Below are positions 1 through 24,000 of a stretch of DNA of 24,000 nt, one piece after another. The stretch covers positions 1 through 24,000 of the forward strand of contig JBDNJN010000282.1 in NCBI GenBank assembly GCA_041687725.1, read 5' to 3'. A program made the translations under genes and the position numbers. Positions within the stretch are counted from its first letter, which is position 1; every line of letters starts with the position of its first letter. The DNA comes from Pseudanabaena sp. Lineage in GTDB: Bacteria; Cyanobacteriota; Cyanobacteriia; Pseudanabaenales; Pseudanabaenaceae. The notes beneath the pieces are model-generated. The model worked only from the letters and a program-made list of their open reading frames with translations. It was not told the origin of the DNA and searched no databases.

Positions 1-114
1 ACAAGAGAAAACAAGCCATTTAAAATTCTTGATCAAGATTTTACAAAGATATTTTCGAGCTTCAATCGCTGGAATCCAGAAAACTCGTTCCCGAAAATGA
101 GCTAAATTAAAATG

Positions 115-3100
115 TTAAGAAACGTGTGCGGTTGCCCTGCCAATAGTACCTGTCATAGAGACAATTACATCGTTTTTCTTTATACTGATAGATTTGTATT
201 TTTCAAAAACATGATTTTCTATTGAATAAAGAGATTCTTCATTTATTTCAAAAGCTTGATTGAATGCTTCAGTTCTAACAAATTTTGGCTTTTCTTTTAT
301 ATATTCTTTGATTACATCATCTGGCGTAGTCCCATTCTTAATGTCTGAGGTTAGAACATTTCTAACAACTGTAAAACCTCTTGAATAACTTTTAATTTTT
401 GATTCTAAATCATCATATTTGGGTTGATAATATTCAGCGTCAAGCCGATCGCTTGTCCCAAAAGAAGCCGAAAAGCTCTTAATCGCAATATTTTCATCCG
501 TTGGTTGCCAGTCCTTCAACCCAAGCTCTGACAATAATAAATCTTCAGCTTGTTGATAACATTTTTCTGATTGTATTAGCTGTTTTTTTGCGAATGATAT
601 TACTTCGGAAATACGTTCTTCAAGATTTAACGAAAACTCTGGAATTGATACTTGATCCGTATCCTCTAAGATCAAGCCCATTTGGACGGCTCCGCGAGTA
701 AATCGCTTAATTTGACTTTGCCCAAATTTAGAATTTAGATAGGTAGAGAAGTATTCAGGCGTAATCTTTTTAGGGCGCAAAATTGCTAATTTACAGTTGC
801 AAGTTGCAGATTGATTTGTGCTGACAAGAGAAACGGCTCCAATAGTTCCTACAATTGAAAGTAAAACATCTCCTTTTTTAAGATGAGAGCGTTTCATATA
901 AGTTAAATTATAGGTGTCTTCATTAATGAAAATAGGCGAAGACTGCTCAATAAAAAAGTGATGTATATCTTGTCCTCGATAATATGGAATACCACTATCA
1001 GCAAAGTTCTCACTGATTTTCATGTGGTTTCCGTCAAAGACTTTAACAAAGTCAGTGATTGGTTTTAGAATTTTTTGTTTTAATATTCTTACGTTCTCAA
1101 GATATTCTTTCTTAAAAAACTCAGAATCAAGTCTGTGAGTACGTTCTAATTCACTCAATAGAACTTCAACCGCTTCTAGCTCACCCATCAACCCATTATA
1201 CTTCTCAGCATCAAACGGTATAACAGATGAGCTTAAATCAAAAAAACTTAAATTCTCCTTCTTTGCAAACTCAATAAATGCCTCAGCAATCCCATCTTGA
1301 GTTAATCCATCATGATTAAACAAATCGTGATCCACAATTAAATGACTATGTTCATCAAGCAAAAACTCACCCGAACCATCAGACTTTTTGACATAGATTT
1401 TCTCGCCCGAATTATCCTTACCACCCTTCCGCATTGTCGCAAAAAAGATATTGTAATCATCCCGATGCGGACAAAGAGCGCCAGCCGACCGATCATCATT
1501 CCACTTCTGCACAAATAACACCGAAGTCTTCGTACCCGTATGCGGCTTAAACGTATTCCCATGCAGCCCTACCACCGCCAAGATCCGACAGCGATCGGCA
1601 ATAAAATCGCGAATATACTTATCCGAAGAATTATTAAACCGACCCTGCGGCAATACCACCGCCATTCTGCCTCCCGCCTTCAAAAAGTCGAGATTGCGCT
1701 CAATAAAGAGAATATCTCGCCCCATCTTGTTTTGCCACTTACCATCACTCTTTTTTGCTAACTCATAGTGATAAATAATTCTCGGCTCCTTAATTTCTCC
1801 CGCAAAAGGAGGATTTGCCATCAACACATCAAACCGAAAATCTCGATAGTCCTTACTGCCTTTCGGGCGCAATTTCTTCAACCGATTAAATCCAGTGAAA
1901 TAGATACTTTGCCAGTCTTCCTGTTCTGCAATTTCATCCCACATCTCATAATCAAGCGTGTTTAGCTGTAAAACATTTGTCTGACCATCACCAGCAATCA
2001 GATTCAGCGTTCGCGCCACCCGCACAGCCTTTTCATCAAAATCAATTGCAAAAACCCGATCCTCAACATATTCCTTACAGCGAATCGGCTTATCTTCTAA
2101 AGAGAACAAATGACTAACTTCTAATCCCTCATCTTTTAAAATATTCTTCCAAACATGAAAAATCGCGTGAACAGGAAAGCCAGAAGAACCAGCCGCCGTA
2201 TCGATCGCATACTCATCCTCTTTTGGATTAAGCATCTTCACACACATATCAATCACATAGCGCGGCGTAAAGTATTGTCCCTTATCATCCTTACTATTTT
2301 TATTCATCAAATATTCAAAAGCCTCATCAATCACTTCCATATTGGAATTAAAAAGCTTGACATCCTGCAAAGATGCGACACAAATTCTAAAATGTGATGG
2401 AGCGAGACTAATTTTTACATCCTCACTAAAAATACCTTCCCACTTTTTCTTAGCCCGATCAAACAAATCTTGAATCTTAGTTTTAAGTTCTCCTTCCGTC
2501 TGCCCAGTATTGCGAAACTCTAAACATCTAGTACTGCGCCGCGTACCTTGTCCTGAGTACCACTCATCATAAAGCTTTGTAAAAATCAGCTTAAACAATT
2601 CCTCAAAAACATCTACCCCAGCATTAGCAAGCACTTCATCTTCCATTTCTTGAATCAAAGTTTTGAGAGATTTTTTCTCTCTCACCAATTTATCGCCAGC
2701 AATTAAATCATCAAGAGTAAAAGGTTTACCCACAATGTCTGAAAGCTTCTGATTCGCATTAGGAATATCGCTAATCGGCTCAAAATGATTAGGATCGTTA
2801 CGTTGATAATAGGAGATTTGCTCCCCATTCGTCCAAACGGCAATCGGCGCACCCGTTCCGTGACAATAGGATTTAAGCTGCTCTTTCCCATCCTTTAGTT
2901 TTGGCTTTTTTACCTCTACTAAGATATAAGCAGTATTTGGGCGATGCTTATCCATCACCACAATATCCGCCCGTTTCACCTCACGCCCAAAATTAACCCC
3001 ATATTCCACCTGAATCCGACTAACAGGATATAAATAGCGATCGCACAATACCTTTAAATAAAGCTGCCTAATCGCCTCTTCAGGCGTAAGCTTAATATCT

Positions 3101-3246
3101 TTACCCCGCACCAAACACTTAATGTAAGGCACATCCCCCTTAGCACTAGATTTCAAAAAAATAGACTGCTCTAACCAAGCTACCTCTCCAGCCTTAAACT
3201 GTGAAAGCTTGTACTCAGAGTCTTTAAGAATTTTAGCTAGATTCAT
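115..3246 (-). CDS. Single-chain R-M-S restriction-modification enzyme (type IIB/IIG-like): N-terminal PD-(D/E)XK nuclease, gamma-class N6-adenine methyltransferase and two HsdS-like target-recognition domains. The second TRD is truncated by a stop codon.
   Basis: The 1046-aa ORF runs 115..3255 from a TTG; the first ATG (MNLAKIL) is at 3244-3246. The nuclease-like motif is ADIVVMD...YILVEVKKPK. Methyltransferase motif I is AIDTAAGSSGFPV and motif IV is MANPPFAG. Two TRD openings are seen, RLDSEFF and RLDAEYYQPKY, each followed by a GTIG motif (SIVGTIGAVS and SMTGTIGRAT). TRD2 stops 7 residues after its GTIG. Confidence 0.8.
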   Translation of the reverse strand: MNLAKILKDSEYKLSQFKAGEVAWLEQSIFLKSSAKGDVPYIKCLVRGKDIKLTPEEAIRQLYLKVLCDRYLYPVSRIQVEYGVNFGREVKRADIVVMDKHRPNTAYILVEVKKPKLKDGKEQLKSYCHGTGAPIAVWTNGEQISYYQRNDPNHFEPISDIPNANQKLSDIVGKPFTLDDLIAGDKLVREKKSLKTLIQEMEDEVLANAGVDVFEELFKLIFTKLYDEWYSGQGTRRSTRCLEFRNTGQTEGELKTKIQDLFDRAKKKWEGIFSEDVKISLAPSHFRICVASLQDVKLFNSNMEVIDEAFEYLMNKNSKDDKGQYFTPRYVIDMCVKMLNPKEDEYAIDTAAGSSGFPVHAIFHVWKNILKDEGLEVSHLFSLEDKPIRCKEYVEDRVFAIDFDEKAVRVARTLNLIAGDGQTNVLQLNTLDYEMWDEIAEQEDWQSIYFTGFNRLKKLRPKGSKDYRDFRFDVLMANPPFAGEIKEPRIIYHYELAKKSDGKWQNKMGRDILFIERNLDFLKAGGRMAVVLPQGRFNNSSDKYIRDFIADRCRILAVVGLHGNTFKPHTGTKTSVLFVQKWNDDRSAGALCPHRDDYNIFFATMRKGGKDNSGEKIYVKKSDGSGEFLLDEHSHLIVDHDLFNHDGLTQDGIAEAFIEFAKKENLSFFDLSSSVIPFDAEKYNGLMGELEAVEVLLSELERTHRLDSEFFKKEYLENVRILKQKILKPITDFVKVFDGNHMKISENFADSGIPYYRGQDIHHFFIEQSSPIFINEDTYNLTYMKRSHLKKGDVLLSIVGTIGAVSLVSTNQSATCNCKLAILRPKKITPEYFSTYLNSKFGQSQIKRFTRGAVQMGLILEDTDQVSIPEFSLNLEERISEVISFAKKQLIQSEKCYQQAEDLLLSELGLKDWQPTDENIAIKSFSASFGTSDRLDAEYYQPKYDDLESKIKSYSRGFTVVRNVLTSDIKNGTTPDDVIKEYIKEKPKFVRTEAFNQAFEINEESLYSIENHVFEKYKSISIKKNDVIVSMTGTIGRATAHVS

Positions 3247-3520
3247 CGGGGACAAAAATACAAAATAGAGTATTAATAATCTTCAATATTAACGTGATTA
3301 TGGTAAGTAGCCGAAACTGATTTTGATTAAAAACGCTGTTATGGGACGCGATCGCAACTGTTCCCCTTCCCGTAGCCAAAATTCTAGCATGAAGTGAAAT
3401 TTTGGTAAAGAATCGGGCTTGACTTTGGACAAGAAAGCTTAAAGGCTTCTCACTCCAATATTCAAACACTTATTTTGGAGACTAGCGATCGCTTTAAACG
3501 TTATCTAGATCGCAAGATTA

Positions 3521-3554
3521 AAAAAGAGGACTTGCAATGCAAGCCCTCTTTTTT
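3521..3554 (-). terminator. Rho-independent terminator hairpin downstream of the VOC-family gene
   Basis: AAAAAGAGG-CTTGCA...TGCAAG-CCTCTTTTT is an inverted repeat with A and T runs on both sides. It lies 2 nt after the stop codon at 3557-3559. Confidence 0.6.
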
Positions 3555-3556
3555 AT

Positions 3557-4075
3557 TTAGCCGATCACTTCGGCGATTTCAATTACCTGCCCATCAGGAT
3601 CTTTAACCAAAAAGTTAAGCGGCTTTTCGCTACGAACTTTGTGCTTGATCCCCTTAACCTGAATTTGCAACAAGAGTTGCTCCACGCAGTCACGGTTAAA
3701 GCAAATATGCCTACTACGATTAGCGTCCGTGACATTTGCCCCAGGCACAATATGCAGTTGCACATTTTTCTTTAGTTGATACCAAGCGCCCTCCATATCT
3801 GCCGAATATTTAGACTGAGCGCGTCTGGCTTCAGCAGGAATATAAATGGGGTCAGCAGGTGCGCCCATACCATATTCATAGCCATAGTAATAATGTAGCG
3901 GCACATCAGCGATCGCCAGTTTTAATTCGCCTTCGTAAAAATATCGCGCTTGATCGAGGTTAGAAACCATGATCGTATGTACTTTCGGTGCGCTGGTGAG
4001 GAACATCCACATAGCAACAGCGTATGCACCGAGCAGCATAACCATGATGCCTTGAGTAGAAAACAGTGACTCCAT
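3557..4075 (-). CDS. VOC (glyoxalase/bleomycin-resistance/dioxygenase fold) family protein with an N-terminal hydrophobic anchor
   Basis: The 172-aa ORF has a hydrophobic N-terminus (IMVMLLGAYAVAMWMFL). It then shows VOC-like motifs: HTIMVSNLDQARYFYEGELKL, and later HICFNRD...FLVKDPDGQVIEI. Confidence 0.6.
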   Translation of the reverse strand: MESLFSTQGIMVMLLGAYAVAMWMFLTSAPKVHTIMVSNLDQARYFYEGELKLAIADVPLHYYYGYEYGMGAPADPIYIPAEARRAQSKYSADMEGAWYQLKKNVQLHIVPGANVTDANRSRHICFNRDCVEQLLLQIQVKGIKHKVRSEKPLNFLVKDPDGQVIEIAEVIG

Positions 4076-4248
4076 TGTAAAGCAACTACATATAAGAGAC
4101 TTAGCTTTTTAGTTTAACGCAAGTGTCCTAGATTTAAGTCACAAAGTACACGATTGAGTAAAAGTATTACGCATAATACCGCGTCTAGGATGAAACCCGT
4201 AGTTTTTATAGAGGGTCGCAGGGCGAAGCCCAGCTTCAATTTTTCTTT

Positions 4249-4273
4249 CGCCAATTCAAACTTGAAGTGCAAC
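4249..4273 (+). repeat. Left terminal inverted repeat of the IS30-like relic
   Basis: It matches the right end at 23/25 positions in inverted orientation. It lies about 70 nt upstream of the transposase start codon. Confidence 0.65.
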
Positions 4274-4343
4274 ACCTAGAGATCTTGTCATAAGGGACTC
4301 ATAAGGATATTCTGATATTTATCGTAACAATAAGGATATCTTC

Positions 4344-5003
4344 ATGAGTTATACACATCTTACCATTTCAGAGCGAGCAGAGATTTACAAATTAAGAGTG
4401 ACAGACAAATTGTCAATGTCAGCGATCGCCGCAACTATGAAGCGGTCAAAGAGTACGATATCAAGAGAGCTAAATCGTAACACCAGCGAGGAATACAAAG
4501 TTTATTTACCAGATACCGCCGATGCAACGGCAAGACAGCGCAGGGTAAAAGCAAAGGGACGATCAAGAGAATCATTGCTACGACAATAGAGGAGGTCAAA
4601 CAAAGCTTAGAGCAGTACCACAGTCTAGAACAAATAGCAGGACGGATGAAACGAGAAGGGAAGCCGACAGTGAGCTATGAGACGATTTAGCAAATACTCT
4701 AATCTATGTAAAACACCAAGAACTGGGGATGCGGAAGCAATATCTGAGACAGAAACGGAGGCGGCGAAAAGGAGTGAAGCAGAAACGTGGAGGAATTCCC
4801 AATCGAGTGGGAGCGAATTGAACGAGCATACAAATAGATTGATTAGGCAATTCTATCCCAAATCCACGAATTTTAAGATGGTGAAGGAAGAGGACTTCTA
4901 GAAGATTGTGAATTTGACAACCATAGACCAAGAGATTCTCTTGACTAGCGCACGCCTCATGAAGTATTCTTTGGGGCATCAGAACCTGTTGAACTTCAAA
5001 TTT
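4344..5003 (+). pseudogene. IS30-family transposase pseudogene with frameshifts, internal stops and a deleted DDE core
   Basis: Frame 1 encodes the N-terminal HTH (MSYTHLTISERAEIYKL...STISRELNRN). After a frame shift comes TTIEEVKQSLEQYHSLEQIAGRMKREGKPTVSYETI. Next is YLRQKRRRRKGVKQKRGGIPNRV. This is joined directly to the C-terminal NEHTNRLIRQFYPKSTNF. A further frame shift gives FDNHRPRDSLD*RTPHEVF. The roughly 150 aa that carry the first two catalytic Asp residues are absent. Confidence 0.7.
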
Positions 5004-5012
5004 GAATTGGCG
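4988..5012 (-). repeat. Right terminal inverted repeat of the IS30-like relic
   Basis: It matches the left end at 23/25 positions in inverted orientation. It contains the perfect 20-nt palindrome CCAATTCAAATTTGAATTGG. The transposase-derived reading frame ends inside it. Confidence 0.65.
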
Positions 5013-5055
5013 CTTCTGCGTAAGATGAGTAAATAATAAACAGAATAAAAGTGTG

Positions 5056-5697
5056 ATGTTAAGCAAATACGATGCAATTGTGTTTGATTTTGATGGAGTC
5101 TTGGTTGAGTCAGTTGATGTAAAAACCAAAGCTTTTGCTGATTTATATTCTGAATACGGTGATGGGATTGTTAGACAAGTCGTTGATTACCATATTTTGA
5201 ATGGTGGATTATCGCGCTTTACTAAGTTCAAACACTATCACGAGAATTTGCTTGGGAAATCCTTAAGCAAAGAAGAAGAGATTAGCTTAGGCGAACGTTT
5301 TTCTAAATATGTAGAAGATGCTGTCATCGCAGCCGAATATGTAGCTGGAGCCTATGATTTTTTAGAGGAGTACTACCAAAGAATCCCTTTGTTTGTTGCC
5401 TCGGCTACACCAGATGAAGAATTAAACAGAATTGTCTCACGGCGAGAAATGATGCATTATTTTGTTTCAATACATGGTTCGCCTAGTAAGAAAGCAGATA
5501 TCATTGGGAATGTTTTAACAAAATATGGATTCGATCACGATCGCGTATTGATGGTTGGCGATGCGATCGCTGACTATGAAGGCGCGATCGCTGCGGATGT
5601 GAAGTTTATAGGTAGAGTTACACGGTATCCCTCAACAAACCCCTTTCCCATAGGAACTTTAGTTTTACCAGATTTAGTTGATTTAGCAAAAATATAA
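5056..5697 (+). CDS. HAD-superfamily hydrolase (phosphatase or phosphoglucomutase-like subfamily)
   Basis: HAD motif I is FDFDGVLVES, motif II is FVASATP, motif III contains SPSKK, and motif IV is MVGDAIADYEGA. The ATG is at 5056, and a GTG one codon upstream (5053) is also possible. Confidence 0.8.
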   Translation: MLSKYDAIVFDFDGVLVESVDVKTKAFADLYSEYGDGIVRQVVDYHILNGGLSRFTKFKHYHENLLGKSLSKEEEISLGERFSKYVEDAVIAAEYVAGAYDFLEEYYQRIPLFVASATPDEELNRIVSRREMMHYFVSIHGSPSKKADIIGNVLTKYGFDHDRVLMVGDAIADYEGAIAADVKFIGRVTRYPSTNPFPIGTLVLPDLVDLAKI

Positions 5698-5873
5698 TCA
5701 CTGAACTTCATATTTGTGATTTTGAAGGTCAACCTGATAAAATTTATGGCAACTTGGAGAAAATCTATAATGAGAATTACTTAGATTCCCTTCTAACTAT
5801 TGACTATTAACCCGCTTATGAAGTATTTTTCACTGTATACGAATATGTTTAGTTTCAAATTTGAGTCGGTAAA

Positions 5874-7292
5874 ATGTATAAGCGCATCGGCAATTGGCTA
5901 ATTATCTTTATCACCGTCTTTTGTCTTGTTACATGTAGCGCTCCCTCAAACAACAGTAAGATCACGACCCTAAACGTAGGGGCAGGCGGTGCAGACGAAT
6001 TCAGGATTTGGTGGTATCAAGGTTTTTTGCCTGAGGAAAACACCCTAATTGCCCAATTGGTAGAAGGCTGGCAAAAAGAAAGTGGTCTGAAAGCTTCATT
6101 AAGACTTGTCCCGACTAACCTTTTAGATTCAGAAGTAACTAAAGCCCTAGAAACAGGAAGTCAGCCAGATCTTCTCTACAGTACGACCGCTGACACTAAT
6201 CTCTTCCCAAAACTAGCTTGGAAAAATGAGCTTGCTGATGTTTCCGACATAATTCAACCAATTAAAGATACTTATATACCTACTGCCTTACAAGTTGTTA
6301 ATTATCAGAATGGAGTAACTAAAAAACGCAGCTACTATGCAGCCCCGATCGGTCAGCAAACTGTTCATATTTTTTATTGGAAAAATCTTTTAGAACAAGC
6401 AGGTTTTAAGGAGACTGATATACCTAAAGAATGGGATAAGTATTGGAAATTTTGGCAATCAGTACAAACGAATCTCCGAGATATAAAAGGTGTCAATAAC
6501 ATATACAGCATAGGGCTACCAATGTCAGATTTGGGGACAGACACTTTTTTGTTCTTTGAAGAATTCCTTGAAGCTTATGATGTCAAAATCGTTGATGATA
6601 GTGGCAATCTCTTGATCGAGGAAACTGGTAACAAAGACAAAATAATTTTAGCTCTTAAAAAGTACACTGAATTATACATAGGTGGATATGTCCCGCCCAA
6701 AGCAGTCGAATGGAGTGACTCTGGGAACAATATCAGCTTTTTGGAGAGTGAGTCAGTCATGACTCTTAATGGTAGTTTGTCAATTCCATTGACTCAAAAG
6801 TTACCTAAAAATAAGTATAATGAAACTTCCCGCGATTTATATTTTAATAAAATTGTCACAGATGATTTACCTAACAGACCTGATGGTTCTGATTTAAAAT
6901 CCATCTTAGGGATCAAGCAAGTCGTAATATTTGAGAAGTCAAAACATAAAGACCAAGCAAAAAGCTTTATGAAATATTTCTTGAGACCAGAAATCCTAAA
7001 TAAATTCATTAAAGAAGGCAGTAAGGGGCGATTAATTCCAGTAATGCCGCAACTTTTGGAAGACCCATTTTGGAAAGAAGCCGATCCCCATTTTTCCTCA
7101 GCAATTAATCAATTACTAAAGGAGCCAACTCGTCCATCTTATGAAGCAATCAACCCTGCCTATAGTGTTGTTTTAGAAAAAAATATTTGGCCCAAGACAA
7201 TCCTAAATATTGTTAGAGATAAAGTGTCGCCAGAGGAAGCCGCTACTAAAGCGATTAGCCAAATTGTTGATATTTTTTCTAATTGGAAATAG
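5874..7292 (+). CDS. Extracellular solute-binding lipoprotein (ABC-transporter family-1 SBP fold, sugar or oligosaccharide type)
   Basis: The 472-aa ORF has a signal peptide with the lipobox LVTC|S (MYKRIGNWLIIFITVFCLVTCSAP). Its length and its W/Y/K-rich alpha/beta pattern are typical of family-1 SBPs. No permease or ATPase genes lie nearby. Confidence 0.7.
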   Translation: MYKRIGNWLIIFITVFCLVTCSAPSNNSKITTLNVGAGGADEFRIWWYQGFLPEENTLIAQLVEGWQKESGLKASLRLVPTNLLDSEVTKALETGSQPDLLYSTTADTNLFPKLAWKNELADVSDIIQPIKDTYIPTALQVVNYQNGVTKKRSYYAAPIGQQTVHIFYWKNLLEQAGFKETDIPKEWDKYWKFWQSVQTNLRDIKGVNNIYSIGLPMSDLGTDTFLFFEEFLEAYDVKIVDDSGNLLIEETGNKDKIILALKKYTELYIGGYVPPKAVEWSDSGNNISFLESESVMTLNGSLSIPLTQKLPKNKYNETSRDLYFNKIVTDDLPNRPDGSDLKSILGIKQVVIFEKSKHKDQAKSFMKYFLRPEILNKFIKEGSKGRLIPVMPQLLEDPFWKEADPHFSSAINQLLKEPTRPSYEAINPAYSVVLEKNIWPKTILNIVRDKVSPEEAATKAISQIVDIFSNWK

Positions 7293-7357
7293 GCTTTAAC
7301 TAAAATTTGTCATTAAATTTGTCATTGAGATTCATAAAAAATATTAGAGGTCGCAAA

Positions 7358-10351
7358 ATGAAATTCTGGAAAAAAAGTCTACTACTTCAACTTGTTTCCT
7401 ATTTCTCAGTGCTTTCTACAGTAACTGTGAATATTGTGGCTTTCTCTGCTTATGTGCGCGCTCGTGACGCACTCCAGAATTCAGTGATTGAGCGCCTAAA
7501 GGTAACAATATCTCTCAAAGAGTACCAACTAAATAGATGGGTTGAAGGGCAACGAAAGGATGTCATTCTCCTTGCTCAGTTGCCAGAAATCAGGGATGAA
7601 TTAGCCACACTTGTAACGATATCGCCAAACCAACCTGAATACTTAGCAACATATGCAAAGTTGAGCAAGTCTTTGAAAGATATAACAGACATCAAAGAAA
7701 ATTTATCCAGCATCATTGCTACAACCAATGGGGGGGTCGTTGTTTTTTCTAGTGAAAGTAATACTTTGGTCGGCAAATTTCGGACTTTAGGAGATCCGAC
7801 GACTTATTTTACTAGACAAAATGCAAATACAGTTGTGCCAAACTTCTATTTGTCAAAGTCAACTGGTAAAGCGCAAATAACTTTCGCAACTCCCATATTT
7901 GATCGCGAGCAAATAGCTATGGGTGCAATTACAGTTAATCTAGCACTTGAGGACATTGATAATCTCATTCGCGAAAGGACTGGGCTAGGTAAAACAGGCG
8001 CTACCTATTTAGTCGGTAGAGCTGGCAAAAAAAGCGTTTTCATTTCTGGCTCTAGAGAAGAAAATAAAAACAAAACAGATAGCAAAGATATTGTTGAGGT
8101 AAAAAGTGAAGCTATCGATTTAGCGCTTGCTAAGCAAGATGGGTTTGGTTTGTATAACAACTACACTGGTATACCTGTAGTTGGCGTATTTCGCTGGTCA
8201 ACAACGCAAAATCTGGCGATCTTAGCGGAGATTAATCAAGATGAAGCGTTTGAGCCTGCGAATCGATTAGCGAGAGATATTCTGTTGATTGGACTTAGTT
8301 CCGCAGGTATCTTATTAACTGCTGTTTACTTACTGGCCCGAAGAGTTACTCAACCGATTTTGGCGATCGCTGATGCTGCCAACCAAGTTGCTAGCGGTAA
8401 TCTCGATTCGCAAGCACCAGTATTAACTGAAGATGAAATTGGTGTCTTGGCGATCGCCTTTAATCAAATGACATCACAACTCAAAAATTCGGGTGAGCAG
8501 TTAGCCGATTACAGCCGCACCCTAGAGCAGAAAGTCGAACAACGCACCAGTGAAATCAAAGCGATTATCGATAACATGGTGGATGGATTGTTGGTAGTTA
8601 ATGGCGAAGATCGGATTACTCAGTTTAATCCCGCGATCGCAGGCATGATCGGAGTCAGTAATAGTGAGATTTCTACGTCTGAGAATTACTGGGAAATATT
8701 TAAAGCTGAGGAGATCGCAAATCTAGTTAAGAGTACTAGAGAAAATCCCAAACAAGTCTTTAGCGAAGAGTTTCAACTTCCCGATCGCCGTGTTGGCAAA
8801 GCGGTTGCTACTTCGATCTTTAGCGAGGTAAACACTTCAGGAGAAGCTACATTGGGAATGGATTATCTAGGCACTGTAATTCTAATTCGCGATATCACTG
8901 CTGAGAAAGAAGTTGATCGGATGAAAACAGACTTCATCTCAACTGTATCTCATGAATTGCGAACACCCCTTACTTCTGTGCTAGGGTTTGCCAAGTTGAT
9001 TCAGAAAAAGCTGGATGAATCGATCTTCCCCTTGATTCAGACCGATGATAAGAAAGTAAATCGCAGTGTGCGTCAAGTCACCGAAAATCTTGAAATTATT
9101 GTATCTGAAGGAACGCGCCTGACTAAGCTAATTAACGAGGTTCTAGATGTTGCCAAAATGGAAGCTGGTAAAATGCAATGGAATATGGAGCCGTTGGCAA
9201 TTATAGAAGTGATTGATCGGGCTTTTTCGGCAACTTCTGCACTCTTTGAGCAAAAAGAATTAGCAGTAATTCGAGAGATTGACGCAGACTTACCAAATAT
9301 CGATGGTGATAAGGATCGCCTGATTCAAGTTGTAATTAATCTGATCTCTAATGCGGTGAAATTCACCCAAGAAGGTGGTATCACTTGTCGGGTTAGGAAA
9401 GATAATCAATCGATTGTGGTCAGCATCATCGATCAAGGTGTTGGTATTTCTGAGTCCGACCAGCCAAAAGTGTTTGAGAAATTTAAACAAGTCGGCGATA
9501 CGCTCACTGATAAGCCCCAAGGAACGGGGCTAGGGTTGCCAATTTGTAAAGAAATAGTTATCCATCACGGAGGCAATATCTGGGTAGAGAGTGAAATTGG
9601 CAAGGGAAGTACTTTTTCTTTTACGCTTCCGATTAGCGCAGAAAATTCTCAGATCCCCTTAATTAATTTCGACATTCTCATCGACCAACTCAAGAAGAGG
9701 GTGACTTCAAATGATCAATCCCAATCTGAGGATGTGATTGGGTTACCCAAGAATATCCTAGTAATTGATGACGATGCGAGTATTCGGAAACTACTCAGAC
9801 AGGAACTAGAGGCTAAAGGCTATGTTGTGCGCGAAGCTGCAAATGGGAGTGAGGCGATCGCCAAAGTCCGTGAAAGTCGCCCCGATCTGATTACCCTTGA
9901 TATTATCATGAAGGGAATTAATGGCTATGATGTGGCAGCAATTCTCAAATCCGATCCTGCTACCCTAGATATTCCAATTATCATTGTCTCAATATTAGAT
10001 GACAAAGATAATGGTCTTCATTTAGGAATAGATAGTTATGTGACTAAGCCGCTAGACATGACCATATTGCAACGAGAGGTGGAAATTCTTTTGTCTAGTA
10101 AGGCTTCTACAGCCAAAAAGATTTTGGTGATTAACGATAATTTTAGTTCTATCGATCTATTAATGGAAACGTTGCAAAATCAAGGTTTCCTACCTTCCAA
10201 AATCTCTCCCCAAGATGATTTACGAGCTAGTGCGATCGCCTTTCAGCCTGATGTGATTATTGCTAGTACAAAATTTGCTCAAAAAGTACAATCTCTCCGT
10301 GCTGAGCCAAGTATGGAACATATTCGCTTTTTATTAATTGCCGACCAATAG
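7358..10351 (+). CDS. Hybrid sensor histidine kinase: TM, Cache-like periplasmic domain, TM, HAMP, PAS, HisKA, HATPase_c, receiver, pseudo-receiver
   Basis: The ATG at 7358 has GAGG 7 nt upstream; the ORF track starts at a TTG at 7307. The first TM is LLLQLVSYFSVLSTVTVNIVAF and the second is ILLIGLSSAGILLTAVYLLA. HAMP contains DEIGVLAIAFNQM. The H-box is SHELRTPL, with the His codon at 8951-8953. The N and G boxes are NLISNAVKF and GTGLGLPICK. The receiver shows VIDDDA...ITLDIIM...VTKP. A final REC-like fold lacks the acceptor Asp. Confidence 0.9.
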   Translation: MKFWKKSLLLQLVSYFSVLSTVTVNIVAFSAYVRARDALQNSVIERLKVTISLKEYQLNRWVEGQRKDVILLAQLPEIRDELATLVTISPNQPEYLATYAKLSKSLKDITDIKENLSSIIATTNGGVVVFSSESNTLVGKFRTLGDPTTYFTRQNANTVVPNFYLSKSTGKAQITFATPIFDREQIAMGAITVNLALEDIDNLIRERTGLGKTGATYLVGRAGKKSVFISGSREENKNKTDSKDIVEVKSEAIDLALAKQDGFGLYNNYTGIPVVGVFRWSTTQNLAILAEINQDEAFEPANRLARDILLIGLSSAGILLTAVYLLARRVTQPILAIADAANQVASGNLDSQAPVLTEDEIGVLAIAFNQMTSQLKNSGEQLADYSRTLEQKVEQRTSEIKAIIDNMVDGLLVVNGEDRITQFNPAIAGMIGVSNSEISTSENYWEIFKAEEIANLVKSTRENPKQVFSEEFQLPDRRVGKAVATSIFSEVNTSGEATLGMDYLGTVILIRDITAEKEVDRMKTDFISTVSHELRTPLTSVLGFAKLIQKKLDESIFPLIQTDDKKVNRSVRQVTENLEIIVSEGTRLTKLINEVLDVAKMEAGKMQWNMEPLAIIEVIDRAFSATSALFEQKELAVIREIDADLPNIDGDKDRLIQVVINLISNAVKFTQEGGITCRVRKDNQSIVVSIIDQGVGISESDQPKVFEKFKQVGDTLTDKPQGTGLGLPICKEIVIHHGGNIWVESEIGKGSTFSFTLPISAENSQIPLINFDILIDQLKKRVTSNDQSQSEDVIGLPKNILVIDDDASIRKLLRQELEAKGYVVREAANGSEAIAKVRESRPDLITLDIIMKGINGYDVAAILKSDPATLDIPIIIVSILDDKDNGLHLGIDSYVTKPLDMTILQREVEILLSSKASTAKKILVINDNFSSIDLLMETLQNQGFLPSKISPQDDLRASAIAFQPDVIIASTKFAQKVQSLRAEPSMEHIRFLLIADQ

Positions 10352-10355
10352 AAAC

Positions 10356-10385
10356 AAAAAAAGGGGTGCGAAGCACCCTTTTTTT
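10356..10385. terminator. Bidirectional rho-independent terminator between the convergent kinase and purH genes
   Basis: The sequence is AAAAAAA-GGGGTGC-GAA-GCACCC-TTTTTTT. It has a GC stem, a GAA loop, an A run on one side and a T run on the other. Confidence 0.7.
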
Positions 10386-10394
10386 GTGGACTTT

Positions 10395-11954
10395 TTAATG
10401 CAAGAAATGTCGCACGCCTGTGAATATCATAATCAAGCCAAGCTCATCCGCCGCCGCGATCGAATCAGCATCGCGCATACTTCCCCCCGGTTGGACGATC
10501 GCCACAATCCCTGCGGCTGCGGCAGTACGCACAGAGTCATCAAAGGGGAAAAATCCATCACTAGCAAGGAAAGCTCCCTGTATTTTTTCGCCAGCTTGTT
10601 CTATGGCAATTTTAGCTGAACCGATGCGATTGGTTTGACCTGCGCCAATTCCGATGGTGGTAAGGGCTTTGGTAATCGCGATCGCATTAGATTTAACATG
10701 ACGGCTAATTTTCCAAGCAAAAATCAATTCCTGTAACTGCTCAGGCGTGGGTTGTTTTTCTGTAACTACTTTCCATGTCTCAGGGTTTACCGTCTCATCA
10801 TCAGAGCGCTGGACTAGCATTCCACCCGCGATCGTCTTCACGGTTTCAGAAGAACCATGTTTGAAATTAGATAGAACTAGCACCCGTAAGTTTTGTTTTT
10901 TGCTAAGAATTGCCGCCACACTTGGGACACAGGCAGGAGCAACGACACATTCTAAAAATGTTTTATTTAAAAGTTGGGCAGTTTCTGCGTCAATCGGGCG
11001 ATTGAGCGCGACGATGCCACCAAAGGCGGAAGTGGAATCTGCTTCAAAGGCTTTTTGATAAGCTTCGGCAATGGTCGAGGCGATCGCCACACCACAGGGA
11101 TTGTTATGCTTGATGATCACGGCACAGGGGCGGTCGTCGCTAAATTCGGTGATAATGCTCCGCGCTGCTTCGAGATCCAACAAGTTATTAAAACTGAGTT
11201 CCTTCCCTTGCAGTTGTTGCGCGGATGACCATCCTTTGGGCGTTGCCCCAACTTGGTACCATGTGGCGGGTTGATGAGGATTTTCGCCATAGCGGAGAGG
11301 CTTAGGATTGTTGCATAGCAATGTATAGGAAGAAGCGAGTGTATTTAATAAATCTGGTTCTGCTTTCTGCTCATTTTCCAGATAGTCTGCGATCGCTTTG
11401 TCGTAAGACTGTGTATGTTGAAAAGCGGCGATCGCTAGCTTTTTGCGAAATTCTAAGGTCGTTTCGCCATTGTTCGCTTTCAGTTCTGCCAGAAATTCTG
11501 GATATTGGCTAGGGCTAGATAACACGGCGACATGGGTATAGTTTTTCGCAGAAGCACGAATCATCGTGGGGCCACCGACATCGATGTTTTCGATCGCATC
11601 TTCGAGCTTCACATTTGGCTTGGCGATCGTTTCTGCAAATGGATAGAGATTAACCACGACAATCCGAATTGGCTGAATTTGATGATCAGCTAAATCTTGC
11701 TGATGTTCAGGTAATTCAAGTCTTGCCAAAATGCCGCCATGAATGCGCGGATGCAAAGTTTTCACTCGTCCGCCCAAAATTTCAGGTGCGCCTGTATAGT
11801 CAGAAACCTTGGTAACTTCAAGCTCGGCCGCCTTGAGTGCCTTGGCAGTCCCACCGCTACTGATTAGCTGAAAGTTATAGGTGGTCGATAGTTCGCGGGC
11901 AAGGTCGAGTAGTCCTGTTTTGTCAGAGACACTCAAAAGGGCAAGGGGTTTCAT
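10395..11954 (-). CDS. purH: Bifunctional AICAR transformylase / IMP cyclohydrolase
   Basis: The protein shows full-length PurH-type sequence. This includes the N-terminal MGS-like ALLSVSDKTGL...KTLHPRIHGGIL and the C-terminal AICARFT region ending GVRHFLH. The start is placed at the second ATG (11952-11954), which has GGAG 8 nt upstream. An alternative ATG lies at 11964-11966. Confidence 0.95.
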   Translation of the reverse strand: MKPLALLSVSDKTGLLDLARELSTTYNFQLISSGGTAKALKAAELEVTKVSDYTGAPEILGGRVKTLHPRIHGGILARLELPEHQQDLADHQIQPIRIVVVNLYPFAETIAKPNVKLEDAIENIDVGGPTMIRASAKNYTHVAVLSSPSQYPEFLAELKANNGETTLEFRKKLAIAAFQHTQSYDKAIADYLENEQKAEPDLLNTLASSYTLLCNNPKPLRYGENPHQPATWYQVGATPKGWSSAQQLQGKELSFNNLLDLEAARSIITEFSDDRPCAVIIKHNNPCGVAIASTIAEAYQKAFEADSTSAFGGIVALNRPIDAETAQLLNKTFLECVVAPACVPSVAAILSKKQNLRVLVLSNFKHGSSETVKTIAGGMLVQRSDDETVNPETWKVVTEKQPTPEQLQELIFAWKISRHVKSNAIAITKALTTIGIGAGQTNRIGSAKIAIEQAGEKIQGAFLASDGFFPFDDSVRTAAAAGIVAIVQPGGSMRDADSIAAADELGLIMIFTGVRHFLH

Positions 11955-12024
11955 ATTTAGCTCCATATTCGTTATGGGAAGTTGTCATCGTCAAGCGTTG
12001 CAAACTTCCTACAGTATTTTATCG

Positions 12025-12067
12025 CATGAGAGCAAAAGAGGTGCGAAGCGCCTCTTTTGCTCTCATG
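12025..12067 (-). terminator. Long hairpin terminator overlapping the stop codon of the GST-like gene
   Basis: CATGAGAGCAAAAGAGG pairs perfectly with CCTCTTTTGCTCTCATG over 17 bp. The inner element is TGC-GAA-GCG. Confidence 0.55.
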
Positions 12068-12734
12068 AAGTAATCACGATCGCTTCTTGCTCTGGTATCC
12101 ATACAGGAAACTTTTGCATCGCAAACTCAAACATCGCGCTAGTTTCATGCCATTTTAGCCATTGCTGTAACTTTAGATAGGGACTTGAATTAAACCAGTC
12201 GATATTTACATAAGCTAGCTGTCTCACGAAGGGGAAAATTGCTATATCCGCTAAGGTTTGCCGATCGCAAATTAAAAAATTATTTGACTGAAGTTGAACT
12301 TCCAAAACTTGAAGAAACTCTTCCGCTTGTTGACGATAAAATTCTTGCGGTTTTTCAGGGAATCGGTTTGGATATTTGTAGCGATCAAGAGCTTGCTTAA
12401 ATTCGCGATCGTTTGTATTGATAAGCTGTTTAGCGATCGCCACAGATTCATCTGATAAATCTTCCCAATTAAGCGGATCGTTTTGTTGAATTGCCCAATT
12501 CATAATATCGAGACTTTCTTCTAAAACAATAAAATCGCGCTCGACAGTCCCAGAATCAAATATCTGGATCACAGGCGTTGTTCCTTTTGGTGAAATATCT
12601 AGCATTTCTCTAGGCTTATTTTTTAAAGAAACTTCTCTCAGTTCATAACTAATACCAGCATAATTAAGAGCCATTCTTGCCCGAATCGCATAGGGACAAC
12701 GCCTAAAAGAATAAAGAATTGGGTGGATAATCAT
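12063..12734 (-). CDS. Glutathione S-transferase family protein
   Basis: The thioredoxin-like N-terminal domain reads ILYSFRRCPYAIRARMAL...TTPVI, followed by a helical C-terminal domain. The start is placed at the internal ATG (MIIHPILYS, 12732-12734). This removes the 50-nt overlap with the upstream gene that the longest ORF (to 12791) would create. Confidence 0.75.
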   Translation of the reverse strand: MIIHPILYSFRRCPYAIRARMALNYAGISYELREVSLKNKPREMLDISPKGTTPVIQIFDSGTVERDFIVLEESLDIMNWAIQQNDPLNWEDLSDESVAIAKQLINTNDREFKQALDRYKYPNRFPEKPQEFYRQQAEEFLQVLEVQLQSNNFLICDRQTLADIAIFPFVRQLAYVNIDWFNSSPYLKLQQWLKWHETSAMFEFAMQKFPVWIPEQEAIVITS

Positions 12735-12741
12735 TAATATA

Positions 12742-13422
12742 TCAAGAGTAGCATTTTGTAATTCTGATTGCACCGCGTAGTTGGCTGGCATACCATTGCG
12801 AAACCTTGTCTAGTTCGGCGATCGCACTCATAATTTCACCAACAATTACACTAACAGCGATTCCATTATGTCCATGTTCTTTACCAGAACTATGGATATA
12901 TTCGCCATTGCCAACATAAATACCAACATGAGTCGCTTTGGTCGGATTGCCAAAAAAGATTAAATCACCAATTTGGATTTCTTCTAAAGTTACTGGCTCG
13001 CCAAATGCCTCTTGTTGATAAGCATCGCGAGGAATCAAAATCCCCACCGAAGCAAAAGCGGCTTGCATCAATCCCGAACAATCATAATTTGGCGCAACCG
13101 TACCTCCCCACAAATATTCATTTGGAGTTGCCATTGCTTGTTGAATAAATGTAATTACTGCGGGTATGCGATCGCCTATTTCCGCAACACTTAAAGCAGG
13201 TGGCAAATTAGCAATATAACTTTGGTGATCGCTGAGTTCTAACTTCTCGAAATCTTGGCGATCAAGCAACCCTGAATAGTCATCTTCGAGTAATTGAATT
13301 TTAAAAAAATTTGGCTCAGATTCTAACACCTGCAAATATCTCCCTTTTGCCATCTGCGTCGCTAAGCGATCAAGTTGCGGTGAATCGAAAATATTAATAT
13401 CAGCCAAATTACGATAGATCAT
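12742..13422 (-). CDS. NlpC/P60 (C40) family cell-wall peptidase with an N-terminal SH3b-like domain
   Basis: The catalytic Cys motif is YLWGGTVAPNYDCSGLMQAAF. The His motif is THVGIYVGNGEYIHSS. Confidence 0.85.
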   Translation of the reverse strand: MIYRNLADINIFDSPQLDRLATQMAKGRYLQVLESEPNFFKIQLLEDDYSGLLDRQDFEKLELSDHQSYIANLPPALSVAEIGDRIPAVITFIQQAMATPNEYLWGGTVAPNYDCSGLMQAAFASVGILIPRDAYQQEAFGEPVTLEEIQIGDLIFFGNPTKATHVGIYVGNGEYIHSSGKEHGHNGIAVSVIVGEIMSAIAELDKVSQWYASQLRGAIRITKCYS

Positions 13423-13440
13423 ATAGCAATCCTATAAATG

Positions 13441-13480
13441 AGTTGTGAAAGTGCGCCCCTAAGGGCGCACTTTCACAACT
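13441..13480 (-). terminator. Perfect 18-bp hairpin downstream of the amidohydrolase gene
   Basis: AGTTGTGAAAGTGCGCCC pairs with GGGCGCACTTTCACAACT across a CTAA loop. It lies 6 nt after the stop codon at 13487-13489. Confidence 0.6.
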
Positions 13481-13486
13481 ATCCAA

Positions 13487-14560
13487 TTATGACAAGCGAG
13501 AAATCACGGCAACGGGACCGCCACCACAGGGTCCTTGATGCTCACTTCCGCCTGACACATAGACCATAGGATCTTGGATAACCGAAGCGACTACAGCGCC
13601 AACTACTGCTCTTGCCATACGTGTGTGGTTAATATCAGAGTCATCCATCATCGTATTTCTCCTACCTAATATTTCTCCTTTCGGATTTGCTTCAGCCTTA
13701 GCGAATATATTTACCACGCGCTCAAGGGGTTGTCCTGTTGCGGCGATCGCTTGATGGATCGCCTTAACATCAAGGGCATGTTGCATCACGCTATGAGCGA
13801 TTACAAAATTGCTCGTTGATTGCGGGGAATTTCCCATAACCAAGATTTCGCAATTACGAAGCTCTACCCCTGCTGAGGTTGAAGCAATGCTTGAATACAA
13901 TGCGTAGTTCTGACAAATATCTTCGGTTGTAAGTTCCTCTAGATTCACTTCACCTAGTGCCACAGCTACTCCCAATGCTGAAGCGCCCCGCGAATAGCCC
14001 ATCGATTGATAGCTACTCGCTGAGATAGATTTACTAACCACACCTTTTTCATCGGTCATCAACTGGCGATCGCGGCTAGTAATCAAAGGACATTTTATTT
14101 GCACAAAATGTACATCAGCCTTGGCAAGCCCTGCTTGCTGAATTGCTTTATTAATTGCTACGGCGACTTCCTTAACCATAGTTAATGAGCCAACCTCATC
14201 TGGGCTGAAATCACGAGTATGGATCACACCCAAGGTTAAACCCATCTGTTTTGGCTGGTCAGATTGAGATTCTTCGCTTGTAAAGATCGTTAAATGTGGA
14301 CTTAAAACTCCCTCCGTCCCGCCAGACATCACATAGACGATCGCATCTGATTGTCCGCGCCCAATGATTTCCTTTAGATAATTCTTTAAACTCTGAACCG
14401 CAAAACCTCGTGTGAAATCATTCACGCAACCATTACCTTCAGTTTTCCCCATAATTGCCACAATTTTATGAGGGGAAATCTTACCAGTTGCGATCGCCAT
14501 ATCTAAGGCGGACAGATCATCAGGACTATTTTGAGGCAATTTATAGACTTCAACCCTCAT
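13487..14560 (-). CDS. Ring-opening amidohydrolase of the cyanuric acid hydrolase / barbiturase (AtzD/TrzD) family
   Basis: The 357-aa ORF has the family-typical N-terminus MGKTEGNGCVNDFTRGF. Three Lys/Ser pairs recur about 110-140 aa apart: K39/S79 (VMSGGTEG), K156 (VQIKCPLIT) with S226-229 (ASTSAGVE), and K288 (FAKAEA) with S336 (YVSGGSEHQGP). Confidence 0.8.
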   Translation of the reverse strand: MRVEVYKLPQNSPDDLSALDMAIATGKISPHKIVAIMGKTEGNGCVNDFTRGFAVQSLKNYLKEIIGRGQSDAIVYVMSGGTEGVLSPHLTIFTSEESQSDQPKQMGLTLGVIHTRDFSPDEVGSLTMVKEVAVAINKAIQQAGLAKADVHFVQIKCPLITSRDRQLMTDEKGVVSKSISASSYQSMGYSRGASALGVAVALGEVNLEELTTEDICQNYALYSSIASTSAGVELRNCEILVMGNSPQSTSNFVIAHSVMQHALDVKAIHQAIAATGQPLERVVNIFAKAEANPKGEILGRRNTMMDDSDINHTRMARAVVGAVVASVIQDPMVYVSGGSEHQGPCGGGPVAVISRLS

Positions 14561-14680
14561 ATATCTATATTCTCTCTAGCAATTTTCTATTTAGTACGAA
14601 GTACGGGTTGCATTATCATACTTTGCTGCTAGTATGTGTGCATCAAATTTGAAAACCTTTAGAGTGAGCTAGCAATAGCC

Positions 14681-15307
14681 GTGACCGTGCAGCTTCCCCC
14701 CCTTCCCGAAATTCATCACCCTAAAATTCAGGCGCTTTTCCAGAAGAGCGATCGCGAACTCGTGACGCTATTTCAAAGACATCCTGAAGAGGGTCAATTT
14801 TTTGCCGCAATTTTTTGTCGCTATGGACAAGTGCTATATACCCTGATTAGCACGGCTACGCGATCGCCAGTGCAATCAGATTATTTATTCGTGAAAACGT
14901 GGGAATATATCTACCACGAAATGCGAGTGCTAGACTTGCGAGCGACCAAGCCGCATCTATCCTTGCAAAGCTGGCTAATTAATATTGCCGCAATGATGAT
15001 CAATCGTGCCGAAGTGCCACCCGTTGAAGATATTCAATATTCACTCAAAGATACACCGCCCGTATTTTGGTGCTACCTTAATCAAGCCCTGAATCAAATG
15101 GCGGGTAACCTACGTCTGATACTATTGTTGTCTCAAACTTTTCAGTGGAGTCATACGCGCATCGCTGCTTATTTACATGCAGAAGGCGAAAACATCTCTG
15201 CTAGTGATGTTAAGCAACTTCTAGTCAAGGCTTATCACGCCCTAGAAGCAGCCCTTCCCGAAGATATTCGAGACATTTACCTAGCTCAACCCGCCGTTAC
15301 TGCCTGA
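14681..15307 (+). CDS. Divergent ECF-type sigma-70 family protein
   Basis: It has a GTG start. The region-2-like part reads DYLFVKTWEYIYHEM...LQSWLINIAAMMINR. The region-4 HTH-like part reads LILLLSQTFQWSHTRIAAYLHAEGENISASDVKQLLVKAYHALEAAL. The call is weak because it rests on motif reading alone. Confidence 0.5.
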   Translation: MTVQLPPLPEIHHPKIQALFQKSDRELVTLFQRHPEEGQFFAAIFCRYGQVLYTLISTATRSPVQSDYLFVKTWEYIYHEMRVLDLRATKPHLSLQSWLINIAAMMINRAEVPPVEDIQYSLKDTPPVFWCYLNQALNQMAGNLRLILLLSQTFQWSHTRIAAYLHAEGENISASDVKQLLVKAYHALEAALPEDIRDIYLAQPAVTA

Positions 15308-15317
15308 GGTAAAGATT

Positions 15318-16868
15318 ATGCAAACATTGAGTCCCACCATCTCCCCAACTATCTCCAAAACAGCCAAACACAGAGTCGCTGACATAGAGACTGATTCTCT
15401 GCTGTCAGCGATCGCCCAATCATCAGTCTTGCAAACAGCTTTGGCTGGTTTGGATGCGAGCCTCAATGACGAGCTAGATCGTTATCGCCACTGGCAAGCC
15501 AACGGTCAAACAATTTCTTATCTCAATCCCTTTAGACCCCGCGCTATTTCAAATCAATCGATTTGGACATCGCCCAGTTTGTCGGATGCGCTATCACCGC
15601 TCGAGCCAATTACTGAAACTAATAGCGATCGCCGAACTATCCAAATGCCCATGATGCCAGTCATGCGGGCAGTACCAGCATCAAGCCCCATAAGTCCATC
15701 GATCAATATATCTACAGCCGAGTTGCATAATTTTAGAGGTTCAGAAAATCTCTATAGCCTCGAAAATTTGGGAGATACTCACGGAGATATCGCCTACGAT
15801 CAAGACAGAAACGGCTATGGTAATTCCACAATCGATCTCAATTTGCCAACGATGGCAAAACTGCCTGAACCTGACGATGATGATATTTTGCAAGGCTTTG
15901 CCAATGATTATGCTGATCATTATCAAGACTCCATCTACCAAGAGTCTGAATACCCCATTCCCAGCGCAGCAAACGAAAAGAGCGGCTTACGCAGCTTGAT
16001 GAATCCTGTGGGGATTATTTCGTTGTTATTATTGCTCTGCTCTAGTGCGGCGATCGGCTATCTCATGGTCGATCCATCGGGAATGACAAAACTTTTCAAA
16101 CCTGAATCACGCCCAAAGTCCTCCCAAACCGATGGCAAAGCCTCAGACTTAGGCAGCGATATTAATTTGCAAAATCAGCAAAAAGCGGGTGACTCCTTGA
16201 ATTTTGTGCCTTTTGCAGGTGATAAAACTCAGTCAAATCAAACAATTGACAGTTTGACTAAAAATAATAAAGCGTTAACTAATTCACCCAAAGACCTATT
16301 AGCCAACCCATCAACGAAGTCATCATCTTTATTCGCACCGAGTAGTACCTTTGTCCCCAGTACACCCTTGCGAACCGTGCCATCAACTGCCTTCCCAGCA
16401 ATTTCAGTTGCGCCGCTACCATCAGCTTTAGCACCTTTAGAGCGTAGCTACAGTCCACCTGCTCCTGCGCGTCAAAATTACGAACCACCTGCGCCGCGCA
16501 GTTCAACTAATAGTTCTAATAGTTCTAATAGTCCAGCACCTTCGACAAGCACGCCGACAACTGCCTATGTTGCTCCACGCACCCCTGTCTACGTTGTTCC
16601 ACGCAGTAGCAATACTGCGGTGAAGTATGCTGCGCCCTTGTCATCGGCTCCTGACTCATCGGCTCCAAGTGTACCTGCTGCTCCAAGTACCAGCTATCGT
16701 GTAGTTGTCGAAAATAACTATGCTGCTAGCGCTCAACAGGTGTTCAAAGATGCGTATGTGCGTCCAAGTGATGGACAAGTGCAAATTGGTGCTTACCAAA
16801 ATCCTAGCTCGGCTCAAAACCGAATTGAACAATTACGCCGTCAAGGGATTCCTGCCAGAATTGAATAA
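15318..16868 (+). CDS. Single-pass membrane protein with a P/S/T-rich linker and a C-terminal SPOR-like domain; candidate anti-sigma partner
   Basis: The gene starts 10 nt after the sigma-like gene, with GAGG 8 nt upstream. One TM segment is present (GIISLLLLLCSSAAIGYLMV). The linker is about 200 aa of low-complexity Pro/Ser/Thr/Ala. The C-terminus YRVVVENNYAASAQQVF...VQIGAYQNPSSAQNRIEQLRRQGIPARIE resembles a SPOR peptidoglycan-binding repeat. Confidence 0.6.
   Translation: MQTLSPTISPTISKTAKHRVADIETDSLLSAIAQSSVLQTALAGLDASLNDELDRYRHWQANGQTISYLNPFRPRAISNQSIWTSPSLSDALSPLEPITETNSDRRTIQMPMMPVMRAVPASSPISPSINISTAELHNFRGSENLYSLENLGDTHGDIAYDQDRNGYGNSTIDLNLPTMAKLPEPDDDDILQGFANDYADHYQDSIYQESEYPIPSAANEKSGLRSLMNPVGIISLLLLLCSSAAIGYLMVDPSGMTKLFKPESRPKSSQTDGKASDLGSDINLQNQQKAGDSLNFVPFAGDKTQSNQTIDSLTKNNKALTNSPKDLLANPSTKSSSLFAPSSTFVPSTPLRTVPSTAFPAISVAPLPSALAPLERSYSPPAPARQNYEPPAPRSSTNSSNSSNSPAPSTSTPTTAYVAPRTPVYVVPRSSNTAVKYAAPLSSAPDSSAPSVPAAPSTSYRVVVENNYAASAQQVFKDAYVRPSDGQVQIGAYQNPSSAQNRIEQLRRQGIPARIE
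16508..16534 (+). repeat. 9-bp tandem repeat (TAATAGTTC x3, third copy with one mismatch) encoding NSSNSSNS
   Basis: A direct read of 16508-16534 shows the repeat. It lies inside the low-complexity linker of the SPOR-domain protein. Confidence 0.8.
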
Positions 16869-16869
16869 G

Positions 16870-16912
16870 ACTGATTATTTGTGGAGCATTTTGCGTCTCA
16901 CAAATAATCAGT
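16870..16912 (+). terminator. AT-rich 14-bp perfect hairpin immediately after the SPOR-protein stop codon
   Basis: ACTGATTATTTGTG (16870-16883) pairs with CACAAATAATCAGT (16899-16912) across a 15-nt loop. No U tract follows, so a terminator function is uncertain. Confidence 0.35.
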
Positions 16913-16933
16913 TACTAGCGAGACACGAAATAT

Positions 16934-17284
16934 ATGCACTTTCTTTATGATGCGATCGCCTGCGGTTTATTGGCAGCATTAACATGGATGGGACTGGTAT
17001 GGATGTCACCAAGTCGCCCGATTGAGTCTGGAAAAGCTTGGGTTCAGGGCGTTGGCATTGTCGCGATCGCAAATATATTTGTTTGGATTGCTTTAGTCGG
17101 GTTAAATTTGCGATGGATTCCCCTATGGGCATTTTGCTTTTTAGGGATCAATGCCGCGATCGCCAGTTTTATATTTCCGCTTTGTGAAGGAATTAAAATT
17201 CCTAATGTTTGGGCTTTGTTTATACACCCCTTAGCGATTACTACGATTATAGTGTTGCTAGGTGGGGCAGTTGGCATTTTATAG
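16934..17284 (+). CDS. Small integral membrane protein of unknown function
   Basis: The 116-aa ORF has about four hydrophobic segments (for example GLLAALTWMGLVWM, VGIVAIANIFVWIALVGL, LWAFCFLGINAAIASFIF, LAITTIIVLLGGAVGIL). I recognise no family. Confidence 0.45.
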   Translation: MHFLYDAIACGLLAALTWMGLVWMSPSRPIESGKAWVQGVGIVAIANIFVWIALVGLNLRWIPLWAFCFLGINAAIASFIFPLCEGIKIPNVWALFIHPLAITTIIVLLGGAVGIL

Positions 17285-17386
17285 CTGTCGCCACTTGGAT
17301 TAAGAGTATCTCTAAAAATAGGTGTAGACAGGGAGATTGAGTGCGATGGTCACAGTCTATTATTTGTTGTCGTGAGCCTTCACGAC

Positions 17387-17971
17387 CTAAAACTCATGGC
17401 TAAAATCTTGGATTTTCTTGAATTTATAAAGATCCATAATTGCACCCCAGATCGCTGCTCCAGTTTCAGGATCTACGCCGCGATCGCCACTCCAAAAACT
17501 ATTCGCTGTCACTTCAAAACCTAAAACAACCTGTCGCGATTCGTTTAAATATTGAAAGCAACATTTGGCATCGGCTGGCATTGTGGCTTCGTAGCAACCA
17601 TTCGCAAAATCAACATCTAATAAGCATCCTGCGAGAGGCTCGATATCATTAATGGTGATTTGCTTGAGGCGATCGCGATCTTTTCCTGCTCCTGACCACG
17701 CACTGGGATCTTTAAAGCCCCAATATTTGATTTGGATCTTGCCATCGGTTTCAATGAATTGGAGAATGCGCTGACGATAGGGGCGATCGCTTTTAAGGGC
17801 ATTAGCTTGCTCAGCAAACAAAGCAACTTCCCCGAAAACTTTATGAGGAATTGGTCGTTGCCACCAGACTAAATTCACAAACCATATGGGTTGATCGAGC
17901 GCTTGCTCACGGTTACTAAATTCACCAGACATCCACAAGGTAAGAGTTGAGAGTTCTTCGGAAATATTCAT
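17387..17971 (-). CDS. cpcT: Phycobiliprotein chromophore lyase, CpcT/CpeT family
   Basis: The N-terminal signature is LTLWMSGEFSNREQALDQPIWFVNLVWWQRPIP. The length (194 aa) and the beta-barrel-type sequence are typical of T-type bilin lyases. Confidence 0.85.
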   Translation of the reverse strand: MNISEELSTLTLWMSGEFSNREQALDQPIWFVNLVWWQRPIPHKVFGEVALFAEQANALKSDRPYRQRILQFIETDGKIQIKYWGFKDPSAWSGAGKDRDRLKQITINDIEPLAGCLLDVDFANGCYEATMPADAKCCFQYLNESRQVVLGFEVTANSFWSGDRGVDPETGAAIWGAIMDLYKFKKIQDFSHEF

Positions 17972-18001
17972 GTTAAATATTCGTATTAATTCGTGCGATC
18001 G

Positions 18002-18436
18002 CTATTGCCAGAATCTTTTATTCAAAATCGACTCAATATCTCGTTCAAGTTCCCACGCTTTAGGGAAGTTCGTATCTGGATAGTCGGCACTCAGATCATA
18101 GAGCGCAGATGAGTAGTTAAAATCAAACCTTTTATCCCAGTTTTCTTTTAAGCTAGGGGCATCTTCAAAAATAAGCTCAATACCGCATCGATAAAAGCTA
18201 ATGTCGCTTTGCCATCTCTCAAATTGATTGGGTAAGGGGACGTATAGCCGTTTGAGCATATTGATAAGCAGGTTTTTCAGGTCGTCATCTAAATCTCTTT
18301 TGAGGATATAGATCAAGCTTTCAAATTCTTCAATCAGGTTGTCTAAGTCCAGATTTTGAAAATCTTTGGCTTTAAGCTTGGCGACATTTTCCTGAACCCA
18401 AAGTATATAATCTTGGTCAAATAAAAACTGATTCAT
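18002..18436 (-). CDS. DUF29 family protein
   Basis: The N-terminus LFDQDYILWVQENVAKLKAKDFQNLDLDNLIEEFESL matches the characteristic DUF29 opening (LYxxDxxxWxxxQxxxLRxxxxxxLDxxNLxEEIESL). The length is 144 aa. Confidence 0.8.
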   Translation of the reverse strand: MNQFLFDQDYILWVQENVAKLKAKDFQNLDLDNLIEEFESLIYILKRDLDDDLKNLLINMLKRLYVPLPNQFERWQSDISFYRCGIELIFEDAPSLKENWDKRFDFNYSSALYDLSADYPDTNFPKAWELERDIESILNKRFWQ

Positions 18437-18536
18437 TCTAATCTCTGCCTGTAAAATCAGGTTGGTACAATGGGAAAATATGCAACTATGTTATCTCCTG
18501 CTCTCGACTCAGTAAAAGATGGTTAGAATTTTCTTG

Positions 18537-18542
18537 TATAAT
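18537..18542 (+). promoter_or_regulatory. Candidate -10 box (TATAAT) for the ATPase/DUF4435 operon
   Basis: A perfect TATAAT lies 28 nt upstream of the ATG at 18571. No convincing -35 element is seen. Confidence 0.25.
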
Positions 18543-18570
18543 TGAGACTAATCGCAACTAGCAAAATAAT

Positions 18571-19779
18571 ATGAAACTTAAAAGAGTCTCTGTCAAAGGG
18601 CTAAACAATAAAGTTGATTGTGATTTTGAATTTCACGATGACATAAATATTGTTACAGGCATCAATGGCTGTGGGAAAACAACATTCCTAAAAATGATCT
18701 GGTATGCAATTTCAGGGAATATCGACCGTCTTATATCTGAAATAAGTTTTGAAGAATTCAGCTTGGAAACCAGTAAATTTTCACTATTACTAATCAATCA
18801 AACATATGAAACTAAGGAGCAATCTCCAATTGTTGTTTCGCCACAAGATGCAGGGTATTTTCCCTATTTCTCAAATAAAAGTAGCCCTATTGAATGGCAA
18901 TGTATTTTAAATGGAATTAAACAAAATGGTTATATTAATTTAGGCGAATATAATCCAACGGGAGGAGTAGAGTTATTAAAATCTCTAATCTTAAAAATTG
19001 GTGAATCATCTCTGTTTTTTCCAACTTTTAGAAGGATTGAGGGGGGATATTCATTAATCAATCCTAAAAGCCAGAGACCTATATCAAAAGCGTTCAAGTC
19101 ATTAGCAGATATGAAGCAAGATTTAAGAGAGATAAATAATGTAAATATACAAGATGGATTTGACAAATTATCAAATAATATGTCATTTGCTGAGCATAAA
19201 TTTATATGTTCTATATCAACTCATGATCTTGGTTATTTGCTCCGCCTACACCATGCTGAGACAACCGAAAAAATTGATGAATATTCTCTTGCTTTAAATA
19301 AATCATTAATTAGTAAGCTTGAAAATATAAAATCTGGCATTGGGGATAGCAAGGATGAATCGTTAGCTATTGTTAGTAAACTACAGCGAGAAGTGGCAGA
19401 TGTTGATAATAAGCGAGATGAACTTCTACAACCTTTTAAAGTGCTATCTGAATTAGTTACTAAAGTTATGCACTATAAAGGTGTCAAACTTGATGATTTC
19501 AATATTGGAGATTCAGACAACGCTATTGATTCTAGATTGCTTTCATCTGGTGAACAACAAATGCTTAGCTTTCTTTGCTATAACGCATTTTATGAAGACT
19601 CAGTAATATTTATTGATGAACCTGAATTAAGTCTTCATCCAGATTGGCAGCGTAGATTATTTCCTAACTTGATGAAACAACAATCAAGTAACCAGTTTAT
19701 TGTGGCTACACATTCCCCTATGATCTACTCTAAATATTCAGATAAAGAGCTTATACTTTCATCGGAGAAAGGTGAATGA
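18571..19779 (+). CDS. ABC/SMC-type (AAA_15/21/23-like) ATPase, AriA/OLD-ATPase-like
   Basis: Walker A is GINGCGKTT (K36). The ABC signature-like motif is LSSGEQQML. Walker B and D-loop read VIFIDEPELSLHPD. The H-loop is VATHSP. About 280 aa lie between Walker A and the signature, including a helical stretch rich in charged residues (EKIDEYSLALNKSLISKLENIKS...LQREVADVDNKRDELLQPF). Confidence 0.85.
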   Translation: MKLKRVSVKGLNNKVDCDFEFHDDINIVTGINGCGKTTFLKMIWYAISGNIDRLISEISFEEFSLETSKFSLLLINQTYETKEQSPIVVSPQDAGYFPYFSNKSSPIEWQCILNGIKQNGYINLGEYNPTGGVELLKSLILKIGESSLFFPTFRRIEGGYSLINPKSQRPISKAFKSLADMKQDLREINNVNIQDGFDKLSNNMSFAEHKFICSISTHDLGYLLRLHHAETTEKIDEYSLALNKSLISKLENIKSGIGDSKDESLAIVSKLQREVADVDNKRDELLQPFKVLSELVTKVMHYKGVKLDDFNIGDSDNAIDSRLLSSGEQQMLSFLCYNAFYEDSVIFIDEPELSLHPDWQRRLFPNLMKQQSSNQFIVATHSPMIYSKYSDKELILSSEKGE

Positions 19780-20519
19780 GTAAAGGAAAGTATCTTTCTG
19801 AAGATGAAATTGTAGCTCTATTGAGAGACACATCACTTCCAACAATCTTAGTTGAAGGTAGTGATGATTTATCTGTATATAACAGATACCTAGAAAGCAA
19901 GATTAATATTGAAGATGTTGATGTTTTACCTTGTCAAGGAAGACCAACTCTTCTCAATATCTTTCAAAGAAGAGAAGAATTTAAAAATGCTCAAGTTGTC
20001 TTTGTTGCCGACAAAGATATGTGGTTCTTTTTTGGTATTCCAAAAGAATATAAAAGTCAAATAGTATTTACAGATGGATACTCATTAGAAAATGATATTT
20101 ATGTTGAACAAAGTTTCAAAAGACTATTAGATAAAGATGATGTAAAAAAGTTTGAGAATTTAATTAAAGAGCTATCAATTTGGTTTGCATTTGAAGTCAA
20201 TAGATATCAAGAGACTAGTTATTCTAAATGTGATGTTAATATAAATAGGATATGTCCAGATGATACACTTTGTCCCAATTTTAAGCAAAAAATAAATTTT
20301 GTCGATCCACCTCACGAGCTTGTAGATCGTATTCATCGAGAATATGCTAGGGCATTACGTGGTAAAAACTTATTTGAGGCTTTGGTAAGATTTCTGACTC
20401 GTCGAACATCAAACTATAGTCGAGCTAATCTTCTTGAGCTTGGCTCAAAGGTACTTGATAATCCACGAATAGAAATTCTGGTTAATAAAATTGTTGGAAA
20501 ATTTCAAGAATATCGCTAA
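19776..20519 (+). CDS. DUF4435 / TOPRIM-like protein, AriB-like candidate nuclease effector
   Basis: The start overlaps the ATPase stop codon (ATGA at 19776-19779), with GGAG at 19764-19767. [16 protein letters not shown] (E27) fits the DUF4435 opening VEGxxDxxxY and the TOPRIM Glu. [12 protein letters not shown] (D79, D81) fits the TOPRIM DxD. Confidence 0.75.
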
Positions 20520-20596
20520 GTAATAACCTCGATAGGGGGCTAATACGATGTCCAAACGATGCCAAAATAGTATTTGATTTAAGTGGAGAAAGATCG

Positions 20597-22000
20597 GTGT
20601 CGGAAAAGTTTGATTACGATTTGATCATTATTGGTGCGGGAGTTGGTGGACATGGTGCTGCACTTCACGCCGTCGCCTGTGGATTAAAAACGGCGATCGT
20701 TGAGGATGGTGTGATGGGCGGAACCTGTGTTAATCGTGGCTGCATTCCCTCAAAGGCTTTGTTGGCGGCTTCGGGACGTGTACGCGAAATGCGGGCAAAG
20801 TCTCACCTCAAGGCGCTGGGTATTGATATCGGTGAAGTGAATTTTGATCGCAGCGCGATCGCTAGTCATGCCGATAACTTAGTGTTGAAATTGCGCGGCG
20901 ACTTAACCAATAGCCTTAAAAAATTAGGCGTAGATATTTTGCAAGGTCGCGGTCGTGTGGCGGGTGTGCAGAAGGTTAGCGTTGGCGACAAGATTTACAG
21001 CGCCAAAGATATTATTCTTGCTACAGGTTCCGAACCATTTGTGCCACGCGGTGTTGAACTCGATGGCAAAACTGTATTTACTAGCGATCAGGCAGTGCGT
21101 CTGGAAACCTTACCGCAGTGGATTGCGATTATCGGTAGCGGCTATATCGGTCTAGAATTTGCGGATGTCTATACGGCGCTTGGTTCAGAAGTGACGATGA
21201 TCGAAGCGTTAGATATCTTGATGCCGGGGTTTGATCCTGATATTGCCAAGATCGCGGAACGCATATTGCTGAAGCCTCGCGACATTGAAACGAGAACAGG
21301 TGTATTTGCGACTAAAATCACCGCAGGTTCGCCAGTTAAAATTGAACTTACCGATGCAAAGACGAAGAAAGTAATTGAAGTTTTAGAAGTCGATGCTTGT
21401 CTGGTTGCGACTGGTCGGATTCCGCTTACTAAGGATCTTGGTTTAGAAAGTGTGGGAATCGCGCCCAATCAACGCGGATTTATTGATGTGGATGACAAGA
21501 TGGCGACTTCTGTTCCCCATTTATGGGCGATCGGGGATGCGACTGGTAAGATGATGCTCGCTCATGCGGCTTCGGCTCAGGGCATTGTGGCGGTAGAAAA
21601 TATTTGCGATCGCCATGCCACGGTTGATTATCAAAGTATTCCTGCGGCTGCTTTTACGCATCCTGAAATTAGCTTTGTCGGTTTGACGGAGCCACAGGCT
21701 AAGGAAAAGGGGACTCTGGAAGGCTTTAAGGTGGCGACTACGAAGTCTTACTTCAAGGGAAATTCTAAGGCGATCGCTGAGGGAGAAACCGATGGACTCG
21801 CCAAGATTGTTTACCGTGTCGATACAGGCGAACTTTTGGGCGCACATATTATTGGTATTCATGCTTCAGATTTGATTCATGAAGCTTCTGCGGCGATACG
21901 CGATCGCGCTACTGTCCAGAAATTAGCGACAATTGTTCACGCGCACCCAACTCTCAGCGAAGTGTTGGATGAAGCTTACAAACGCGCAGCGCATATCTAG
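20597..22000 (+). CDS. lpdA: Dihydrolipoyl dehydrogenase (E3 component)
   Basis: The GTG start has GGAGAAAG upstream. The FAD motif is [12 protein letters not shown]. The redox-active disulfide is [13 protein letters not shown]. The NAD motif is [11 protein letters not shown]. The C-terminal His-Glu dyad is HAHPTLSE. Confidence 0.95.
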
Positions 22001-22020
22001 AACCCTCAATAGGCTGTAAC

Positions 22021-22051
22021 AAAAAATGAGTAGCGGCGCTACTCATTTTTT
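22021..22051 (+). terminator. Rho-independent terminator of lpdA
   Basis: The sequence is AAAAAATGAGTAGC-GGC-GCTACTCATTTTTT. It forms a perfect 14-bp stem that ends in a T run. Confidence 0.7.
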
Positions 22052-22057
22052 CGGTTT

Positions 22058-22086
22058 TTAAGATAACGGAACCGTCAAGTTATAAT
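22058..22086 (+). promoter_or_regulatory. Candidate sigma-70-type promoter for purK
   Basis: TTAAGA (22058-22063) and a perfect TATAAT (22081-22086) are separated by a 17-nt spacer. The -10 box lies about 49 nt upstream of the start codon. Confidence 0.3.
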
Positions 22087-22134
22087 GAAAGGCTATCTGT
22101 TAAATTATAGAAATATTAATTCAGGATTTTTTTA

Positions 22135-23283
22135 GTGGTGACTCGGCAAAAAATCGGGGTAATTGGTGGCGGTCAGTTGGCATGGATGATGGCGATCGCC
22201 GCCAAATATCTTGGGATTGAACTAACTGTGCAAGCAGCAAGTCCTGATGACTCAGCCGTGAATGTTGCCGATCGCGTAATTTATGGCGATGTTGCTGATG
22301 CGATCGCTACAGCCAATCTCGCTGAACATTGCCAAGCGATTACCTTTGAGAATGAATTTGTCGATCTTGTGGCTTTGCAAAAGCTTAGTGATCGCGGCTT
22401 ATTATTTTTACCAAGATTAGAAACTTTGGCGATCGCTGTTGATAAGCTCAACCAACGCCAACATTTTCGCGATCACCATATTCCCACACCCGAATTTTAT
22501 AGCGTAGATAGTGAAGCAGAACTTTTAATGTCGGCTGAATACTTGGGCTATCCATTAGTTCTCAAAGCCAGAAGGCATGGCTATGACGGTAAAGGTACTT
22601 GGGTAATTAAAAATCAAATAGATTTGCGATCGGCTTGGGAAAGTATGCACAGAGCGCCAGCGATCGCTGAAGCATTTATTCCCTTTGAACGCGAAATCGC
22701 GGTGATTGCGGCGCGATCGCAATCAGGCGAAATAGTCATTTATCCCGTTGTCGAAACTTTGCAAACCAACCAAGTTTGTCGCCGCACGATCGCCCCTGCG
22801 CGAATTGATGCCAAGGTTAGCGAAAAAGTCGCAACTATTGCTAAGCAAATTGTTAACACCCTTGATGCGGTTGGCGTATTTGGCATCGAATTCTTTTTAA
22901 CTGCGAAAGGCGAAATCAGCGTTAACGAAATTGCACCGCGCACCCACAATTCAGGGCATTACACCATTGAAGGCTGCCAAACTTCGCAATTTGAGCAATT
23001 ATTGCGTGTGGTCAGCGGGAGACCCCTTGGTAATGTGTCGATGGTTGCACCTGTAGTAGTGATGGTCAATTTACTCGGCTTTGAGGATGCGTCTGGTGTC
23101 GATGCTGATTATTTAGATAAACGCAAAGCGATCGCGAGTTTCCCCAACACGCATATTCATTGGTATGGCAAAAAACAATCATCGGGTGGTCGCAAACTTG
23201 GTCATGTGACAATTTTGGCGGAAACACACGATATCGCTATTGGTATTAGCGATCGCATTGAAAGCATTTGGTATAGCAATTAG
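22135..23283 (+). CDS. purK: N5-carboxyaminoimidazole ribonucleotide synthase (ATP-grasp)
   Basis: PurK-type sequence is seen throughout, for example IGVIGGGQLAWMM, GYPLVLKARRHGYDGKGTWVI, NEIAPRTHNSGHYT and GRKLGHVT. It has a GTG start. Confidence 0.9.
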   Translation: MVTRQKIGVIGGGQLAWMMAIAAKYLGIELTVQAASPDDSAVNVADRVIYGDVADAIATANLAEHCQAITFENEFVDLVALQKLSDRGLLFLPRLETLAIAVDKLNQRQHFRDHHIPTPEFYSVDSEAELLMSAEYLGYPLVLKARRHGYDGKGTWVIKNQIDLRSAWESMHRAPAIAEAFIPFEREIAVIAARSQSGEIVIYPVVETLQTNQVCRRTIAPARIDAKVSEKVATIAKQIVNTLDAVGVFGIEFFLTAKGEISVNEIAPRTHNSGHYTIEGCQTSQFEQLLRVVSGRPLGNVSMVAPVVVMVNLLGFEDASGVDADYLDKRKAIASFPNTHIHWYGKKQSSGGRKLGHVTILAETHDIAIGISDRIESIWYSN

Positions 23284-23307
23284 GAATAGCGCTTTGCGCT
23301 ATTCCTA
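23281..23307 (+). terminator. Hairpin terminator overlapping the purK stop codon
   Basis: TAGGAATAGCGC pairs with GCGCTATTCCTA across a TTT loop, giving a perfect 12-bp stem. It is followed by ATTTGAT. Confidence 0.55.
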
Positions 23308-23434
23308 ATTTGATAAATCAAGCCAAAATGCTGATACAGAAAACATTTCAAATAAGCACTTTAGCTGATGAAAACCCTTTTCGCTTCGTGGGAAGTTATA
23401 TATGCGTCTCAATTGTTTCATTGAACAAGAGTTA

Positions 23435-23481
23435 GCGGGAAATGGCGTTACTGAACGTTGCCATTACCCGCTATTTTTTTT
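23435..23481 (+). terminator. Orphan rho-independent terminator with no annotated upstream gene
   Basis: GCGGGAAATGGC (23435-23446) pairs with GCCATTACCCGC (23460-23471) with one mismatch. The hairpin is followed by TATTTTTTTT. Confidence 0.5.
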
Positions 23482-23513
23482 ATACCTATCCGCCACCTGT
23501 CTTAGAAAGTAAA

Positions 23514-23560
23514 ACCCAAAAATAGAAGGCGGCGCTCCGCGCCGCCTTCTATTTTTGGGT
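23514..23560. terminator. 22-bp perfect-stem bidirectional terminator downstream of lipA
   Basis: ACCCAAAAATAGAAGGCGGCGC pairs with GCGCCGCCTTCTATTTTTGGGT across a TCC loop. It lies 21 nt from the lipA stop codon at 23582-23584. Confidence 0.65.
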
Positions 23561-23581
23561 CTTTAACATACTTGGCGACAT

Positions 23582-24000
23582 TTATACGGTTTGGCTTGCG
23601 TGATAGGAACTCCGAACCAAAGCACCTGATCGCACATGAGTAAACCCAATTTGCTTCGCGATCGCCCCTAATTGGTCAAACTCTTCAGGAGTCCAATATT
23701 TTAATACAGGCAAATGCTCAAGGGATGGACGTAAATATTGCCCAATCGTCAGTGAGCTACAACCGATCGCATCAAGATCCTGCATCGCCTCAGTTAGCTC
23801 CTCGACAGTTTCACCATGCCCCACCATTAGCCCCGACTTGGTAATAATGCGGGGATCGATCTCCTTGACCATCGCTAAAACCGACAGCGATCGCTCGTAT
23901 TTCGCGCCACGGCGGACTTTACCCTGCAAACGCTGCACAGTCTCAATATTGTGGTTATAGCAAACAGGTGTAGCCAAAGCCACTGTCTCAATGCAACGGC
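23582..24000 (-). CDS. lipA: Lipoyl synthase, C-terminal part (the gene continues beyond the right window edge)
   Basis: LipA-type sequence includes [45 protein letters not shown] and VRSSYHA. The reading frame stays open to position 24000. Confidence 0.9.

What the first reader, a model, noticed from the sequence alone, without database searches (positions are those of the whole stretch)
1..400. In-frame TAA truncates the second target-recognition domain, and the frame stays open to the window edge
TRD1 runs about 200 aa, from RLDSEFF to the conserved helix ending LLSELGL. TRD2 (from RLDAEYYQPKY) ends only 7 residues after its GTIG motif, at the TAA at 115-117. Translating the minus strand straight through that stop gives an uninterrupted 38 codons to position 1: HFNLAHFRERVFWIPAIEARKYLCKILIKNFKWLVFSC. 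NLAHFR lines up with KLAILR of TRD1, and KYLCKILIKNF lines up with EYFSTYLNSKF. This suggests the TRD once continued here. Possible explanations are a nonsense-inactivated enzyme, an enzyme with altered half-site specificity, a sequencing error, or a switchable specificity module. The similarity is short and was judged by eye.
Basis: partly seen in the sequence, partly recalled or inferred. Interest (0 to 1): 0.6.

Follow-up and report, generated by a model that had tools for sequence, protein, structure and literature searches.

The report
Small transposon interrupts a restriction-enzyme gene
The stop codon that cuts this cyanobacterial restriction-modification gene short is not a point mutation: it lies in the end of a 222-bp non-autonomous mobile element (a MITE with ISAs1-type ends) that inserted into the gene, which is an ordinary kind of gene disruption.

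Summary
The 1046-codon minus-strand ORF (115..3255) stops at TAA 115-117, seven residues after GTIG, and the frame stays open to position 1. Homologues are about 1150-1195 aa, so about 125 residues are missing.

The interpretation that the TRD continues past the stop is wrong. Homology to the intact allele (P0002, same TRD2) ends at window 139|140, 22 nt before the TAA. Window 1-139 is the end of a mobile element.
- Its terminal 27 nt are 100% identical to more than 40 element ends in cyanobacterial MAGs. Each has a different flank, and many lie at contig ends.
- Complete 1.28-kb elements with these ends encode ISAs1-family transposases.

Position 1 is also the end of the source contig. Metagenome contigs overlap that end by 28-32 nt and carry the other junction. 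Together they reconstruct a 222-bp element:
- 31-nt perfect inverted repeats;
- no ORF longer than 46 aa;
- a perfect 10-bp target duplication, GTACTATTGG.

Removing the element in silico restores a 1167-aa ORF with a complete TRD2.

Verdict: a single-chain Type IIB-like R-M-S gene disrupted by a MITE. It is probably a null allele. Low novelty.

The parts
1..139 (-). First 139 nt of an inserted 222-bp MITE, read in the sense of the gene. The contig ends inside the element.
   Evidence: Unrelated to the intact allele beyond 139|140. 100% overlap of 28 nt with L055 and 32 nt with L058, both of which continue to the other inverted repeat. No ORF longer than 46 aa.
108..139 (.). Terminal inverted repeat of the MITE. 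108-138 pairs perfectly with the other end. The core 113-139 is conserved across cyanobacterial ISAs1-type elements.
   Evidence: 31/32 nt complementary to the other end; 27 nt 100% identical at more than 40 loci, each with a different flank after CCCTG.
115..117 (-). TAA stop that terminates the truncated ORF. It lies inside the MITE inverted repeat (MITE positions 23-25).
140..149 (-). Target-site copy GTACTATTGG (codons G-T-I-G). It is duplicated on the far side of the MITE.
   Evidence: the identical 10-mer follows ...CCCTA in L055 and L056.
140..450 (-). N-terminal half of TRD2 (RLDAEYY...MTGTIG), about 90% DNA identity to the intact allele.
607..1062 (-). TRD1 (Methylase_S match, aa 732-883), followed by the central conserved helix ...QQAEDLLLSELGL.
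1459..2337 (-). N6-adenine DNA methyltransferase domain (aa 307-599; contains the NPPF motif).
   Evidence: PF02384, 101 bits; sequence.
2761..3084 (-). N-terminal nuclease domain (HSDR_N_2, aa 58-165).
   Evidence: PF13588, 93.8 bits.
115..3255 (-). Truncated fused R-M-S ORF: 1046 aa from TTG 3255, or 1043 aa from ATG 3246 (= P0001).

Best explanation
The gene at 115..3255 (-) encodes a single-chain restriction-modification-specificity enzyme. Its parts are an N-terminal PD-(D/E)XK-type nuclease, an N6-adenine methyltransferase, and a C-terminal HsdS-like module with two TRDs. This is the architecture of single-chain Type IIB enzymes.

A 222-bp non-autonomous transposable element (a MITE) inserted into the GTIG codons of TRD2 and duplicated 10 bp of target (GTACTATTGG). 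The MITE's 31-nt terminal inverted repeats match those of cyanobacterial ISAs1-family insertion sequences.

Translation now runs 7 codons into the MITE's inverted repeat and stops at a TAA that belongs to the repeat. The product lacks the C-terminal half of TRD2 and the distal conserved helix, about 128 aa.

The open frame beyond the TAA is MITE sequence, not TRD. The MITE is multi-copy, so short-read assembly broke inside it. That is why the contig, and therefore the window, ends 139 nt into the element.

Shown here:
- the junction at 139|140;
- the identity of the repeat end;
- the complementary junction with the target duplication;
- the restoration of the ORF when the element is excised in silico.

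Inferred:
- the metagenome contigs that carry the right junction represent the same insertion as in the window's genome;
- the MITE is mobilised in trans by an ISAs1 transposase;
- the truncated enzyme is inactive. Nuclease, methylase and specificity sit in one chain, so losing all three together would be harmless to the cell.
For: -: about 90% DNA identity to the intact allele (L002, encoding P0002) up to ...ACTATTGG, then no similarity.
- the pattern hit 47 loci, more than 40 of which match window 113-139 at 100%. The flanks diverge immediately after CCCTG. Most hits lie 30-140 nt from contig ends.
- complete 1281- and 1285-bp elements bounded by this repeat (L031, L025) encode ISAs1-family transposase (NF033564, 283-292 bits against a cut-off of 70).
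- P0124 (MLRNVCGCP|STIGSVAVYS...) and its contigs L055 and L056 carry the other MITE end, followed by the missing C-terminal half of TRD2.
- a 28-nt exact overlap joins the window to L055. The result is a 222-bp element with 31/32-nt inverted repeats and an identical 10-bp duplication on both sides. Excision gives a 1167-aa ORF.
- L058 overlaps the window end by 32 nt. It shows the same element at a different site, in a response-regulator gene.
- no ORF longer than 46 aa in any frame.
- Methylase_S scores 41.2 bits when restored and 15.8 bits with the read-through.
- restored TRD2 is 84% identical to P0002 over 227 aa without gaps.
- the element folds as a long hairpin (z = -9).
- other 170-173-bp elements carry the same ends. 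One has a 9/10-bp duplication.
- window position 1 is the contig end.
Against: - The right junction and the inner 83 nt of the element come from metagenome contigs (JGI Ga0105055, Ga0105053; ENA ERZ27247445), not from the window's own assembly. P0124 is also recorded on an NCBI contig of 14,525 nt, which I could not retrieve.
- No single contig shows the whole 222-bp element. A longer element sharing the first 139 nt is not strictly excluded.
- The C-terminal piece in L055 is less similar to P0002 (77% aa) than the window's piece (about 92%). The two halves could therefore come from somewhat different strains.
- The full-length ISAs1 copies examined (L025, L031) show no clear target duplication.
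- Loss of function is inferred, not shown.
Confidence: 0.85

Rival explanations
1. A full-length ISAs1-family insertion sequence (about 1.3 kb, with transposase), rather than a 222-bp MITE, sits in TRD2 of this genome. The window shows only its first 139 nt.
For: The terminal 27 nt are identical to those of transposase-carrying elements. The window ends inside the element, so its interior is unseen in this genome.
Against: Window 1-112 matches none of the transposase-carrying elements. It is 100% identical, over 28-32 nt up to the very edge, to two contigs that run straight on to the other inverted repeat 83 nt later. The complementary junction at the same nucleotide carries the MITE-type interior.
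Confidence: 0.07
2. One reading: a point nonsense mutation (or sequencing error) at 115-117 in an otherwise continuous TRD2.
For: The frame is open for 38 codons after the TAA.
Against: Homology to the intact allele is lost 22 nt before the TAA. The downstream sequence is a repeated mobile-element end. There is no TRD similarity. The frame closes 3 codons past the window edge. The open frame has a 6-19% chance expectation.
Confidence: 0.01
3. The truncation is functional. The shortened protein keeps TRD1 and the central helix. It pairs with a second chain to recognise a palindrome of the TRD1 half-site, or it is complemented by the C-terminal fragment (P0124), which starts at an ATG inside the MITE repeat.
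For: There is precedent. [quoted passage not shown] Co-expressed N- and C-terminal S fragments regenerated wild-type activity. NgoAV is a natural example (PMC3874165). The 1039 codons upstream of the insertion carry no further lesions. Single-chain Type IIB TstI is a homotetramer (PMC4027205).
Against: The break is in the middle of a TRD fold, not between domains. The product therefore carries about 105 aa of an incomplete domain, and the C-terminal fragment is not a whole TRD. Such homodimers are reported only for Type IC enzymes, whose two helices are alike. No expression or methylome data are available.
Confidence: 0.08
4. A programmed, switchable specificity locus (phase-variable hsdS or a shufflon), with the repeat serving as a recombination site.
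For: TRDs are reassorted among homologues. A repeat lies at the break.
Against: The repeat is a transposon end with a target duplication, found at unrelated loci. No second match to the terminal repeat was found in the 24-kb window. No recombinase or spare TRD cassette was noticed among the ORFs or called genes in its first 13 kb. Immediately beyond the element lies the rest of the same gene.
Confidence: 0.01

Closest known systems
Type I MITEs (IS-derived miniature inverted-repeat transposable elements) that disrupt cyanobacterial genes, e.g. the MITE-caused pseudogenes of Anabaena sp. 90 (PMC3542288)
   Same: Small size (222 bp), long terminal inverted repeats, a target duplication, no coding capacity, hairpin-forming. 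Inserted within an ORF and creating a pseudogene. Causes assembly breaks.
   Different: The ends are those of ISAs1-family elements. I did not find an ISAs1-derived cyanobacterial MITE described in the papers searched. The Anabaena sp. 90 MITEs were classed as type II, with no IS sharing their repeats.
ISAs1-family insertion sequences (NCBIfam NF033564 transposase)
   Same: The terminal repeat begins CAGGG and is identical over 25-27 nt to elements that encode ISAs1 transposase (L025, L031). The 10-bp duplication fits the 8-10 bp that I recall ISfinder listing for the family (from memory, not checked).
   Different: The reconstructed element has no transposase gene. Its interior is unrelated to the autonomous copies sampled.
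Single-chain Type IIB restriction-modification enzymes (AloI, TstI, PpiI, HaeIV; PMC4027205), and RM.BsaXI (PDB 8w0p)
   Same: Nuclease, gamma-type N6A methylase and a two-TRD specificity module in one polypeptide, with no translocase domain. The best solved-structure match is RM.BsaXI (E = 1e-20).
   Different: Direct sequence relation to AloI or TstI was not tested. Cutting on both sides of a bipartite site is unknown. In this copy TRD2 is interrupted.
EcoDXXI deltaC (Tn5 insertion in the C-TRD of a Type IC hsdS) and NgoAV (PMC3874165)
   Same: A transposable element inserted in the C-terminal TRD truncates the specificity module.
   Different: Those truncated S subunits were shown to be active with new palindromic specificity. 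Here activity is unknown, and the module is fused to R and M.

Membership tests
MITE (non-autonomous, IS-derived) | Small size (tens to a few hundred bp) | tested here: met
   222 bp, reconstructed from the window plus L055 and L058, which overlap it exactly by 28 and 32 nt. Not seen on one single contig.
MITE (non-autonomous, IS-derived) | Terminal inverted repeats | tested here: met
   31 of the first 32 nt are complementary between the two ends. Hairpin fold z = -9.
MITE (non-autonomous, IS-derived) | Target-site duplication flanking the element | tested here: met
   GTACTATTGG on both sides. The right copy is read from metagenome contigs L055 and L056.
MITE (non-autonomous, IS-derived) | No transposase gene | tested here: met
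   Longest ORF is 46 aa. The peptides have no real homologues.
MITE (non-autonomous, IS-derived) | Several copies at unrelated sites | tested here: met
   The same interior sits next to a response-regulator gene in L058. Contigs break inside the element in three assemblies. Copy number in the source genome was not measured.
MITE (non-autonomous, IS-derived) | Ends shared with an autonomous IS that could mobilise it | tested here: met
   25-27 terminal nt are identical to L025 and L031, which encode ISAs1 transposase. Whether such an IS is present in the same genome was not testable.
ISAs1-family insertion sequence (autonomous) | Encodes an ISAs1 (NF033564) DDE transposase between the repeats | tested here: not met
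   The reconstructed element has no such ORF. It is therefore filed as a derivative, not as a member.
Single-chain Type IIB R-M-S enzyme | N-terminal nuclease plus N6A methylase in one chain, without an ATP-dependent translocase | tested here: met
   PF13588 (aa 58-165) and PF02384 (aa 307-599). No helicase or translocase family among the hits. RM.BsaXI is the best PDB match.
Single-chain Type IIB R-M-S enzyme | C-terminal HsdS-like module with two complete TRDs and two conserved helices | tested here: not met
   TRD1 is complete. TRD2 stops at profile position 73/168. It is met in the intact homologues P0002-P0005 and in the in-silico restored ORF.
Single-chain Type IIB R-M-S enzyme | Cleaves on both sides of a bipartite site | not testable with these tools
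   Needs biochemistry.
Nonsense (point-mutation) pseudogene | Sequence collinear with the intact allele on both sides of the stop | tested here: not met
   Collinearity ends 22 nt before the TAA.
Phase-variable / shufflon hsdS locus | Spare TRD cassettes in inverted orientation plus a site-specific recombinase nearby | tested here: not met
   None noticed among the ORFs or called genes in the first 13 kb of the window. No second copy of the terminal repeat in the whole 24 kb. The far side of the element is the rest of the same gene.

The most novel reading that the evidence does not exclude
The MITE insertion did not kill the enzyme but re-specified it. The truncated single-chain R-M-S protein (TRD1 plus central helix) would assemble with itself and methylate or cut a palindromic duplication of the TRD1 half-site. 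This would be a natural, MITE-driven counterpart in a fused Type IIB-like enzyme of the laboratory Tn5/EcoDXXI 'macroevolution by transposition' case. The IR-initiated C-terminal ORF (P0124) might contribute.
Probability: 0.07. Interest if true: 0.5.

Novelty: new member of a known kind. Interest (0 to 1): 0.15.

Why it matters
Mostly as a correction. What looks like a nonsense codon followed by an open 'ghost' frame at a contig edge is a MITE insertion combined with a repeat-induced assembly break. It should be annotated as an interrupted R-M pseudogene, not as a variant TRD.

It also documents an ISAs1-type terminal repeat (GTTAAGAAACGTGTGCGGTTGCCCTG) shared by full-length ISs and several short MITEs across Pseudanabaena, Chamaesiphon, Thermosynechococcus and other cyanobacterial MAGs. 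That repeat is useful for masking and for explaining fragmented assemblies.

If the truncated enzyme proved active, it would be a natural example of specificity change by transposition.

Tried and rejected
- Exact look-up of the 1046-aa product found nothing. The 1043-aa ATG form (P0001) was found.
- I suspected that the + strand ORF ending at 103-105 (TRENKPF...PKMS*) was a transposase C-terminus. The query was too short for the word-indexed search. The exhaustive HMMER search gave one spurious low-complexity hit. Rejected, because the element is non-coding.
- A protein search with concatenated MITE-frame peptides, meant to find contigs that traverse a whole copy, found nothing.
- Plasmid searches with window 1-140 and with the whole MITE found only a solitary 41-nt end in a Pseudanabaena plasmid.
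- Rfam found nothing in the window.
- There is no second copy of the repeat within the window.
- I could not retrieve the NCBI 14,525-nt contig that carries P0124, nor the DNA of the contig carrying P0122.
- A literature search for the CAGGG end of ISAs1 gave nothing citable. The ISfinder description is therefore marked as recollection.

Full report
**1. The observation**

The minus-strand ORF 115..3255 (1046 aa from TTG, or 1043 aa from ATG = P0001) ends ...VIVSMTGTIGRATAHVS at TAA 115-117.

Pfam finds these domains:
- HSDR_N_2, aa 58-165;
- N6_Mtase, aa 307-599;
- one Methylase_S match, aa 732-883 (TRD1).

The 120 best homologues are almost all 1150-1195 aa and carry two TRDs. This copy therefore lacks about 125 C-terminal residues.

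The open frame is unremarkable. In composition-matched shuffles it stays open in 6% of cases for that frame, and in 19% for any frame of the strand. The two line-ups made by eye are 3/6 and 3/11 identities.

**2. The breakpoint**

P0002 (1164 aa, 79% identical overall) has the same TRD2. Its gene (L002) aligns with the window at about 90% DNA identity up to ...ATGACAGGTACTATTGG. Similarity then ends abruptly. The break is at window 139|140, which is 22 nt upstream of the TAA. The stop is therefore not a substitution in TRD2 sequence.

**3. What window 1-139 is**

A scan of one genome per species for TAAGAAA-N(1-5)-TGTGCGGTTGCCCTG returned 47 loci, all but one cyanobacterial.
- In more than 40 of them, window 113-139 is matched at 100%.
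- The flank after CCCTG is different in every case.
- Most matches lie 30-140 nt from a contig end. This is the signature of a repeat that breaks short-read assemblies.

Two loci hold complete elements bounded by inverted copies of this sequence:
- L025:2890-4174, 1285 bp;
- L031:2540-3820, 1281 bp.

Their ORFs match NCBIfam NF033564, ISAs1-family transposase, at 283-292 bits against a cut-off of 70. The window therefore ends in an ISAs1-type transposon end. Window position 1 is also the physical end of contig JBDNJC010000228.1.

**4. The other junction**

I searched with the C-terminal 126 aa of P0002 and found P0124, a 141-aa protein. It begins MLRNVCGCP, which is the translation of the terminal repeat read outward. 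It continues STIGSVAVYSIDSPAIINQ..., which is the missing part of TRD2.

Its contigs are L055 (JGI Ga0105055_10507396) and L056 (ENA ERZ27247445). Both start inside the element.
- The first 28 nt of L055 are identical to the reverse complement of window 1-28.
- A further contig, L058 (Ga0105053_10364533), overlaps the window end by 32 nt.
- L058 runs to the same repeat, but its flank is a response-regulator gene.

Joining the window to L055 gives a 222-bp element, CAGGG...CCCTA. Its properties are:
- 31 of the first 32 nt complementary between the two ends;
- 40% G+C;
- no ORF longer than 46 aa in any frame;
- a strongly hairpin-forming sequence (z = -9);
- GTACTATTGG on both sides.

Deleting the element and one copy of the duplication gives an uninterrupted 1167-aa ORF.
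- Its TRD2 is 84% identical to that of P0002 over 227 aa without gaps.
- It matches Methylase_S over profile positions 14-154 at 41.2 bits.
- The truncated-plus-read-through version matches only positions 14-73 at 15.8 bits, ending at the junction.

The frame closes three codons beyond the window edge.

**5. Mechanism**

A non-autonomous element (a MITE) carrying ISAs1-type ends transposed into the GTIG codons of TRD2 and made a 10-bp duplication. Translation reads seven codons of the inverted repeat and stops at a TAA that is part of the repeat.

The product lacks half of TRD2 and the distal conserved helix. In S subunits that helix pairs with the central helix to hold the two TRDs in place (PMC3874165). 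The most likely outcome is a null allele. Because nuclease, methylase and specificity are in one chain, all three activities would be lost together, without harm to the cell (inference).

The upstream 1039 codons are intact and the duplication is perfect. The insertion is therefore probably recent (inference).

**6. Caveats**

- The right-hand junction and 83 nt of the element come from metagenome contigs, not from the window's assembly.
- P0124 is also recorded on an NCBI contig of 14,525 nt, which I could not fetch.
- The C-terminal piece is 77% identical to P0002, against about 92% for the window's piece. Some strain difference, or a recombination boundary, is possible.
- A full-length IS sharing the first 139 nt is not formally excluded. 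It is unparsimonious given the exact 28-32-nt overlaps.

**7. Comparison with what is known**

The gene has the domain order of single-chain Type IIB enzymes such as AloI and TstI (PMC4027205). Its best solved relative is RM.BsaXI (8w0p, E = 1e-20). Cleavage behaviour is untested.

MITE-disrupted ORFs are well documented in cyanobacteria. In Anabaena sp. 90, 15 of 147 MITEs lie within disrupted ORFs (PMC3542288).

A transposon inserted in a C-terminal TRD has precedent. Tn5 in EcoDXXI hsdS gave an active enzyme with palindromic specificity, and NgoAV is a natural case (PMC3874165). That is the one reading under which this locus would be more than a pseudogene. I give it about 7%.

**8. Verdict**

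- The locus is an ordinary MITE insertion combined with a repeat-induced contig break.
- Novelty: a new member of a known kind.
- Interest: low.

Noticed in passing
window 4249-5012: A remnant of an IS30-family element about 764 bp long, bounded by 26-nt inverted repeats (4249-4274 and 4987-5012, 92% complementary). It keeps only the N-terminal HTH piece (ORF 4344-4589) and a C-terminal piece (ORF 4677-4901) of the transposase. Both are weak NF033563 hits. It is a second decayed mobile element, 1 kb upstream of the R-M gene.
   Followed up: partly
L055:84-509 and L056:29-454 (protein P0124): Gene callers predict a 141-aa chimeric ORF. It starts at an ATG inside the MITE's terminal repeat (MLRNVCGCP) and reads out, in frame, into the C-terminal half of TRD2 and the distal helix. 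Whether it is expressed is unknown.
   Followed up: partly
window 140-1150 (-) compared with P0002-P0005: TRDs are reassorted within the family. The window's TRD1 matches that of P0003, P0004 and P0005, whose TRD2s are different. Its TRD2 matches that of P0002, whose TRD1 is different (sequences).
   Followed up: partly
L026:3767-3939; L052:248-417; L007:4001-4041: Other short elements (173 and 170 bp) carry the same terminal repeat but unrelated interiors. They occur in a Chamaesiphon MAG and another cyanobacterial MAG. The L026 element has a 9/10-bp flanking duplication. A solitary 41-nt copy of the end lies in an intergenic region of Pseudanabaena sp. ABRG5-3 plasmid ABRG53b.
   Followed up: partly
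L025:2984-4136 and L031:2578-3739: In both complete ISAs1-type elements, which come from different genera, the transposase is split into two overlapping ORFs at about the same place (about aa 250). This could be shared decay or a conserved frameshift.
   Followed up: no
window, throughout (e.g. 8450-8457, 17783-17790, 22429-22436): The octamer GCGATCGC dominates the repeat lists. To my knowledge this is the cyanobacterial HIP1 palindrome. It is consistent with a cyanobacterial source, probably in or near the Pseudanabaenaceae given the closest homologues.
   Followed up: no
window 3246-3255 (-): The mechanical ORF starts at TTG 3255 (MSPMNLAKIL...). The database product P0001 and its homologues start at the ATG three codons downstream (MNLAKIL...).
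   Followed up: no
contig carrying P0122 (ENA ERZ21966605, 1834 nt; DNA not retrievable): Another fragmentary allele of the same TRD2. A 341-aa contig-cut ORF ends 328 nt before a 136-aa ORF that starts at the M of MTGTIG. This suggests a different lesion in a related strain.
   Followed up: no

Follow-up and report, generated by a model that had tools for sequence, protein, structure and literature searches.

A divergent, compact PARIS-family gene pair (AriA/AriB) as a probable abortive-infection module of Pseudanabaena sp.

Introduction

To our knowledge, the mechanism of PARIS has been studied only in Escherichia coli. The system of the P4 satellite of E. coli B185 (PDB 8ux9 and 8v45-8v49; Rousset 2022, Burman 2024, Deep 2024, Belukhina 2025) is a proven phage defence (PMC9122126; PMC11464382) and its complex is an AriA6:AriB3 propeller, in which the IS2 helices enable the hexamer. 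In E. coli AriB, the lysines K60 and K64, which act as "tweezers" on the tRNA anticodon loop, are associated with specificity for tRNA-Lys, -Thr and -Asn, and R236 touches the tRNA D-loop in an AF3 model (PMC12409363).

In the window, that is, the whole stretch of 24,000 nt of Pseudanabaena sp. DNA analysed here, a sequence-only reading had pointed to a translationally coupled pair of ORFs, an ABC-type ATPase followed by a DUF4435/TOPRIM protein, and had proposed a PARIS-like module of a cyanobacterium, with OLD/GajA and AbiL/RloAB-type modules as alternatives and a new subtype as a possibility. Both ORFs, their coordinates and the motifs it quoted (Walker A, signature, Walker B, H-loop, ILVEGSDD and FVADKD) were confirmed from the sequence (Table 1), and the cyanobacterial origin agrees with the CpcT and DUF29 genes among the neighbours of the pair and with the closest homologues of the pair, which come from Pseudanabaena. 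A search of the literature found no paper on PARIS in Pseudanabaena.

Results

The gene pair and its sequence context

The two genes share the ATGA that had been described for them, and GGAG lies at 19764-19767, 8 nt 5' of the ORF2 ATG. The 4-nt ATGA overlap is shared by 15/15 Pseudanabaena alleles and, among 83 scorable adjacent ariA/ariB junctions, an overlap of one (45) or four nucleotides (20) was found in 65. In all of the 83 loci surveyed for synteny, 80 of them from a genome scan, the AriA homologue is directly upstream of the AriB homologue; in one locus, that of Hahella, an insertion sequence divides the pair, which adjoins YafO-toxin and RadC genes. The DNA of the two ORFs is 31-33% GC, and their length for DNA of such composition, together with the Pfam scores and the invariant motif residues given below, argues that the ORF pair is more than a product of chance.

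The pair is found in a low-GC islet between a DUF29 gene and lpdA, a GC trough that is a signature of the horizontal acquisition of the module. Its immediate neighbours are housekeeping genes and do not form a classic multi-system island. No direct or inverted repeats marking a mobile element flank the module, and no tRNA gene, Rfam family or relevant tandem repeat was found in the window, such that the islet appears to be exchanged without an obvious element to explain its insertion; it is likely to be exchanged by homologous recombination between the conserved sequences on either side. Promoter and terminator scans gave matches no more numerous than in shuffled controls. The DUF29 gene was considered as a third component and was discarded as a general rule, since no DUF29 gene accompanies the pair at the other slot or at the further Pseudanabaena loci inspected.

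Table 1. Coordinates of the ariA/ariB-like module, its borders and its motifs in the window.
Feature	Position	Strand	Basis
DUF29 gene, left border of islet	18002-18436	-	neighbour annotation
Low-GC islet holding the ariA/ariB module	18400-20600	.	GC 0.31-0.34 vs 0.42-0.48 either side
ariA-like gene: ABC/SMC-type ATPase, 402 aa (ORF1, putative sensor/scaffold subunit)	18571-19779	+	Pfam, PADLOC, PDB sequence, Foldseek
Walker A GINGCGKTT, residues 30-38, K36	18658-18684	+	read from sequence
Hypervariable loop 1, AriA residues 75-108, 34-aa insertion in window allele	18793-18894	+	length, pLDDT, allele divergence
Hypervariable basic loop 2, AriA residues 161-192, candidate trigger-sensing pore loop	19051-19146	+	length, charge, pLDDT, position
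Long helical hairpin, coiled-coil arm, AriA residues 217-302	19219-19476	+	AF2 helices 217-254 and 261-302; aligns with E. coli AriA 270-368
ABC signature LSSGEQQML, residues 324-332	19540-19566	+	read from sequence
Walker B and D-loop VIFIDEPELSLH, residues 345-356 (D349, E350, H356)	19603-19638	+	invariant across homologues
H-loop ATHSP, residues 379-383 (H381)	19705-19719	+	invariant across homologues; aligns with E. coli CTHSP
ATGA stop/start overlap, translational coupling of the ariA/ariB-like genes	19776-19779	+	read from sequence
ariB-like gene: DUF4435/TOPRIM nuclease, 247 aa (ORF2, putative effector subunit)	19776-20519	+	Pfam, PADLOC, AF2 and Foldseek, hhalign
TOPRIM Glu motif ILVEGSDD (E27, D30)	19845-19868	+	E27, G28, D30 invariant (20-sequence alignment)
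TOPRIM DxD motif FVADKD (D79, D81)	20001-20018	+	invariant (20-sequence alignment)
GYSLEND motif (E105, N106, D107)	20076-20096	+	invariant or nearly so; aligns with E. coli GHSLEN (contains E122)
RGK motif R195-G196-K197, C-terminal helical domain	20358-20366	+	invariant in 20-sequence alignment
lpdA, right border of islet	20597-22000	+	neighbour annotation

ORF1 resembles the ATPase AriA

ORF1 gave full-length Pfam matches to AAA_21 (6.9e-22, 79.3 bits) and AAA_15 (7.2e-22, 78.9 bits), its best PADLOC match was AriA (PDLC04164, 5.8e-30), and the best PDB sequence retrieved by phmmer was E. coli AriA (8ux9_B, 3e-22). In Foldseek searches with the ORF1 model, which is of moderate confidence only (pLDDT 69.5), the top 15 matches were all AriA chains (4e-18 to 5e-14), with retron and Septu PtuA ranking behind. 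ORF1 also gave many PADLOC matches to PtuA (1e-26 to 1e-17), a match to GajA of 1.8e-7 and weak ones to RecF, Rad50 and SMC_N; NCBIfam has no model for either protein, ORF2 having zero matches and ORF1 remaining far under every cut-off.

All of the elements expected of AriA occur in ORF1: it is an ABC ATPase, it carries a coiled-coil arm, and its Walker A, Walker B, signature and H-loop motifs are intact. Among 22 homologues, the Walker A residues G30, N32, G33, G35, K36, T37 and T38 are invariant, K36 being the counterpart of K39 in E. coli AriA (PMC11464382), and S325, G327, E328 and Q330 of the signature are invariant across homologues. The Walker B segment VIFIDEPELSLH aligns with LIDEPEISLH of E. 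coli AriA, which contains E393.

ORF2 resembles the TOPRIM nuclease AriB

ORF2 matched DUF4435 in Pfam (2.2e-9, 37.8 bits, cut-off 27) and, under the cut-off of 23.2, the OLD-like TOPRIM family PF20469 (14 bits); these were its only Pfam matches at E up to 1, and AriB (PDLC02983, 2e-10) was its only PADLOC match. Against PDB sequences, phmmer with ORF2 gave zero matches, and hmmsearch with a profile of 20 family sequences gave chance matches only, AriB not being among them. As these sequence searches of PDB were too weak, the link between ORF2 and AriB was made through a fold search and profile-profile alignment. From the AF2 model (pLDDT 91.4), Foldseek retrieved as the top two PDB matches the AriB chains 8ux9_A (6.6e-6) and 8v46_D (1.9e-5), with probability 1.0 and a TM-score of only 0.47-0.49; these were the sole fold matches under E 0.001, and TOPRIM regions of OLD proteins came next (E 0.02-0.06). 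The hhalign comparison of ORF2 with canonical AriB gave E-values of 8e-6 to 1e-5, and the relaxed alignment, of 221 columns, extends over the TOPRIM domain as well as the helical domain at the C-terminus.

The residues of the TOPRIM two-metal site and the predicted fold, a TOPRIM domain followed by the helical domain that serves dimerisation in AriB, correspond to those of AriB. In the hhalign alignments, E27, D30, D79, D81 and E105 are paired with E26, D30, D88, E90 and E122 of E. coli AriB, and R195-G196-K197 with R236-G237-H238 when the alignment is relaxed; the catalytic counterparts and R195 vary little or not at all within the family. R67 of E. coli AriB is conserved in ORF2 as R56. The two arginines of E. 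coli AriB that make salt bridges with AriA, R28 and R31, are not conserved in ORF2, where the stretch reads G28-S29-D30-D31 and the nearest invariant arginine is R37, such that the putative AriA-AriB interface must differ in detail from that of E. coli. The lysine tweezers are also absent: K60 is within a 12-residue insertion missing from ORF2, and K64 aligns with C53. With the interface arginines and the tweezer lysines missing, the E. coli system is no secure guide to the tRNA target or to the AriA-AriB interface of the pair.

Other assignments fitted ORF2 worse. The OLD/GajA alternative of the sequence-only reading was set aside because the pair consists of two separate ORFs and the OLD-like TOPRIM score stays under its threshold, and the AbiL/RloAB one, together with a DUF4276 reading, because ORF2 has, at E up to 1, no match to AbiLii, RloB (PF13707) or DUF4276 (PF14103) in Pfam or PADLOC. 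A Septu reading was rejected as well, since ORF2 has no PtuB/HNH match in PADLOC or Pfam and its hhalign probability against the PtuB found in the slot of relatives (see below) was 0.3%.

The DUF29-lpdA slot in relatives

The slot between DUF29 and lpdA holds divergent alleles of the ariA/ariB pair in four loci (L001, L004, L010 and L093). In two others (L090 and L094), the Septu genes PtuA/PtuB and a Uma2 gene are found instead of the pair, directly upstream of an lpdA that is 94-95% identical; PADLOC confirmed both Septu genes in L094 and PtuB in L090. L091 lacks the pair as well, and relatives with an lpdA of 92-95% identity do not have it in the slot. Among close relatives there also appear to be slots free of defence genes. 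From these sequences, the slot is a chromosomal defence hotspot in which the module resides.

Hypervariable loops and mosaic alleles of AriA

Across homologues, loop 1 ranges from 7 to 36 aa and loop 2 from 26 to 70 aa, and both are modelled with low confidence, with pLDDT <50 for residues 81-103 and 154-191. Around loop 1, the stretch at nt 18737-18886 has a DNA identity of 0.31-0.34 to same-slot alleles, with >50% gaps. Loop 2 has a net charge of -1 to +4, which is at or above zero in all alleles but one, the whole protein having a net charge of -10, and in non-cyanobacterial members it carries an Arg-rich TRRVRRR stretch. In E. coli AriA, the trigger is sensed by pore loops that are flexible, poorly conserved and of positive charge. 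By position and character, loop 2 resembles the radial-pore loop of E. coli AriA (161-174, SSDVGYERRVIRSS), and the approximate positions of the two ORF1 loops would agree with residues 113-124 and 161-174 of the E. coli protein.

Alleles that reach identities of 0.87-0.96 in other segments share only 35-59% identity over AriA residues 56-205. The segment identities are incongruent from allele to allele, which indicates recombination, and the candidate sensor loops of the AriA alleles are both recombining and hypervariable.

The compact clade

The relatives of the pair form a clade of compact size (AriA of ~370-400 aa, AriB of ~250 aa), and most of its AriA proteins are ~90 aa shorter than E. 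coli AriA. Its occurrence is scattered, 804 representatives having been found in a total of 1.84 billion, and the DUF4435 cut-off is roughly reached by 35 of 68 clade representatives, about half being below it. A search of a phage collection with a fragment of E. coli AriA retrieved distant ATPases only; usable canonical PARIS loci came from a plasmid collection.

Discussion

We assign the pair, with a probability of about 0.85, to the PARIS family as a two-gene AriA/AriB abortive-infection module. The assignment draws on the domains identified, the conservation of the catalytic residues, the match of each protein to the fold of its PARIS counterpart and the universal adjacency and coupling of the genes, and further on the signature of horizontal acquisition, the hotspot and the recombining hypervariable loops. 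The published rule for PARIS (Rousset 2022) takes co-located genes with AAA_15 of at least 32 or AAA_21 of at least 27 bits, plus DUF4435 of at least 27 bits; the pair, with its 4-nt gene overlap, is above each of these values, such that standard tools should call ORF1 and ORF2 as PARIS. The PARIS-like reading made from the sequence alone has therefore held, in the profile matches and the PADLOC calls of AriA and AriB, in the fold of ORF2, whose best structural match is the solved AriB, in the synteny of every surveyed locus and in the defence context provided by Septu in the same slot of close relatives. Its suggestion of a new subtype overstated the novelty, as the pair is a divergent, compact clade of the known PARIS family and not a new kind of system.

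By analogy with E. coli PARIS, we infer a complex of AriA and AriB and its stoichiometry, a trigger, an ATP-dependent release, an RNA target and a defence phenotype. AriA would oligomerise via its coiled-coil arm and keep the TOPRIM nuclease AriB inactive, and ATGA-coupled translation would aid the loading of AriB onto AriA. The trigger would be a protein of a cyanophage, possibly of the acidic anti-restriction or DNA-mimic kind, that binds the two flexible hypervariable loops of AriA; AriA would then release AriB in a step that needs ATP binding (K36, E350). Freed AriB would dimerise and, through the putative two-metal site formed by E27, D30, D79, D81 and E105, cleave an RNA that the host cannot do without, tRNA being the most likely one, upon which translation and phage production would halt.

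A more tentative proposal, which we consider possible and rather doubtful, is that the whole compact clade might be a mechanistically distinct PARIS subtype, with its own AriA-AriB interface, another oligomeric state and another RNA/tRNA target, and that its trigger specificity might be re-assorted within the genus by recombination that swaps sensor-loop and effector segments between alleles at fixed chromosomal defence hotspots. If true, such segment swapping would go against the report that swaps of ariA and ariB are not frequent.

The divergence of ORF2 bears on a further reading, according to which the pair would be a PARIS-like two-gene defence of the OLD family, distinct in mechanism, with an effector unlike E. 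coli AriB (nicking or degrading DNA, or acting on a non-tRNA RNA) or with another stoichiometry (e.g., an AriA dimer, not a hexamer). The lack of conservation of the K60/K64 tweezer and R28/R31 interface residues would agree with it, as would the size of both proteins, each ~60 aa below that of E. coli AriA or AriB, the failure of the family profile to reach AriB by sequence, the rank of the DNA-acting OLD TOPRIM regions as next-best fold matches and the fact that only 35/68 clade representatives roughly reach the DUF4435 cut-off. However, the E-value of the fold match to AriB is about a thousandfold better than that of the match to OLD, the alignment covers the C-terminal helical domain as well as the TOPRIM domain, and the full AriB catalytic set is conserved along with R236, and we regard such an effector or stoichiometry as unlikely.

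A selfish, toxin-antitoxin-like addiction cassette, in which the ATPase would restrain a toxic nuclease and which would persist and spread by recombination with no useful phage protection in the host, seems very improbable to us. The PDB depositors do call AriA an "antitoxin", the islet is solitary and of low GC, the alleles are mosaic and recombining, and the split Hahella pair lies next to the YafO-toxin and RadC genes; however, hypervariable sensor loops combined with conserved catalytic cores are what an arms race with triggers should produce, the slot holds a bona fide defence system, Septu, in alternation with the pair, and the homologous E. coli system protects against phages (PMC9122126; PMC11464382). 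Hardly credible is a housekeeping role in RNA processing or DNA repair, for instance as an RNase M5-like TOPRIM protein with an SMC/RecF-like ATPase: TOPRIM is common to RNase M5, the ATPase does match RecF, Rad50 and SMC_N weakly, and the same slot is occupied in several Pseudanabaena genomes, but all NCBIfam housekeeping models stay well short of their cut-offs, the pair is as patchy as described above and missing from the slot of close relatives, and it shows a GC trough and hypervariable loops.

Taken as a PARIS module, the locus is a minimal natural version, ~120 aa smaller in total. As the catalytic cores are kept and the known interface and tRNA-recognition residues are gone, it tells the general parts of the E. 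coli mechanism from the rest. With sensor loops that differ by natural swaps at one fixed locus, the Pseudanabaena alleles form a series that could map the determinants of trigger specificity and points to anti-restriction or other proteins of cyanophages as candidate triggers. In addition, with about half of the clade under the DUF4435 cut-off, surveys that use a Pfam-type model of this kind, such as the original PARIS rule and, as it seems, the similar AriB model of PADLOC, probably miss some of the PARIS systems of cyanobacteria, Poribacteria and Caldilineaceae.

Comparison with known systems

OLD and Gabija GajA, which act on DNA, contain the same two domain types as the window pair, but fused in a single polypeptide and not in two ORFs. 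Septu and the PtuA-PtuB of retron type I-A have a related ABC ATPase and are also two-gene overlapping cassettes; however, the PtuB effector is an HNH nuclease, whereas ORF2 is a TOPRIM protein. Canonical-size PARIS with overlapping ATPase and DUF4435 genes is found on plasmid p1 of Planktothrix agardhii (L085) and on plasmid pTHAF3_a of Pseudoalteromonas (L084), whose AriB matches the solved AriB at 6e-70. Both are of the E. coli type (AriA of 460-470 aa, AriB of 310-326 aa), whereas the window pair is in the separate compact clade. The Planktothrix cassette is followed by a Uma2 gene, as in some Pseudanabaena slots, and this locus shows that cyanobacteria already have PARIS.

E. coli PARIS is larger than the window pair (AriA of 464 vs 402 aa, a difference of 62 aa; AriB of 306-316 vs 247 aa) and resides in a phage satellite, whereas the window pair is in a hotspot of a cyanobacterial chromosome. 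The segment from Walker A to the start of the aligned coiled coil is ~40 aa longer in E. coli AriA, and the IS2 helices required for a hexamer of the E. coli type may be reduced in the modelled window protein. The two AriB proteins are 13-14% identical, which is below detection by phmmer and hmmsearch. In both systems, however, the genes overlap and the ABC ATPase precedes the DUF4435/TOPRIM protein, every ATPase motif is present, and E26, D30, D88, E90, E122 and R236 of AriB are all matched. The flexible variable loops of the window AriA, one of them basic, may correspond in position to the pore loops with which E. coli AriA binds its trigger. In fact, E. coli PARIS is the source of the best sequence match of the pair (AriA) and of its best fold matches (AriA and AriB).

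The gene pair, its fold and its spread

Both ORFs lie where the sequence-only reading had placed them, and the ATPase and TOPRIM motifs it had quoted, the ATGA overlap at 19776-19779 and the upstream GGAG are all legible in the sequence. The domains it had proposed are borne out by Pfam, in which AAA_15 and AAA_21 match ORF1, the ariA-like gene, and DUF4435 matches ORF2, the ariB-like gene, above its cut-off (37.8 bits against 27); the AAA_15 match joins residues 1-385 of ORF1 to positions 1-373 of 374 in the model. An OLD-like TOPRIM model matched ORF2 at only 14 bits, under its cut-off of 23.2. With PADLOC, AriA was the top model for ORF1 (5.8e-30) and AriB the sole model matched by ORF2 (2e-10). 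No specific NCBIfam model was found for either ORF, and the Pseudanabaena homologues are named just 'AAA family ATPase' and 'DUF4435 domain-containing protein' in public records.

The closest solved sequence relative of ORF1 is AriA of E. coli PARIS (8ux9_B and 8v45, 3e-22), followed by the retron/Septu ATPase PtuA (about 1e-10) and then Gabija GajA (about 2e-7). A phmmer search of ORF2 against the PDB gave no match and a 20-sequence family profile did no better, therefore ORF2 was examined at the level of fold. The AlphaFold2 model made from the family alignment has high confidence (pLDDT 91.4, pTM 0.86), and in Foldseek only AriB chains of the PDB matched it below E 0.001 (8ux9_A, 6.6e-6; 8v46_D, 1.9e-5; probability 1.0 each), with modest TM-scores of 0.47-0.49 and 13-14% identity. 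The next matches were C-terminal TOPRIM regions of OLD nucleases (E 0.02-0.06). With solved AriB chains as the best structural matches, the TOPRIM fold expected of ORF2 stands. Confidence is lower for AriA (pLDDT 69.5), yet the top 15 PDB fold matches of its model are all AriA chains (4e-18 to 5e-14), and PtuA ranks behind them.

When one genome per species was scanned, 189 ORF2 relatives came up, of which 80 loci were kept. The conserved adjacency that had been anticipated was found throughout, with an AriA homologue directly upstream in 83/83 loci (80 from the genome scan). The genes overlap by 1 nt at 45 of the 83 adjacent junctions scored and by 4 nt at 20, the remaining junctions falling within 26 nt, and the ATGA overlap is kept in 15/15 Pseudanabaena alleles. 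The sole exception in layout, in Hahella aquimaris, where an insertion-sequence transposase separates the two genes, has an N-terminally shorter AriB homologue (234 aa) with adjoining RadC and YafO-toxin genes, and this system is probably inactivated.

Among the hosts are Pseudanabaena, Nodosilinea, Poribacteria, Caldilineaceae, Gammaproteobacteria, Bacteroidota and Planctomycetota. When 1.84 billion representatives were searched exhaustively by HMM, 804 ORF2 relatives came up at E <=1e-3 and 416 at E <=1e-30; nearly all of the 150 best have 240-265 aa, and the relatives form a well-delimited compact clade. Just 35 of 68 sampled clade representatives roughly reach the DUF4435 gathering score, and some strong members have no Pfam match whatever. 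Some Poribacteria loci carry a single AriB homologue flanked by two or three AriA-like ATPase paralogues. The representative library also contained two tandem AriB-AriB fusions (P0189, 698 aa; P0190, 692 aa), in effect covalent pseudo-dimers with a repeated C-terminal domain of about 60 aa and partly degenerate catalytic motifs (e.g., FVANRG or FIAGRE replacing DxD in one copy). Such fusions fit an asymmetric AriB-dimer model in which just one active site cuts.

Coordinates of the features discussed (window positions unless a locus or residue numbering is named)
Feature	Location	Strand	Details
ariA-like ORF1	18571-19779	+	402 aa; AAA_21 6.9e-22, AAA_15 7.2e-22 (Pfam)
ariB-like ORF2	19776-20519	+	247 aa; DUF4435 2.2e-9 (Pfam)
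AriA loop 1	residues 75-108		7-36 aa across homologues; 34-aa insertion in window allele
AriA loop 2	residues 161-192		26-70 aa; net charge -1 to +4, >=0 in all but one allele
DUF29 gene	18002-18436	-	DNA 91-96% identical to L001, L004, L010 copies
1046-aa ORF	115-3255	-	HSDR_N_2, N6_Mtase/Eco57I, Methylase_S domains
Septu + divergently oriented Uma2	L090 4108-6903; L094 1062-3853		exactly at slot of pair; lpdA 94-95% identical
Uma2 genes	L001 8788-9411; L085 4558-5169; L090 6289-6903; L094 3239-3853
ATPase + DUF4276 pair	L087 13960-16466		AAA_15/AAA_21 ATPase
Hahella aquimaris chromosome	L003 5578-8705		DDE_Tnp_1 transposase (6843-7982) between AriA and AriB homologues
Poribacteria multi-ATPase loci	L053 5711-9826; L047 7039-10074

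Catalytic residues, variable loops and mosaicism

The E. coli AriB sequence was recovered via alignment with the canonical PARIS of a Pseudoalteromonas plasmid and then aligned profile-to-profile with the ORF2 family. Under default settings the alignment covered the TOPRIM core (probability 82%, E 1.1e-5), and a relaxed one extended over 221 columns (83%, 8e-6). Residues E27, D30, D79, D81 and E105 of ORF2 correspond to E26, D30, D88, E90 and E122, the five acidic residues of the two-metal site of E. coli AriB (Burman et al.), in which E26A abolishes defence; R195 corresponds to R236, which touches the tRNA D-loop in the AF3 model of Belukhina et al. (PMC12409363). All six are invariant or nearly so across the ORF2 family. 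Neither R28 and R31, the residues in salt bridges with AriA in E. coli, nor the K60/K64 'tweezers' gripping the anticodon loop are conserved in ORF2, K60 falling within a 12-residue insertion specific to E. coli and K64 opposite C53. The catalytic motifs of AriA are invariant among homologues (Walker A K36, signature, Walker B D349/E350, D-loop H356 and H-loop H381), D349/E350 being the counterpart of E. coli AriA E393.

DNA identity to same-slot alleles varies sharply along the cassette, from about 0.85 in the flanks and 0.9 at the ariA 5' end to mostly 0.31-0.59, with indels, at nt 18737-19186 (one interval there reaches 0.76-0.77 against two alleles), and to 0.72-0.95 from there to the gene end. 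AriA residues 56-205 have identity of at most 0.59 in every allele compared. AriB identity is independent of that of AriA, at about 0.9 against L004 and 0.66-0.79 against L001 and L010, three loci with the pair in the same slot. For AriA 206-402 and AriB 121-247, protein identity to the window is 0.96 and 0.62 in L010, and 0.77 and 0.87 in L004. Since segment identities are incongruent between alleles, sequence comparison indicates within-operon recombination among Pseudanabaena alleles.

The variable block of AriA comes down to two loops, residues 75-108 and 161-192, both of low confidence in the model. AriA has an overall net charge of -10, and in non-cyanobacterial members loop 2 has an Arg-rich TRRVRRR core. 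Two unmodelled loops of E. coli AriA, 113-124 and 161-174 (SSDVGYERRVIRSS), form the lining of its central and radial pores; these basic loops are little conserved between clades and have been implicated in the binding of Ocr. By position and composition, the compact AriA loops may be their counterparts.

The chromosomal slot

The pair coincides with a steep GC trough (0.31-0.34, with 0.42-0.48 on the flanks). Its neighbours are CpcT and DUF29 at one end and lipoamide dehydrogenase (lpdA) and PurK at the other, and searches turned up neither flanking repeats nor tRNA genes nor Rfam elements. The same DUF29-pair-lpdA slot occurs in P. yagii, P. minima, an uncultured cyanobacterial MAG and one metagenome contig, in which flanking proteins are 90-94% identical to those of the window, AriA merely 59-75% and AriB 68-89%. 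We then inspected metagenome contigs anchored on lpdA, with lpdA 92-95% identical. In L090 and L094 the slot holds Septu (PtuA 435-461 aa, PtuB 261-264 aa, genes overlapping by 4 nt), called by PADLOC for PtuA of L094 (1.6e-104) and PtuB of both (2.7e-66 in L094, 3.6e-72 in L090), the L090 ATPase being identified from Pfam only. The slot of L092 has housekeeping genes only, and L091 lacks the pair. As the slot alternates between the pair, Septu and housekeeping genes among relatives, the site upstream of lpdA is a defence hotspot. The check on defence islands that had been suggested thus led to a Septu system at the same place in close relatives, and this genomic context independently supports an immune role of the pair.

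In another Pseudanabaena lineage the pair occupies a second conserved slot, which lies upstream of a GHMP kinase. One such pair (L087) is followed, about 5 kb further downstream, by another OLD-family-type pair, an ATPase with a DUF4276 partner, and then by a Phd/YoeB toxin-antitoxin pair. At the lpdA slot, DUF29 always accompanies the pair (window, L001, L004, L010 and L093), is absent where the slot holds Septu or nothing (L090, L094, L092), and is unlinked to the pair at other slots. CpcT and lpdA have lower DNA identity than DUF29 to the L001, L004 and L010 copies (about 0.75-0.89), and DUF29 may hitch-hike with the cassette or be a slot-specific accessory. A Uma2-family gene, putative restriction endonuclease-like, recurs directly downstream of cyanobacterial ATPase-effector cassettes, following compact PARIS, canonical PARIS and Septu alike; the window has none.

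Elsewhere in the window, the ORF at 115-3255, partly within a low-GC stretch (0.33-0.36 at 1-1400), looks from its domains like a fused type IIG or type I-like restriction-modification enzyme, which a PARIS sensing anti-restriction would complement in the same genome. At 4001-5000 the AT skew is unusually high (0.21-0.33), there is no ORF of at least 90 aa around 4100-4700, and Rfam and tandem-repeat searches returned nothing.

Proposed mechanism and relation to known systems

The best-supported reading of the pair is a PARIS-type abortive-infection module. What the analysis itself shows is the identity of the domains, the catalytic residues, the folds, the coupling and synteny of the genes and their residence in a hotspot. 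The PARIS-like AriA/AriB proposal made from sequence is supported by the detection rule, by PADLOC and by the fold matches. By analogy with the E. coli work (PMC9122126, PMC11464382, PMC12409363), from which we infer complex formation, stoichiometry, trigger, target and phenotype, AriB would be kept sequestered by AriA; a phage protein would engage the variable loops of AriA, which would set AriB free in an ATP-dependent manner, and the AriB dimer would then cut an essential RNA. In view of the smaller size of both proteins and the lack of the interface and tRNA-tweezer residues, we give tRNA only about even odds of being that target, and the stoichiometry may likewise differ from 6:3.

The pair falls under the published operational definition of PARIS, and PARIS of canonical size is already present in cyanobacteria, on a Planktothrix plasmid; therefore it is not a new system. 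Swapping of ariA and ariB between clades is not frequent according to Burman et al., a statement on a coarser scale than the within-genus swapping among Pseudanabaena alleles. Three findings exceed routine annotation: the hotspot alternating between PARIS and Septu, the within-operon mosaicism and a clade partly invisible to the standard model. The pair belongs to the known PARIS family, within a compact, sequence-isolated clade.
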